A stretch of DNA of 64,000 bases from contig JAYTHY010000023.1 in the NCBI GenBank assembly GCA_043732185.1, forward strand, positions 1-64,000, in the 5' to 3' direction. The notes beneath the pieces were generated by a model. That model made no database searches. It saw only the letters and a program-made list of their open reading frames with translations, and was not told where the DNA came from. Shown in pieces: positions 1 to 64,000 of this stretch (position 1 is its first letter; each line of letters opens with the position of its first letter). The position numbers and the translations under genes were made by a program. Origin of the DNA: Fibrobacteria bacterium (GTDB taxonomy: Bacteria; Fibrobacterota; Fibrobacteria; UBA11236).

Positions 1-97
1 GCTGCTGGAAATCATCGAGGAAATGACTACTATCAACATGGGGCTCTTGAAAAATGACGCCATTGGGTAACTGAGTGGGGGTTTCCGAAAGGCATTG
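1..97 (+). mobile_element. Probable right end of an insertion sequence (IS4-like terminus) interrupting the giant surface-protein gene
   Basis: A + strand frame ends at 70 (...LLEIIEEMTTINMGLLKNDAIG*). The segment ends GGCATTG at 91-97, resembling CAATG-type IS4-family termini. The minus-strand protein switches abruptly from a conserved-looking DDNGDGLI motif to a short nonsense tail at 97/98. Only 97 bp are visible. Confidence 0.5.
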
Positions 98-3000
98 CGA
101 TTAATCCATCACCATTGTCGTCATTCATATTTGCAACCATGGGTTTGACAAATACGGAACTATAAACCTCAGCTGTATCCCTCCAGCTCCACTTCAAGTG
201 TGGAGTGTAGTCCATAGTCAACGGCAGCTTCTTACATTTTGCCATGCTCTGGGTCACGTTGTTATCCTCGTGAATCTCCTGGATTCGATTGCCCCAATCC
301 AAAACAGCGCTGATTCGGTTTCCGTTGAAGTTTAATGCTCCTGAAACCGGAATCTCTATAAGAGTTGAGTCTTTTGGATTAATTGAAAGATGGTGCATGG
401 ACTGGCCAAGAATCAGATCCACATTTGGCGTATACTTCTGATCCAGGTTTCGATCTTCGAAAATTATAATATCAAATGAGTCATTCACAACTGCTCTACC
501 CCTATTGGCAGTAACAATTTTAACTGAACCTCTGACAGCCAAGGTAAGTGGATCAACAACCAGAGAATCTGCATTTAAAGTTTGGGGTACCAAATCCACA
601 CCGTTCAACCCATTCGAAATTTGATACTTAACTGGAAAACCTAAGCGTATTATTTCTCCTGCGGCTGGTTTTTGTTTGAATACTATCCCCGTTTGCAACG
701 AGTCGTTGTCAACCCAAGTACTATCGCCACCAAGTCGGAATATGGTAAGTAGTGATTCTGCTTGAGTATGGAACAGGCCCATCAAATTGGGCGCTTCAGT
801 TCCAGAATAAAGGAAGACCCGCAAACTATCTTTATTTCCTGCTGAATCCATAGCGCGGAGTGTAATCATGTTTGCTTCTGACGTGTCCATAGCATGCAGG
901 ATGGAAGCCTGTTCCACGCTATCCGCCATCCACCGGATTAACGCCATATTGCCCAAGATGGTCCCAGATTGAGCTGGCGAAATTAAGGTTATCTGTGGAG
1001 GTTTGGTGTCAAGAGTGACCCAGACTGTGTCTGCCCCCTCGGAACCCGTGGAATCCATAAATGATCGAATGATTCGATTGGGACCTTCGTAAAGGTTTTC
1101 AATGGCTCCCGTGGTTTGCAGGACGCCATCAACCGACCATGTCACCGTGGATTGGTACGTTGACGTATAGCTGTTGTTTAGGGGGGATATAATTTTTACC
1201 ACTGGAGGGCTGCGATCCAGGCGAACATTTACGGTATCACATTTAGTTAGTCCATTGTTTGCGGTAAAACAACGTGAAATACTATTCGCACCTTCATTCA
1301 AATATTCTAGGGTATCTATGTTCATACTACGGCCTTCTGCCTGCCATACAACTCTAATTGTATCCCTATAAACACTACTGCCGTTGATGGGCGATTCAAT
1401 TTTTACAATTGGTGGATCTATACAGCTGAGGTAAACGCTACCCGGTTCAAACCCCGTCACTTTTAGTGAATCCCTTAGCCCTTGATTTAAGTTGCAATTG
1501 TCCAATGCAATTCGACCTCCGCCTCCCGCAATACCCCCAAGGTCACCGATGGCAGAAACGCTTCCCGAGCCTACAATAATGGGTGACTTCAGCCAAACAC
1601 TTCCACCTGCACCGCTACCGTAATAACCTAGTTCGCCATCAGCTTTTATTTTTCCTTCCAAAGCAATTGTTTGCACCTCTATCTTTACAACTCCACCGCC
1701 AGCCCCTGCGTAAGGCGAGATACCAGTACTCATCCCGCCCCCACTTCCCGAACTTACAGGCTGGAGGTAGTTTCCATAAGTGCTAAAAGATGTGCCATAG
1801 CCCCTTCCAGCATGACTACCACCAACATTATAAGTCGAACTCATTTGGCCTCCCGGACCCGTCCCAGCAGGAAAACCTTTTCCAGAAACGTCAATTTTTG
1901 CGCCTGCTGCAATATGCAGGTATTCCCCGATTAGAAAAAATTTGTAAGTACTATCTATTTTGCTAGCTCGATGAGTTAAAGCAGCGGTCCCTTCTAAAAA
2001 TACCGAGTCAATTTGGCATGTATCGCGAACTTCAACCTGCCCTCCTGTTAGGTACAACTTCGAGAAATTTATTTTTCCTGGAAACCAAGCGTCCGTCACC
2101 GCTAAAGCCACAAACGATTTTGCACGCGTATCGGAAGTAAACTGCGTGCGCGATCCATTATTAAGATGAACTTCCAAATTTGGATCGTTTAAGGGTGAGA
2201 GAATCTTGGATATTCCACCCACTCCAGTATCGACCCACAAAGCGTGCACTCCAAGAGTGTCTTTGAAATACAACGTGCCACCGGCATATCCAGCTGCCTT
2301 GGAGTTTTCCATTATAAATGCTGGTATGCTATCTGCATAGGCAGCAATTCTTCCACCGCTGCCTCCGTACCCACTAGTATTTCCATTGGCGGAAAAATTT
2401 CCCGCACCTTGAAGATTCGATGCGCTCAACCATATGCTGCCACCGGCACCGCTGCCATAGTAAGCCGTTTCTCCATCCGCTCGGATTGCACCATCCAGAA
2501 TTACTGTATGCGCCTCGATTTTAACCAGTCCACCACCAGCTCCATAGTAGGGCGCACCTCCCCCAATTACTCCACCCCCACCCCCAGGCGTTTCCGGTTG
2601 CGAGTAGCTTCCATAAGGACTAAATGAACTGCCGTATCCAGCGCCCGAATGACTGCCGCCTACAAAATTCGTTGTGCTCTGTTGGCCGAATGACCCCGTT
2701 CCTACTGGAAAGCCCTTTCCAGAAGCGTCAATTTTGGCACCTGCTGCGATATGTAAATATTCGGAAATAAGTAGAACTTTTCGAATGCTATCCGCTTTAC
2801 TAGCAGCGTGAGTTAAAGTAGCGGTCCCTTCCAACAATACCGAATCAATTTGACATGTATCCCGAACTTCTAATTGTCCACCGGTTTGATTCAAAGTGGC
2901 GGTCTGAATTTTTCCAGGAAACCAAGCATCCGTTATACCCAACGCTTGAACCTGTTTCACATGCGTATCGCCGGTAAACTGAGTACGGGACCCTTTTTTG

Positions 3001-6000
3001 AGCCATAGATTCAAAGTGTGATCCAGTAGAGGCGTAACAACTTTTGATATGCCACCCACTCCAGTATCGACCCACAAAGCGTGCACTCCAAGAGTATCTT
3101 TGAAATACAACGTGCCACCGGAATATCCAGCCGCCTTGGAATTTTCCATTATAAATGCTGGTATGCTATCTGCATAGGCAGCAATTCTTCCACCGCTGCC
3201 TCCGTACCCACTAGTATTTCCGTTGGCGGATAAATTTCCACCACCTTTGAGATTCGATGCACTCAACCATATGCTTCCACCTGCACCGCTGCCATAGTAA
3301 GCCGTTTCTCCATCCGCTCGGATTGCACCATCCAGAATTACTGTTTGCGCCTGGATTTTAATCACACCTCCGCCTGCTCCCACGTACGGTGCACTTCCTC
3401 CAATCAGTCCACCCCCACTACCAGGTGTTTCCGGCTGTAAGTAACTTCCATAAGGGATAAATGAACTGCCATATCCAGCACCCGAATGACTTCCACCTAC
3501 AAAATACGTCGAGCTCTGTTGGCCATCCGGTCCAAATCCTGCTGGAAAGCCCTTAGCAGAAACGTCTACTAATGCGCCCGTCTCAATGTTCACCTTTGAC
3601 GCGATTACATTTAGATGCTTACTCCCTTCACCCTCACTCAGTGCTGTGTGCGATAGTATTCCACCGCCCTGAATAAGCACTGTATCCGCCCGTAAAGTAT
3701 CATCTGAATACATTCGCCCACCGGATTCAACAGTCAACGTGTGCGTTGATAAATTTCGATGCGCATAGAGGCTGCCCCCCGCTTGCACATCAATACAGTT
3801 GTAACTGCGCGTTTCATGAAAATGCACGGAATCACCGGAAACGATGAAACACCTGGCATGGGTAACATGCACAGTATCGCTTCCCACGTTACCGGCCGCA
3901 TCCGTGGCCGACCGTACAATCAGGTTGTCACCTTCCACCAGATTAGCCGTGGTGTCCATAACTTGAAGTGTGCCATCCACAGTCCATGTGACTTTGACCA
4001 CGGAATTTTCAACCGAAGAACCTCCTATCGGCGCAAGAATTTTAACCAAAGGGGCTATCGTGTCCAGGGTAATCTGGATGGATGCCTGCCCTTGATTTCC
4101 GGCCGAGTCTACCGCAACTCTAGTGATGGTATTGAGACCTTGAACCAGTACTTCCGTTCTTCCCGTCGTTTGCGCTGCACCATCTGCAGTCCAATCGACC
4201 GGAATAGGATTCAAATTTGTCGTAAATCCATCAAGTGGTGACTGAAACTGAACCAAGGGAGGAATGCCGTCTTTGCGACCCAAAACTGTATCCGCTACCA
4301 CTTGCCCAATATCATCCAAGGTATCGATAACCAGCGCATTTGCACCTTCAACCAAACTAGCGCTACGCGAATGAACCATACCATTAACGGTATAGAGAAC
4401 AACCACCGAGGTGCTATTGGTTAGGAAGCCATCCACTGGTGAAGTAATGATCAATGTAAGCGGGACATGGAGCACGTTGAATACAACCCAGGCAGCGGCC
4501 GAGGTGTCTTTGCCATCCGTTATCCTATAAGCGAGAGAATCCAAACCCACAAACCCGGCGCTAGGAACATAGGTTAACGATCCATTGGCATTTAAAGTGG
4601 AGATTCCGTGACTTGACGTCCTTGATAACAGGGCTCGGAGCGTATCAACCTCTGTGTCGCTGTCATTAAGTAGCAGGCCCGGCGCCGACACTGTGAGGGA
4701 TACCCCCGCGTTAACGGAATATGCATCCTGCCTCGCCACTGGAATTTGATTCGGAACAACTTCGATTTGAAAATTACGGACTTGGACGTTTCCCGCGCTG
4801 TCAGTAGCGGAACAAGCGAAAGTTTGTGAGCCCGAGGGCATAACTTGCTGGTACGTACGCGGAATGGCATTCAGCGGGACGGCACTTCCGTTACATATAA
4901 GGGACTGCAGGCCCGATAATGAATCAGAGGCATTCAGCGTCAAAGTAACTCGGGCGCTACCTTTTAACGGCACTTGCGCCGAAGAGGCGAGCGATAGACT
5001 TGGAAGCATCGCATCCCGGTTGATACTCACCAAAGACGAAGCTGTATTACCCGCGCTATCTCTAGCTAAACCGGTAACTGGTATATTCCGTCCATTAGAA
5101 GTTACAGAACCGGGGCTTGAACAAAATACCAGGCGAGTTTCATCCGTGCATGCAAAACTAACGGTGGCAAAACCCCGGTACCAGCCATTATTACCGTCCA
5201 CGGCGCTGGGAATTCCAATGATATGCGGAGCAATGGAATCCAGGGAAACATTTACAGTGTCGCCACTGGTGCCGGTTTCATCGGTGTAGGAACGGACAAC
5301 TCGATTAGAACCTTGCACCAAACTCGCGCTCAATTGGGTGGTCTGAGCCAGTCCGTTTACATTCCAAACTACGGGAACTGGGCTGTGATTGAATAATTGG
5401 TTCTCCAACGGGGTAGTAATCGCCACCACATTTTGAGGACCGTAGGTGCTTGTATAGGAAGTGGTGTCCCCATAATCCGGATCGATATAGCGGGCGGAAA
5501 TCGTACCCGGTGCCGTGACCTGGAGGATGGTGTCATTCAATTGCACGGGTGCGTTGCTGATGGTGAAATTGCGAGTGAATTTTCCAGGAAAGGTTGCAGA
5601 TTCGGTTGCCACGGGACGCAAGGTATCGCCATTGGAACTGGCAATCTCAAGGATACGTGTTTCGATTTGCGGGCCATTGCTCTGATCCACCAGGGTGACC
5701 TGGGCACCGGTGGTACCGGCTGGATAGTTCTTCTTATCAAGTGTGATTTGGCTCTGGGCATTGCTAAGACCTAAAGATGTGGTAATCAGGATATTGCTCT
5801 GCGAGGTATGCCGTTCGGCGGAAAAGAAATCCAACGGGTATTGCTGGCCATCTACCAGAAAGTTTGCAGGCAGGTTATCGAGTTTGATGGAATCGGTCAT
5901 GGCAGGATGGATACCGCCTAAATCGAGAAGAAGGGAATCGTTAATGAACACCCAAACATCATCGTCTCCAGTAAATTTGAACACCTGATTGGTGCCACGC

Positions 6001-7607
6001 TTATATTGGAATTGGGCATGGAACTCCATCGTGAATCCAAAATTATGCTGGGGAATTGAGGATTGCAGATGTCCAAAAGTATTGGGAGACTTGCCTACTG
6101 GAACAAAAACGGAATCCTTATCGATGGGAAAGAAATTTGTATTGGTGTATTTAACCGTTCCGTTGCCGCCATCGACAAATGTCAAGTTGATCTGGAAAGG
6201 GCGATTGATAAGCGTGTCTTGGCTGGTTGTATACCATTCCGAAAAACGCGTGCGAAAACAATTAGTATTCCCCGGCAATTGAACCGGATTTCGATCGTCC
6301 GGATCCGCACCCGATATTTTAATATGCGTTTGTAAATCACCAATGCCGCTACACGTCCCATTGGGCTGAAAATCCGGATGGTTGTTGGTGGGATCAATGG
6401 TGTTGATTTCCTTGAAGTCGCGCACCAAGGCGTTAACGGTCAACGTATTCTTGCGCTGCAAAGCAATAATAGCTGTATCGCGCAGACCATCCGGATCCTG
6501 GACGATAAGCCGCACAGAATCCAATCCATACCAACCGGCATTACCCAGAGTGAAATTCATTTTAGTTCCAACCATTGCGGCGGATACGTTACTTCCATTG
6601 GACAGCAGGAATTGCATTTGGTCCAACGGATAGGCACAATGGGTTACATACCCCATTAAATCCAATGGTCGAAATTGCTGACCCAGTTGTGCGACTTGAG
6701 TGGGTATGACAAGGATATCTGGTCGGCAGCCTGGAATATACCGAACCAGAACAGTATCCCTGCCGACATTTCCAGCGCTGTCCGTAGACTGGGCAACAAC
6801 CTTATTGCTGCCAGAAACCAATTTTACCCAGCGCGATTGAACCTGTCCGTCCACGGTATAGCGCAGCAGCACTGAGTCAATGCGCACTGAAGTGTCCTGA
6901 GCCGGATTCATAATTACCACAGTTGGAGCCTGCGTATCCAAACGGTAGGTCACCGTATCATGGTCCATATTGCCGACGGAATCGGCCGCGTCCAGGACCA
7001 CGGTGTTCAAGCCTTCCGCAAGAATGAAATCCCGGTTATAAGTAACCGCATCTGCCGTATAGGTTACATGCAGAAAGGAATTTGTGACCCAAGACCCGGG
7101 AATCGGGCTGATGTTGCTGATGACGGGAGGAACGTCGTCAAGAAAAACGTGAACGGTATCCCGGGCAGAATTGCCACATTCATTGCTGGCCTGCAAGATA
7201 ACGGTGTTCAAACCGCTTTTCAACGTTTCATAATGGGTGCGAATGTCTCCATCTATATCCACAACCATCGGCAAGGGATTCACGCCTACGGTGGAATCCA
7301 ACAAGGGTGAGAGAATGCGAAGTGTGGGAGTGGCAGTATCCGCATCTGAGGGTCGGCGCGTGGGTGACCATTTGAGTCGATAATTTTTGCTCACGGTCTG
7401 ACCGTGCAAGGGTGCACCCGTTTTAATGCTGCGCAAGGTATAATGGGCCGAAATTCCGGCATCCTGACGTAGCGGGGCTACATCCTGCTTCTCCCATTGG
7501 GTTGCAAGAGCCAGGAGAGGCAACAGCAACATCACTATCGCTGTCACATACTGCCTGGCAACGCCCAGTTTAAACATCGGATTAAAACGATTCATTCTGT
7601 GTGCCAC
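33..7607 (-). CDS. Giant secreted multidomain surface protein (Ig-like repeats, fibro-slime domain, cadherin-like domain, 3 Gly-rich repeats, PASTA, CARDB, start of an FG-GAP-like propeller); probably C-terminally truncated
   Basis: 2524 aa ORF. Signal peptide (VTAIVMLLLPLLALA). Fibro-slime motifs RDF...HPDFQ, HNFGFTME, FTGDDDVWVFIN, DLGGIH, ERHT (about 6430-5775). Many 'xISP...VDG...LxEGxN...DxAGNxGxDTV' Ig units. Cadherin-like PVARQDAY...LLNDSD. PASTA-like APNLMGL...QKPAAGE. CARDB-like DLVP...DWGNRIQEIHEDNN. Exact start uncertain. Confidence 0.9.
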   Translation of the reverse strand: MAHRMNRFNPMFKLGVARQYVTAIVMLLLPLLALATQWEKQDVAPLRQDAGISAHYTLRSIKTGAPLHGQTVSKNYRLKWSPTRRPSDADTATPTLRILSPLLDSTVGVNPLPMVVDIDGDIRTHYETLKSGLNTVILQASNECGNSARDTVHVFLDDVPPVISNISPIPGSWVTNSFLHVTYTADAVTYNRDFILAEGLNTVVLDAADSVGNMDHDTVTYRLDTQAPTVVIMNPAQDTSVRIDSVLLRYTVDGQVQSRWVKLVSGSNKVVAQSTDSAGNVGRDTVLVRYIPGCRPDILVIPTQVAQLGQQFRPLDLMGYVTHCAYPLDQMQFLLSNGSNVSAAMVGTKMNFTLGNAGWYGLDSVRLIVQDPDGLRDTAIIALQRKNTLTVNALVRDFKEINTIDPTNNHPDFQPNGTCSGIGDLQTHIKISGADPDDRNPVQLPGNTNCFRTRFSEWYTTSQDTLINRPFQINLTFVDGGNGTVKYTNTNFFPIDKDSVFVPVGKSPNTFGHLQSSIPQHNFGFTMEFHAQFQYKRGTNQVFKFTGDDDVWVFINDSLLLDLGGIHPAMTDSIKLDNLPANFLVDGQQYPLDFFSAERHTSQSNILITTSLGLSNAQSQITLDKKNYPAGTTGAQVTLVDQSNGPQIETRILEIASSNGDTLRPVATESATFPGKFTRNFTISNAPVQLNDTILQVTAPGTISARYIDPDYGDTTSYTSTYGPQNVVAITTPLENQLFNHSPVPVVWNVNGLAQTTQLSASLVQGSNRVVRSYTDETGTSGDTVNVSLDSIAPHIIGIPSAVDGNNGWYRGFATVSFACTDETRLVFCSSPGSVTSNGRNIPVTGLARDSAGNTASSLVSINRDAMLPSLSLASSAQVPLKGSARVTLTLNASDSLSGLQSLICNGSAVPLNAIPRTYQQVMPSGSQTFACSATDSAGNVQVRNFQIEVVPNQIPVARQDAYSVNAGVSLTVSAPGLLLNDSDTEVDTLRALLSRTSSHGISTLNANGSLTYVPSAGFVGLDSLAYRITDGKDTSAAAWVVFNVLHVPLTLIITSPVDGFLTNSTSVVVLYTVNGMVHSRSASLVEGANALVIDTLDDIGQVVADTVLGRKDGIPPLVQFQSPLDGFTTNLNPIPVDWTADGAAQTTGRTEVLVQGLNTITRVAVDSAGNQGQASIQITLDTIAPLVKILAPIGGSSVENSVVKVTWTVDGTLQVMDTTANLVEGDNLIVRSATDAAGNVGSDTVHVTHARCFIVSGDSVHFHETRSYNCIDVQAGGSLYAHRNLSTHTLTVESGGRMYSDDTLRADTVLIQGGGILSHTALSEGEGSKHLNVIASKVNIETGALVDVSAKGFPAGFGPDGQQSSTYFVGGSHSGAGYGSSFIPYGSYLQPETPGSGGGLIGGSAPYVGAGGGVIKIQAQTVILDGAIRADGETAYYGSGAGGSIWLSASNLKGGGNLSANGNTSGYGGSGGRIAAYADSIPAFIMENSKAAGYSGGTLYFKDTLGVHALWVDTGVGGISKVVTPLLDHTLNLWLKKGSRTQFTGDTHVKQVQALGITDAWFPGKIQTATLNQTGGQLEVRDTCQIDSVLLEGTATLTHAASKADSIRKVLLISEYLHIAAGAKIDASGKGFPVGTGSFGQQSTTNFVGGSHSGAGYGSSFSPYGSYSQPETPGGGGGVIGGGAPYYGAGGGLVKIEAHTVILDGAIRADGETAYYGSGAGGSIWLSASNLQGAGNFSANGNTSGYGGSGGRIAAYADSIPAFIMENSKAAGYAGGTLYFKDTLGVHALWVDTGVGGISKILSPLNDPNLEVHLNNGSRTQFTSDTRAKSFVALAVTDAWFPGKINFSKLYLTGGQVEVRDTCQIDSVFLEGTAALTHRASKIDSTYKFFLIGEYLHIAAGAKIDVSGKGFPAGTGPGGQMSSTYNVGGSHAGRGYGTSFSTYGNYLQPVSSGSGGGMSTGISPYAGAGGGVVKIEVQTIALEGKIKADGELGYYGSGAGGSVWLKSPIIVGSGSVSAIGDLGGIAGGGGRIALDNCNLNQGLRDSLKVTGFEPGSVYLSCIDPPIVKIESPINGSSVYRDTIRVVWQAEGRSMNIDTLEYLNEGANSISRCFTANNGLTKCDTVNVRLDRSPPVVKIISPLNNSYTSTYQSTVTWSVDGVLQTTGAIENLYEGPNRIIRSFMDSTGSEGADTVWVTLDTKPPQITLISPAQSGTILGNMALIRWMADSVEQASILHAMDTSEANMITLRAMDSAGNKDSLRVFLYSGTEAPNLMGLFHTQAESLLTIFRLGGDSTWVDNDSLQTGIVFKQKPAAGEIIRLGFPVKYQISNGLNGVDLVPQTLNADSLVVDPLTLAVRGSVKIVTANRGRAVVNDSFDIIIFEDRNLDQKYTPNVDLILGQSMHHLSINPKDSTLIEIPVSGALNFNGNRISAVLDWGNRIQEIHEDNNVTQSMAKCKKLPLTMDYTPHLKWSWRDTAEVYSSVFVKPMVANMNDDNGDGLIAMPFGNPHSVTQWRHFSRAPC
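1500..3700 (-). repeat. Three intragenic tandem Gly-rich units with an 837 bp (279 aa) period
   Basis: CCAGTATCGACCCACAAAGCGTGCACTCCAAGAG occurs at 2224 and 3061. GCGGTCCCTT occurs at 1984 and 2821. Protein repeats GGSHSGAGYG...GAGGGVIKI...DGAIRADGE...GSGAGGSIWL. Boundaries are approximate. Confidence 0.9.
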
Positions 7608-9866
7608 TCAGTTCGAAACCTGAGTCCAGCGCACTGGTAACCGCAACCAGACACTGCCATTATCTGTATTCTCGTAGTAGGTGCCAGCCGAGGCCTGCTG
7701 ACTGGGGTTGCCGCTGCCCCGCAGGATTTGCGGCGCTCCTTGATAGGCCGGTGCCGTTACCGGCGTTCGAGGCGACAAGGTCTCTTGGCTGGCACCCTGA
7801 CCGATTAAAACTTCAGCGAAGAGACTGGGATTGGCTGTCAGGATTTGGTTTAAATTGCCGTTCGCAACGCCACTGCCAAGGTACAAGGTGAAAAAGCCAT
7901 CCTTTACCTTGATAGGTTGACCATTTGCCGAGGTAAAATCTTCTTGATAAACGGATGCACCACCAGTTAAGTTGGTGAATAGTTTAACCACCATGTCCTT
8001 TTCGACCGGAGTCCCTTTGCCCAAAAGGTTGCCGAGATCATCGCGCAACTCCGCAGATACTCCAATCCATTGACTGACCGGGAACTGAGAATAAGGACGC
8101 ACGGAAACTTTCGCGGTTTGAGAGGGATTGCTTCCGGCCGGGTTAGTGACGATGCAGCCATAAGCGGCGCCAGAATCCGCCGACACGAGAATGGGCGTGG
8201 TATAAGTTGAGTCGGTAGCACCCGGAATATTGACTGCATTGCGTTGCCATTGAAAGGAAAAGGGTAGGCTACCGGTTACCGAAACAGTGAAGGTGGCTTT
8301 CTGACCTTCATAAACCGTTCGTGCTTGTGGCTGTTTTAAAATGACAAGGGAATTTGGATTAACAGCCAGAACGGTTGTATTCGAAGTGACCGCACCACCC
8401 CTTCCGGTTACGATGCAGCGAAAGCCCACACCATTGTCGCTCAGCCGCACGGGCGCGAATTGATAGGCTGCGGAGGTCGCTCCAGAGATGTTGACGGTGT
8501 TGCGCTGCCACTGATAGGTAAAGGGAGGCGTACCGGTGTGCGTGATGGAAAATTTTGCCGAGTCCCCATCATTTAACGGACTATTGCTTGTCACGGGATT
8601 GAGAACCGGTGCCAACGGTTTCACCGTTAATATGGCCACGTTGCTGGTTGGCGCTCCGCCGGCATTGGTAACGGTGCAGGAAAATTGGGAATTACTGTCC
8701 GCCATGGTAGTGGCTGGAGTGGTATAGCCGATAAGCGTGGCTCCAGGAATGGCGACGCCGCCTTTTTTCCATTGATAGGCAAAGGGTGAAGTGCCACTGA
8801 CGGTTATTGAAAAAGAGGCTGTCTGATTCTCGTTGACGGTAACAGCAACTGGCTGCAAGGTGAAAACGGGCGGACGCGCATTTACCGTCAACGAAGCATT
8901 GTTCGATGTCGCCGTTCCCACGGCATTGGTAACCACAACCGAATAATTCGCCGCATTATCGGCCATGGTGGTGGCTGGAGATGTGTAAGACGCCGATGTC
9001 GCACCGGGTATAGAGGTACCGTCCTTACGCCATTGATAGGTAAGTGGGGTTGCGCCTAAGGCGCTTGTGGTAAAAGTAGCCGGAGATGCCTCCGACACTG
9101 TCTGCGCAGTGGGCTGAAGCGTAAAATAGGGTGCGGATCCTGTGATGGCCCAATTTACGGCGGCACGAAAAAGGTTCTTACCATTGGCATTCCATTTTAC
9201 GGCAGCGTCGCCATCGAGAAAGAATCCAACTCTTCGGCCTCTAGCGTTTTGACCCACCATGGTTGCGCCAACTTCGTATCCGAAAATAACCACCTTATTG
9301 CTGTCCGAAAGAGTTGCGGAATTTATTTGAGCAATGCGGAAGGCCGTAATCGCAGGCTTACCCCACAAAACGGTATCTGTTGCCGTCAACACGGTGGGAG
9401 CTCCCGTGAGACCGGCAGCCATGGCATGGGTTGGCAGCATTATTTTAATCGCGGTTTGAGTGAGGGTAGATCCAAAATCGGTTCCCGAAACCGTACCAGT
9501 CATCTTCATGGTTGGATACAGGCCGTTTTCCCAAGTAACCACCGGAGTGGCGACATTCAGAAATTTTGTACCAACGTCTGCAGGGACAATGGTGGAGGAA
9601 ATGACGATCAGGGCCTTGCCCGCTGTATCCGCAGCAACCGAAGCGAGACCGGTCTTAACCGTAACGACATGGCCCATGTTTTTCAAAGTATCCTGAACGG
9701 CTTTGTCACCCGTACTCAAGGTGGCATTGCCTACTAAGAGGAGAACATTGGCCGCATGAGTTTCCGTCCAGCTAACCACACACAAAATCAAGACTGGCAA
9801 CCATGCCTTGAAGTTCAAATTAAAGTGATTCCACGAAAAAGTGGACCATCCCATTGTTTTATTCAT
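7608..9866 (-). CDS. Secreted protein: N-terminal alpha/beta (GATase/ThuA-like) domain, four Ig-like domains, C-terminal fibre-protein-type domain
   Basis: ATG at 9866 preceded by GGGAG. Signal peptide ends THA|A. Four 'QP...V..G..ATF.V...G..P..YQW.RN...I.GAT...Y' units. C-terminal 'ELRDDLG...KLF...GGASVYQE...VKDGFFTLYLG...ETLSPRTPVTAPAY'. Its stop abuts the GTG of the giant gene. Confidence 0.85.
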   Translation of the reverse strand: MNKTMGWSTFSWNHFNLNFKAWLPVLILCVVSWTETHAANVLLLVGNATLSTGDKAVQDTLKNMGHVVTVKTGLASVAADTAGKALIVISSTIVPADVGTKFLNVATPVVTWENGLYPTMKMTGTVSGTDFGSTLTQTAIKIMLPTHAMAAGLTGAPTVLTATDTVLWGKPAITAFRIAQINSATLSDSNKVVIFGYEVGATMVGQNARGRRVGFFLDGDAAVKWNANGKNLFRAAVNWAITGSAPYFTLQPTAQTVSEASPATFTTSALGATPLTYQWRKDGTSIPGATSASYTSPATTMADNAANYSVVVTNAVGTATSNNASLTVNARPPVFTLQPVAVTVNENQTASFSITVSGTSPFAYQWKKGGVAIPGATLIGYTTPATTMADSNSQFSCTVTNAGGAPTSNVAILTVKPLAPVLNPVTSNSPLNDGDSAKFSITHTGTPPFTYQWQRNTVNISGATSAAYQFAPVRLSDNGVGFRCIVTGRGGAVTSNTTVLAVNPNSLVILKQPQARTVYEGQKATFTVSVTGSLPFSFQWQRNAVNIPGATDSTYTTPILVSADSGAAYGCIVTNPAGSNPSQTAKVSVRPYSQFPVSQWIGVSAELRDDLGNLLGKGTPVEKDMVVKLFTNLTGGASVYQEDFTSANGQPIKVKDGFFTLYLGSGVANGNLNQILTANPSLFAEVLIGQGASQETLSPRTPVTAPAYQGAPQILRGSGNPSQQASAGTYYENTDNGSVWLRLPVRWTQVSN

Positions 9867-10158
9867 ACCAAACTCCCGGAGCAATCGATCAAAAATTTAT
9901 GCATTCAAAATTGAGGCAAACAAGTAAGTTAAATCACAATAAAATATCAGTCAAACCGTCCCTATAGACGTTTTGTCAAGAGAAAATGTTCCATCACTTT
10001 TTAAAACTCTATGAAACCTGCCAAAATAGGCGCATTCACAGATTGGGGAATCGCAAGCAAACGACTGGAAAGAATTCCGACAGCGTCCAAAGGTGCCGGA
10101 TGTAACATTCGAACGAACTTTTATCTCGCGAAGGGACTGCTAGCCCCCGAAGAAGCTA

Positions 10159-11625
10159 TCAGCTCGCGAGTTCTGTCTGCGAACGATTTTTCGCATACAG
10201 CATCGACGCATGCCCCTGCAAAAACTCATCCACATGCCGCGCACATTCCCGGCCTTCTGAAATGGCCCACACAACCAAGGACTGACCGCGACGCATATCA
10301 CCGGCTACATAAACGCCTTCAACGGAAGTCTCATATCGGCCATCCGCCTTAACATTGCCGCGCTCATCCTTTTCAACTCCAAGCTGCTCCAGCAATCCTA
10401 GAGGCTCAGGATAGAGAAACCCCATCGCAAGGAAAACCATTTCCGCTTGCATAAAGAATTCGGAGCCCGGAATTTCCACAGGCCTGCCTCCCGTCCATTC
10501 TAGGCGCACACAATTGATGCCTTTGAGGTTTCCATTTTCATCTTTGACGAATTCCTTGGATTGCACGGACCAGTCTCTTTCACAACCCTCTGCTTGCGAC
10601 GAAGACGTGCTGAGCATTCGGGGACCCGGATGATTGGGCCATGCCGTCTCTACCGTGCGAGCAGGCGGAGGTTTTGGCAACAGTTCAATTTGCGTAACCG
10701 AGGCGGCGCCTTGCCGTATCGACGTGCCGACGCAATCAGAGCCCGTATCACCGCCTCCGATTACAACTACGTGTTTGCCGGTTGCCATGATGGTTTCGGC
10801 AGCTGGAATGGTATCGCCAGCCACGCGCTTATTGCTTTGCGTCAAAAAGGGAATTGCAAAATGCACGCCTTTGGCATCACGGCCTAGGATGGGAAGATCG
10901 CGGGCTGCGGTAGAACCGCCGGCCAAAACAATAGCATCGAATTTTTGTTTGAGATCGGAGACGGGAATGCTCACGCCGATATTGGCATTGGTCACAAACT
11001 TGACGCCTTCCTTCTCCATGATTTCGACGCGGCGCGCAACATGCTTTTTGTCCAATTTGAAATCTGGAATGCCATACCGCAGCAGTCCGCCGATGCGGTC
11101 CGCGCGTTCATAAACGGTAACATGATGGCCGGCTTTGTTCAATTGGTCCGCAGCTGCGAGACCGGCTGGCCCGGAACCCACTACGGCTACACTTTTTTCA
11201 GTGCGAAATGCTGGCGGCTGCGGATCCATCCAGCCTTGAGCGTAGGCGAAATCGATGATGGACACTTCGATATTCTTGATCGTCACCGGCGGCTTATTGA
11301 TGCCGAGCACGCAGGCGGATTCGCAAGGCGCGGGGCAAATGCGTCCCGTAAATTCCGGAAAGTTATTGGTGCTGAGCAAGGTTTTCAGCGCTGCCTGCCA
11401 CTTGCCGTTGTAGACCTGATCATTGAAGTCAGGAATGATATTGCCAAGCGGACAGCCGGTGTGGCAGAAGGGCACGCCACAATCCATACAACGCGCCCCT
11501 TGGGACTCCAATTCTTCTTTGGCAAGCGGTACGGCAAATTCCTGATAATTTTTGACGCGGGATTCCACCGGCAAATAGTTTGGTGTCTTGCGATCGATTT
11601 CTTTGAACCCGGTAACCTTACCCAT
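10159..11625 (-). CDS. gltD: Glutamate synthase small subunit
   Basis: MGKVTGF start, RCMDCGVPFCH, TNNFPEFTGRICPAPCE, GSGPAGL, GGGDTGSDC, GDMRRGQSLVVWAI. Start moved from 11784 to 11625. Confidence 0.97.
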   Translation of the reverse strand: MGKVTGFKEIDRKTPNYLPVESRVKNYQEFAVPLAKEELESQGARCMDCGVPFCHTGCPLGNIIPDFNDQVYNGKWQAALKTLLSTNNFPEFTGRICPAPCESACVLGINKPPVTIKNIEVSIIDFAYAQGWMDPQPPAFRTEKSVAVVGSGPAGLAAADQLNKAGHHVTVYERADRIGGLLRYGIPDFKLDKKHVARRVEIMEKEGVKFVTNANIGVSIPVSDLKQKFDAIVLAGGSTAARDLPILGRDAKGVHFAIPFLTQSNKRVAGDTIPAAETIMATGKHVVVIGGGDTGSDCVGTSIRQGAASVTQIELLPKPPPARTVETAWPNHPGPRMLSTSSSQAEGCERDWSVQSKEFVKDENGNLKGINCVRLEWTGGRPVEIPGSEFFMQAEMVFLAMGFLYPEPLGLLEQLGVEKDERGNVKADGRYETSVEGVYVAGDMRRGQSLVVWAISEGRECARHVDEFLQGHASMLYAKNRSQTELAS

Positions 11626-11626
11626 T

Positions 11627-14600
11627 TTAATTCTTCCCTTTCGCGGCATTTTCCAGCGCCAAGTCCGCCAAGGCCCGCTTATAATCGCGGGGCATGACTT
11701 TGATAAACTTGGACACGTTTCCCTTCCAATCCGCCAAGATATCCTTAGCGGATTTGCTGCCGGTATATTCCAGATGTTTTTCAATCATGCCCTGAAGTTC
11801 CATGGACTCTTCAGCCAGTGTGATTTCTTCGAGCTCGACCATTTCCTTATTGATGCGCCCTGCGCTCTTACCATAGGGATCCCATAAGTAAGCGATGCCA
11901 CCGCTCATGCCGGCTGCAAAGTTTTTTCCGATTTCACCCAGGACGATGCAACGCCCGCCAGTCATATATTCCGCACCGTGATCGCCGCAGCTTTCCACTA
12001 CCACTCGGGCACCGGAATTTCTCACACAGAAGCGCTCCCCGGCCATACCGAGCACGTACGCAACACCGGCGGTGGCGCCGTAGAAGGACACATTACCGAT
12101 AATGACATTATCGCGAGGCACAAATGTGGACTTGCGTGGCGGGTACAGGATCAATTTTCCGCCCGAGAGTCCCTTGCCAAAATAATCGTTGGCCTCGCCT
12201 TCCAGCTCCAAAGTCAAACCACGGGCTGCGAACGCTCCAAAACTTTGACCAGCCGATCCCGTAAACTTGAACTTAATCGTGTCTTCTAAAAGCCCATCTT
12301 CACCATATTTTCTGGAAATGTTCGAGGAAAGTATGGTGCCCACCGTGCGATTGACATTTCGAATCGCGAATTCCGCCTGCACCGGTTTGGCCTCTTCCAG
12401 CGCGGGCTTGGCAGCTTCCATGAGTTTCCAATCCAAGGCTTTTTCAAGACCATGGTCCTGGCGCTCACAGCAAAATGTTCCGATGCCCTTATGGGTCTCG
12501 GCCATGTTGTACAGCAATTTATTGAGATCGAGCTGCTTGGCTTTCCAATGCTTGACTTCACGGCGTGGGGCCAATTTATCCACGCGGCCCACCATCTCGT
12601 TGATGGTTCGGAATCCCAACATGGCCATGTGTTCCCGTAAATCCTGGGCTAGGAATCGGAAGTAATTGACCACATGATCGGCTTCCCCGCTAAATAACTT
12701 TCGCAGATCCGGATCCTGAGTCGCAACGCCTACCGGGCAAGTATTCAGATGACACTTGCGCATCATGATGCAGCCCAGCACCACCAAACCGGCAGTAGCC
12801 ACGCCCCATTCTTCAGCACCGAGCAAAGTTGCAATGGCAATGTCTCGGCCCGTACGCAGTTGGCCATCCGTTTGCAGGACCACGCGCGCGCGCAAACCGT
12901 TTTTGATGAGCACTTGATGGGCTTCGGACAAACCCAGTTCCCAAGGCAAACCCGCGTGCTTGATGGACGTGAGTGGCGACGCGCCTGTTCCACCGTCATG
13001 GCCGGAAATGAGGATGACATCCGAATGCGCCTTCGCCACACCGGCGGCTACAGTACCCACGCCTACCTCGGCCACCAGCTTAACGGCGATCCGGGCCCGG
13101 TCATTGCTGTTCTTCAGATCATAAATCAGCTGGGCCAAATCCTCGATGGAATAAATATCGTGATGCGGAGGAGGCGAAATAAGCCCCACTCCTGCAGTGG
13201 AATGACGCGTCTTGGCGATAGACTTGTCCACCTTCCAACCGGGCAGCTGTCCGCCTTCACCGGGCTTGGCACCCTGGGCCATCTTGATTTGCAATTCATC
13301 CGCGTTCACCAAATAGTTGGAGGTTACCCCAAATCGGCCCGAGGCAACTTGCTTGATGGACGAGCGCATGCTATCACCATTTGCCATAGGCGCAAAACGC
13401 GAAGCGTCTTCCCCACCTTCACCGGTATTGCTTTTTCCACCGATGCGGTTCATGGCAATGGCCATAGTGGTATGCGCTTCCCAGCTAATTGAACCATAGG
13501 ACATGGCTCCGCTGGCAAATCGCTTGAGAATGCTTTCCACTGACTCCACGGTGTCGATGGGAATGGGTGTTACCCCTTGGAATTCCAATAGCCCGCGGAT
13601 GGTATACAAGTTTTTAGACTGATCATCGACCAGCTTGCTGAATTCCTTATACGTATTGTAATTGTTGGTCCTGGCAGAATGTTGCAGCTTATGTATGGTA
13701 TCGGGATTGAACAGATGCCGCTCGCCCCTTTGTCGCCATTGATATTGCCCGCCCACTTCCAATTCAGTTCCATTGTCTTCACCCGATTCCGGATAAGCAA
13801 ATCGGTGGCGGAGCAACGTTTCCTCTTCCAAGGTATTCAGGTCGATGCCGCCCAGACGGGAAATGGTTCCCGTAAAATACTCTTCGATAACATCCGTACT
13901 CAGGCCCACGGCTTCAAAAATCTGCGCGCCGATATAGGACTGGATGGTCGAGATGCCCATTTTGGAAATGACTTTAAGCAAGCCCTTGTTGATGGACTTG
14001 AGCATCAGCAACTGCGCCTTTTCGGATGTCAAGTCTTCCTTAAGTAATCTGCGCCGTCGCATATCCTCAATGGTCTCAAAGGCCAAATAGGGATTGATGG
14101 CACTGGCACCATAGCCTAACAACAACGCAAAGTGGTGCACTTCCCGAGCTTCTCCGGTTTCAATGATGATGCCGCATTGCGACCGAGTTCCCTCGCGGAT
14201 GAGATGATGGTGCACGGCCGATACTGCCAGCAAAGAAGGAATAGCCGCATGATCGGAATCGATGGGCTTATCGGACAAAACGATAACGTTGTAGCCTTCC
14301 TGTACGGCTTCCGAAGCATGGCGACGGATCCGCTCCAATGCATTTTGCAGACGATTTTCACCACCCGAAGCCTTGAAAACGATGGGAATGGTTTTGGCCT
14401 GAAAGTGATTCTTGTCTACCCAGCGCAAGCGTTCCAAATCATCGTTGGTGAGCACGGGCTGCGGCAGCTCGATAACGCGGCAATGCTTTTCTGTTTCATC
14501 CAGCAGGTTGTCTTCCTTACCTACAAAGGAGGTCAGTGACATGACCATCTCTTCCCTATCTTTGTCGATTGGCGGATTGGTGACTTGGGCGAACAATTGA

Positions 14601-16168
14601 TGGAAATAATCGAAAAGGTTTCGCGACTTGTCGGACAGTACGGCGAGCGGCGCATCGTTACCCATGGAGCCGAGCGCTTCTTCGCCCGAGTTGACCATAG
14701 GCGCCATAAGGATACGTAGGTCTTCCAGTGAATAACCAAAAGTTTTCTGCCGTTTCAGCACCGTTTCCGGATCCGGCTGCCGAATTTCCCGTGGCGGTTT
14801 TAGGCTGGAAATTTCGATTTTATTCTTGGCCAACCACTTCGCATAGGGTTTGCGAGATGCGATGCGATGCTTGATTTCGTCATCGGGTATGATTCGGCCT
14901 TCTTCCAAACTCACCACGAACATGCGCCCAGGCTGCAATCGCCCCTTTAGCTTGATGGTCTCGGCAGGGAATTCCAACACACCGGCTTCCGATGCCATGA
15001 TCAAGATGTCGTCATTGTTCAGTTGGTAACGGGAGGGACGCAGTCCATTCCGATCCAAGGTGGCACCGATAACCTGGCCATCCGTAAAGGCCACGGATGC
15101 GGGACCGTCCCACGGTTCCATCAAGGTTCCATGGTACTCGTAAAAAGCTTTTTTTTCCGGACTCATCTCCGGATCCTTTTCCCACGCTTCCGGAATAACC
15201 ATCATCATCACATGCGGCAAGGAACGACCGGACATGACCAAAAGCTCAACCACATTGTCCAGCTTGGCCGAGTCTGAACCGCGGGCATCGATAATGGGCA
15301 GTAGTTTCTTGATTTCGTCCGGAGTAAATAGTTTGGATTTGAGCAAGGATTCCCGTGACTTCATCCAGTTTTCATTGCCGCGCAGCGTATTGATTTCACC
15401 GTTGTGAGCGATGTACCGGAAGGGATGAGCCAAGGGCCAAGTGGGAAACGTATTCGTGGAAAAACGGCTGTGCACCAATGCCAGCGCAGATTCGTAGCTG
15501 TCATCGTTCAAATCCGGAAAGTAATGCATCACCTGTGGGGACAAGAACAAGCCCTTGTAGACGATGGTACGCCAGGAAAGCGATCCCACATAAAAAGTGT
15601 CGCTGCCGGGCAAACCGCTTTCCCGGATCATGCGTTCAGAATATTTACGGATCACGTATAGCTTGCGCTCAAACGCCTCACCATCCTTGGCATTCTTACC
15701 GCGCTTAATGAAAACCTGATAATGCGCAGGCTCGGTGCGTTTGACCGAGGTTCCCAATTCCGAATTGTTAGTCGGTATCGCTCGCCAACCAATAATTGTT
15801 TGACCGCTCTCCTCTACGCAACGGGCAAATACCTTTTGGATTTCCTTGCGGTCTCCGTCGGATTTGGGTAGGAACATTTGCCCCACGCCATAATCACCGG
15901 GATGGGGTAAAGAAAAGCCCAGCTCCACGGACTTCTTAAGAAAGAAAGCATGCGGGATTTGGGTGATAATGCCTGCGCCGTCACCGGAATTCCATTCCGC
16001 TCCGGCGGCACCGCGGTGCTCCATGTTGACCAAGAGCTGAATGCCTTTGGCCACGATATCATGGGATTTCTTTCCTTTAATATGAACGACAAAGCCAACG
16101 CCACAGGCATCGTGTTCGTTCTGGCAATCGTATAAGCCTTCCTGTTCCGGAAATCCTAGAGCCTTCAT
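11627..16168 (-). CDS. gltB: Glutamate synthase large subunit
   Basis: EHDACGVGF (N-terminal Cys nucleophile), HSRFSTNT, HNGEIN, QGAKPGEGG, CIMMRKCHLNTCPVGVATQ (3Fe-4S), GXGXG C-terminal repeats. Confidence 0.98.
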   Translation of the reverse strand: MKALGFPEQEGLYDCQNEHDACGVGFVVHIKGKKSHDIVAKGIQLLVNMEHRGAAGAEWNSGDGAGIITQIPHAFFLKKSVELGFSLPHPGDYGVGQMFLPKSDGDRKEIQKVFARCVEESGQTIIGWRAIPTNNSELGTSVKRTEPAHYQVFIKRGKNAKDGEAFERKLYVIRKYSERMIRESGLPGSDTFYVGSLSWRTIVYKGLFLSPQVMHYFPDLNDDSYESALALVHSRFSTNTFPTWPLAHPFRYIAHNGEINTLRGNENWMKSRESLLKSKLFTPDEIKKLLPIIDARGSDSAKLDNVVELLVMSGRSLPHVMMMVIPEAWEKDPEMSPEKKAFYEYHGTLMEPWDGPASVAFTDGQVIGATLDRNGLRPSRYQLNNDDILIMASEAGVLEFPAETIKLKGRLQPGRMFVVSLEEGRIIPDDEIKHRIASRKPYAKWLAKNKIEISSLKPPREIRQPDPETVLKRQKTFGYSLEDLRILMAPMVNSGEEALGSMGNDAPLAVLSDKSRNLFDYFHQLFAQVTNPPIDKDREEMVMSLTSFVGKEDNLLDETEKHCRVIELPQPVLTNDDLERLRWVDKNHFQAKTIPIVFKASGGENRLQNALERIRRHASEAVQEGYNVIVLSDKPIDSDHAAIPSLLAVSAVHHHLIREGTRSQCGIIIETGEAREVHHFALLLGYGASAINPYLAFETIEDMRRRRLLKEDLTSEKAQLLMLKSINKGLLKVISKMGISTIQSYIGAQIFEAVGLSTDVIEEYFTGTISRLGGIDLNTLEEETLLRHRFAYPESGEDNGTELEVGGQYQWRQRGERHLFNPDTIHKLQHSARTNNYNTYKEFSKLVDDQSKNLYTIRGLLEFQGVTPIPIDTVESVESILKRFASGAMSYGSISWEAHTTMAIAMNRIGGKSNTGEGGEDASRFAPMANGDSMRSSIKQVASGRFGVTSNYLVNADELQIKMAQGAKPGEGGQLPGWKVDKSIAKTRHSTAGVGLISPPPHHDIYSIEDLAQLIYDLKNSNDRARIAVKLVAEVGVGTVAAGVAKAHSDVILISGHDGGTGASPLTSIKHAGLPWELGLSEAHQVLIKNGLRARVVLQTDGQLRTGRDIAIATLLGAEEWGVATAGLVVLGCIMMRKCHLNTCPVGVATQDPDLRKLFSGEADHVVNYFRFLAQDLREHMAMLGFRTINEMVGRVDKLAPRREVKHWKAKQLDLNKLLYNMAETHKGIGTFCCERQDHGLEKALDWKLMEAAKPALEEAKPVQAEFAIRNVNRTVGTILSSNISRKYGEDGLLEDTIKFKFTGSAGQSFGAFAARGLTLELEGEANDYFGKGLSGGKLILYPPRKSTFVPRDNVIIGNVSFYGATAGVAYVLGMAGERFCVRNSGARVVVESCGDHGAEYMTGGRCIVLGEIGKNFAAGMSGGIAYLWDPYGKSAGRINKEMVELEEITLAEESMELQGMIEKHLEYTGSKSAKDILADWKGNVSKFIKVMPRDYKRALADLALENAAKGKN

Positions 16169-16210
16169 GATTATCTTCCTACCTTAACCGATGGGTATAA
16201 GCTCTTTATA

Positions 16211-16223
16211 AATCAGCAACTTA
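16211..16223. promoter_or_regulatory. IHF-like site upstream of gltB
   Basis: AATCAGCAACTTA matches the WATCARNNNNTTR consensus and lies in an AT-rich intergenic region. Confidence 0.3.
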
Positions 16224-16349
16224 TACGAAACATTTATTTTAAAAAAACCGCATTAAAGTCCGATTGAATATTCTGGCCATCAGCTTGGCCGAATCGCCTC
16301 GGGTTGCAGCTGGCAAAAATAGGAAGTATTCCGGATTTTTCACCCTATT

Positions 16350-16922
16350 TTATAGGGAAGCCAAAAAAGTCCGTAGGGGAGCAGGACCACCTTGCCAAAT
16401 CGATTCGGGGGCCAATAAGAGCCTTTTAACATCAATGGTCCAGATTTCCCAGGCCTTCAGCTCCACTTCTTGGGCCAATTGACCGGATCCCCAACCGGAA
16501 TACCCTAAAAACATGCGCAATGCCTGCGTGTCGGCATCGAGCACCCCTTCTTGCTCACTCCAATCGCCCCCCAAATAGACACTTGGTGAAACACAAATTG
16601 AGCCGGGAACCGGCTCCTCTGTAACCTGTAAAATTTGCAATTCTTCCGGCTGCACAGGTCCGCCAATATAAACCTTCTGCTTGCGCCCAATATCCCCAGC
16701 CCAGACCATAGGTTTGTCGAATATTTCGGATAGCGGCATATGCGACGGCCTATTCAGGACCAGACCGTAAGACCCTTCATTCCCGTGCTGGCAGATTAAA
16801 ACGGCCGCTGCTTGGAAATTTGGATCCGACATATCTCGAGCTAAAAGCAGGGCACCCGATTTGAGTTTTCCCACATTGTCAGACGGCTGCGATTCGCCGG
16901 GGGTGCGATGGGATTTGGACAT
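16350..16922 (-). CDS. YqgE/AlgH family protein (DUF179)
   Basis: DPNFQAAAVLICQHGNEGSYGLVLNRP, YIGGPV, RMFLGYSGWGSGQLAQE. Start set at MSKSH (16922). Confidence 0.9.
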   Translation of the reverse strand: MSKSHRTPGESQPSDNVGKLKSGALLLARDMSDPNFQAAAVLICQHGNEGSYGLVLNRPSHMPLSEIFDKPMVWAGDIGRKQKVYIGGPVQPEELQILQVTEEPVPGSICVSPSVYLGGDWSEQEGVLDADTQALRMFLGYSGWGSGQLAQEVELKAWEIWTIDVKRLLLAPESIWQGGPAPLRTFLASL

Positions 16923-17105
16923 ATTGGGAATATAGAAATTGAGGGTGTTGGAGTAATCCGGCCGACCAGCCAACTCAAGAGACCATGCATAAGCAAATAA
17001 CCCCTTGGGTTCTTTTGTAAAACACGCTCTTTTTAGGCCAATAACTTGGAAGAATTCCCTCAAGCCATCCACTGGATTACCGATACCTAAAAGAGGGAGC
17101 AAAAA

Positions 17106-17636
17106 ATGGAAAACCAATCGCATGCCACAGATGACCGAATCCTCGGTAGAGGGTTGTCCAACACTTCACGGGTTCGCAAAGAAATCCGGTCTTGCAATCA
17201 CCCCGCCTGCAAAAAGCGTTTCGAGGGTTCGCCGACCTCCCTTTATTGCACCGATCACCGCACCCGCAAAAGCCGTGCAGAACGATTCGTCCCCAAAGCC
17301 GTTCCCAAGCCAGAAGCGTTTAACCTTGTCATTGAACCGAGCAGCATTCAGCCTGTGCAAAAGACCATGGCATGCTCACTGCCCCAATGTGGACGCAATT
17401 ACACTTTCACCATTTATCAGGACCACAATATCTATCCCAGGTACTGCGATTTGCACCGTACCGAATACAAACGCGTGCATTTCCAAAGGATGCTGAACTC
17501 AGGACGCAAGCCAGATTTTACAGCGTCACAGTTTGAAAAATGGTCCGATTACGAAATGCAATTCGAGGAATACGCATTACTGCAACCCCATGTCGTACCC
17601 TTTCCACCAAAAAAGCCACGGGGGCAGATTCACTAG
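17106..17636 (+). CDS. Hypothetical basic protein with two C-x4-C...YC-x2-HR putative zinc fingers
   Basis: GAGGGAG RBS. Motifs CNHPAC-x12-CTDHR and CSLPQC-x18-CDLHR. Confidence 0.8.
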   Translation: MENQSHATDDRILGRGLSNTSRVRKEIRSCNHPACKKRFEGSPTSLYCTDHRTRKSRAERFVPKAVPKPEAFNLVIEPSSIQPVQKTMACSLPQCGRNYTFTIYQDHNIYPRYCDLHRTEYKRVHFQRMLNSGRKPDFTASQFEKWSDYEMQFEEYALLQPHVVPFPPKKPRGQIH

Positions 17637-17662
17637 GATTTTTTCTGGCCTATAAAGGCTCA

Positions 17663-17758
17663 GATTCGAGTAGCCGGCATAGCGCCCGGCGCACTGGTGC
17701 GGCATAGCGACCGCACCAGCAATTGAGCGGAGCGAGTCCATCTCGCTCCGCTTTTTTT
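17663..17758 (+). ncRNA. Candidate structured RNA: two hairpins with identical CAUAGCG loops followed by an intrinsic terminator
   Basis: Stems GCCGG/CCGGC (17673-77/17686-90) and CTGGTGCGG/CCGCACCAG (17694-702/17711-19), with loops CATAGCGC and CATAGCGA. Possible promoter TTCACT(17629)-N16-TATAAA(17651). Confidence 0.55.
17726..17758 (+). terminator. Rho-independent terminator
   Basis: Perfect 11 bp stem AGCGGAGCGAG/CTCGCTCCGCT, 5 nt loop, followed by a T run. Confidence 0.9.
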
Positions 17759-18013
17759 CTGCCATTTTTTCGAGATGAAACTACGGAGTTTCGATTTTAG
17801 TCATTTTTGATAGGGACGTCCCAGGATAAAATCCAAATTAGCCCCAAATTGGACACGAAAACATAAAACTTGCCCATGTTGAGCCTTTCAATATTCAAAA
17901 AATTGTCACTTTAAGCTACATTACACCGGACACGTTTTCCGAAGTCGAAACTCAGGACCATTTCCTCGTGTTTTGCCTGTTGGAACCACTTAAAAATTTG
18001 GGAATACGATAAG

Positions 18014-19534
18014 ATGCCTTCACTGATCATCTATTTTATGTTTGGCCTTTATGCTCTAGCCTCGATTGGGCTGTTTACCTACGGCATCAATTGTTACTGG
18101 CTTCTGGCTTTATTTCTGAAGAATAAGCGTAAAGAGGTCGTGCATGACCGCAGAAAAATACGCCGTTTCTATTCCGAAGATGGCCTGGCCAAGCTTCCTA
18201 TAGTAACGACTCAGCTCCCTGTTTATAATGAGAGGAATGTGATAGAGCGCCTGATCCGGTCAGTATGCGCGATGGAATACCCCGCCGACCGACATGAAAT
18301 TCAAGTACTGGACGATTCTACAGATGGTTCCGAAAAAATCTCGGCGAGATTAGTGGCCGAAATGCGCGCCAAGGGCCATGACATCGTGCTCATTCACCGC
18401 ACCAATCGCCATGATTATAAGGCTGGAGCCCTGAATGATGGTATGCAGGTATGTAAGGGCGAATTCATCGCCATCTTCGACGCGGATTTTGTTCCGCCAA
18501 CCGACTACCTAATGCGCTGCGTTCCATTCCTCTGTATTGACAAGGAAATTGGCCTGGTACAAGCCCGCTGGGGACATCTCAATTCCCAAGAATCATCTTT
18601 GACACTGGCCCAAAGCATCGGCATCGACGGCCATTTTGTAATTGAGCAAAGCGCACGTTCTTGGGGCCGCTTGTTCATGAACTTTAACGGCACGGCCGGT
18701 ATCTGGAGAAAGACTGCCATTGAAACCTCAGGCGGCTGGCAAGGCGATACCCTAACGGAAGATATGGATTTATCATACCGGGCGCAATTGCACGGCTGGC
18801 GCATGAAGTTTCTGTATGACGTGGTTGTTCCTGCAGAACTCCCATCCGACATCAATGCCTTCAAATCCCAACAGTTCCGCTGGGCCAAAGGCTCGATTCA
18901 AACCGCCATGAAACTGTTGCCACAGGTCATGAAATCCGATGTGCCTTTAAAAGTCAAGCTGCAAAGCGTGCTACACACCACCCATTACGCCATTCATCCT
19001 TTGATGCTGCTCACTGCATTGCTGGCGCTACCTTTACTGTACTGGTTTCCATTCAAGGTCAGCACCTCCGCCTTTACTGGGCTATGCGTACTCATCCTAA
19101 TTTCCTCTCTCGCGCCTTCCATCCTTTATTTAGTAGCGCAAAGAGTGTCTCGAAAAAATTGGAAGAGCCGAATCCTGTCCTTGCCTACCTTGATGGCGCT
19201 GGGCGTTGGTGTGGCGTTGAACAATACCCGTGCCGTTCTATCTGCCTTGTCCGGTCAGAAGGGCGCATTTATCCGCACCCCTAAAGCCGGTGACAAGACA
19301 GTACAGGTCTACAAATCCAAATTTCCCTATGCTTCGATGTTTGAGCTGGCCATTGGCATTTACTGTTTCATCGGATTTATGCAGTACACGAGTGCCGAGA
19401 AATACCTTGTGGGACCCTTCTTGGGTTTGTATGCGGTAGGATTTACGGTGGTAGGCTGTATGTCGTTATCTCATTATTTGAAGAAACTCTATTTGATCAA
19501 GTTTACCGCTGTTACTGTTCTCAAAGAGGCTTAG
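18014..19534 (+). CDS. Processive-type GT2 glycosyltransferase (cellulose-synthase-like, CslA-type)
   Basis: QLPVYNE, QVLDDS, KAGAL, FDADF, TEDMDLSYRAQ, QQFRW motif, multiple TM helices. Confidence 0.92.
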   Translation: MPSLIIYFMFGLYALASIGLFTYGINCYWLLALFLKNKRKEVVHDRRKIRRFYSEDGLAKLPIVTTQLPVYNERNVIERLIRSVCAMEYPADRHEIQVLDDSTDGSEKISARLVAEMRAKGHDIVLIHRTNRHDYKAGALNDGMQVCKGEFIAIFDADFVPPTDYLMRCVPFLCIDKEIGLVQARWGHLNSQESSLTLAQSIGIDGHFVIEQSARSWGRLFMNFNGTAGIWRKTAIETSGGWQGDTLTEDMDLSYRAQLHGWRMKFLYDVVVPAELPSDINAFKSQQFRWAKGSIQTAMKLLPQVMKSDVPLKVKLQSVLHTTHYAIHPLMLLTALLALPLLYWFPFKVSTSAFTGLCVLILISSLAPSILYLVAQRVSRKNWKSRILSLPTLMALGVGVALNNTRAVLSALSGQKGAFIRTPKAGDKTVQVYKSKFPYASMFELAIGIYCFIGFMQYTSAEKYLVGPFLGLYAVGFTVVGCMSLSHYLKKLYLIKFTAVTVLKEA

Positions 19535-19556
19535 TCTTCTGGGCCAGGGCTGGGCA

Positions 19557-20807
19557 TTGCCCTTCTTGGCCTTCCTTCTGTTTTCGACTCCCTTCGCCAT
19601 ACTTTCAGCATTAGGCCCGGTAGAAGCACATGTGCCCACGCTACTGTGCTGTCTGGGTGTAGCCTTCTGCGCCTATTGGTGGTTCTGCGTCGAAGGCAAA
19701 TTAAGCTTAAGCACACTGCAAGTGATTCTACTGGGAGTGTTTCTTAGACTTTGCTTACTCCCCATGCCTGCCTGCGATGACATGTACCGGTATATTTGGG
19801 AAGGAAAAATTCTCGGCCTAGGCTTCAATCCATTTCAACTGTCCCCGGATTCGCCAGCTCTGGCACATTTTCGCGATTCGAATTGGGCGCTCATCAATCA
19901 TCCGAATCTCCCCACCCTTTATCCACCCGTTGCAGAAGCCATCTTTGCGGTCCTTGCCAGAATCCATCCAACGGAATGGTTTTTTAAATCGGCATTCATC
20001 GCCTTCGATGTGGCGTCTTGCTTGATGCTTCGACGGATTCTTTTAAACCACGAAACCGCCAATGCAGCGACTCGATCCCGCATCTTGGCTATTTATTTCC
20101 TGAATCCATTATTGGTACTGGAAATTGCGGGCCGAGGTCATTTCGACAGTCTGCCTATTTTCTTCAATCTCGTTTTTTTCTGGTCGTTACAAATTGAAAG
20201 AGCAGGATCGCCGATTGCCCTGGCTTTGGGTGCCTTGTCTAAAATCAATTCTCTGGCACTACTGCCCCTGCTATTCTTTCGACTCCCCATTAAACGGGCC
20301 TTGGCATGGAGCCTGGCATTGGGTGCATTAATCTTTGCCTCCTTTCTAGCCACTGGAATGTTCCACATCCTCGGTCGATTCACCACCTATTTTCATTACA
20401 ATAGCATGGTCCCTTTTGTAATTGAAAAAACCCTGCCATTTTTTTCACCCGGCGTCCAAAGGGAAATAGGTTGGTTCCTAATGGCGGTTTGCGCCGCATT
20501 TCTGTTCCTTCGCCTTCTAAATGTCAGCTTAGCGAGGCAAGCACTAGGGTTCATGGGACTATTGCTGGTATTTTCTCCAACGTTGCACTCCTGGTATTTG
20601 CTTTGGATCCTGCCTTTTGCCGCCCTCACTGTTTCGCGGTTCTGGCTGCTGCTCTCAGGCACTATCCTGATCACTTATCTCGTCTACGGTCGCGCCTATG
20701 TTACGGGTCAATGGTTGGAAATCCCGTGGTTAAGGCTCCCTGAATTCCTTCCTCCCATTGCACTATGGCTATTTCTGAAAACCAAAACACCAAGCGTCCA
20801 AGCCTAG
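19557..20807 (+). CDS. Polytopic GT-C membrane glycosyltransferase (GT87/MptB-like)
   Basis: DDMYRYIWEG, TLYPP, NPLLVLEIAGRGHFD, SPTLHSWYLLW, many TM segments. Confidence 0.8.
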   Translation: MPFLAFLLFSTPFAILSALGPVEAHVPTLLCCLGVAFCAYWWFCVEGKLSLSTLQVILLGVFLRLCLLPMPACDDMYRYIWEGKILGLGFNPFQLSPDSPALAHFRDSNWALINHPNLPTLYPPVAEAIFAVLARIHPTEWFFKSAFIAFDVASCLMLRRILLNHETANAATRSRILAIYFLNPLLVLEIAGRGHFDSLPIFFNLVFFWSLQIERAGSPIALALGALSKINSLALLPLLFFRLPIKRALAWSLALGALIFASFLATGMFHILGRFTTYFHYNSMVPFVIEKTLPFFSPGVQREIGWFLMAVCAAFLFLRLLNVSLARQALGFMGLLLVFSPTLHSWYLLWILPFAALTVSRFWLLLSGTILITYLVYGRAYVTGQWLEIPWLRLPEFLPPIALWLFLKTKTPSVQA

Positions 20808-21493
20808 TCCGCGTCATCATCCCCGCGCTCAATGAAGAGTTGGCGATTGTGGCTGTGCTCGGTGCTATCCCGCGGGACATTCACGAAGTTATAGTGGTAG
20901 ACAACGGCAGTACGGACGGAACGGCAGCTGCGGCGCGCAGCCAAAGGGCTACAGTAGTGCACGAACCACAGCGCGGATACGGCGCTGCGTGCTTATGTGG
21001 GATGCGTGCCCTTCACAAGGACACGGATGTCGTGGTATTTTTGGACGGAGACAATAGCGATTACCCGGAAGAAATGTATAGCCTACTAAAACCCATTCAA
21101 ACCAATCAAGCAGACATGGTTATCGGTTCACGGGTGCTGGGCAAACGCGAAAAAGGGGCGTTATTACCGGTGGCTATTTTCGGAAATTGGCTTTCCACTC
21201 GATTGGTCAAATGGGGTTGGGGATTTTCCTATTCGGACCTTGGCCCCTTCCGGGCAATTCGTTATCAATCCCTGTTGGAGCTGGGCATGGCAGACCGTGA
21301 TTTTGGATGGACCATCGAAATGCAATTAAAAGCGTTGAACATGGGCTTACGAGTTTGCGAAGTACCCGTATCATACCGGAAACGCATTGGGGTATCAAAG
21401 ATATCGGGAACCGTACTCGGAAGTTATCGGGCTGGGAAGAAAATCCTTTACCTGATTGGCCGGGAGTGGCTGAAAAAGTCGCGACAAAGTTAG
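20765..21493 (+). CDS. GT2 polyprenol-phosphate sugar synthase-like (DPM1-like) glycosyltransferase
   Basis: IIPALNEE, VVDNGSTD, RGYGAAC, FLDGD, DLGPFRAI, GWTIEMQ. Confidence 0.9.
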   Translation: MAISENQNTKRPSLVRVIIPALNEELAIVAVLGAIPRDIHEVIVVDNGSTDGTAAAARSQRATVVHEPQRGYGAACLCGMRALHKDTDVVVFLDGDNSDYPEEMYSLLKPIQTNQADMVIGSRVLGKREKGALLPVAIFGNWLSTRLVKWGWGFSYSDLGPFRAIRYQSLLELGMADRDFGWTIEMQLKALNMGLRVCEVPVSYRKRIGVSKISGTVLGSYRAGKKILYLIGREWLKKSRQS

Positions 21494-21502
21494 ATTGTAA
21501 CG

Positions 21503-22912
21503 ATGGCCAGAATACTCTATCCCCTTTCCGTAGACCTCAGCGGCAAGCCCGTTCTGGTTGTAGGCGCAGGCGCGGTCGCGGCACGCAAACTGGGTGAATT
21601 GATTCGCTGCGGAGCAGACCTCACGGTAGTTGCTCCAGAATCCAGTTCCGGTGTGGAACGTTATCTGGCAGGATTAAAATTCTTACAGCGACCCTTCCAT
21701 GCTGGAGACGAATTGGGCTATTACCTGGTTTTCGCCTGCACCAATCATCCCGAAGTGAACACACTGGTTGCGAGCTTGTGCCGTAAGGCAAATATTCTTT
21801 GTAACCGGGCCGATGACAGCGAGGCAGCCAGTTTCCACGTACCCGGTGTGCTACGTCAAGGGTCGGTTACCGTAACCGTCAGCACCGGAGGTGCCGCTCC
21901 GGGCCTAACCCGCCTGTTGAAGCGCAGCCTTTCCCAGTCCATTGGCGTGGAAGTGGCACTGTTAGCAGACCTAATCGGTGAATTTAGGCAAGCGCTCCGA
22001 TCAGGATCCAAAGCCTCCGAGTCCGCCGTCATTCTGGAACGGCTTCCCTACCGAAATCTTTTGGAGAATATCAAAAATATTGGGGCACCGGCCGTCAAAG
22101 CCTATCTCCACAAATTGCTTCTCGCTGATCCGCAAGACATGCACAGTTTGACGACTGCAACAGTCTCCCCTGGCTTGTCCCCCACCTCAGCCGACCCAAC
22201 TATTCCGATCCATCCCGTGTTTTTAGTCGGAGCGGGGCCAGGACATCCGGGATTGCTAACGCAGCTGGCTGCAGAAACTCTGCGCAAAGCCGAGGTTATC
22301 CTACATGACCGGCTCATTCCAGAAGAAATATTGCACCTGGCGCCACCGGATTGCCAATTGATCCCGGCTGGTAAACGCGGTCATTTCGAATCTGCTCGAC
22401 AAGAGGAAATTGAGACACAAATGGTGCGTGCAGCCCTCGATGGAAAACGAGTGGTGCGACTGAAAGGTGGCGACCCTTTTTTATTCGGCCGGGGTTGGGA
22501 AGAAGTTTTGGCATTGGAAGCCCATGGCATTCCCTGGTCGGTTATTCCCGGCGTCAGCTCTACAACGGCCGCCCCGGCTTGGGCCGGTATTCCACTCACT
22601 CACCGTGGGGTGGCCAGGTCTTATGCCGTCATGTCCGGCATGGCCTATTCTAAAACCAATACGGAAATTCCGCATGCAGATACCATTGTGCTGGTGATGG
22701 GTTTGCAACGCCTCGCGGAAATCGTTCCTACTTTTATAAGCCAGGGCTGGGAGGCCAATACGCCTGTGGCAGCCATTCAAAACGCCACCATGCCGGATCA
22801 ACGGGTATGCCGTTCTACGCTGTCCCGCATTGGTGAAGAAACCGCCCGCCTGGGATTTGACTCTCCCACTTTGCTCGTAATCGGCAAGGTAGTGGGCCTC
22901 TCCCAGCGGTAA
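21503..22912 (+). CDS. cysG: Siroheme synthase (precorrin-2 dehydrogenase/ferrochelatase fused to uroporphyrinogen-III C-methyltransferase)
   Basis: VLVVGAGAVAARK, VSTGGAAP, LVGAGPG, RLKGGDPFLFGRG, GIPLTHRG. Confidence 0.9.
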   Translation: MARILYPLSVDLSGKPVLVVGAGAVAARKLGELIRCGADLTVVAPESSSGVERYLAGLKFLQRPFHAGDELGYYLVFACTNHPEVNTLVASLCRKANILCNRADDSEAASFHVPGVLRQGSVTVTVSTGGAAPGLTRLLKRSLSQSIGVEVALLADLIGEFRQALRSGSKASESAVILERLPYRNLLENIKNIGAPAVKAYLHKLLLADPQDMHSLTTATVSPGLSPTSADPTIPIHPVFLVGAGPGHPGLLTQLAAETLRKAEVILHDRLIPEEILHLAPPDCQLIPAGKRGHFESARQEEIETQMVRAALDGKRVVRLKGGDPFLFGRGWEEVLALEAHGIPWSVIPGVSSTTAAPAWAGIPLTHRGVARSYAVMSGMAYSKTNTEIPHADTIVLVMGLQRLAEIVPTFISQGWEANTPVAAIQNATMPDQRVCRSTLSRIGEETARLGFDSPTLLVIGKVVGLSQR

Positions 22913-22945
22913 GACTTAAAGTCTCTTACTACCTTTACCCGCATC

Positions 22946-25027
22946 ATGGATAAGCCCAAAACCTTCTATATCACTACGCCCATCTACTATGTCAACGACA
23001 CGCCCCATATTGGGCACGCCTACACTACTATCCTAGCGGACGTTCTCACGCGTTTTCACAAACTGGCTGGTGACGAAACCTTCTTTCTCACGGGAACGGA
23101 CGAGCACGGGCAAAAGGTACAGCAAGCTGCCGATAAGCGCGGTATGCCCCCGCAGGAGCATTGCGATCTGTACTCGCGCCGGTTCCTGGAGGCTTGGGAG
23201 AAGTTGAATATCGGCTTCGACCAATTCATCCGCACCACCGACCCCAAACATGTCCATTTTGTGCAAGATGTGCTTAAAACCTTGTGGGACAAGGGGCAGA
23301 TTTATGAACAGGAATATGAAGGTTGGTATTCGGTAGGTGAAGAGCGGTTTTTTACTGAAAAGGAACTGGTGGACGGCAAGGATCCTATCAGTGGAAGACC
23401 CGTGGAAAAAATCCGCGAGAAAAATTATTTCTTTAAAATGTCGGCCTATCAAACTTGGCTGATTGAGTACATCAATACGCATCCGGATTTTATCCTGCCC
23501 GAATTCCGGCGCAATGAAGTGCTGGGCTTCTTACGACAACCTTTGAATGACCTGTGCATCAGCCGTCCCAAAGCCAGGCTTTCCTGGGGCATCACCTTGC
23601 CCTTTGATCCCGATTATGTAGCCTATGTTTGGGTGGACGCGCTTTTCAATTATCAAAGCGGCGTATCCGAGCGATCTTTTCCAAGCGGACAACCCATCTG
23701 GCCCGCAGACTTTCATCTCATCGGAAAAGATATTCTGACTACACATGCCGTTTACTGGACCACGATGCTCAAAGCCCTCGACTGCCCCATGCCTAAGCAC
23801 ATCCTGGCGCATGGCTGGTGGCTTTTCGACAATGCCCGCATGAGCAAGACAACAGGAAATGTGGTCAATCCCTTGGACATGAAAGATGTGTACGGCGTGG
23901 ATGCCTTTCGGTATTTCTTGATTCGCGAAATGGTGGTTGGCCAAGACGCCTCCTTCAACGAAGTGGCCCTTGTCAATCGCATCAACTCGGATTTGGCGAA
24001 TGATGTGGGTAATGGCCTGAGCCGTATTTTAAAACTCGCGGCCACGGGACTGGAAAGTCGGCTCCACCCGGTAGCTTCACCGGACGGCCAGGAAGCGCAG
24101 TTGAAACAATGCGCGGAAGAGACCATCCTGTCCACTTTGGAAAAGGTACGCAGTTTAAAGCTTTCCTTTGCCGTCGAGGACACGCTAAAATTAATCCGGG
24201 CCGTGAACCGCTACCTGGAGGTCAAGGCACCTTGGAAATTGGCGAAGGAAGGGCCCGCCGGTCGCGAACGTTTGAATAGCGTCCTCTACCATGCTGCGGA
24301 AGCCCTGCGTATCGGGTTCCATCTTCTCCACCCCATCATGCCCGCGAAAATGGAAACGGCCTTGACTGCCCTTGGCATTCCCTTCCCGGAAACGGACGTT
24401 GGACACGCCACTCCCCTAGCATGGGGTGCGTGGCAGGCAGAACAGCCCTTGGCCTCCAGTCTCAACTTATTCCCAAGAATCGAAAAACCAGAAAAACCAA
24501 TTCCGGATCCAGCAGCCACCGGCAAGGACAAGACGTCCTCTCCGGGTACAGATGCGGATCCCTTCTCCCTGGTTCATTTAAAAGTCGCCACTATTGAATC
24601 GGTTGAGGACCACCCGAACGCGGATGCGCTGTATGTTCTTCGCCTACGCATCGGGGAGGAAGTGCGTACCGTGTGTGCCGGACTCAAAAAATATTTGACT
24701 CCGCAAGAACTGTTGGGCCGCAACGTGGTCCTTGTGTATAATCTTAAGCCCGCCAATTTACGTGGGGTGGAAAGCCATGGCATGATTCTGGCCGCAGAAG
24801 CGGATAATGGCACACTCATTACCGTCGTTCCGGATCAGGGTCAATCGGGACAGGATATCCAGGCAGAAGGCCTAGCGTTTACTCCCAAAGCGGTTCTGAC
24901 CATGAAGGAATTCAGCCGCGCCCCACTGGAGGTCAAAGCAGGTAAGGTTTGCTATGGAGAGCGCCCCTTGCATTCCGCTCAAGGTGCCCTATTGGCTAGG
25001 GTCCCTGATGGCACTGCGGTGCGTTAA
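22946..25027 (+). CDS. metG: Methionine--tRNA ligase with C-terminal tRNA-binding (EMAP/Trbp111) domain
   Basis: ITTPIYY, HIGH, GTDEHG, IGKDI, RMSKT, HPNADAL...NLKPA...SHGMIL. Confidence 0.97.
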   Translation: MDKPKTFYITTPIYYVNDTPHIGHAYTTILADVLTRFHKLAGDETFFLTGTDEHGQKVQQAADKRGMPPQEHCDLYSRRFLEAWEKLNIGFDQFIRTTDPKHVHFVQDVLKTLWDKGQIYEQEYEGWYSVGEERFFTEKELVDGKDPISGRPVEKIREKNYFFKMSAYQTWLIEYINTHPDFILPEFRRNEVLGFLRQPLNDLCISRPKARLSWGITLPFDPDYVAYVWVDALFNYQSGVSERSFPSGQPIWPADFHLIGKDILTTHAVYWTTMLKALDCPMPKHILAHGWWLFDNARMSKTTGNVVNPLDMKDVYGVDAFRYFLIREMVVGQDASFNEVALVNRINSDLANDVGNGLSRILKLAATGLESRLHPVASPDGQEAQLKQCAEETILSTLEKVRSLKLSFAVEDTLKLIRAVNRYLEVKAPWKLAKEGPAGRERLNSVLYHAAEALRIGFHLLHPIMPAKMETALTALGIPFPETDVGHATPLAWGAWQAEQPLASSLNLFPRIEKPEKPIPDPAATGKDKTSSPGTDADPFSLVHLKVATIESVEDHPNADALYVLRLRIGEEVRTVCAGLKKYLTPQELLGRNVVLVYNLKPANLRGVESHGMILAAEADNGTLITVVPDQGQSGQDIQAEGLAFTPKAVLTMKEFSRAPLEVKAGKVCYGERPLHSAQGALLARVPDGTAVR

Positions 25028-25201
25028 ATCAAGCCCACAGCCACACGATCAGGCGTTCCCAGGGATTTCAGCCCTATGGATTCTCTTCATTTACATTCCC
25101 TTCATTTGGCATTCCCTTCACAATATCTATTTTGAGATCCAATTCCATTGGATATTCTCAATTCCTATGGCTGTGCCACTTAACAGAAACGGTTTCCTCG
25201 G

Positions 25202-26680
25202 ATGAACAACGACTCTAAACCGGACTCTAATCCGGACTCGGTTCCGGACACTTCGTCCCCAATGCCGGATACGTCCTCGCCTTATCATCAGACTTCCGTT
25301 CGCATCATTGAACCCCAGCCTCCCCTGCCCGACCTTAATTTGAACGATTTGGCGCCTACTTTGCAGGATGTCATTCGTAAGAACGGCTGGAGCGATCTCA
25401 TGCTCGTGCAAAAAAAAGCCAGCCCTTATATTATTAATGCGCAGGACATCATCGTCCAATCCAAAACCGGATCGGGTAAAACGGGTGCATTCCTCTTGCC
25501 TCTTTTGCAAGTGATTGAAAAATCCCATAATAATCCGCAAGTGTTGATCATGACGCCCACGCGTGAATTGGCATTACAAGTTTTCGAAGAAACCGTAAAA
25601 TTCGGCGCGCCCCTAGGCATCAGTTCAGTGGCTGTGTATGGCGGTGTGGGCTACGGCCCGCAGCTCGACGCATTCAAACGCGGCGTGCATATCGTGGTTG
25701 GAACGCCAGGACGCTTGCTGGATCATATCATGCAAGGCAACCTCAACCTAAAATCCATTCGGGATTTGGTTCTGGATGAAGCCGATGAAATGCTTTCCAT
25801 GGGTTTCTACCCGGATATGAAACGCATCCACGGCTTGCTCCCAAAGGATAGGTGCACGTATCTTTTTTCCGCGACCATGCCCGTCAATGTCAAGCGCCTT
25901 GCGCAAGAGTTCATGCGCGGACCCAAATTCCTAAGCCTCTGTCCCACTGACATTTCCGTATCCAATATGGAGCATGTCTATTATGTGGTAGAACCACAGG
26001 ACAAGGATAAAACGTTGTTGCGACTTATCGAACAGGAAAATCCCGAGTCTGCCATCATCTTCTGCAATACTCGGCGGGACACCAGCTATATCCATGAGTA
26101 TCTGCGAGCCCGCGGACTCAAGGTGGGGCTTATCTCCGGCGAAGTCAATCAAAAGCAGCGACAAAAGGTGATGAAGGAGCTCAAGGCAAATTCCATCCGC
26201 TTTTTGGTGGCTACGGATGTCGCCGCTCGCGGGATCGATATCCAGGGGCTATCCCATGTCTTCATGTACGATCATCCGGATGATCCGGAAGTGTATGTCC
26301 ATCGCTCCGGCCGCACGGCGCGCGCGGGTGCTTCGGGCCAGGCCATATCCGTGGTAGGATTGGTAGAGGAAATGGCGCTGCGCAATACGGCCACCAAATT
26401 TGATATTCCTTTCATCAAAAAAACGTTGAAGCCGGAGAAGGCTTTGGAAGACATTGTTCGCGAACGCACCACCGTGTATTTGGAACAGGAATTTCGGCAA
26501 CTGCGCCAATCGGATCAAAATGGCGCGCGCCGAATGGTGCCTTTGATAGACGCGCTAATCAGCTCCGAAGAGGAAAAGATGGCCCTGGGAATGATCCTGC
26601 ACAAATTCTATTGGACCCATTTCACGGGTCTTTCCGAACCTTTGGCCCGGGATGATGAAGAGGAGTCGCCGCTACCGTAG
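25202..26680 (+). CDS. DEAD-box RNA helicase
   Basis: TGSGKT, PTRELA, TPGR, DEAD, SAT, ARGID, HRSGRTAR. Confidence 0.95.
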   Translation: MNNDSKPDSNPDSVPDTSSPMPDTSSPYHQTSVRIIEPQPPLPDLNLNDLAPTLQDVIRKNGWSDLMLVQKKASPYIINAQDIIVQSKTGSGKTGAFLLPLLQVIEKSHNNPQVLIMTPTRELALQVFEETVKFGAPLGISSVAVYGGVGYGPQLDAFKRGVHIVVGTPGRLLDHIMQGNLNLKSIRDLVLDEADEMLSMGFYPDMKRIHGLLPKDRCTYLFSATMPVNVKRLAQEFMRGPKFLSLCPTDISVSNMEHVYYVVEPQDKDKTLLRLIEQENPESAIIFCNTRRDTSYIHEYLRARGLKVGLISGEVNQKQRQKVMKELKANSIRFLVATDVAARGIDIQGLSHVFMYDHPDDPEVYVHRSGRTARAGASGQAISVVGLVEEMALRNTATKFDIPFIKKTLKPEKALEDIVRERTTVYLEQEFRQLRQSDQNGARRMVPLIDALISSEEEKMALGMILHKFYWTHFTGLSEPLARDDEEESPLP

Positions 26681-26765
26681 TCAAAATCCCAGGAGCTACC
26701 CCACCTCGCCCTTGTAAGTCCGAGTGGCACGGTTGTACAGGGTTTGGCTACTCCATAGGGTTTGG

Positions 26766-26990
26766 CTATTGCGGAGGATTCCCTTTTCGCAAGGCTTCCG
26801 CTAATTTCTCTTTCACAACGCCGCAATTGGCATCTATTTTAAGCGCCCGCTCATAATGACGAATGGCATTGGGAATATTGCCTTGTAACAGTTCGAAATC
26901 GCCCATACGCGCGGATTCTGAACAATCCTGCCGACATGCGGAAATCAGCAGCCATCCGAGTCCCAAACCAAGCAAAGTGAACTTTTTCAT
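26766..26990 (-). CDS. Small lipoprotein with a single TPR-like motif
   Basis: AGGAG RBS. MKK followed by a hydrophobic stretch and ISAC lipobox. TPR-like GNIPNAIRHYERALKID. Confidence 0.8.
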   Translation of the reverse strand: MKKFTLLGLGLGWLLISACRQDCSESARMGDFELLQGNIPNAIRHYERALKIDANCGVVKEKLAEALRKGNPPQ

Positions 26991-27110
26991 TCGGTACTCT
27001 CCTGTTTAATAATATAATCCAACGATTTACCTGGGTAAGCGGGTAAATGGAATGCCAGGAGAATATTTTGTTAAATTTGCAAACACATCCCGGCCACGCA
27101 TGAAGTGAGT

Positions 27111-27863
27111 ATGAGCATTAAAATAAAATCGGAAAAGGAAATTGGATTGATGCGGGATTCCTGTCGTTTGGCGGCTGAAATTCTCGCTAGGGCTGAAGAA
27201 ATGGTTAAACCTGGTATTAGTACGGACGATATCAATCGGTTTGTCCATGACTATACCGTGAAAAACGGCGCTTATCCTTCCCCACTCAATTATCATGGTT
27301 TTCCAAAATCGGTTTGCACCTCCGTAAACAATGTGGTGTGCCATGGCATCCCGGGACGGCAGATTCTTATGGAAGGCGATATCATCAATGTGGATGTGAC
27401 CTGCACCCTGGCCGGGTATTATGGGGACACCTCCAAGACAATTTTCGTCGGCAAAAGTTCTGAAAAGGCCAAGCACTTGGTTGATGTCACTTACCGTTGC
27501 CTTGAAGAAGGCATTGCCGTGGCATTTGCAGGTAATTATTTCGGAGACATTGGATCCGCGATTCAAGACCTTGCGGACGAACACGGGTTTGGAGTGGTAC
27601 GCGAGTTTTGTGGCCATGGCATTGGCCGTGCTTTCCATGAAGACCCCATGGTACTGCATTATCGCTCAGGGGGCCGAGGTCAGCGCATTACGGAGGGAAT
27701 GGTTTTTACCATTGAACCTATGCTGAATGAAGGTAATGCCGATGTATACGTTGCCGATGATGGCTGGACGGTTTTTACTAAGGACGGAAAACTCTCTGCA
27801 CAGTTTGAGCATACCCTAGCCATGACTCGCAACGGACCGGAAGTCCTGACAAAATACTTCTGA
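27111..27863 (+). CDS. map: Type I methionine aminopeptidase
   Basis: CTSVNNVVCHGIP, INVDVT, GDTS, GHGIG, TIEPM, SAQFEHT. Confidence 0.97.
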   Translation: MSIKIKSEKEIGLMRDSCRLAAEILARAEEMVKPGISTDDINRFVHDYTVKNGAYPSPLNYHGFPKSVCTSVNNVVCHGIPGRQILMEGDIINVDVTCTLAGYYGDTSKTIFVGKSSEKAKHLVDVTYRCLEEGIAVAFAGNYFGDIGSAIQDLADEHGFGVVREFCGHGIGRAFHEDPMVLHYRSGGRGQRITEGMVFTIEPMLNEGNADVYVADDGWTVFTKDGKLSAQFEHTLAMTRNGPEVLTKYF

Positions 27864-27877
27864 GCAACCGACGCGGG

Positions 27878-28393
27878 TTAGTCGTCTTCTTCATCCGCCT
27901 CATCTATGATTGGGAACGAAGCCATACTGAGGTCTTCACCCTTTTCCCCTAACTTCCGTTTGAACCGGTACAAATCATCTAAGCGCACATGGAAGCCCTT
28001 GGCATCATCGTCGGTAATGCCATTCAGAATGAGGAATTCACAAACCTCAATCGCTTTGTCGATATTTTTTTGGTTTTGAAAAAACGTGATCAAGGCCTTG
28101 GCTTGCGTGGCAATGAACTTGGGATTGTAGCCAAACTGACGAATCGTTTGGCGCAGAAAGCCAAGTGAAAATTCCGCCAGCATTTCCTTGTTCATGGTGG
28201 ACTTGCTTTCCTTGATCTTAAATGTCAGAAGATCGAGAAACTCATGGGCCACCGAAACTTTTTCAAAGAACTGCGCATCCGATTTCTGGTATTCGGAAAA
28301 CTTGGTTAAAGCTCCAGGATTGTCGCCATTCAGCTCAGATAAAAGTGCTTCCAAAACACCGTCTTTTTCGGAACCAGCCGCCTCTTTAGCCAT
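27878..28393 (-). CDS. Hypothetical helical protein with an acidic C-terminal tail
   Basis: 171 aa ORF, AAGGGGA RBS, no recognised motif. Confidence 0.75.
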   Translation of the reverse strand: MAKEAAGSEKDGVLEALLSELNGDNPGALTKFSEYQKSDAQFFEKVSVAHEFLDLLTFKIKESKSTMNKEMLAEFSLGFLRQTIRQFGYNPKFIATQAKALITFFQNQKNIDKAIEVCEFLILNGITDDDAKGFHVRLDDLYRFKRKLGEKGEDLSMASFPIIDEADEEDD

Positions 28394-28534
28394 TTATAAA
28401 ATCCCCTTAATTTCCCGCAAAGTTAGGCAATAGAAGCCGTTTCGAGTATCCTTCACTTGTTTAAGCATAAGATTTTCCGGTTTCATAACCGGCTAGAGGC
28501 CCTATGAAAGCCGTTGTTTACTGCCTGCATCAAC

Positions 28535-29482
28535 TTAAATTTCCTCAATACCAGAAATTGCGCCTGGCTCTGGCACCTGGGCACTGAGTTTTGGAGCTAG
28601 CAGCTCGGGCGAAATAGAACGCAGTACGGCCAGCATTTCCGTGGCCCCATTGAAGCGATTGTCCCGCTTGCCCTGAAGCGCTTTAACGATAAAATCGTTC
28701 CAGGCTTTGGGCACCGTTGGGCTATGATCGATGGGCATGCCGGTAAACATGTCCGGTTTTTCCCGCGCCCGGGTTTGAAATATTTTTTCCGGGCGTTCGA
28801 CCTTTACGGGCAGAAAACCTAAGGTTAATTCCAACAGAACACAACCCAAAGAGAAAAGATCGGCCCTACCGTCTACGACTTCGCCTCGGGCTTGCTCCGG
28901 TGACACATAAAGCGGCGAACCCAAAATAAAAGCTTTCTCTTCTTCATATTCAGTATGGTATACGGCTGCCAATCCAAAATCCGCCAACATGCATTTACGA
29001 CTTTTTTCCACCCAAAGAATGTTTTCCGGTTTGATGTCCCGATGGATAATCCCCTCGGAATGGGCAAACTCCAACGCCTCCAAAACTTGGCCGGCCACCA
29101 AAATGAGCTCTTCCATGCTGGGCAGTCGTTTACGCGGTAAAGGGTGCTTCTTTTTTTGCTTAAGCCATTGACTGAGTGCCACTCCGTCCACTAGTTGCAT
29201 GACGAAATACATATAATCCGGATGCTCGCCGTAATCAAAAATTGGAATGATATGCGGATGAAGGAGATTGGCCACCAAAACGGCCTCTTGTTGAAATCGG
29301 TCCTCCGTAAAAAGTTTGTTCAGGCGGTTTCTAAACACCACTTTTACGGCAACGGGTCGGCTTAAGGTATTTTGAAATCCGCGGTAAACGACTCCCATAC
29401 TACCTTGGCCAATTTTCTGAAGCAGGGTAACTGTACCCAAGTTTTGGCCGGTTAAATCGGGTAGGTCGCGAGTCTTGGACAT
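28535..29482 (-). CDS. Cytoplasmic Hanks-type Ser/Thr protein kinase
   Basis: GQGSMG, VAVK, HRDIKPEN, DFG, SPE, DLFSLG. No TM or sensor domain. Confidence 0.93.
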   Translation of the reverse strand: MSKTRDLPDLTGQNLGTVTLLQKIGQGSMGVVYRGFQNTLSRPVAVKVVFRNRLNKLFTEDRFQQEAVLVANLLHPHIIPIFDYGEHPDYMYFVMQLVDGVALSQWLKQKKKHPLPRKRLPSMEELILVAGQVLEALEFAHSEGIIHRDIKPENILWVEKSRKCMLADFGLAAVYHTEYEEEKAFILGSPLYVSPEQARGEVVDGRADLFSLGCVLLELTLGFLPVKVERPEKIFQTRAREKPDMFTGMPIDHSPTVPKAWNDFIVKALQGKRDNRFNGATEMLAVLRSISPELLAPKLSAQVPEPGAISGIEEI

Positions 29483-29593
29483 GGATAAGTTGAATTATAG
29501 CATTAAACCTTGATATCAGGCGTGATATGAGGTTTTCCAGACTGTCATGAGGGTAGACCTGTGGCCAAGAATAGGCTAAAATAAAGGGATATC

Positions 29594-31795
29594 ATGAATC
29601 CGGACTCAAAAGCCTTCAGTCGTTCTGATGCCGAAAATCTCGTGCGTCATTGGAATCTTTTTTACAATCGAACCGTAGCCTATGCCTTTGATCATCCTGC
29701 TGCGCAGGAAAGCATTCCCAAGGTTTTTGAAGCGATGCAAAAATGTTTGGATGACGAGGGCAGCCTATCCGTGCTGTTCCAGGAATTTGGTTACTATATC
29801 GGGCACATCGACTTAGTGTACCAACCCAACAACCGGAAAATCGCCGATCATTTGCGGCGATTCGGAATTGAATCCTTAACGGTTAGTAGCACTCCAACTC
29901 TTCACGACACCGCACGTTTTCTCGATGCGTGCTCCCTAACTCACGCAGACGGCGCACGCTTCCTAGCCTATTTGACCAACCAAGGCGTTACCTGCTTTAG
30001 CGTAAACAATGTAACGCTGCAAACGGTTAAAGAAGGTGACTCCGTGGTCACCAAGGCTACACCGGGCAGCATTTCCTCCCTAGGAAATCCAGGTGGTGTG
30101 AAAAGCAATGAAACCTTCCAAAACCTGAGTTCCTTTGACGCGGCCGCCATGCAAGTGGTACTCGGCCGCTTGACCTCACAAGAAATGACTGCCAACTTAA
30201 GCCTGATCCGGCTGTTGGAAAATCCTTCCGCCCTCCCGGAAGCCATGCTAAAAGTATCCGCAGCCGATCCCGGTCGCGAAGCGCAAACCTTGCAACAAAG
30301 CCTTATGAACGTGGTGGGAGCATTCAAAACGGAGGCGAGCCAAGGTACGGTGCCCATCGAGGAACTGCTCGCAGGCATGTACAATATGCGCGGGGAATTA
30401 TTAAAAGCGGTGAAAGCCCAGCAGGGCCTGAACCAGCATTTGAACACTCCGTCAGATGGAACAGGGACCGGCGATGCCGGAAAGCGTGGCATGGCCGATA
30501 CGGCTGAGGATGTGTTTATTCAAACCGCAGCTCAGTTGGTTTTTACGGAATATCAGAAATGCAAGGGCAATCCCAAGCGCATGGCGCAAATTATTCAAAG
30601 GATTGTCCAGGAAAAGCACCACTTGCAAAAGGTATTGAACCTTTTCCGCATGGAACTGGTCAAAAATAAAATCCCTCTAATTGATTATTTCAACTTGTTG
30701 TCGGACCTCAATTCCATCCTTGGAGCGGACCAAAGTTACCGGGAATTTATTCAGGCCGGTAATGAAATGGGCATCAGCCAGGACGAGCTCCTGAGTGAAC
30801 TTCGGGAAAACCCCAAGCAGGCGGCCCAACTTATCATGCTGGCCAGCGAAGCACGCAAATCCAATCGCGATGGTTCAGCCGAGGATATGATCTCAAGCTT
30901 AGCGGACTATGTGGAAAAGGTGGGAGAAGCCATCGGAAATCGCATGGAGACTGAACCCAAGGAAGCTCTCAAGTTGGGCGGCATGTTGAACCAAATGGAG
31001 GCGCAAGTCAATGAGCAACTGGCGCAGAAAGGTTTGCCCGAAGAAGTTCGACTCATGGGTCAGCAGAAGCTTCGCCATCGCATGCAGCGCTCCCTCGTTG
31101 AATTAAAGGGTAAGGCAGCGATGGCTCAGTTGCGTGATGCCAATATTTCCGAATCGGAAAAAGTTCATTTCCTGCTTGAAATGTTTGGCGATGAAAAAGA
31201 GATGGAAGACATCATGGGCCAGATGCACGAAACCATGGCGCAGGATTCCCTGGCCAGGGACGTGGGCAATCAAATGATGCAAAAGGCGCGCCAGGAAATG
31301 GCCACACGCCGCGAGCGACTCAACTCCAAGGAATTGCCCACTGGTGTTTATGTAAAAGCCGTTCTGGACTTCTTTTTCAAATCCGAAATCAGCCGAGCGA
31401 TTCGCTATGAAGTCCCTTTCAGCGCATTGCTCGTGTCCTTTCATGGTTTGCCGGAAGATAAACTTTCCCTCGAACAGCATGCCGAAGCCCTGCGTGGTTT
31501 GCAGAATGTGCTTATCGGCGACCTGCGTAAATCCATGCGCGACTGTGACTTTATTGGATACCTCTCCTTCAATAGATTCCTCGTTGTCCTGCCTATGACC
31601 AAGGTGGAATCCGTTCCACTTATCCTTAAAAAGCTTCAGGAAAACCTCACACGGCAGGTGGCGCTGCCCAACGGCACCAAACTTTCCATCCATGCACGGT
31701 GTGGCGTGGCCGGATTCGAAAAAGAAAAGTTCAATTCCTTTCAGAAAATTTACGCTGAACTCGTTAAAAGCTGGCAGGGATCCCCGATTGCCTAG
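29594..31795 (+). CDS. Large helical protein with a C-terminal degenerate GGDEF-like domain
   Basis: TGVY...EISRAIRY..PFSALL...MRDCDFIGYLSFNRFLVVLP...CGVA matches the GGDEF fold pattern, with the active site replaced by SFNRF. Confidence 0.8.
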   Translation: MNPDSKAFSRSDAENLVRHWNLFYNRTVAYAFDHPAAQESIPKVFEAMQKCLDDEGSLSVLFQEFGYYIGHIDLVYQPNNRKIADHLRRFGIESLTVSSTPTLHDTARFLDACSLTHADGARFLAYLTNQGVTCFSVNNVTLQTVKEGDSVVTKATPGSISSLGNPGGVKSNETFQNLSSFDAAAMQVVLGRLTSQEMTANLSLIRLLENPSALPEAMLKVSAADPGREAQTLQQSLMNVVGAFKTEASQGTVPIEELLAGMYNMRGELLKAVKAQQGLNQHLNTPSDGTGTGDAGKRGMADTAEDVFIQTAAQLVFTEYQKCKGNPKRMAQIIQRIVQEKHHLQKVLNLFRMELVKNKIPLIDYFNLLSDLNSILGADQSYREFIQAGNEMGISQDELLSELRENPKQAAQLIMLASEARKSNRDGSAEDMISSLADYVEKVGEAIGNRMETEPKEALKLGGMLNQMEAQVNEQLAQKGLPEEVRLMGQQKLRHRMQRSLVELKGKAAMAQLRDANISESEKVHFLLEMFGDEKEMEDIMGQMHETMAQDSLARDVGNQMMQKARQEMATRRERLNSKELPTGVYVKAVLDFFFKSEISRAIRYEVPFSALLVSFHGLPEDKLSLEQHAEALRGLQNVLIGDLRKSMRDCDFIGYLSFNRFLVVLPMTKVESVPLILKKLQENLTRQVALPNGTKLSIHARCGVAGFEKEKFNSFQKIYAELVKSWQGSPIA

Positions 31796-31819
31796 TGTAT
31801 CTTAGCGGTTACCCATTCC

Positions 31820-33262
31820 ATGGAAAACCCATCGATACTCATTGTTGACGACGAAAAAATCACGGCCTTCTACCTGAAGGACATTCTAACCGCAGCCAAT
31901 TACCAGGTCCATATCGCGCAAAATGGCGAGGAAGCCCTGGAATTACTAAGCCGAAAAAAAATCAATCTAATTATCACCGACTTGGTGATGCCCGGAATCG
32001 ATGGCTTTGCTTTGGTTCGCAAAGTGAAACAAATTCAACCTGACCTACCTGTATTCATCCTAACTGCCCATGGATCCTATGATGTTGCCCGTAAGGCCCA
32101 AACTATCGGCGCGGACGATTATTTACTCAAACCAATAAATCCTGATCAATTGCATGCGGCCTTGTCCAAGACTTTGGAAAAAAGTTTTCTCAAGCATTCA
32201 GGCCCTCTGGCTAAACTCGGTGAATCGGGATATGCAGCCAATCATATCACGGGTTCGTCAAAACCCTTGCAGGACGTATTCAGGCTGATTGAAACCGCGC
32301 GCACCTCTCGCGGACACGTACTTATTCGTGGGGAAAGTGGTACTGGAAAGGAATTGGTGGCCCGCGCCATTTACACCAATGAATCGGCCAATGCCAATAA
32401 TTTTGTCATCGTCAACTGCTGTACGATTTCGGAAGGGCTGATTGAAAGTGAATTGTTCGGTCATGCACGTGGTGCTTTTTCCGGCGCCGTATCTGACCGC
32501 GAGGGACTTTTTGAATTAGCCGAAGGCGGCACCATTTTTCTGGATGAAATTGGCGATATCCCCTTGCGCAGTCAAACCAAACTGTTGCGCATCCTACAAG
32601 AAGGCGAATTCCGTCGTGTCGGCGAAAATAAAATTCGGCATGTGAATGTCCGTGTCATAGCCGCGACCAACCGCAATCTGGAAGAAGCCATCAAACAGGG
32701 TCATTTCCGGGAAGACCTCTATTATCGATTGAACGTGATACCCATTCACCTTCCGCCGCTCCGCTCCCGGATGGAAGACGTTCCGCTTTTAGTTCGGCAT
32801 TTTCTGGCCAAACATCAAAAGCGCAACCCTGCCAAGGTCGGTATCAACGACCAAGCCATGGAAGTTTTAATGGCCTATAGCTTTCCAGGCAATATCCGTG
32901 AACTGGAAAACGTCATTCAAAGGGCCATATCTTTTGCCCAGGGCGCATTCATTACTAAACCCGAAATTGAATCCTATTTAAAAGGGGCGGCCACTGGACA
33001 GCCCTTGGTGGTGGCACTGGACTACTTAACCTATCCAACCCTTAAAAGTCACTTACAAAAAATCGAACATGACTTTATACTCAGCAAATTAAAAGCATGC
33101 GATGGAAGCGTTTCCGATGCGGCCCGAATGATGCAAATTACCCGTACTGCTCTGCACAATAAGCTGAAAAAGCTGGGAATTAAAAGTAAAGAAATGAAAC
33201 AGTTGCCGGAGGTGAAACCCATGAAAGCCGGCCCAATTCCAGCCAAATTCAAGACGCCGTAG
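31820..33262 (+). CDS. Sigma54-dependent response regulator (NtrC/AtoC family)
   Basis: Receiver VDDE...TDLVMP. AAA+ GESGTGKE, ESELFGH, GAFSGA, FLDEIG, DLYYRL, PGNIREL. Fis-type HTH. Confidence 0.95.
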   Translation: MENPSILIVDDEKITAFYLKDILTAANYQVHIAQNGEEALELLSRKKINLIITDLVMPGIDGFALVRKVKQIQPDLPVFILTAHGSYDVARKAQTIGADDYLLKPINPDQLHAALSKTLEKSFLKHSGPLAKLGESGYAANHITGSSKPLQDVFRLIETARTSRGHVLIRGESGTGKELVARAIYTNESANANNFVIVNCCTISEGLIESELFGHARGAFSGAVSDREGLFELAEGGTIFLDEIGDIPLRSQTKLLRILQEGEFRRVGENKIRHVNVRVIAATNRNLEEAIKQGHFREDLYYRLNVIPIHLPPLRSRMEDVPLLVRHFLAKHQKRNPAKVGINDQAMEVLMAYSFPGNIRELENVIQRAISFAQGAFITKPEIESYLKGAATGQPLVVALDYLTYPTLKSHLQKIEHDFILSKLKACDGSVSDAARMMQITRTALHNKLKKLGIKSKEMKQLPEVKPMKAGPIPAKFKTP

Positions 33263-33295
33263 GGAGTCGATTACACCTTTGCGGGGCAGGGTGAC

Positions 33296-33547
33296 TTAAA
33301 GGGCGGAAACCAATTCGTCCTGAAGAACAGGACCTGCCAACAACTGGCCAAGCTCCTCGATTGAGCCAATGGGAAAATTTCTGGAGCCCAAGAAGTCAAA
33401 AAGATCGGGCAAAGAGACCTTGCGAGGCCCACGCCCAATTCGGAACGACCGCAGCTGCTTGCGCTCAATCCAGGCGATCACGGTTTTTGGACTGACTTCG
33501 CAAATCCTGGCTATTTCACCCGTTGTTACAAACTTCTTATTAGTCAT
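33296..33547 (-). CDS. Small excisionase-like (HTH_17) DNA-binding protein
   Basis: TTGEIARICEVSPKTVIAWI...LRSFRIG. ATG at 33547 preceded by GGGAGA. Confidence 0.8.
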   Translation of the reverse strand: MTNKKFVTTGEIARICEVSPKTVIAWIERKQLRSFRIGRGPRKVSLPDLFDFLGSRNFPIGSIEELGQLLAGPVLQDELVSAL

Positions 33548-33721
33548 CGATGGCTTCTCCCGTTGTCTCTTGGTGCATTTCCGGATTTTTCCGGATGCCA
33601 TGATATCAATAAGGTAACAAGCAAGGTCAAACCTCTCAAGATACTGGAAGAAGGATAGTTTACATTTTTCTTACGCCTGTATTTAGGTCCGCGCTTCAAA
33701 TCCTTGAGAACCTGGTTTGCT

Positions 33722-33737
33722 TGGCACGCTCTTTGCC
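33722..33737 (+). promoter_or_regulatory. Sigma54 (-24/-12) promoter upstream of obgE
   Basis: TGGCACG-CTCT-TTGC, with GG at 33723-24 and GC at 33735-36 exactly 10 nt apart. Confidence 0.65.
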
Positions 33738-33763
33738 AATCTTGGTTTACTAGCTTTACGGCC

Positions 33764-34759
33764 ATGTTCATAGACGAATCAAAATTGGAAGTACACGCGG
33801 GCCATGGTGGCAAGGGAATGGTCAGCTTTCGTCGCGAGAAATTTGTGCCGCGTGGCGGACCAAACGGTGGCAATGGTGGACGCGGTGGACACGTCATACT
33901 GCGTGCCACATCGGAAATCCATACGCTCTATGATATTGGCAACCAGAGGGTCTTTAGGGCCGAACATGGAGAATCCGGAGGTACATCACTGTGCACTGGA
34001 CGAACCGGAAAAGATGTTGTGATTAAGGTGCCCATTGGAACGCTGGTCAAGGACTTGGAAACCAGTGAACTTCTGGTTGATTTAAATACAGACGGCCAAA
34101 CCTATACGGCCGCTGAAGGCGGCCGAGGCGGAATTGGCAATGCAGCGTTCAAAAGCAGCACAAATCGGACCCCAAAAGAATCTAAACCCGGTGTGGCTGG
34201 AGGCTCTCGTAAACTAAGCCTTGAGCTTAAATTAGTTGCGGACTGTGGATTAGTCGGATTTCCCAATGCGGGGAAAAGCTCGCTTCTGCGCAAGCTTTCC
34301 TCGGCCACTCCAAAAGTTGCCGATTATCCCTTTACGACCCTTAAACCTGTACTGGGTTTGGTGGCCTTAACTCCCGGGAAAAGCTTTGTCCTTGTGGATA
34401 TTCCAGGATTGATCGAAGGGGCTGCCGAGGGCAAAGGGCTTGGACATCAATTTCTTCGCCATGTAGAACGGAGCTTCTGTCTGGCCTACATCCTCGATGT
34501 GAGCGATAAGGATCATTACCAGCATTATTTGACTCTACGGGCAGAAATGGAAAAGTTCCAACCCTTATTGGTGACAAAGCCCAAGATCATTGTGTTGAAC
34601 AAAATTGATTTGGGCAAACCTAAAGTGGATAAGCGGATTAAAAAGGAAGGTTGCCCGATCTTCCTGACTTCCGCCTTAACAGGTGAAGGTTTGGCGGAAT
34701 TTAAATCGGGAATCCGAGAAATGATCGGTGAAAAAGGCATTCGCCAAGCGGGTTGGTAG
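33764..34759 (+). CDS. obgE: GTPase ObgE/CgtA
   Basis: MFIDE, GGNGGRGG Obg domain, GFPNAGKS, YPFTT, DIPG, NKID, SAL. Confidence 0.97.
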   Translation: MFIDESKLEVHAGHGGKGMVSFRREKFVPRGGPNGGNGGRGGHVILRATSEIHTLYDIGNQRVFRAEHGESGGTSLCTGRTGKDVVIKVPIGTLVKDLETSELLVDLNTDGQTYTAAEGGRGGIGNAAFKSSTNRTPKESKPGVAGGSRKLSLELKLVADCGLVGFPNAGKSSLLRKLSSATPKVADYPFTTLKPVLGLVALTPGKSFVLVDIPGLIEGAAEGKGLGHQFLRHVERSFCLAYILDVSDKDHYQHYLTLRAEMEKFQPLLVTKPKIIVLNKIDLGKPKVDKRIKKEGCPIFLTSALTGEGLAEFKSGIREMIGEKGIRQAGW

Positions 34760-34773
34760 CCACTTGGTTGGAA

Positions 34774-35232
34774 TTAATTCTCGTCGTAGGTGCGCTCTAC
34801 TTCTTCGCGGTCTTTCTTCTCAACAATTTCATTACTGAAGTTACGGTCGATGGGCAGGGCATTTAAATCAGGATTGGTATTGTCCAAAATGTAGACGGCT
34901 GAGGGATTATCCAACCAGCCTACGACCTCAACGTCTTTAAGGTTGTGGGTTCCGCCACTAGTTACTTTCACCCTCTCAACAGTACCATTGTCTACCCAAC
35001 CTTTGATGCTCCCGGTTGTTTTAATAAGCGAACGGGCCTTTCCTTGCTTCAGAATCGAAATTTCATCCCCAGCTCCCAAATCCATTACTTTTTCGGCTTC
35101 CTCGGATTGCTCATTTTTATAGACGGCTGCTCCGCCTGATTTGATTCTAGTGACAATGGTCGATTCCGTTTTATCCTTGGAATAAACGAAAGCCACTAAC
35201 GTGAAAACGAGAAAAGCCGCAATTTTCTTCAT
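34774..35232 (-). CDS. Secreted protein with a bacterial SH3-like domain
   Basis: Signal peptide MKKIAAFLVFTLVAFVYS. SH3b-like 'L.AGDEISIL...IKT...KGWV'. AGGAAGG RBS. Confidence 0.7.
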   Translation of the reverse strand: MKKIAAFLVFTLVAFVYSKDKTESTIVTRIKSGGAAVYKNEQSEEAEKVMDLGAGDEISILKQGKARSLIKTTGSIKGWVDNGTVERVKVTSGGTHNLKDVEVVGWLDNPSAVYILDNTNPDLNALPIDRNFSNEIVEKKDREEVERTYDEN

Positions 35233-35547
35233 ATAACCTTCCTAATAACCGGTTGGAAACAGAACCGGTTGAATAGCAATATATAGTGAAGGATAGAAAT
35301 TCACAAGGCCCTGATTAATTAATTTACGCGATATTTAACACTTTAAGCCTAATTTTCAGTGGCCAGGTCAGTTCTATCCCAGAGGCCTGGTACGGACCTC
35401 CTTTTCACTCGCATGAATCCTTCCGAGTCATGAAAAACGGTAATTTTGGGGTACTTCTCCTTTTATATCACCTAGCGATTGCATAGAAAATTGAGGGAAA
35501 GGTATAATCATCCCAATCTTAGGAATGTGTTCAGCCAAAGGAATTTT

Positions 35548-36225
35548 ATGCAAATCCTGATGAAAATCGCCAAATTTATTGATGAAGGCGGTGCAGTTGA
35601 ATATTTAATCTTAGGGCTTCTGGGCCTAGGCATGTCCGTTATTTTGGAACGAATTTGGTTCTTTTTCATTAAATGCCGTGTCAATTCCAAAAAATTACTC
35701 GGCGATACCACGGCATTGATCCGTAAGGAAAAAGTAGCCGAGGCGCGAAAACTATGCAATCAGACTGGGACCCCACTTGGGCTCATATTGGAAGCCGGAA
35801 TTTGGAAATATGAACAGGCCGCGACCGCGGAAGAAATAAAAGATGCACTTGAAGAGGTAGCTCTCAGAGAGGTTCCCCGACTGCAAAAAAGGACCCACTA
35901 TCTCGGTTTGTTGGCCAATTTGTGCACACTGGTAGGTTTGCTAGGCACGATTTTTGGGTTACAAGAGGCATTTTCCGCCTTGGAATCCGCCGATCCCTCT
36001 CAAAAAAGCAAATTACTGGCTCGTGGAATAACCCTGGCGCTAAATGCCACGGCATTGGGTCTCATCTCGGCGATGATTTGCATGTCTGCTTTCACATGGC
36101 TGGGGTCCAAAGCCAATAATTTACTGGAACAAATTGATGAAACCGTTCTGCGCTTGGTGAATTTCCTGAACGCCCAACGCAAGGCAAATCCTGACCGGAA
36201 ATCGGGGATAGGCCAAGCGGGATGA
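35548..36225 (+). CDS. MotA/TolQ/ExbB proton channel (AglR-like)
   Basis: GG...LGMSVILER, TLVGLLGTIFGL, LARGITLALNATALGL. Confidence 0.92.
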   Translation: MQILMKIAKFIDEGGAVEYLILGLLGLGMSVILERIWFFFIKCRVNSKKLLGDTTALIRKEKVAEARKLCNQTGTPLGLILEAGIWKYEQAATAEEIKDALEEVALREVPRLQKRTHYLGLLANLCTLVGLLGTIFGLQEAFSALESADPSQKSKLLARGITLALNATALGLISAMICMSAFTWLGSKANNLLEQIDETVLRLVNFLNAQRKANPDRKSGIGQAG

Positions 36226-36737
36226 GCATTAATAAGCAGGGTAGAGGTATAAGCAAAGGTGGACTCACAGGAAAAGGTGGGCCTTCCGAAACGGAAGCCA
36301 TTGACATCGACATGACGCCGATGATGAACATGCTTATCATCCTTATCTCCTTTTTGGTGACCATGGTGGTTTTTACCCAGCTCGCCGTAATCAAGTTTAA
36401 CCTTCCTCCATCTGGTCCCGGAGAAGGCAGTGCCGAATCGAAACCGGATACCGCCACCCACCAGGACGTAGACATTACGGTGCTCATTTCCGAAAACGGT
36501 TTTCAGATTATCGGCGAAGGTCGCAAGCTCGATCCAATTCCTAAAGGGTCCAAAGGCTATGATTTTTCCAAGCTGGGGAAATTCATGAAAAGCCTTAAGG
36601 ACGAGTATCCGACTGCGGAAAGTGTGGTGCTCTTGATCGATTCCACCATTATCTATCAGGACATCATCAGCGCCATGGACATCGTTCGGGAAAATAAATT
36701 CCCCAACATCCTGCTTTCGGGAGGCGTTTACCAATGA
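36222..36737 (+). CDS. ExbD/TolR family protein (conserved TM Asp replaced by Asn)
   Basis: DIDMTPMMNMLIILISFL, YQDIISAMD. Confidence 0.9.
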   Translation: MSINKQGRGISKGGLTGKGGPSETEAIDIDMTPMMNMLIILISFLVTMVVFTQLAVIKFNLPPSGPGEGSAESKPDTATHQDVDITVLISENGFQIIGEGRKLDPIPKGSKGYDFSKLGKFMKSLKDEYPTAESVVLLIDSTIIYQDIISAMDIVRENKFPNILLSGGVYQ

Positions 36738-37225
36738 GCATCATCCGGAAAAAACGCAAAGGCGGAAACGAGTTTGCCAAGCCGCAAATGACATCCCTGG
36801 TGGATGTGCTCACGGTTCTGGTTTTTTTTCTGCTCAAGAATTTTTCCACCGAAGGAGATATTATGACTCCTTCCAAAAATCTGGAGCTGCCAGAAAGCAG
36901 TGCTAAAGCAAAACCGGAAATTGGACTGGTTATAGCCATCAGTCAAAAACACATTATGCTGGAAGGTGCGCCTGTGGCGCTGGTCAGCGAAGAACAAGAA
37001 CGCGCAGGCACGGAAATCCCCGGACTCGCGCAAGCCTTGGATGAAAAGCGAAAACAAACGGAATCTATTGCCGAGTATGACAAGAACGTATCCTTCGATG
37101 GAAAATTATCCATACAAGGCGATCGCAATATCCCCTACTGGCTGCTGCAAAAAGTGCTTGCCACTTGCGGAGAAAACGGATACAGCAGTTTTGCCCTTGC
37201 CGTGAGTAAAAAAGATGTCGACTGA
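36734..37225 (+). CDS. ExbD/TolR family protein (AglS-like)
   Basis: MTSLVDVLTVLVFFLLKNFS, IQGDRNIPY. Confidence 0.9.
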   Translation: MSIIRKKRKGGNEFAKPQMTSLVDVLTVLVFFLLKNFSTEGDIMTPSKNLELPESSAKAKPEIGLVIAISQKHIMLEGAPVALVSEEQERAGTEIPGLAQALDEKRKQTESIAEYDKNVSFDGKLSIQGDRNIPYWLLQKVLATCGENGYSSFALAVSKKDVD

Positions 37226-38255
37226 AAACCTACCGGAAAAACCCAAGGGAAACCCTCCCAACCCCAATAAGGGTGGCTATAAGGGAGGATTATTCGATCA
37301 AATCGATGTTCCATCCATTGCCAGTTTTTCGATCTGTTTTCTGTTTTTTGTGCTGGTAATATTTGGCGTGAAATCCATCGACTATAGTGATTTAAACAAA
37401 ACCTCACTATCAGACCTGTCCGATAGAGTGGCAAAAATCATCATGCCATTAAAGCCCATTGGCAAACCCGTTGCGAAGTCACCACTTAAAGGAAAAGGCT
37501 CCTCCAAGGGCACCAGCACATCCAGTGTGAAGGGCGGGGACGCCTCGGCATCCGCACGAATTGAACGGTCTCGAAAAACGGTAAGTGAACAAATCGGTGT
37601 TGTCCAAGAGCGTATCACCAAGGCCGCCGTTTTATCCATACTGTCCGGAAAGGGACCGGGAACCCAGGGAAAGGCGGTTGGCAGACAGCCTAAGAGCCAA
37701 GGTTTTTCGGGCTTCGGGGACCTTGATGAAAAGCTAGGTTCCATGGAAGGATTAACCAAGTTTGATGGTAAAAAAGGAAACATCAACCAGGATGGTCAGC
37801 CGCCGGAAAACAGTCGCGGCGACAACGTTGGAACAACGTCCGGGATTGACAAATTGGTGAAAGGATTCCAGAATGCTAAGAGGAGCACTTTGCAAAAAAT
37901 AGGCGTAGCCGAGTTTGAAAAACCAGAACTCTTGGAACGAGCCTCGGACAAATTTACCGGTAAACGGAGCCTTCAGGAAGTTGCGGCATTCATCAATAAA
38001 AAGCAGTCCATGGTGAGCATGTTATACGAAGAAAGACTGAAAGTAAACCCGGCTCTGGAAGGGAAAGTAACTGTAGTGCTAGTCATTGAAGAGGATGGCA
38101 GTGTTTCATCTACAACCATGTTGCGAAATGAAACTACTCTTGATGATCCTGACTTTGTTGCGGATTTGCTTCGTCGAATCAAACGGTGGATTTTTCCACC
38201 TTCGACCGGTGGTCCTGTGCAAATGAAATCACCATTCGTATTCAGGCCAAGTTGA
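37215..38255 (+). CDS. TonB-like energy transducer with an AgmX/PglI-type C-terminal domain
   Basis: One TM helix, a Gly/Lys/Ser-rich linker, and YEERLKVNPALEGKV...GSV...WIFP...PFVF. Confidence 0.82.
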   Translation: MSTENLPEKPKGNPPNPNKGGYKGGLFDQIDVPSIASFSICFLFFVLVIFGVKSIDYSDLNKTSLSDLSDRVAKIIMPLKPIGKPVAKSPLKGKGSSKGTSTSSVKGGDASASARIERSRKTVSEQIGVVQERITKAAVLSILSGKGPGTQGKAVGRQPKSQGFSGFGDLDEKLGSMEGLTKFDGKKGNINQDGQPPENSRGDNVGTTSGIDKLVKGFQNAKRSTLQKIGVAEFEKPELLERASDKFTGKRSLQEVAAFINKKQSMVSMLYEERLKVNPALEGKVTVVLVIEEDGSVSSTTMLRNETTLDDPDFVADLLRRIKRWIFPPSTGGPVQMKSPFVFRPS

Positions 38256-38266
38256 TAGGAAAGTCA

Positions 38267-39178
38267 ATGCGAAATATATTCTGTTTTTCCCTTGTTTTCC
38301 TCCAGATTGCTGCTTTGTTAGCTGGTCCACATGTCGAAGCAGCTATTATTAAAGCTGGGATGACACTAAATATCGTCGTCAAAAACGACAAGGAGCTATC
38401 CGCCATCGTAAGGGTGAACGACAACGGAACCATCGATTATCCCCTTTATTCGGATGTTTCGATTATCGATAAAACTACGGGTGAATTACAGGATATCCTG
38501 ACCTACAAATTAGCTAAAGTGGTGGAATCACCATTGGTGCTGGTTGGAATTATGACGGAGACGCCCATCTCTATCATGGTATTGGGACAGGTCAAAAAAC
38601 CTGGACTGGTTACTATGTCACCGAAATCAAGCATACAGGAAGTTTTATTGATGGCGGGCGGCACAACCGATCAATCCGATCTACAACAAGTAAAACTGGT
38701 GCATAAAAATCAAGGAGACGAAAATGCAAGTTATTATGATCTCCAAAAATTCATGTCTTCCGGTGACCTGTCATTGCTCCCTACCTTATCTGATGGCGAC
38801 CGAATCATTATACTGTCTTCAAAAAAATCAAAGTATGTAAAGATATTGGGTGCAGTAAATAAACCAGGCTTCTACCCTGTAACAGAAGCCGCCGGCGTCT
38901 TCGACATGCTCTATTTAGCTGGTGGACCAAGCCCTGACGCTAACATGTCCAAAGTGCGCATTATTTCCGCTCCGGGAGGCCAGAAGGCCGATTTTGTTCT
39001 TGATATGCAAAAATTCATTGATGAAGGCAAGACAGAAAATCTACCCCTACTTTCGGAAGGAGATATGGTAATTGTCTATGCAAAAATCGTCACGTTGACA
39101 AAGACCCTGGAGATGGCGCGGGATATTGTTGCTCTGCTTACCGCCTGGTATATCATAACTTCTGTGGTTAAGAAGTGA
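38267..39178 (+). CDS. Polysaccharide export protein (OPX/Wza family, SLBB repeats)
   Basis: Signal peptide, VNDNGTIDYP, two SLBB units (VLGQVKKPG...AGG; ILGAVNKPG...AGG), C-terminal amphipathic helix. Confidence 0.88.
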   Translation: MRNIFCFSLVFLQIAALLAGPHVEAAIIKAGMTLNIVVKNDKELSAIVRVNDNGTIDYPLYSDVSIIDKTTGELQDILTYKLAKVVESPLVLVGIMTETPISIMVLGQVKKPGLVTMSPKSSIQEVLLMAGGTTDQSDLQQVKLVHKNQGDENASYYDLQKFMSSGDLSLLPTLSDGDRIIILSSKKSKYVKILGAVNKPGFYPVTEAAGVFDMLYLAGGPSPDANMSKVRIISAPGGQKADFVLDMQKFIDEGKTENLPLLSEGDMVIVYAKIVTLTKTLEMARDIVALLTAWYIITSVVKK

Positions 39179-41331
39179 ATCAACAACCGATCAAACCCCA
39201 AAGAGAATTAGCATTTGGGGATTATTTTAGAATCCTGGTTAAAAACAAGTACATCATCCTATTCACAGTTACCGCTTTTATTGGACCAACTTGGTGGTTT
39301 CTAAAGCTACTCCCTGCAGTTTATACCACCAGTAGCCAAATGGTCATGGACGAAAAATCCAACGGGTCCGCAAGCTTGTTAATGGAAAGTCCAACAAACC
39401 AAAAGGACATAGGGTATTATCGAGCACTATTGCAAAGCACCGCCTTCCAGGATCGGATTATTCAAGCTGTGACTCCGGAATTGGTTAAAGCTGGTATCAC
39501 CAAAGATTTACGAACATTTGTTGGAGAACATTTGTATTTGAGCGAAGGTAGTGTGCCTTCCTTTATTTCATTGAACTCCAAAACTAATTCGGTTGATCTG
39601 ACATACGCTTTGGTGCAAAGGGCTACAGATAGTTTGATGGTTTTCAGCCGCAAGGTGGAAAATGAAGAGTCTGAAAAAGCAATCAGCGCCATAAAAGAAC
39701 AAATCGATGTATGCGTAAAAAAACGTGAAGAAATCCAATTGGAACGGACCAAAAAGACTGGGATTTCCCAACTGAACAGTCTTGGCGATGCTGCGGGCCT
39801 GACTGCTCTGGAAAAAAACTATCAGGACGAACTTGTGAAAGTGGAGTTGGACAAAGCCAACCTGGAAGCCAAACGAAGTTATTTTCAATCCCTGGACAAT
39901 TCCATCAATGCTTCCCGCAATGCGGGAAAAGATACTGCGACAGAAAGTCTTAAGGCACAAATGAAAATTCTTGAAAAGGAAAAAGAAAAAATGTTGAGGC
40001 TTGGACTAGCCTTGACTCCCGATAACAAGGTCGTTAAGGAAATACAGTCCCTTGAAGAAAGACTCGCCAAACTTAGCAGAAACAACGACAACCAACAGGA
40101 TATTAATCAGTTTAAGGAATGGCAGGTGCTACGCAAGGAAATTTCCAGTAATGAAGGTGAAATGAAACTGAAACGCGCACGGTTGGACGCATTCAAACGC
40201 GCCATTGTCAATTACCGTGAAGGACATCCTGACCTAGGTAAGCATGAGTTTGAGATTTCTCAATTGGATAATTTACTCACACGCTATATCGCCACCAACC
40301 AAAGACTTTCAGAGCGACTTGAAGACATGGTCATTCAGGTGCAATCCAAATCGGGCGGCCTTAAATTGGTCGATGCCGCCCAAGTTCCGGTGGATCCTAT
40401 TCCCCGTCGGGATATCATTTTCTATTTGGTTGCACTGATTGTGGGTTTGGCTATTGGCGTTGGCATAAGCATCCTTCGAGAATTTATGGATGACACGGTC
40501 AAGTCCCCGGATGATGTGGAAAAGCAGTTGGGCCTGACTTTACTTGGAACCATTCCGCATATTGTCGCGAAGAAAGAGGATTTAGAGGTGAAGCGTTCCT
40601 ACGCCAAAGGAAAAAAAGCGCAGATTCGAAACAAATATCCGGAGTTAGTTCTTGGCCCTGGTAATGAAGAAAGCGTGGTGGCAGAAGCTTACCGGTCTTT
40701 GCGAACAAACATTGTCTTTTCGAGCCCAGATAAGGCTATCCAAACCTTGCTGATTACTAGCAGCGGACCTGGCGAAGGTAAGTCCCTGACCATGGCGAAT
40801 ACTGCCTTGTCCTTCGCTCAACAGGGTGAACCGACTTTAGTCATCGATACAGATCTGCGCCGTCCCGTCGATCACCATCTTTTTGGGTTTGATCGTGGGC
40901 CGGGATTTGGAGAGCTTTTTGCAGGCACCAATACCATGGACGAAGTGTGCCGTGCTGTCGAAGGAACAAACCTAAAAATAATGACGGCCGGCGCCTATAT
41001 GCCCAATCCGGCCGAGCTTCTTGGATCCAAAAAAATGGACACCTTCCTGGTAGAACTTAAAAAACGCTTCCGTTATATTTTGTTTGACACGCCTCCGGTC
41101 ATTGCCGTAACGGATGCCGCTATCTTGGCTACGAAATTGGATGGAGTGGTGTTGGTCATCCGGGCTAATAAAACAAGCTTAGGCGTTACAATGCGGACGT
41201 TGCAAACCTTACGAAACGTCAATGCCAAGATGTTGGGCTGCATTCTCAATGACGTTGACATCACCAAGGGCTCCTCGTCTTATGGTTATTACAAACATTA
41301 CTACCACTACTATTTAGCCAAAAAGGATTGA
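39175..41331 (+). CDS. Polysaccharide co-polymerase / BY-kinase (Wzc-like)
   Basis: Two TM helices, coiled-coil periplasmic region, EAYRSLRTN, GEGKS, DTDLRRP, FDTPP, C-terminal Tyr cluster YGYYKHYYHYY. Confidence 0.95.
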   Translation: MNQQPIKPQRELAFGDYFRILVKNKYIILFTVTAFIGPTWWFLKLLPAVYTTSSQMVMDEKSNGSASLLMESPTNQKDIGYYRALLQSTAFQDRIIQAVTPELVKAGITKDLRTFVGEHLYLSEGSVPSFISLNSKTNSVDLTYALVQRATDSLMVFSRKVENEESEKAISAIKEQIDVCVKKREEIQLERTKKTGISQLNSLGDAAGLTALEKNYQDELVKVELDKANLEAKRSYFQSLDNSINASRNAGKDTATESLKAQMKILEKEKEKMLRLGLALTPDNKVVKEIQSLEERLAKLSRNNDNQQDINQFKEWQVLRKEISSNEGEMKLKRARLDAFKRAIVNYREGHPDLGKHEFEISQLDNLLTRYIATNQRLSERLEDMVIQVQSKSGGLKLVDAAQVPVDPIPRRDIIFYLVALIVGLAIGVGISILREFMDDTVKSPDDVEKQLGLTLLGTIPHIVAKKEDLEVKRSYAKGKKAQIRNKYPELVLGPGNEESVVAEAYRSLRTNIVFSSPDKAIQTLLITSSGPGEGKSLTMANTALSFAQQGEPTLVIDTDLRRPVDHHLFGFDRGPGFGELFAGTNTMDEVCRAVEGTNLKIMTAGAYMPNPAELLGSKKMDTFLVELKKRFRYILFDTPPVIAVTDAAILATKLDGVVLVIRANKTSLGVTMRTLQTLRNVNAKMLGCILNDVDITKGSSSYGYYKHYYHYYLAKKD

Positions 41332-41347
41332 GCCTAGCCCTCCGCCT

Positions 41348-42970
41348 ATGTCCGATCTACGCCGGGTTGCCAGGAACATCGTACATTTCCTTTTTTCCCA
41401 TGTCGTATCATTTGTTTTGGGTATGGTGGCTTCAGTGGTTATGGCCCGCTCACTGGGACCTAACGATTTGGGTATTTTCCACCAGGTACAGTGGTTTGCT
41501 GGTACAGCTTCCGTCATCATTTCGATGGGTTTTATTACCGGAATAACCAAATTTACAGCCCAGTACCGAGCCGAAGGCCGCAACCGGGACATTGTAGCAA
41601 TGGTAAGATTCATTTTCAATATCGAGCTAGCGATTGCAGGAATTACCACAGTTGGATTGATGCTGCTAGCACCCCAAATCGCGGATCATTACTTCTCACC
41701 TGCTCAAACCAAATTATTCATGCTGGCTTTCATTGCAATTACTCCCGGAATCCAAACAGCAATATTTTCCGCGACCCTGGAAGGTGCCCAGATATTCCGA
41801 TACCAAACAGTTCATTCCCTGACTGTTACGCCCATCGCCCTTGGTACTAAAGTGTGGTTAATGTTGAACGGCTATGGACTGCTGTCCTTGTTCTGGATCA
41901 ACCTTATTTTCGCTCTGGTCAATCTCGTCTTCTTTTATTGGGCCGCCAAGCGGGAAGGCTTGCTACTGGGTTGGATGCGGGGGTGGAAAGGCGGAATAAT
42001 TTGGAAAACGGAATTACTGAAGTACAACAAATCCTCCATCGGCATCCATTTTGTAGACCTGGTGGTTTGGTCGCGATCGGAAAATTTTTTCTTAGGTCGA
42101 TTCTGTCCAGCTCCACAGATCGCCTATTACAATCTCGCGCACAACTTAATCGCAAAATTTACCGGCACTCTACCCAACCTCATGTGGCGCATTCTACTTC
42201 CCCTTTCAGCCGAACAACAGGGAAAATCCGATGGTGATCGAATGAAACGTACCTACCGCCATGCGCTGCGCTATGTTGGCTTCATTGCCTTTCCTACAGT
42301 TACAGCCTGCTATGTAGCCGCCTACGAGTTGATTATCATTTTTTATGGACATGCCTATGCCGAGGCAAAAACCTGTTTTCAAATTTTTTGCTTCGGCGCC
42401 CTGCTTGCCAACTTGGCGCAGCCTGGTTCGGCAGCGATATACGCTACAGATCGACAGGGGTTTATTTTGAAATATGGCGCGATTCTGGCCGTTCTGAATA
42501 TCTCCTTGGACCTTTGGCTCATTCCAAAATACGGGGCACCGGGCGCTGCTGCTTGTTACGGAATCACCACTTCACTAGGCGTTATCGGCGGCTTTGTGTT
42601 TACCACTCAAAAAATGAATCTCAGTATTCCTTGGACAGCCTGGATTAAGTCTGCCTCTGCGGCAACCCTGATGGGTATCCTTTTGGCCTACCTGCTAACC
42701 ATTCAATCATCGGCTTTTGATTTGTTTAAGCCCATGCAAGCATTGATGATGGAATGGACCGGGCATGATTTTGATATTCTCTTAAGCCCAAGGGCAGTGC
42801 GATTGCAATTCGCATGCGTGTTATCAGGTCTGGTCTATCTATGCATAGCTTTAGCACTTTTTAAACCACAAGAAGACGATCGAAAAATTTTGGCCGCCAT
42901 GCACCGGTTTCTACCCCGGCCATTAACATGGATCATACAGCGTAAACTTTCCGCTGTGAAAATGATTTGA
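41348..42970 (+). CDS. Wzx-type flippase
   Basis: ARSLGPNDLG, many TM helices, LIPKYGAPGAA. Confidence 0.9.
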   Translation: MSDLRRVARNIVHFLFSHVVSFVLGMVASVVMARSLGPNDLGIFHQVQWFAGTASVIISMGFITGITKFTAQYRAEGRNRDIVAMVRFIFNIELAIAGITTVGLMLLAPQIADHYFSPAQTKLFMLAFIAITPGIQTAIFSATLEGAQIFRYQTVHSLTVTPIALGTKVWLMLNGYGLLSLFWINLIFALVNLVFFYWAAKREGLLLGWMRGWKGGIIWKTELLKYNKSSIGIHFVDLVVWSRSENFFLGRFCPAPQIAYYNLAHNLIAKFTGTLPNLMWRILLPLSAEQQGKSDGDRMKRTYRHALRYVGFIAFPTVTACYVAAYELIIIFYGHAYAEAKTCFQIFCFGALLANLAQPGSAAIYATDRQGFILKYGAILAVLNISLDLWLIPKYGAPGAAACYGITTSLGVIGGFVFTTQKMNLSIPWTAWIKSASAATLMGILLAYLLTIQSSAFDLFKPMQALMMEWTGHDFDILLSPRAVRLQFACVLSGLVYLCIALALFKPQEDDRKILAAMHRFLPRPLTWIIQRKLSAVKMI

Positions 42971-42971
42971 T

Positions 42972-44114
42972 ATGGAAGTCGTATTTATCGATTCGGAACC
43001 TCCAGGTCTTGCTGGCGGCGGCATCCGCACCTACTTATCCTTAACCATGCAGGCTTGCCGCGAGCGCGGTATAAACACCCGAATTTACACACATAATCCT
43101 CACGCATATCCAGGTGAAACCACTGTCTCCATTGGCCGCAAGGCCTTTTTTCCCAGGGTTATGCGTGGACTTGCGTACCGGTTACAGTATTCTGAAAATG
43201 TTTTATGGGAACATTCCTATTGGCTAGCACAAGAGCTTGAAAACTTCGACGGTCCAGAAAAGGTGTATGAGTTCGCGGATTTCCTTGGATATGGATTTTT
43301 CACATTACGCAATCCAGCCATGCGTCAGAGGACGTTTTTGCGCATCCATACACCAAATTTTTTAGTCGCGAAATCGAACCGGGGTCTCAAATCCATCTTG
43401 TCCAGTTGGCAATGTACATGGCGGGAAAAGGAATGCCTGCGAAAAGCCTACCGCATCACCGTGCCTTCTGCGGAATTTGTGAAAGAGAAGTTACCCTGGC
43501 TTAAGAATTGGAAGCATCTACCTAATCCCCTTCCTCTCAAAACGAGTGAATTGCGAGTACAAGACGCTCTTATACCCACGCGAATGCTTTACCTAGGGAG
43601 AGTGGAGCCTCGAAAAGGTGTGCTGCAACTGGTGCGAGCTTTCCTCATTCTGGCCGCAACGCAAAAGGAATTGAGTTTGACCTTGGTAGGGAGCCATGTC
43701 CCCGGCTCCTATTCACGCGAGGTGCAAGCGCTCATCGATTCGCAATCTCCGGAAATACGTAGTCGATTGACCTGGGAGCCACCTTGCCCTCCGGAGATGC
43801 GCCCTATGCTGTTTGCCCGCTTCCAAATATTGGTTGTCCCCTCACTTTGGGAAAACAGTCCTTATGTCTATTTCGAAGGTATGGCCGCTGGCCTGCTCTG
43901 CGTCGGCACCTCCACTGGTGAAATGAAAGCCGTGGTCCAGGTTACCGGAAATCCAACGGTGCAAATTGGTAGCTTGGATGATTGGGTACGGACCTTGGAA
44001 GCCGTGACCACTCGATCCCATCCGGAAGTGGTGATTGCCCAAAATGAATACTTGTGTTCCCGACGTGAAGATACACTCAATCGCCTCATCGATAATTATT
44101 TGGAAATGGGTTAG
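42972..44114 (+). CDS. Glycosyltransferase family 4
   Basis: GGIRTY, GRVEPRKG, PSLWENSPYVYFEGMAAG. Confidence 0.9.
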   Translation: MEVVFIDSEPPGLAGGGIRTYLSLTMQACRERGINTRIYTHNPHAYPGETTVSIGRKAFFPRVMRGLAYRLQYSENVLWEHSYWLAQELENFDGPEKVYEFADFLGYGFFTLRNPAMRQRTFLRIHTPNFLVAKSNRGLKSILSSWQCTWREKECLRKAYRITVPSAEFVKEKLPWLKNWKHLPNPLPLKTSELRVQDALIPTRMLYLGRVEPRKGVLQLVRAFLILAATQKELSLTLVGSHVPGSYSREVQALIDSQSPEIRSRLTWEPPCPPEMRPMLFARFQILVVPSLWENSPYVYFEGMAAGLLCVGTSTGEMKAVVQVTGNPTVQIGSLDDWVRTLEAVTTRSHPEVVIAQNEYLCSRREDTLNRLIDNYLEMG

Positions 44115-44116
44115 TG

Positions 44117-45346
44117 ATGAAAATCGGGATACTTTCACGTGAATATCCTCCCCTAACTCATGTGGGTGGAATAGCCACCTTCTCAGCGGCAGCGGCCGCA
44201 TTACTTGCCAAGCAGGGGCATGAAGTCCATGTGGTTTGCAATGGAACCGAAAACAGCATTCAATCCGATGCGGGAATCACCGTGCACCGAGTTAAAATGC
44301 TTCCGCATCACTTTCCTATAGGCCGGTTTTACTACTGGTACCGCGCATTATATCGCAAACATCTTCCCAATTATTTGGAAGCTCTAACCTGGGCCAGAAC
44401 GGCCGCGAACTATTTATCAATCGCAGCTGCTCTAAACGGATTGGATGTATGGGAATATCCAGAAACGGCAGGAGAAGGGGCTTTCTTTCCCCGGTCAGCC
44501 AAAGGAAACCAAACCCGCTTGGTTTGCCGGATCCATACGGGCTGGCTGAATGGATATACGGCAAATCCGTTGGAACGAACCCTCCTGTTAAGGTTTCAAA
44601 AAAAATCCTGCATGCATGCCAATACGCTGGTTTCACCCAGCGCATACATGGCCAATAGTTACCTTCGAAATACCTTGGGTATATCCCATTCCGTCATCGT
44701 GAGTCGAAACCCTTTTTCACCTTGGAAAAACCCAATCGATTGGGAAAACAAGAGTCTCGATCACATGCTCTACGTGGGAAGGGTCGAATATCGAAAAGGA
44801 CTGCAAACTTTACTTAAGGCGCTTGATCTATTGGGTGAGGATGCCAAGGGCATTACTTTGCGAGTAGTTGGACATCTGCATCCTCCATCGAGAGAGCTGG
44901 ACCGCCAATCCATAGAGTATTTTAAAGAACATCTGGCTAAACAGGCCGGAAAAGAAAACTATACAATCGAATATGCCGGTCCGTCCGTGCATGGAGAAAT
45001 GCCAAGGCATTATGATTGGGCAGGAATACAAGTGATCCCATCCCTTATCGAAAACTACCCTTACGTGGCATTGGAGGGCCTTTCCAGGGGATGTTACTTA
45101 ATTGGAAGCAATGTCGGGGGAATACCCGAAATAATCGATCATGTGGGGCGTGGAATGCTGTTTGAACCTGAAAATAGCACACAGTTGGCTGAAAAAATAA
45201 GAGAATGTAGGCGTCGGAAGCGTGAAATTTCCGATGGTAGACGGGAGTCGGTGGAACAAATTCGCAACGAATTTGCGCCGGAAGCCTGTTACCAAAGGCT
45301 AATGGAAGTGTATGGCGCCGACCTTTCGCAGAGGACTCAAATTTAG
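44117..45346 (+). CDS. Glycosyltransferase family 4
   Basis: SREYPP..GGI, GRVEYRKG, PSLIENYPYVALEG, GGIPE. Confidence 0.92.
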   Translation: MKIGILSREYPPLTHVGGIATFSAAAAALLAKQGHEVHVVCNGTENSIQSDAGITVHRVKMLPHHFPIGRFYYWYRALYRKHLPNYLEALTWARTAANYLSIAAALNGLDVWEYPETAGEGAFFPRSAKGNQTRLVCRIHTGWLNGYTANPLERTLLLRFQKKSCMHANTLVSPSAYMANSYLRNTLGISHSVIVSRNPFSPWKNPIDWENKSLDHMLYVGRVEYRKGLQTLLKALDLLGEDAKGITLRVVGHLHPPSRELDRQSIEYFKEHLAKQAGKENYTIEYAGPSVHGEMPRHYDWAGIQVIPSLIENYPYVALEGLSRGCYLIGSNVGGIPEIIDHVGRGMLFEPENSTQLAEKIRECRRRKREISDGRRESVEQIRNEFAPEACYQRLMEVYGADLSQRTQI

Positions 45347-45947
45347 GATTTATATAATCCTGAAACGCCTTATCGATATCATCGGTTCACTAATAGGATT
45401 GATGGTCCTTTTCCTCGGCTTTTTTTTAATTGTTGTCTGTATCAAGCTGGACTCCCGTGGACCCATTTTCTTTCTACAAACTCGCGTAGGTCAATATGGA
45501 CATCGTTTCAAGTTCATAAAATTCCGAACTATGCGCGTGGGCGCGCATATTAAACAATGGGAAATCGACAGTCTTAATGAATCAGGTGGCCTAACTTTTA
45601 AGATGCAAAACGATCCAAGAGTGACGAGGGTTGGGCAACTGCTGAGACGCACAAGCATCGATGAAATGCCGCAATTTTGGAACGTACTGAGAGGACAAAT
45701 GTCCCTGGTTGGACCGCGTCCTGCACTATTGGGTGAAGTCAACCGCTACAACGACATTCAAAAAGTACGCATGACCGTACCCCAGGGCATGACAGGACTA
45801 TGGCAAGTGAGGGGCCGGTCCAATCTCAAGTTCGATCAAATGGTTGATTTGGACGTTTACTATGCTCTTCATCCTAGTTTGCGAATGGATTTAAAAATTC
45901 TCATGGCCACCTTGCCGGCCGTCTTTTTGGGGAGAGGTGCCGTTTGA
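45312..45947 (+). CDS. Priming sugar transferase (small monotopic phosphoglycosyl transferase)
   Basis: KRLIDI, KFRTM, DPRVTRVG, SIDEMPQ, MSLVGPRP, GMTGLWQV. Confidence 0.95.
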   Translation: MAPTFRRGLKFRIYIILKRLIDIIGSLIGLMVLFLGFFLIVVCIKLDSRGPIFFLQTRVGQYGHRFKFIKFRTMRVGAHIKQWEIDSLNESGGLTFKMQNDPRVTRVGQLLRRTSIDEMPQFWNVLRGQMSLVGPRPALLGEVNRYNDIQKVRMTVPQGMTGLWQVRGRSNLKFDQMVDLDVYYALHPSLRMDLKILMATLPAVFLGRGAV

Positions 45948-46894
45948 TCCTTTCCGATTCTCCCAGGAAGAAAATCAGTTTGGCCCTAGTCACTTATAAT
46001 CAAGCAGACTTATTACAACTTTACCTGAATAAATATTTGCAAGACGGTTCCGATATAGTTGACCTCACTATTATTGATGATGGTTCCGATGATGAAACGG
46101 AAACCATTCTGCGTACCTTAGCCCAGGATCTGCCGGTCCACATCCATCGCATTCCGCACGGCTCTATCGCTCAGGCCCGCAACCATGCGCTGCGTCACAC
46201 CCCCACTCCATGGTTGGCGTTCTCGGATACCGATTGTCAATTGAATCGCCGCTATTTTGAAACGGTACTGACGATTCCGGATCGGTTTGATGGCTATGCA
46301 GGAGTGGAAGGGGCCGTTTTTCCTCCACCTGGACCGAAACCGCCTTTTACCCATTCCCTTTCCAATCCCACCGGAGGAACTTTTGCAACCGCAAACATGG
46401 TTTTTCATGTTCCGAGCATTCTAGGCCTGGGAGGGTTCGATCCTGAATTCAAAAATTTCCGCGAGGACGCGGATCTTGCTCTTACGATTATCGAACGCTA
46501 CGGCATCATTCCTTTTTGTCCTGAATTGTCCGTTGAACATCCTCACCTACCACGGAATTTCGGCCAATCGTTGTGTCGAGCTCTGACTTCACAATCCCAA
46601 ATTATTCGCTCTGAAATTCGGCTTTTTGAAAAGCACCCACGAGAATATGGCAGACTGCGTCATCATGACCATCTCCATGGCACCTTGCGGGCATGGATAT
46701 TGAATTACTCTATAGCCTGCCTGAAAGAGGGCGTTCAGTATCTATTTAAGAGTCCTAATTTGTCCGCTCTCCAACGCTTACAAGGTACGATTCCGGCATG
46801 CTTAGCCTTAGTCGTGGCCATATGGGAACAGTTTTGTGTGAGTGCTTGCTGCATGGTGCAATTGCCTAAACTGGTGAAAGCAAAATCCTCGTGA
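45944..46894 (+). CDS. Glycosyltransferase family 2
   Basis: VTYN, IDDGSDD, ARN, SDTD, REDADL. Confidence 0.88.
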   Translation: MILSDSPRKKISLALVTYNQADLLQLYLNKYLQDGSDIVDLTIIDDGSDDETETILRTLAQDLPVHIHRIPHGSIAQARNHALRHTPTPWLAFSDTDCQLNRRYFETVLTIPDRFDGYAGVEGAVFPPPGPKPPFTHSLSNPTGGTFATANMVFHVPSILGLGGFDPEFKNFREDADLALTIIERYGIIPFCPELSVEHPHLPRNFGQSLCRALTSQSQIIRSEIRLFEKHPREYGRLRHHDHLHGTLRAWILNYSIACLKEGVQYLFKSPNLSALQRLQGTIPACLALVVAIWEQFCVSACCMVQLPKLVKAKSS

Positions 46895-48033
46895 AAACGC
46901 TCATTCTCTGGTCTGGTGCTGTGGTTCCCGCCTACAGAGAATTTTTTCAGGATCTGGCGAAGTACATGCATGTACGGGCCCTGGCGCCAAAACGATGGAC
47001 CCATGGATCCATTGCATTCCAAAGGCCATCTAAAACGGATCCCGAAATTAAATCTCAAGACTCCGACTTCACCTCCAATCCTAAATGTGAAATCGTACCA
47101 GCCACCTATTATCCGGAGGCCAGCGCCAGATATTTTGTTCCTTCACTTATTTTTCACCTATGGGGGTTTCGTCCCCGTTACCTTTATATCATGGATGAAA
47201 TGGACCGGATCAGCCTGACCTGGCATGCCTTGATCGCCAAGATTGCGTGGCCGAGAGTTAAAATCATTAGTTACTCGCTGCAAAACCTGGCAGAGCCCTC
47301 TTACTACCGTTGGCACCACCGACTCGCAATACACCTAAACCATAAACTAGTTTACCGGGGTATCGCCGCCTCCCGGGAAGCGCAAAAGGTTATGCGTGAA
47401 CATGGATTCCAGGGGCCCACTTGTGTTATTCCCCTATGGGGCGCGGAATCCTTCTTTCATCCCTGTGAACGCTCGCTCGCACAAACATATCGAAAAAGTT
47501 TGGGCATTCCTGATGACGCCATTGTCCTCTTGTTTTGTGGTAGCCTCGTCCCAGCCAAAGGATTGCAATTGCTGCTGGAAACCTTGCCCCATCACCCGCA
47601 TATTAAGTTGCTGACTGCAGGACTTGGTCCAATGGAGGACCTTCTACGAAAAGGTTTAGGCCAACAGTACGTGCCAATGGGCAGGTTGGAAGGAGAGGCG
47701 CTCAGGCGGTTTTACCAATCCGGCGATTACATCATCCTTCCCTCCCTTACCCTTCCCCATTGGAAGGAACAGGTGGGACGATCCTTAATCGAAGGTATTC
47801 TCTGTAATTGCGTTGCGCTCGGCAGTGACTCCGGGCACATTCCTGAACTTACCTTATTTCCGGAAACCACGTTCGCTGAGGGCAATTCCCAATCCCTCGA
47901 TAAGCTACTCGAAAGCCTCCCTCTATCAAATGCCCATTCCATACTGCTGGCCCAACTTCAAAATGTCAAAGAGCACTTCACATCATCGGCCGTAGCATTG
48001 CTCACGCATAAATTCCTTGCGGACGTAACATGA
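46891..48033 (+). CDS. Glycosyltransferase family 4
   Basis: GSLVPAKG, PSLT..WKEQVGRSLIEG, SDSGHIPE. Confidence 0.88.
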   Translation: MKTLILWSGAVVPAYREFFQDLAKYMHVRALAPKRWTHGSIAFQRPSKTDPEIKSQDSDFTSNPKCEIVPATYYPEASARYFVPSLIFHLWGFRPRYLYIMDEMDRISLTWHALIAKIAWPRVKIISYSLQNLAEPSYYRWHHRLAIHLNHKLVYRGIAASREAQKVMREHGFQGPTCVIPLWGAESFFHPCERSLAQTYRKSLGIPDDAIVLLFCGSLVPAKGLQLLLETLPHHPHIKLLTAGLGPMEDLLRKGLGQQYVPMGRLEGEALRRFYQSGDYIILPSLTLPHWKEQVGRSLIEGILCNCVALGSDSGHIPELTLFPETTFAEGNSQSLDKLLESLPLSNAHSILLAQLQNVKEHFTSSAVALLTHKFLADVT

Positions 48034-49112
48034 AATTGCTTTTTCTGCACCGCGATCTCCCCCCGGATAGTTTCACAGGTGTCGCCATACAGGTACACCG
48101 TCTGGCTAATGCTCTTACTGATTTGGGACATGATGTTTTCGTATATACGCACAGCCTGAAGACTCGAGAGGCGCGATATAACGTACTTCCAATTGCACTA
48201 CCGGGCCTTAAGGTGGCGGTCCAATTCCTACCTTTTCTAAAACGCCTCTGGTATCCCCTATGGTACCCTAAGCTATCAATGCAGGGATATGATGCCATTC
48301 ATATCCACGGCGACGGGGGATTTATCCAGTACCGCGGAAATCATCTGCGAACATTTTATGGTACAGCCGCACTGGAATACCTGCATGCTCGAAATATAAA
48401 AGGGAAATTGGCGCAAGGGTTATCTTACTGGTTGGAGAAACGCGAGGCGCGTCGTTGCCGGCTGACAGTCGGAATTTCCCCACATGTGGCTGCCCACTTA
48501 CCAGGTGTAGATCGAGTCATACCTTGCATGTTACCCTGTGAACCTGATGAAACGTCCTTTCCGAAAACACCCACTCCCAGCCTACTATACATTGGATCAC
48601 TCAAGTCCAGGAAGCGTGGTGAAATGGCGCTTGAGTTATTTCGCAACCTGAAACCGAAATTCCCGCAATTGACACTGACTTACGTTGGTCCATTGCAGGA
48701 TAGGCATTTCATAAAAGACCAAGCGGAATATCAAGGTGTGGAATTTCGCTCCAGGTTGGATCAGGAGGAGCTGACTGCATTGTACCGTCGAAGTTGGGTG
48801 TATTTGTGCCTCTCCAGTTATGAGGGTTTTGGAGTTGGAATCATAGAAGCCATGGCCTTTTCTTGTCCGGTAATTACAGTACCACATCCTGGCAGTGAAT
48901 ACCTGGTCAAGAATGGCGAAACTGGGATAATGTCTCCTTTGGAATCTCTGCCAGCAGTCCTGGAAGAAATTTTAACAAACGAATCGGCACGAAATGAAAT
49001 CAGTAAGCGAGCCCGTGATTTCTCTCGACGCTTTTCGCCTAAGACTGTTGCATCCACTTATGTCGAACTTTACCGTGTAGCTTGCGCGCGAACAGGAGGG
49101 GTGACAAGGTGA
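48030..49112 (+). CDS. Glycosyltransferase family 4
   Basis: GSLKSRKR, SSYEGFGVGIIEAMA. Confidence 0.9.
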   Translation: MKLLFLHRDLPPDSFTGVAIQVHRLANALTDLGHDVFVYTHSLKTREARYNVLPIALPGLKVAVQFLPFLKRLWYPLWYPKLSMQGYDAIHIHGDGGFIQYRGNHLRTFYGTAALEYLHARNIKGKLAQGLSYWLEKREARRCRLTVGISPHVAAHLPGVDRVIPCMLPCEPDETSFPKTPTPSLLYIGSLKSRKRGEMALELFRNLKPKFPQLTLTYVGPLQDRHFIKDQAEYQGVEFRSRLDQEELTALYRRSWVYLCLSSYEGFGVGIIEAMAFSCPVITVPHPGSEYLVKNGETGIMSPLESLPAVLEEILTNESARNEISKRARDFSRRFSPKTVASTYVELYRVACARTGGVTR

Positions 49113-50623
49113 AAACAGTGTTGCTTCGCTACCTCATGTTTCCGCTTTTACTTTTAGCCGGCAGTTTATTTGCGTATCGGCTTATCAATATACCGTCGCG
49201 CGTCGAAACTGCGATTTTCTGCATTGGTTTTTTTCTGATCCCGACTTTGAAATATCCAAAGATTGGAATCTACTATCTATTCTGCCTACCGCTCTTTATA
49301 CCCATGTTCCGCCGCATGTACTACCTCGTATCCGAACGACCAACTGTGGATTACCTTCTTCTCATTTCAGATGGAGTGATGGGCGGATTAATTATAGCGC
49401 TCATATTGCTTTGGTTGATCAATAAGGAAAGATCTAAGGACATTATGTCTATGCTCATCATTTCCTATGTTGCCCTGCTTTTCATCAAGGTATTTATCGG
49501 TAACCATGGCTCAACTATAGAGGGACTGTATGGATTCAAGTTCAATGGACTTTATGTTTTCTTTTTCTTTGGATCGAGCTACATCCTTACCACTTTTAAA
49601 GAGACCAAGGCTGTGTACCTGTACGCTTCCATTCTTTTGCTTATCACAGCCCTATATGGCCTCAAGCAAATTCTCTTTGGTTTCACCGGATTTGAACAAA
49701 AATGGCTCGACTCTATTCAATTTACCACACTACGCATTGAAGGGGTGGTGAGACCTTTTTCTACCTACCTATCCCCTGCCGCCATGTCAGACGGTATGAC
49801 GCTTCTATTCATGTTGGGTATCTATTGGATTACTGAAAGTGGCCGTCGCAAAATGCTGTTGGGAATTACACTGGTATTGGCCAGCATACCACCACTCCTC
49901 ATTGCCACCGTGAGAACCAATTGGATGGCGGTAATAGCCGGACTTTTTTTCTTTTTGTTTTTTTTAAGGCTCAAGAAAACCTGGGTCAAAGTAGCCATCA
50001 TGGTAGTCATGGCCTTGGGACTAGTTGGCTATTCCTTAAAAAGTAGTGGCACGCCACAGTATGCCGCTGTCGCACAACAAAGGAGCAGCGGAAAAAACCT
50101 GACCGACATCATGATCAAGAACCGCACGTCTGGCCTTTCCGACCCATTAGCGGAATACAGTGTGCAGAAACGTATTTCCACCTGGACCAGTATTTACATC
50201 GAATCGAGGATCGTGCCTTTTGGAAAAGGTCAGGGCACTACTGGGTATGCACATAGTTACTATTTCCAGGTGCTCGGCGAAATCGGATATCCCGGAATTC
50301 TGTTATTTCTTTCCATCCTGATTGTTGGATTTTATCGTGGTTTTAAGATTCTGTCTCTTTCCCGTGATCCGGAGATGCAGGAACTCACTCGCCTTTTGCT
50401 GACACTAATATTTATGATTTCATTTCTAAACTTGACGGGGACACATTTGCACACACCACCTGGAGATATTTTCTTCTGGTTTACCCTGGGCACTATTTCG
50501 CGTTTCTATCGTCAAACGCTCACGAACTTGGAAAATTTGAATGGGACTGAAACCAAAGTTTCCGTTTCAACTGAAAAACAGATTGCCACAACTAATGAAA
50601 TCGCCGGTGAAGCTCTTGCGTAA
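49109..50623 (+). CDS. Wzy polymerase / O-antigen ligase family membrane protein
   Basis: Polytopic, with RPFST, ATVRTNW, AHSYYFQVLGEIGYPG. GTG at 49109 preceded by AGGAGGGG. Confidence 0.88.
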   Translation: MKTVLLRYLMFPLLLLAGSLFAYRLINIPSRVETAIFCIGFFLIPTLKYPKIGIYYLFCLPLFIPMFRRMYYLVSERPTVDYLLLISDGVMGGLIIALILLWLINKERSKDIMSMLIISYVALLFIKVFIGNHGSTIEGLYGFKFNGLYVFFFFGSSYILTTFKETKAVYLYASILLLITALYGLKQILFGFTGFEQKWLDSIQFTTLRIEGVVRPFSTYLSPAAMSDGMTLLFMLGIYWITESGRRKMLLGITLVLASIPPLLIATVRTNWMAVIAGLFFFLFFLRLKKTWVKVAIMVVMALGLVGYSLKSSGTPQYAAVAQQRSSGKNLTDIMIKNRTSGLSDPLAEYSVQKRISTWTSIYIESRIVPFGKGQGTTGYAHSYYFQVLGEIGYPGILLFLSILIVGFYRGFKILSLSRDPEMQELTRLLLTLIFMISFLNLTGTHLHTPPGDIFFWFTLGTISRFYRQTLTNLENLNGTETKVSVSTEKQIATTNEIAGEALA

Positions 50624-51737
50624 ACGATTAGCCGTTGTTGGCCATCCCTTGGCCGCTGTGGAAAACCGTGCCGCCTTTGCAGAGTGGTCGACCTTTGACG
50701 TTAGCCTCATTGTACCAAAAGTCTGGAAAGCTCATTCACTAGGAGTCACCTATCAATGCTCGGATTCTGGAGCCGGGTCGCCGGCCGTGAACAATGCCGC
50801 CGGGCTTTATTCCCGACCCGTTCTAGGCAGTGGATACAATTCCTTTTTTTTATGGATTGGATTGGATCACCTGTTACGGAAATTAAAACCGGAAATCATC
50901 TACTGTTGGGAAGAACCTTGGTGCCTTTCCACATGGCAAGTTAGTCGCATAGCCCGTAACCTCGGCGTTCCCTTGGTATTCTATTCGGCGGAAAACAGAT
51001 CCAAGCACCTTCCCTGGCCCTTTACCTGGCTGCAACGCCAAGCCTTTCGATCGTATACGAGCTGTATTGTGCCTACCCAGGAGGTCTCCGCCCGCATTAT
51101 GGAAGCCGGTTATACTGGTACAGTCCAGGTGATTCCTCTCTGGATAAGGCTACGCCGCCAATTGCATGTCGATTCCGATACTCGCCGCCTCGCCTATGTA
51201 GGTCGACTCATTCCCTTAAAGCGCGTCCACTTACTGGTGCAAAGCCTATGCTTACTCCAAGGATTCCAGCTTCGCATTATCGGGGATGGACCGGAGCGTT
51301 CTAATTTAGAGTGGCTGGCACACAACCTTTGTGTAGCGGACCGAATCGAATTTTGCGGTTACATCCACAATAGTGACTTAGAAAAAAGTTTGGAAGGGGT
51401 GGCCCTCTTAGTCCTACCCACAGCAGAAAACGCCAGGCAAGCGGAGCAATTCGGCAAAGCAGCCTTAGAAGGGATCGCATGCGGATTGCCGGTGTTGGCG
51501 AGTCGAACAGGAAATCTGGCAACCTTATCACAATCCCTACCGACGCTGGTGGCCGTGAACCTTGATTCCGCCGAACAAATGGCCGAAGCTGTGAATGGCA
51601 TTTGGAATAGTTTTCCAAGTCAGGAAAATTTGAATCAAGCTCGTGATCAAGTGCAAAAAAAATATAGTGCATCCGCAGTGGGCCATAGTCTGGAAGCCGC
51701 TTTCGCTACATTGTTGCCAGGAGCAAAGCTATCGTGA
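50595..51737 (+). CDS. Glycosyltransferase family 4 (start uncertain)
   Basis: YVGRLIPLKR, EQFGKAALEGIACG. Confidence 0.88.
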   Translation: MKSPVKLLRKRLAVVGHPLAAVENRAAFAEWSTFDVSLIVPKVWKAHSLGVTYQCSDSGAGSPAVNNAAGLYSRPVLGSGYNSFFLWIGLDHLLRKLKPEIIYCWEEPWCLSTWQVSRIARNLGVPLVFYSAENRSKHLPWPFTWLQRQAFRSYTSCIVPTQEVSARIMEAGYTGTVQVIPLWIRLRRQLHVDSDTRRLAYVGRLIPLKRVHLLVQSLCLLQGFQLRIIGDGPERSNLEWLAHNLCVADRIEFCGYIHNSDLEKSLEGVALLVLPTAENARQAEQFGKAALEGIACGLPVLASRTGNLATLSQSLPTLVAVNLDSAEQMAEAVNGIWNSFPSQENLNQARDQVQKKYSASAVGHSLEAAFATLLPGAKLS

Positions 51738-52915
51738 TCCGAAGCAATAGTTTCAGCCGCGCATTAGAAAACATGGCCGTAAAAACATCCATGGCCATCC
51801 TTAAAATATTGGAGAAGGGTAAACCTAAGGCGCAAAAACCAACCGGCGAACACCGTGTGCTTATTTGCAAATGGTGTTGCATGGGAGATGCCATTCTCAG
51901 CCTATATGCCATTCGGGAATTCAAACGTCTCCACGGCAATATCCACATTGAAATGTTGGTCTCGTCGCGAATTGCGGAAGTGTACCGCACGTCTCCGGAC
52001 ATCGACAGGGTATATGTATTACCCGTTACCGGCAGACGCCTGTTGCTTGAACTCATCAACCCGCGCCTATGGTTCCGCTTCTCCTCCATGATTTTTCATT
52101 TACGAGGTCGTCGGTTCGCTCAATTCATCGATTTGGAGCTCTATCGCGGCACAGGCCCATTCCTAAAGCGGCTGTTTGGCATTCCGTACTCTCGTGGCTT
52201 CCAAGTTCAGGGTGCCCTACCCAAGCATCACGATTTCGAAGTCCCGCGAGCGCGCAATATGCTTGAATGGCAATGTTTTTATCTGATATTGGGCCTGGAC
52301 ATTCCTGTCCATAACCCCGCGCCATTGTATAGTCGAAACGAAACGAACACCGTAAAGGGAGAAAAACGCATCGGTATCGTTTACGGTTCCTCTTTCAATT
52401 GGCCCCAGAAAAAATGGCCCCGTGAATTTTTCGCTGAAACCATATTCATACTGGCTAAAGAGGGTTATACATTCCTGTTATTCGGGGATACCCTAGAAAG
52501 AAAAGATAGCGCATGGATAATGGAAAAATGCCGCAGCATGAGTGTAGAACCCGGTAAGTTACTAGACTTAGACGCAGGTACTCTAAGAGATACTACGGGA
52601 ACCCTGGATTTTTTCGGACTCCAGCGCGAAGTGTCCACCTGTGATTTGATTTTTGGAAATGATACAGGAACGCTGCACTTGGCTGCGGCATGTGGAATTC
52701 CGACCATAACGCTATTTGGGCCGACCGACCCAGACAAATGGAACGGCTTAACCTCGACCCCACTATTTTTACCTGACTTGGCCTGCCGACCCTGCTATTA
52801 CCTGGGAAGTATGCCACCTTGTAGTCATTTTTCCTGCCTGAGACAATTGGCTCCTGTAAGAGTAGTTGAACAAATTCGCAGCCTGCTCCCAGTGGCCCCG
52901 TTTTCCAATTCCTAA
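51734..52915 (+). CDS. Glycosyltransferase family 9 (heptosyltransferase-like)
   Basis: MGDAIL, KKWP, GNDTGTLHLAAA, LFGPT, CRPC...C....C. Confidence 0.9.
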   Translation: MIRSNSFSRALENMAVKTSMAILKILEKGKPKAQKPTGEHRVLICKWCCMGDAILSLYAIREFKRLHGNIHIEMLVSSRIAEVYRTSPDIDRVYVLPVTGRRLLLELINPRLWFRFSSMIFHLRGRRFAQFIDLELYRGTGPFLKRLFGIPYSRGFQVQGALPKHHDFEVPRARNMLEWQCFYLILGLDIPVHNPAPLYSRNETNTVKGEKRIGIVYGSSFNWPQKKWPREFFAETIFILAKEGYTFLLFGDTLERKDSAWIMEKCRSMSVEPGKLLDLDAGTLRDTTGTLDFFGLQREVSTCDLIFGNDTGTLHLAAACGIPTITLFGPTDPDKWNGLTSTPLFLPDLACRPCYYLGSMPPCSHFSCLRQLAPVRVVEQIRSLLPVAPFSNS

Positions 52916-52967
52916 ATAAAGCAAAGTCTTGCAAAAACTGCCCGGCCCCTTTCGCATTTAAGGCTAA

Positions 52968-53009
52968 ATTTGAAAGGCTGGCAGAGCCATTTGAAGGGCT
53001 GGAAGGGCC
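52968..53009. repeat. Two tandem imperfect 21 bp repeats upstream of mltG
   Basis: ATTTGAAAGGCTGGCAGAGCC and ATTTGAAGGGCTGGAAGGGCC (18/21 identical). Confidence 0.75.
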
Positions 53010-53028
53010 AAAAGGGTTTTAATTTACC

Positions 53029-54126
53029 ATGGTAAATCGAAAAAAAAAGGGCTTTTCAGTTTCAAAGAGTATGGTTCTTTTCATTATTCTCGCGGGAAGC
53101 ATTCTGTACCTGACTTTCCTGCTCACGCAAAAATCAACACCTAAACCTACCCTGGAAACGGGACTGGAAATCGATCCAAAATCTGGATTCATTCTGTACC
53201 AAGTGGCAGCAAATGCCAATTTGACTAGCGTTGCGCAAGACATGGAATCCAAGGGGTTGATTGTAAGCGCCAGGGCTTTCAAATATTTCTTGATCGCCTC
53301 TCGCCAGGATAAAAAAATCAGAGCTGGTTATTTTTACATCAAGCCATCAAACTCGATAGTGGATTTGGTATGGAAACTGACAAGTGGTAAAATGGCCACC
53401 CAAACCGTCACCATTCCAGAAGGAAAAACGTCCTGGGAAATATTCTCGATTCTCCATTCCCGCTTTTCCCTTGACAGCGTGAAGTTCGACTCCTTGGTGC
53501 ATGCGCCCGATTTCGTCCATGGCTTAAAAATAGATGCCACATCATTGGAAGGTTACCTTTTTCCAGACACCTACGTGTTACCCTGGAAGGTTACGGAGCG
53601 TGACGTCATAAAAGTAATGGTTGGCCGTTTCCATGAGGTGAGTCAAGAATTCGACCGTCAAGGTCCTGTTTATTCCAAGTACCATGAACTGGGTTGGCTA
53701 ACTTTGGCATCGATAGTCGAAAAGGAGGCTGCCGTAGCCGCCGAACAAGGAATCATCGCTGGCGTATTCTATAATCGACTGCGACTGGGATGGAGCCTGG
53801 GAGCCGACCCAACGGTGCGCTTCGCGGTTCGCAAACCCACCGGCCCCCTTTTCGTTTCGGATTTGGATAACAATTCGCCGTATAATACCAGGAAATATAC
53901 AGGGTTACCCCCAGGGCCAATTTGCAATCCAGGGCGCGGAGCCTTGCGGGCCGCCTTGAATCCACTTGTGACGGACAAAATGTTTTTTGTTGCCAAAGAC
54001 AACGGATCCCGGGAACATTTTTTCTCTGTAGACAATCCCGAACACTTACGGTTTAAAGCGATGGCTGCGGCCAACCGATTACAACGCAATGCGCCCAAGC
54101 CAAAAGCAGGACGCGACCACCGGTAA
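53029..54126 (+). CDS. mltG: Endolytic transglycosylase MltG
   Basis: TIPEG, LEGYLFPDTY, LASIVEKE, NRL, ADPT, SPYNT, GLPPGPICNPG. Confidence 0.95.
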   Translation: MVNRKKKGFSVSKSMVLFIILAGSILYLTFLLTQKSTPKPTLETGLEIDPKSGFILYQVAANANLTSVAQDMESKGLIVSARAFKYFLIASRQDKKIRAGYFYIKPSNSIVDLVWKLTSGKMATQTVTIPEGKTSWEIFSILHSRFSLDSVKFDSLVHAPDFVHGLKIDATSLEGYLFPDTYVLPWKVTERDVIKVMVGRFHEVSQEFDRQGPVYSKYHELGWLTLASIVEKEAAVAAEQGIIAGVFYNRLRLGWSLGADPTVRFAVRKPTGPLFVSDLDNNSPYNTRKYTGLPPGPICNPGRGALRAALNPLVTDKMFFVAKDNGSREHFFSVDNPEHLRFKAMAAANRLQRNAPKPKAGRDHR

Positions 54127-54148
54127 TCTAGTCTAATTAAAAATCGAG

Positions 54149-55159
54149 TCAGCCCGAGCGATCTGTCATCAGTCGACAGAGTTTTCGAAGGTGCTGGGAC
54201 GAGGAATTGTCTGGCAGGCTATCCAAGAACGGCATACACGCACTAATCTTGGCAATGGCAATCTCTCTAGCCCTTTGAAAGGCCATATTCGCTTCGAGCA
54301 TGGCATTGATGCTCAACTGACTGCTTTCCAATTCCGAAGAAGCCAGCAAGGTTAACATCCGTTTACGTTCATCCAAATCACAGGACGAAAAAAACAGGAT
54401 GAGCGGCAGGGTAAAATAACCATTTTTTAGATCCGAAAAAGTGCGCTTGTCCAGGTTTTCGGCGCCATATCCGAAGTCCAATAGGTCATCGATGATCTGG
54501 AAAGCCATGCCAAAGTTTCTGCCCACCTCGGCTCCGGCGCGAACCATGTCTTCATCAAATCCTGCCAAGATGGCACCACATTCCCCACAAGCTTGAAGCA
54601 GGGCCGCTGTTTTGCCTTCAATCACCGAAAAATACTGGGCCAGAGAAAGCTCTGCGTTATGTGCTTGGTCCACTTCTAACACTTCGGCCACAATCAAACG
54701 GCTGGAAGCCTTGCTTAAACTTAAAGGTAGGCGATGGTCGCGGTCACTCCAAATCATTTCCATGGATTTGGCCAGCGTATAATCACCAAGTAGGACAGCA
54801 GTGCGATTGCCCCATCGCTGATGAGCCGTCTTCTCATTGCGTCTTAAATCACTGTCATCGATAATATCATCATGCACAAGGGAGGCGAGATGGATGAATT
54901 CAATGGCGGCGGAAACACGCACGGTTCTATCAAACTGCCAGTCGCGGCCGGAAGAGGCCATGAGCAACAGAAAGGTGGAGCGAATTCGTTTACCGCGTCT
55001 GAGCAGTAAGGCATTCAACTGACCTGCAAGTTTGCCAGGAGCATTATCAGCCACTTGAAGCATCACCCGATGGACTTCGTCCAAGCCGGTGCCGACACAA
55101 TTCCGAGCCTCCTTGAGCACTTGCTCGTAGGACAGTTCCTTGGTCAGTAAATTGCTCAC
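54149..55159 (-). CDS. Long-chain polyprenyl diphosphate synthase (IspB/HepT-like)
   Basis: GKRIR, ASLVHDDIID..RR, KTA, FQIIDDLLD. Confidence 0.93.
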   Translation of the reverse strand: MSNLLTKELSYEQVLKEARNCVGTGLDEVHRVMLQVADNAPGKLAGQLNALLLRRGKRIRSTFLLLMASSGRDWQFDRTVRVSAAIEFIHLASLVHDDIIDDSDLRRNEKTAHQRWGNRTAVLLGDYTLAKSMEMIWSDRDHRLPLSLSKASSRLIVAEVLEVDQAHNAELSLAQYFSVIEGKTAALLQACGECGAILAGFDEDMVRAGAEVGRNFGMAFQIIDDLLDFGYGAENLDKRTFSDLKNGYFTLPLILFFSSCDLDERKRMLTLLASSELESSQLSINAMLEANMAFQRAREIAIAKISACMPFLDSLPDNSSSQHLRKLCRLMTDRSG

Positions 55160-55300
55160 TCCGGCTCCCTTAATGCTGAAACGCGGCCCGTATGGCCGCG
55201 AACAGGAACGTAGTTTTAATATAATAACTGACCTTCAGGTCTGGGAAAATGTGCCTATATTTGCGGCTCATATTGGGCCGGAAAGAATGGAACGGTACGC

Positions 55301-56152
55301 TTGGGAACCTATTGGTGGATATACTTCGCAACACTTCCGGCTCAAATTGAGTTGGACCAGAGTCAGCTATTTGAATTAGGAGCGACTGGAGTCGAAGAAC
55401 TTGAAGAAACTCAAACTCCCGTGTCGAGTAAAATTTTTCTCAAGGCTTTTTTTGCTAGCCAGGAATCCCAAACAGAAGCTCTGCGGTACTTTCGCGAGCG
55501 GCCCGGGCTTGAAGGCGGCCAAGGAAAAATTGAGGATTGGGACCGTAGTTGGCGGGAACGCCAGACACCAGTAGAGGTTACCTCATCCTTGGTGGTCGTG
55601 CCTCCTTGGATTCTGGCACCGGAGGCCTTCAAGCATGTCATCCGTCTCGAAGCCAAAATGGCATTTGGTACCGGCTCGCATGAAACCACCCGAATCGCTG
55701 CCCGGCTCATTGAAACTCTACCTGCCATCCCCAAAACCGTATTGGATATTGGCACGGGTACTGGACTTTTAGCGCTCTATGCAGGAATTTTGGGTAGTTC
55801 CGAGATTTTGGCTTTGGATATCGACCCTGTGGTGGGTCCGTGTCTAAATGAAAATCTGGCACTCAATCCCTTGCCTGCTTCTTGTCGATTCCGAACTCTG
55901 ATCAGCGAAACCGCCGCGCTCAAATCCAAAACCAAGTTCGACCTTGTCATCTGCAACATGATACGCACCGAACTTTGGCCGTTTAGGGAGGAACTTCGCT
56001 CGCGATTGTCACCAACCGGCCATTTCGTGGTCTCCGGGCAAAGACTGGAAGACAAACCCCATTTCGAAGCCTGGCGCGCTGAATCGCCATTTAAAATAGT
56101 ATCTGAATTGGAAATGGATGGTTGGTGGGGTTTCTCCGCCATTTTGTGCTAA
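55301..56152 (+). CDS. prmA: Ribosomal protein L11 methyltransferase
   Basis: DWDRSW, VPPW, MAFGTGSHETT, LDIGTGTG, DID. Confidence 0.9.
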   Translation: MGTYWWIYFATLPAQIELDQSQLFELGATGVEELEETQTPVSSKIFLKAFFASQESQTEALRYFRERPGLEGGQGKIEDWDRSWRERQTPVEVTSSLVVVPPWILAPEAFKHVIRLEAKMAFGTGSHETTRIAARLIETLPAIPKTVLDIGTGTGLLALYAGILGSSEILALDIDPVVGPCLNENLALNPLPASCRFRTLISETAALKSKTKFDLVICNMIRTELWPFREELRSRLSPTGHFVVSGQRLEDKPHFEAWRAESPFKIVSELEMDGWWGFSAILC

Positions 56153-56162
56153 ATTTTTGATC

Positions 56163-57200
56163 ATGATAGCAACACTAAAAAATCGTTCCTTACTCGATGC
56201 CGCACTTGGTCTGGTCCCGGATCATAGTCCTGTTTGGATAATGCGCCAAGCTGGCAGGTATCTTGCGGATTACCGCAAAGTCCGTGCCTTGTTCCCGTCC
56301 TTTATGGATTTTTGCCGCTCACCGGAACATGTTGCAGAAGTCACCATTCAACCTGTTGATCAAATCGGCGTGGACGCGGCTATTTTATTTTCGGATATCT
56401 TGGTCCTTTTACCTCCCATGGGATTGGAGCTCGAGTTCAAGGAGAACAAAGGTCCCGTGATTGCAAATCCATTACGCAGTGATGCGATGATTGCAGCCTT
56501 GCCATCAGGAAATCTGAATACAGAACTGAATTATGTTTTTGAGGGTATCCGGCTTACCAAACGCGCCTTGGATGGACGCGTGCCCTTGATAGGTTTTGCG
56601 GGTGGACCGTTTACTGTTGCATCCTATATGGTGGAAGGCGGATCATCCAAAGAATTGGCGAAGCTGAAAGCCTTGCTATTTACCCGGCCCGAGATGTTCA
56701 AGCTCCTAATGACCAAGCTATCAACGGTTACAGCTGCCTATTTATGCGAACAGATCCGAGCCGGTGTGGACGTGATAACGATTATGGATTCGTGGGCCGG
56801 TTACCTCTCTCCAGAGGATTACCAGGAATATGTTTTTCCACATACCCGATCAATTGTCCTGGCCGTAAGAGAATCGTATCCCAATATTCCAATTATTCAT
56901 TATGCCAATGGCGCACCTACTTTGTTGCCGCACTTTGTTGCCTTAGACGTAAATGTGGTGGGCTTGGACTGGAGAGTGAATTTGTCCGATGTGCTCAAGG
57001 CCTATCCCGGCCAAGTATTTCAAGGAAATATGGATCCCTGCATGCTGTATGCGGATCCAAAACGAATTGCCGACAAAGTCGCCTCTATGAAAACTGCAGT
57101 TGGTACTCGACCTCACATTTTCAATCTTGGCCATGGCATTCTTCCCGATATACCGGTTGAAAACGCCCGAGCCTTTGTACAGGCCGTGCAAGGCAAGTGA
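56163..57200 (+). CDS. hemE: Uroporphyrinogen decarboxylase
   Basis: PVWIMRQAGRY, AAILFSDIL, LIGFAGGPFT, QGNMDP, FNLGHGI. Confidence 0.97.
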   Translation: MIATLKNRSLLDAALGLVPDHSPVWIMRQAGRYLADYRKVRALFPSFMDFCRSPEHVAEVTIQPVDQIGVDAAILFSDILVLLPPMGLELEFKENKGPVIANPLRSDAMIAALPSGNLNTELNYVFEGIRLTKRALDGRVPLIGFAGGPFTVASYMVEGGSSKELAKLKALLFTRPEMFKLLMTKLSTVTAAYLCEQIRAGVDVITIMDSWAGYLSPEDYQEYVFPHTRSIVLAVRESYPNIPIIHYANGAPTLLPHFVALDVNVVGLDWRVNLSDVLKAYPGQVFQGNMDPCMLYADPKRIADKVASMKTAVGTRPHIFNLGHGILPDIPVENARAFVQAVQGK

Positions 57201-57211
57201 AGTCTCCGCTT

Positions 57212-58297
57212 TTAGCGGATGATCAGCATTGCGTCTCCGTAGCTGAATAGGCGATAGCCTATTTGAAAAGCTTCCGCGTACAATTTTTTCGCCCGGTCCG
57301 TGCCAAGCAGACTGCAAACCAAAATGAAAAGTGTGGACTTGGGCCAATGAAAGTTGGTTAGCAGCCCATCCACTCCCTTCCAACTATACCCGGGATAAAT
57401 AAAAATCTTTGTCTCTCCGCGACCCGGCACAAAAAGTGCTTCTACGGGGCCGAGTGCTTGGGATTCCAGGACTCGGGCGACTGTGGTTCCTACAGCCCAG
57501 ACTTTGCCTCCACCACTGCGAACAGCATTCAGTTTTGCTGCAGATTCTTGCGTAAACTCAAAATGCTCGGCGTGCATGGTATGGTCCTTTAACGATTCCC
57601 CTTTCACCGGCTGAAAAGTTCCAGCTCCAACATGCAGCGTTACTTTTACAATCGTGACGCCACGTGCTTCTATAGCGGACAATATTGGTTCACTAAAATG
57701 GAGGCTGGCTGTAGGCGCGGCCACCGAACCTAGTTTGACTGCAAAGACGCTTTGGTACGAGACATCATCTATGGAATTCGTTTCCCGCTTAATATAGGGT
57801 GGCAGAGGAATTTCCCCAACCGTTTCCAGTTCGGACAAAAATGCAGTAGCATCCATTTCAAAATCCAAATGGCGCGTACCGTCCTCGAGTACTTTTGAAA
57901 CCGTTCCAACAAGCTGGGTTGAAAAGGTGATACGATCCCCTAGCTGAAATCGTTTGGCCGGTTTAACCATCGCCGACCAGCGGCTCAAGACATGTCCTGC
58001 ACCACTTGTATCAGGAACGTTGTCCAAATCAGGACCACTGATCGATGCCAACAGCAGCACTTCCACTTTTGCACCAGAAGCCGTTTTACCTTTTAGTCTT
58101 GCCCGAAGCACGCGTGTGTCATTGAGAACTAATGCGTCTCCCTTTTGCATATAGTCCCCAAATTTGGCCGTTTGGGAATGTACAGGTTCGGATGCCCCAT
58201 TTTGGCTAACAACCATTAAGCGAGCCTCTCCCCTGGCAACAGGCGCATAGGCGATTAATTCTTTTGGGAACAGGAAATCGAAATCCGCAGTTCGCAT
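57212..58297 (-). CDS. queA: tRNA preQ1 S-adenosylmethionine ribosyltransferase-isomerase
   Basis: NDTRV, PLPPYI, GSVAAPTA, TLHVGAGTF, AVGTT, TNFH, FSYGD. Start set at MRTADFD. Confidence 0.97.
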   Translation of the reverse strand: MRTADFDFLFPKELIAYAPVARGEARLMVVSQNGASEPVHSQTAKFGDYMQKGDALVLNDTRVLRARLKGKTASGAKVEVLLLASISGPDLDNVPDTSGAGHVLSRWSAMVKPAKRFQLGDRITFSTQLVGTVSKVLEDGTRHLDFEMDATAFLSELETVGEIPLPPYIKRETNSIDDVSYQSVFAVKLGSVAAPTASLHFSEPILSAIEARGVTIVKVTLHVGAGTFQPVKGESLKDHTMHAEHFEFTQESAAKLNAVRSGGGKVWAVGTTVARVLESQALGPVEALFVPGRGETKIFIYPGYSWKGVDGLLTNFHWPKSTLFILVCSLLGTDRAKKLYAEAFQIGYRLFSYGDAMLIIR

Positions 58298-58402
58298 TAT
58301 TTTCCAAAATAAAGTCGATTGAAGGTGGCCGGAGTCGGATAATATAGTCAAGATGGTGGGCTTTAGTCCAAAGCCCACCAACTCAGGAATAGGGATTGGT
58401 AT

Positions 58403-59158
58403 ATGCAAAGAACTCGAGCATTTTTCTCTGGATCCTTTTGTAACGGAAAGGGTATTGAAATAGGCGCCTTACACCACCCTTTTCCCCTCCCTCCAAATGC
58501 TCAAGTTCGCTATATGGATCGATTAGGAATCGAGGACCTTAGAAAACAGTATCCGGAATTGAACAATGAGGTTTTGGTGCCTGTCGATATCATCGACGAT
58601 GGCGAAACCTTGAAATCACTTTCAGATGGACAAGAAGATTTTATCATCGCTTCACAATTTTTGGAACATTGTGAAAACCCTATTCGCGCCCTGATAAATA
58701 TGCTACGGGTGGTGAAGGACAAGGGCATTGTACTACTGACCATTCCAGATATGCGCGCCACTTTTGACAGTAAGCGGCCGCTTACCAGCAACACGCACCT
58801 CATTGAAGAATGCTATTTCGGAACAGAAAAAACCAAACACGAACATTTCTTGGAGTTCACCAGGTTAGTCGTCGGTATCGATGATCCTTTCGAGGCGGAA
58901 AAATATGCCGTCGAATTGCAGGCACGCAAATACAGCATTCATTTTCATGTATGGGATCCGGACTCCTTCATTAAATTTTTGTTTTTCACCAAAGAAAGTT
59001 TTCACCTCCCCTTTGAAATTTATGCGACTTTCATGAACGCGGAAGAATTGATTGTGGTTTTGAAAAAGAGTGTGCCTAAGGCTTTACCGAACGACTCGGC
59101 TTTGACCGCTTCCGCATCGGCGCTGCCTTTGGAGCCGGCTTGGCAACCTCTCCCGTAA
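58403..59158 (+). CDS. Class I SAM-dependent methyltransferase-domain protein (type often linked to polysaccharide loci)
   Basis: GIEIGALH, DFIIASQFLEHCENP, IPD..TFD..R, HFHVW. Confidence 0.82.
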   Translation: MQRTRAFFSGSFCNGKGIEIGALHHPFPLPPNAQVRYMDRLGIEDLRKQYPELNNEVLVPVDIIDDGETLKSLSDGQEDFIIASQFLEHCENPIRALINMLRVVKDKGIVLLTIPDMRATFDSKRPLTSNTHLIEECYFGTEKTKHEHFLEFTRLVVGIDDPFEAEKYAVELQARKYSIHFHVWDPDSFIKFLFFTKESFHLPFEIYATFMNAEELIVVLKKSVPKALPNDSALTASASALPLEPAWQPLP

Positions 59159-60590
59159 GTTGCCGGTATGCTTCGCCAGCCGCCATCGCAACGGTCTCAT
59201 CGGGATCAGATAACAGACGTTTGGTATCCTCCAAGGCTAGCTTGTCGCTCAACTTAACCAAAGCGATCAATGCCTCACGGCGCATCTGAGGATCCGGGTC
59301 CGAGCACAAAGCCTTCAGCGGTTTTACGTAAACAGTGTCCTTGCTAAATGCCATTACCAAAACTGCTGGCACGCGCCGATTGCCTGCAGCGGTGTCCCCG
59401 GCCGTTTGAATCACCACCTCAGCACCCACAGGTCCAAGCGCCAACAACTGCCGCATGGTTTCACGGCTTTCCTTGGGATCCGATAGATCGGATTGCATTT
59501 TTTCTGCAATGGATTTGAGATAGGCCATGGCTTGGTTCTTGGAGGTTTTTAAGCCATCACTTCCTGCCCCATTACTGATAGAGTCTTGCCCTAAGGAATC
59601 CATCTTACTTTGCGCATGTCCGAAATTTGAATGCCCGCCAGCTTGCAATTGCGCAACCATTTGCTTCAAATCTTCAAGACTGGCAAGCTCCCGTTCCTGT
59701 TGAACATTTTTGACTTCCAGAATCGCAACCCGTTCAGGCAAGGTTAGTTTTTGGCGGTGCGGCACCCAGCCCAGTACCAGTAAGGATACGGTAATTCCGG
59801 GAGAATTGTAGCCGTCTTCGAGCGAGTGGGATGGGGTTAGAAAAAATCCCCAACGGCCTCCCTGTCGAATCCAAGATTGAAACTCAGTCATACCCAGCGA
59901 TAGGGCTACCAAATTTCGATATTTCCATTGGAAAGAGAGCACCTGGTGGAAATCCGAAAACCTTTCGAAGACTTCATAACCCAGATTTGCGCCCGCACCC
60001 AAATCCTGTTCTATTCCTGCATTTAAACTTCCAAACCCCTTAGTTGCATGGGTCAAAACGGACATCCCTAAATGCGCCCGAGTCATGCTAGCAAAGGATT
60101 TTGCAACGGTTACGTAACTTTCGCTTTGTAAGTTTTTTTGCGTATTGGTATTCGATACGCCGTAAAGACCAGCCTCTTGGCTTCCAAAAAGATTGCGCAC
60201 TCCAAATACCAAATCCGGCCATAATAAGTCCTCGCGCAATAACAAAGCCTTGATGGACAAGCTAAACGCTTGCCCATATTGAACGCCAATTTCAGCCCGG
60301 TTTTCGATGCCGAATAATATCTCAGAGCTGTAATTTAAACTTTGCACTTCCTTGGGTGTGGCCGAACTTGTCGTATCCAAAGCAGTAGGGTCAGGGCTAC
60401 CGATTGCAGAGCTCGTGAAATATTGGAACCGTCCGGAAAGTCGATACTGGCCGTGGACCAACACATTTGCAGAAGGAATTGCAAGCAGTACGGGAGAGTG
60501 TTGTGCAAATGGAATGGGTATGGCAGCAGAAAAAACCAGGCCCGGGATGGCCCAAAGAACTAAGAGCGCTTTATATTGTTTTTTCTCCAT
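59076..60590 (-). CDS. Exported protein: YjbH-like beta-strand domain, coiled coil, HEAT repeats
   Basis: Signal-like N-terminus, IPSANVL, alternating beta strands with aromatics, coiled coil (LPERVAILEV...), HEAT-like 'SDPDPQMRREA' and 'SDPDETVAMAA'. Confidence 0.7.
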   Translation of the reverse strand: MEKKQYKALLVLWAIPGLVFSAAIPIPFAQHSPVLLAIPSANVLVHGQYRLSGRFQYFTSSAIGSPDPTALDTTSSATPKEVQSLNYSSEILFGIENRAEIGVQYGQAFSLSIKALLLREDLLWPDLVFGVRNLFGSQEAGLYGVSNTNTQKNLQSESYVTVAKSFASMTRAHLGMSVLTHATKGFGSLNAGIEQDLGAGANLGYEVFERFSDFHQVLSFQWKYRNLVALSLGMTEFQSWIRQGGRWGFFLTPSHSLEDGYNSPGITVSLLVLGWVPHRQKLTLPERVAILEVKNVQQERELASLEDLKQMVAQLQAGGHSNFGHAQSKMDSLGQDSISNGAGSDGLKTSKNQAMAYLKSIAEKMQSDLSDPKESRETMRQLLALGPVGAEVVIQTAGDTAAGNRRVPAVLVMAFSKDTVYVKPLKALCSDPDPQMRREALIALVKLSDKLALEDTKRLLSDPDETVAMAAGEAYRQLTGEVAKPAPKAAPMRKRSKPSRSVKP

Positions 60591-61287
60591 GCAACCGGGC
60601 GGCTTCGGCGTCGTCAAGTCTCCGGTAACCGGATTCGGGCACATCGCCCAGACTCAAACCTCCGAAACGTATCCGCTGCAAGTCTACCACTTTATGGCCT
60701 AGGACTTCCAGCATTCGCCTGATTTCGCGATTTTTTCCCTCACGAAGGACCATTTCAAAGTGATCGTCCACGGCTTTCACCGAAACAGGCACAGCCAAAT
60801 CACCCGGTCCAATATCCATGCCTGAGCGCAATTTTTCCATTTCAATCGGATCCAATGGCTTGCGTGTCCAAACCTTGTACGTACGCGGCACTTCCCGACT
60901 CGGGTGCAAAAGATCGTGTGTCAAACCGCCATCATTGGTGAGAACGATTAAACCCCTACTGTTGAAATCCAAACGTCCTACATAATGGAGTTTTCGGAAT
61001 TCCAGGGGAAGAATGTCATATATGGTAGGTCTACCGAAGGGATCGGTGGCCGAACAGAGGTAACCGGCAGGTTTATGGAAAAGAATGTATTCATGTTCTT
61101 GCGGGGGCTTGGCCGGCCTGGAATGGACTTCGACTTTTTGGCCCTCTTCAATACGACAGGAAAGATTCGTAACGGTTTCGCCATCGACTTTCACCGCACC
61201 TTCACGAATTAATGCCTCGACATTACGCCTGCTGCCTAGGCCGCACAGGGCCAAATACCGATTTATACGCATGGAACCATCGCTCAT
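60571..61287 (-). CDS. rRNA pseudouridine synthase (RluB/RsuA family)
   Basis: S4 domain RINRYLA..GLGSRR, KPAGY, VGRLD, EGKNREIRRM. Confidence 0.93.
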   Translation of the reverse strand: MSDGSMRINRYLALCGLGSRRNVEALIREGAVKVDGETVTNLSCRIEEGQKVEVHSRPAKPPQEHEYILFHKPAGYLCSATDPFGRPTIYDILPLEFRKLHYVGRLDFNSRGLIVLTNDGGLTHDLLHPSREVPRTYKVWTRKPLDPIEMEKLRSGMDIGPGDLAVPVSVKAVDDHFEMVLREGKNREIRRMLEVLGHKVVDLQRIRFGGLSLGDVPESGYRRLDDAEAARLHGEKTI

Positions 61288-62189
61288 TGTAGTACCGGCC
61301 GATTCTGGGAGGTGTGTTGCCCAAGCCATTCAAGTATAACCCCATAACGGACGCCTCGGTCGGAAACGGTAAACTGTGAACAAGCCGCTTTCTTAAGAAA
61401 ACTTTCCAGAAGGCAAAGCCCTGGTATTAATATATCCATGCGACCAAGATCCATACCGGGTAGGGCGGCATATTGGGTGGCAGACAATTTTCTGAGCAAG
61501 TCTATTTTGGCCGTAACTTGGTTCAAACTCAACGGCAGACCTTCCAAGGCAATCGAATCAAATACCGGCAACTTGAGCTCCAACATGGCCAAAGCCGCAG
61601 CTGTGCCTCCCACTACAACCAGCTCCATGGGAACGGGCCTGTTGCCCAATTCGGAATCAAAGGCGTGCAAGGATCGCTGCCTGCATTCCTCAGGATTCTT
61701 TCCAACTGCCTCCATTAAACTCACGGCGCCAAGGGGCAAAGACCAACTTTTCCCGCCATGTTGCAATTCTATGCTCCCGCCACCAATATCGAGCACAGCC
61801 AAATTTGAATGTGCATATCGATTCGCAACGGCCGCGTAGCTCAATTCCGATTCTTGCTGGCCGGACAAAATGCGCACCTGTAAACCTAGCAGCGTGGATA
61901 TTTTTTCCAGAAGTGCCGTGACATTTCCAGCCGCACGAAATGCCTGCGTGGCAACAGCGCCCACCAAAGTCGCATCGAATTTTTCCATCTCCAGCTGAAA
62001 GCCAATCAAGGCTTGCAGCAAGGATTGAAAGGACTCTTCCGAAATAAGACCCGTATTCTGCAAGTTACGACCCAGGCGCGGTACGGCAATTTTTTGCTGG
62101 ACGGGAACCAATAGGGATCCATTGTATTCGGCAATCAGCAGTATCGCCGAATTGGACCCAATATCAATGGATGCATATCTTTCCATCAC
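61284..62189 (-). CDS. Ppx/GppA family phosphatase (short form)
   Basis: IDIGSNS, RLG, ATQAFR, DIGGGS, GGT, GVRYG. Confidence 0.9.
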   Translation of the reverse strand: MMERYASIDIGSNSAILLIAEYNGSLLVPVQQKIAVPRLGRNLQNTGLISEESFQSLLQALIGFQLEMEKFDATLVGAVATQAFRAAGNVTALLEKISTLLGLQVRILSGQQESELSYAAVANRYAHSNLAVLDIGGGSIELQHGGKSWSLPLGAVSLMEAVGKNPEECRQRSLHAFDSELGNRPVPMELVVVGGTAAALAMLELKLPVFDSIALEGLPLSLNQVTAKIDLLRKLSATQYAALPGMDLGRMDILIPGLCLLESFLKKAACSQFTVSDRGVRYGVILEWLGQHTSQNRPVLQ

Positions 62190-62536
62190 TCCGCATCTCC
62201 TAATCCTAATCGACGCCCCAATGTCTTACGCATTTCTTCGGGTTTAATCAGAAACTGCCGGGCAATGAGCATGGCGGCATCCACGGAATCCTTACCGTAG
62301 GTGAGCAGCCATCCTGCGACAAGATCAGCTGTATCCGAACCTAACGGCAGGCCCCGCTTTAATTCCATCGCCATTCCCAATGCAAGCCGGATGCCCATAC
62401 CCGCGCGAATTTTTTCTTCATCTTGGGTGGCCGCTAGCAAGGCGTCCAAGCGCTCCAGGCTTTCAGGAATATTTTCAGGGGGAGTGGGATCGATTCCCGA
62501 ATCCATATTCTCATCCGATTCCCACGCATCACTCAT
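62186..62536 (-). CDS. Hypothetical protein
   Basis: 116 aa ORF overlapping both neighbours by 4 bp (translational coupling). Confidence 0.75.
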   Translation of the reverse strand: MSDAWESDENMDSGIDPTPPENIPESLERLDALLAATQDEEKIRAGMGIRLALGMAMELKRGLPLGSDTADLVAGWLLTYGKDSVDAAMLIARQFLIKPEEMRKTLGRRLGLGDAE

Positions 62537-64000
62537 GCTACTGCAACCTTTTCTTCCAGGGTAAAATCATGCTTATAAATGGGCATACTTCTCAACATTT
62601 CGGCATCCGATTCCAACAGCCCTGCGAATGCCAGATAAGGACTGATACTGGAGCCACTGGGGCGCGTTCTAATGCGGACACACAACTCTCCAGCCTCCAT
62701 CCAAACCGCTTCGATTTCCTCGGAAATATCGATATCCTTTTCTCGATTTTTATGGATCCGGCGGTACGTATCCTCCGTGTACCTTTCCAGTCCTGCCTCT
62801 AGGACGGGCAGCCCACCGGGAAAATCCCCGGACCGGTATTCGACGGCAGCCGTATACGGCATTTTTGATTTGGAAACTTCCCTGATGCTGAGCACATCCA
62901 TGCCATCGGGTAGCATAGCAGAAAGCCGCTCGCATTGCTGACGCAAATCGCCCGCCAATCGTTCGCGCATTTCCAGTACCAACAGTTCCTTTCGGGATTC
63001 CAATCCCAGAGGCAATGCGCCGGTATTCTTGATAATGGGTCGACGGTTAAAGCCTTCGGAATAATTCAATTTCATTTTCTGGCGTCGGAAAGCCCTCTCA
63101 AAAATATCCATGGTATTCTGATGCGCAATATAGCGGGACAGTCCCGTTTTGCGATAGGTCAGGTGATAGGCGAACACCCCGGAGCGACGGTCTTTGCGGG
63201 CATTTGCCAAGGCGCGGATTTCTTCCGGCGTTCGACTCTTGGCCTGATACACTTCGGGCGGTGGCGAAAGCTTGGTGTCCAGACCATTTCCGGGAATTCC
63301 GCATTTCTGACAATCGCCCCACTTGCAATCTGGAACCGGTGCGCTATCCTCCTTGAGCATTTTCTTGTATTCATTTTTAAGAAAGCCCTTGTTGGCGCCC
63401 GCATGAATGAAATCCCAGGGAAAAACTTCGTCCAAACCTCGTTCCTGAAAAATCCGATCCTGATCATAGCCATGCTCGGCCCAAATGTCCTTCCAACCCG
63501 CGTAGTTGAAATGCTCGGTAAAGGACTCGAAAATCATATCCTTCTTATACGCCGCATAAATAAGCGGAGCGAGTTTGCGATCGCCACGGGAGTAGAAACT
63601 TTCCACATGGGCCAATCCATAATCCGACCAGCTGATGCGGACGCTCTTTACATATTTGAAGGCTTCTCTCACAAAACGGATATGGCGCATGACTTCCTCT
63701 TCCGCATGGAAGGGAACCCATTGCATGGGCGTAAAGGGTTTGGGCACCAGTATGCCTATGCTGGCGTGGATGGTATTGCGACGATTGTATTTCTGAGCGA
63801 TGGTATTGAGCTTGTCGATGAGACCACAAAAGGCCCGCATATCGTCCAGATTTTCAGTTGGCAGACCAACCATGGTATACAGTTTCACGTTGGAAAAGCC
63901 GTTGGCGAATACGCTTTCGGCGGCTTCGTACATATCCTTATCGCTAATAGTTTTATTGATCATTTTGCGCAAACGTTCGGAACCGGTTTCCGGTGCAAAG
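62533..64000 (-). CDS. B12-binding radical SAM protein (TIGR03960-like) fused to a TIGR03936/DUF2344-like domain; 5' part outside the window
   Basis: APETGSERLR, KLYTMVGLPTE, VPKPFTPMQW, PWDFI, DC...C..CG, then Y.K.G..RYIAH...YSEGFN...LPLG. Confidence 0.88.
   Translation of the reverse strand, partial: FAPETGSERLRKMINKTISDKDMYEAAESVFANGFSNVKLYTMVGLPTENLDDMRAFCGLIDKLNTIAQKYNRRNTIHASIGILVPKPFTPMQWVPFHAEEEVMRHIRFVREAFKYVKSVRISWSDYGLAHVESFYSRGDRKLAPLIYAAYKKDMIFESFTEHFNYAGWKDIWAEHGYDQDRIFQERGLDEVFPWDFIHAGANKGFLKNEYKKMLKEDSAPVPDCKWGDCQKCGIPGNGLDTKLSPPPEVYQAKSRTPEEIRALANARKDRRSGVFAYHLTYRKTGLSRYIAHQNTMDIFERAFRRQKMKLNYSEGFNRRPIIKNTGALPLGLESRKELLVLEMRERLAGDLRQQCERLSAMLPDGMDVLSIREVSKSKMPYTAAVEYRSGDFPGGLPVLEAGLERYTEDTYRRIHKNREKDIDISEEIEAVWMEAGELCVRIRTRPSGSSISPYLAFAGLLESDAEMLRSMPIYKHDFTLEEKVAVA

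Follow-up and report, generated by a model that had tools for sequence, protein, structure and literature searches.

Twin hairpins with conserved AUAGC loops behind a predicted zinc-finger gene form a genus-limited RNA element in Fibrobacteria

Two neighboring hairpins located behind a gene for a predicted zinc-finger protein are a genuine structured RNA element that is conserved, specific to this locus and kept at the sequence level in its loops. The motif is previously undescribed and limited to one genus. It was found in a stretch of 64,000 nucleotides, which we refer to in its entirety as the window, from a genome (G000) placed in Fibrobacteria by its named relatives. Position, structure, single copy, loop conservation, stem covariation and the upstream promoter motif were all computed. 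The relevant features of the window are given below with coordinates and strand.

17060..17085, + strand: sigma28 (FliA)-type promoter, TCAAG-N15-CCGATA, 20 nt before the start of the finger gene and probable origin of the transcript with the element
17106..17636, + strand: finger gene, encoding a 176-aa protein with two C-x4-C...C-x2-H motifs and basic helices
17644..17664, + strand: extra, unconserved hairpin of the predicted fold, with no sequence equivalent in G005 or G007
17673..17690, + strand: hairpin 1, 5-bp GC stem (17673-77/17686-90), loop CAUAGCGC
17675-17688, + strand: repeat copy with the sequence CGGCATAGCGCCCG
17694..17719, + strand: hairpin 2, 9-bp stem (17694-702/17711-19), loop CAUAGCGA
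17700-17713, + strand: repeat copy with the sequence CGGCATAGCGACCG
17725..17760, + strand: intrinsic terminator-like hairpin, stem of 12 bp (17725-17753) plus U-tract
17887..18009, within 17776-18009, + strand: remnant (3' part) of a TIGR04282-family glycosyltransferase gene, 58% identical to the G007 gene over 41 aa

The sequence and its fold bear out the original prediction of two repeats at these positions, on 5-bp and 9-bp stems and with a terminator behind them. The loops of the window read CAUAGCG(C/A). In the preferred fold, each forms an AUAGC pentaloop closed by a C-G pair and followed on the 3' side by a bulged C or A. The 151 nt from 17620 to 17770 fold at -71.2 kcal/mol compared to -46.9 +/- 3.8 for shuffled sequences (z=-6.34), and none of 200 shuffles was as stable. 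The 4.46-Mb genome has 1,101 pairs of adjacent hairpins outside long ORFs, counted on the + strand of each contig, and this pair alone has a loop word of at least 6 nt common to both partners. One of the loops may have arisen by copying the other. The twin hairpins are placed between the stop codon of the finger gene and the terminator in every carrier, with repeats spaced 25-26 bp in three genomes and a linker of 3-4 nt in all three. In the extra hairpin at 17644-17664, TATAAA falls in the loop region and the 3' arm includes GCTCA.

The element is single-copy in the source genome according to blastn, loop-hairpin scans, and pattern and covariance-model searches. AUAGC pentaloop hairpins occur at 10 sites in this genome, compared to a mean of 10.9 per pentaloop, and the loop is not enriched elsewhere in the genome as competing target sites. 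Outside of the locus, the pattern stays at background or control level across 15 genomes of the genus. In 61 genomes, strong E-values for a covariance model of the twin form were confined to the four syntenic loci. Five weak matches of the same model in other genomes covered the terminator only and were rejected as noise. Scanning genome contigs for the pattern produced 12 loci, three of which are Fibrobacterota sequences at this locus. The other nine are in unrelated genomes, have no finger gene nearby and are unlike the element in architecture. A viral pattern scan returned nine loci, all within long ORFs and mostly in Met-Pro-rich repeats. The proposal of a new motif held up against Rfam 15, where no family reached its gathering threshold. 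The best match of the window was Xoo2 (21.6 bits, threshold 45), driven by the terminator, and seven related loci matched only P31 (25.5, threshold 40). The motif was not described in the literature searched on Fibrobacter RNA motifs, on AUAGC pentaloops (all viral) and on CAUAGCG hairpins (none bacterial among the matches listed); the supplements of motif surveys (PMC2864571, PMC5737381) could contain a similar uncurated motif. Surveys of Fibrobacteres were then based on two sequenced organisms plus metagenomes, as stated in the cited part of PMC5737381.

Downstream DNA was readable at 30 orthologue loci and at G007:C104, making 31 loci that include the near-duplicates L001/L002, L036/L037 and L012/L032 and the distant hit L021. 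G007:C104 was found by motif and placed by downstream synteny, and the G007 finger gene ends at the edge of another contig. The unpublished genome G011 is counted as a non-carrier (L008), as one of 27 promoter loci, as one locus for each of two paralogues, and among the ppiD and fliD starts. The twin form with its terminator is present in four genomes of the same genus, namely G000, G008 (identical element), G005 and G007. It stands behind the finger-gene orthologue in G008 and G005, and is assigned by downstream synteny in G007. Related hairpins with A-(U/C/A)-(A/U)-G-(C/A) loops, picked by eye, are found in G001 (three units, one with C at position 1), L033 and G009 (two units each), and G004 and G010 (one each). 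Units are carried by 9 of the 31 loci, with 9/19 inside the genus-level clade and 0/12 outside, and 22 loci are without. Hairpin number per locus ranges from 0 to 3. Loop position A1 is kept in 14/15 units and G4 likewise in 14/15, with hairpin 1 of G005 having A4. In a protein tree with several moderately supported branches, carriers branch near the base as well as in the crown and have non-carriers as sisters. This indicates repeated loss, as for G013 beside G001 and G003 beside G010.

Comparison among relatives indicates that the loops are held by constraint at the sequence level while the neighboring sequence drifts. Across G000, G005 and G007, which are early-branching kin, 13 of 16 loop columns are invariant (6/8 in hairpin 1, 7/8 in hairpin 2). 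Stem columns are invariant at 10/10 positions in hairpin 1, 13/18 in hairpin 2 and 21/22 in the terminator. Elsewhere in the same alignment, invariance is 2/7 in the terminator loop, 3/10 in the linkers and 1/4 in the flank, and four-fold synonymous sites of the flanking genes retain 34-47% identity among the diverged twin genomes. The pair G000 and G005 is unbiased, as protein homology, not the motif, led to G005, and its pentaloops match at 9/10 positions (binomial p=0.0004-0.006). Stem evolution preserves pairing. Hairpin 2 has two pairs changed on both sides and two G-U cells across three genomes, which is too few rows to beat shuffles (120/500 were as good). A set of 14 distinct hairpin units, hand-selected and related to each other, contains 15 two-sided cells compared to 6.2 in shuffles (0/500). 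The pair closing the loop covaries between C-G and U-A, and stems range from 5 to 10 bp. The original prediction of a structured RNA gains from the comparison beside finger-gene homologues, where twin loops are conserved and stems show two-sided changes. A single-unit model recovers 11 of its 15 training units and gave no match better than E=4 in 22 paralogue loci. The G000 paralogue has a 3' UTR that resembles the second-type hairpin, but the likeness failed in 20 orthologous loci and was rejected.

The two C-x4-C...C-x2-H motifs of the host protein are predicted to be zinc fingers. The 176-aa protein has 47 close homologues, and the wider family comprises 245 representatives at E <= 0.001. 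C-x4-C and C-x2-H are invariant across the wider family, and the first finger region is nearly invariant among homologues. The protein has no Pfam or NCBIfam assignment, a homologue has no match in the Atlas, and sequence searches produced only weak C2H2-finger matches (best E 0.003). The core is predicted with a pLDDT of 94. Its model gave no Foldseek hit at E <= 0.001 and no nucleic-acid-binding homologue, and the best fold match was an AN1 finger (Z 2.4, rmsd 7.8 over 43 residues); the absent fold match does not make the fold new. The long form of the protein occurs in 21/296 genomes of the phylum, all from one family plus one neighbor. A shorter paralogue is present in 60/61 related genomes, and no such loops are found behind its gene. 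This basic paralogue of 126 aa (L085:1985-2365; G000:C6:75484-75864, minus strand) shows 86-98% identity across the family, is also present in genomes without FliA, and in several relatives at the class level is followed by a tRNA-like gene. It may be a housekeeping protein that binds nucleic acids. A third, single-finger paralogue of 129 aa (L086:1776-2165; G000:C137) has neighbors that we take to be an Fpg/Nei-like gene and a membrane-associated gene.

The finger gene is preceded by a conserved promoter motif. CCGATA is found upstream in 27/27 orthologue loci, and in most cases T(A/C)AAG stands 15-17 nt ahead of it. The sigma28 consensus is given as TAAAGTTT-n11-GCCGATAA in the cited part of PMC2859248, and the motif upstream of the finger gene resembles the sigma28 pattern of the type TAAAG-n-GCCGATAA. 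The source genome encodes FliA (over cut-off) and flagellin-domain proteins, and the same type of promoter motif stands before a flagellin-like gene and fliD orthologues. In the sister genus g4, the long form is present in 2/12 genomes and FliA in 1/12, the latter being one of those two and a complete genome. Exceptions are G015, with FliA and without the finger gene, and G007, G009 and G028, in which FliA was not found. The finger gene might thus be regarded as a candidate uncharacterised late-flagellar gene that largely tracks FliA within the family. Given the conserved sigma28-type promoter of its host gene, the element most likely belongs to the 3' UTR of a monocistronic sigma28 (flagellar-class) mRNA of ~670 nt. 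Assembled metatranscriptome contigs provided one close contig of 341 nt with 10 differences, which covers only 17268-17605 of the ORF, so that its silence on the element is no proof either way. In two freshwater runs, DNA contigs cover the element wholly or in part with few differences. A palindrome, AACCC(A/C)TTGGGTT (16999-17011 in the window), is kept upstream of the sigma28 promoter in most loci of the genus. It lies between a divergent algH-like gene and the finger gene and could be an operator or promoter element.

We suggest that the twin hairpins are a cis-acting 3'-UTR element read by a protein, a tentative explanation to which we assign slightly less than an even chance. We infer transcription through the element, recognition of the loops by a protein, and an effect on mRNA stability. 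Situated between stop codon and terminator, the hairpins would likely be part of the 3' UTR of the predicted sigma28-driven mRNA. An RNA-binding protein would meet the same A-U-A-G-C loop on both stems, and by reading the loops it would likely set the lifetime of the finger mRNA. Conservation of the loops while neighboring sequence drifts points to a likely protein-binding site on the gene's own mRNA, and a single-copy element with only four syntenic twin loci fits a dedicated cis site. The lability of the element (9/31 loci), the wide occurrence of the finger protein, the shorter paralogue with no such loops behind its gene and the common hairpin stacks before terminators in the genus count against this explanation, as does a fold search that returned no homologue binding nucleic acids. 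The reader might be a factor other than the finger protein, which is possible without being probable. Feedback by the encoded finger protein itself appears unlikely and was rated low because the protein occurs much more widely than the RNA. Loci without the RNA keep the protein just as well conserved, so the main function of the protein cannot hinge on the element. The argument of two fingers for two loops, put forward in the original prediction, is weak given a near-invariant finger 1, a majority of loci without hairpins and a hairpin number of 0-3. It is at least as doubtful that the twin-finger protein founds a bacterial family of RNA-binding zinc fingers that read AUAGC pentaloops in the 3' UTR of their own sigma28-driven mRNA.

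The hairpins could instead be purely structural, protecting the mRNA against 3'-5' exonucleases with no specific reader. Matching loops would then stem from local duplication and be kept as intrinsically stable or nuclease-resistant. This is the most plausible alternative, even if a rather unlikely one. Multi-hairpin 3' ends are common here, including a hairpin stack before the terminator of the G000 flagellin gene and the 3' UTRs of paralogues. A structural role is also consistent with the variable number of hairpins, with a duplicated terminator-like hairpin in L005 and with the absence of the element from many close relatives. However, within the same 85 nt, divergence affected the terminator loop and linkers but neither of the two hairpin loops, and AUAGC is not a favored loop in the source genome, given the counts above. 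By eye, no such loops were seen at the ends of the flagellin gene and other putative sigma28 genes. The flagellin gene on G000:C127 (L153, 6728) has a leader in which a CsrA-like site containing GGA overlaps the ribosome-binding site.

A 3'-UTR sRNA derived from the sigma28 transcript, with CAU-containing loops acting as antisense seeds against start codons, is less probable than structural protection. The candidate target is a PpiD/SurA-like chaperone gene (G000:C96:53953), with the following site.

L155:246-256 (G000:C96:53945-53955): PpiD/SurA-like start region complementary to the 8-nt loop

The loop CAUAGCGC exactly complements GCGCUAUG, the 8 nt ending in the ppiD-like start codon, in G000, G005 and G007, the twin-form genomes in which the gene was found, and the full site is present in none of ten other genus genomes having the gene. 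The 5-mer occurs at 1/1,395 SD-bearing ATG starts in G000, and full identity at -5..-1 is rare among controls (3/50 other G005 genes, 0/33 other G007 genes). Precedent is provided by sigma28-dependent UTR-derived sRNAs in E. coli, described in the cited part of PMC10578931. However, the ppiD-like site was picked after the fact from four sites, the three genomes sharing it are early-branching kin, and CGCT-ATG (7/8) is also present in the non-carriers G013 and G011. The site is missing in G001 despite a CAUAGCGA loop there, second-type loops are without CAU, and no Hfq was found in G000 in a search that detected its positive control. A possible fliD target (8/8 with one G-U in G000) was rejected, as G008 lacks the site with an identical element. 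If the loops were antisense seeds, the element would be an Hfq-free sRNA directed against start codons.

It is improbable that the element is a separate CsrB-like sponge sRNA transcribed from a sigma70 promoter of its own. CsrB/Rsm sRNAs carry multiple GGA motifs in their loops. Loops are repeated and identical in the window as well, CsrA is encoded in the source genome (PF02599 over cut-off, one copy), and TTCACT-N16-TATAAA (17629-34/17651-56) is present in the sequence as the original prediction described, together with the GCTCA/TGAGC pairing. The proposed promoter nevertheless fails a promoter scan and has no equivalent in G005 or G007. There are only two loops, neither with GGA, and the loop is not enriched elsewhere as target sites. 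On the sense strand, GGA is confined to a site spanning the stop codon and to the terminator stem.

Slightly less probable again is an attenuator, an ANTAR-type antiterminator target or a small riboswitch gating read-through into the glycosyltransferase-cysG genes. Both loops have A1 and G4, as in ANTAR sites (cited part of PMC3369931), and a terminator with genes downstream follows the element. The attenuator of the original prediction is not upheld, since forcing the GCTCA/TGAGC pairing costs 12.3 kcal/mol and still leaves 8 bp of the terminator, and neither hairpin overlaps the terminator. The linker of 3 nt differs from the 7-40 nt given for guanidine-II riboswitches in the cited part of PMC5558903. 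The ANTAR domain PF03861 was found in 0/61 genomes, and also in 0/14 controls. Genes after the element differ among carriers. The TIGR04282 gene is decayed in the window and intact in G005, and G007 has an inserted lipoprotein-like gene. The TIGR04282 gene is intact at the same position in most relatives and truncated in L003, L009, L010, L034 and L036; a distant intact paralogue is encoded on C123. Downstream genes often have their own -10-like motif, TAnnTT, placed after the terminator and 5-10 nt before the start codon in 16/28 loci (not in the window). Loci with TAnnTT include L004-L008, L011, L012, L019, L031-L033 and L035. TAnnTT before the TIGR04282 start suggests possible leaderless transcription of the glycosyltransferase operon.

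A feature at the DNA level (REP-like palindrome, mobile-element scar or tandem site of a DNA-binding protein) is equally improbable, as GTAG before hairpin 1 in the window and the repeat spacing in three genomes stand against a single copy, a GTAG not kept in G005 or G007, and changes that preserve pairing (including G-U) and not sequence. REP/BIME repeats occur as many dispersed extragenic copies, and a check for REP-like dispersal in the source genome and relatives gave background counts only.

The element adds a structured-RNA candidate with conservation at the level of loops to an uncultured lineage having few known RNA motifs. It also connects the sigma28 flagellar regulon with a zinc-finger family that is phylum-wide and has no name. 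If the finger protein reads its own 3' UTR, feedback would operate from the 3' end of the mRNA within the late flagellar regulon, a type of control rare in bacteria. Feedback through 3' UTRs is called highly unusual in bacteria in the cited part of PMC2864571. Reading of the loops by the finger protein would also provide a new RNA-binding fold along with a compact case of such feedback. General importance is modest due to the patchy, genus-limited distribution.

Among known systems, CsrB, RsmY and RsmZ resemble the element in having repeated loops that end at a terminator, and CsrA is encoded in the source genome. The element differs in having no GGA loops and only two units, and an own promoter is unsupported here. 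The original prediction that the loop matches no known consensus stands for GGA and ACGR, and does not stand for the ANTAR signature, as A1 and G4 are present. In the cited part of PMC3369931, ANTAR targets (eut, nasF, amiE) are hexaloops with A1 and G4 on mini-stems, overlapping with the terminator. They share with the element two A1/G4-loop hairpins ahead of an intrinsic terminator. However, ANTAR mini-hairpins lie in leaders, whereas the element has pentaloops on long stable stems, lies 3' of a gene, and has a hairpin 2 that ends at 17719 and folds together with the terminator starting at 17725. The guanidine-II riboswitch (mini-ykkC) also consists of two hairpins with identical loops. The cited part of PMC5558903 describes ACGR tetraloops closed by two G-C pairs and located upstream of SugE-like or guanidine carboxylase genes. 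Here, the loops are CAUAGCG(C/A) with a linker of 3-4 nt instead of 7-40 nt, glycosyltransferases and no SugE or guanidine carboxylase lie downstream, and the hairpins are not next to a ribosome-binding site. The sigma28 UTR-derived sRNAs of PMC10578931 match the antisense explanation in stemming from the UTR of a sigma28 transcript and ending at its terminator. Hfq is a keyword of that paper, whereas no Hfq was found in G000, and the seeds here would be in hairpin loops. Closest in kind are the L17 downstream element (RF01708) and the pan motif, both described in the cited part of PMC2864571. The former is a conserved structured motif of a putative 3' UTR, with proposed feedback on the upstream gene, and the tandem simple units of the latter suggest a dimeric protein site. 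The element lacks an Rfam match, is patchily distributed in one genus and differs from both in structure, loop and lineage, and its host is an uncharacterised finger gene with a sigma28-type promoter. It shares with them a conserved motif in a putative 3' UTR in the first case and tandem simple units in the second.
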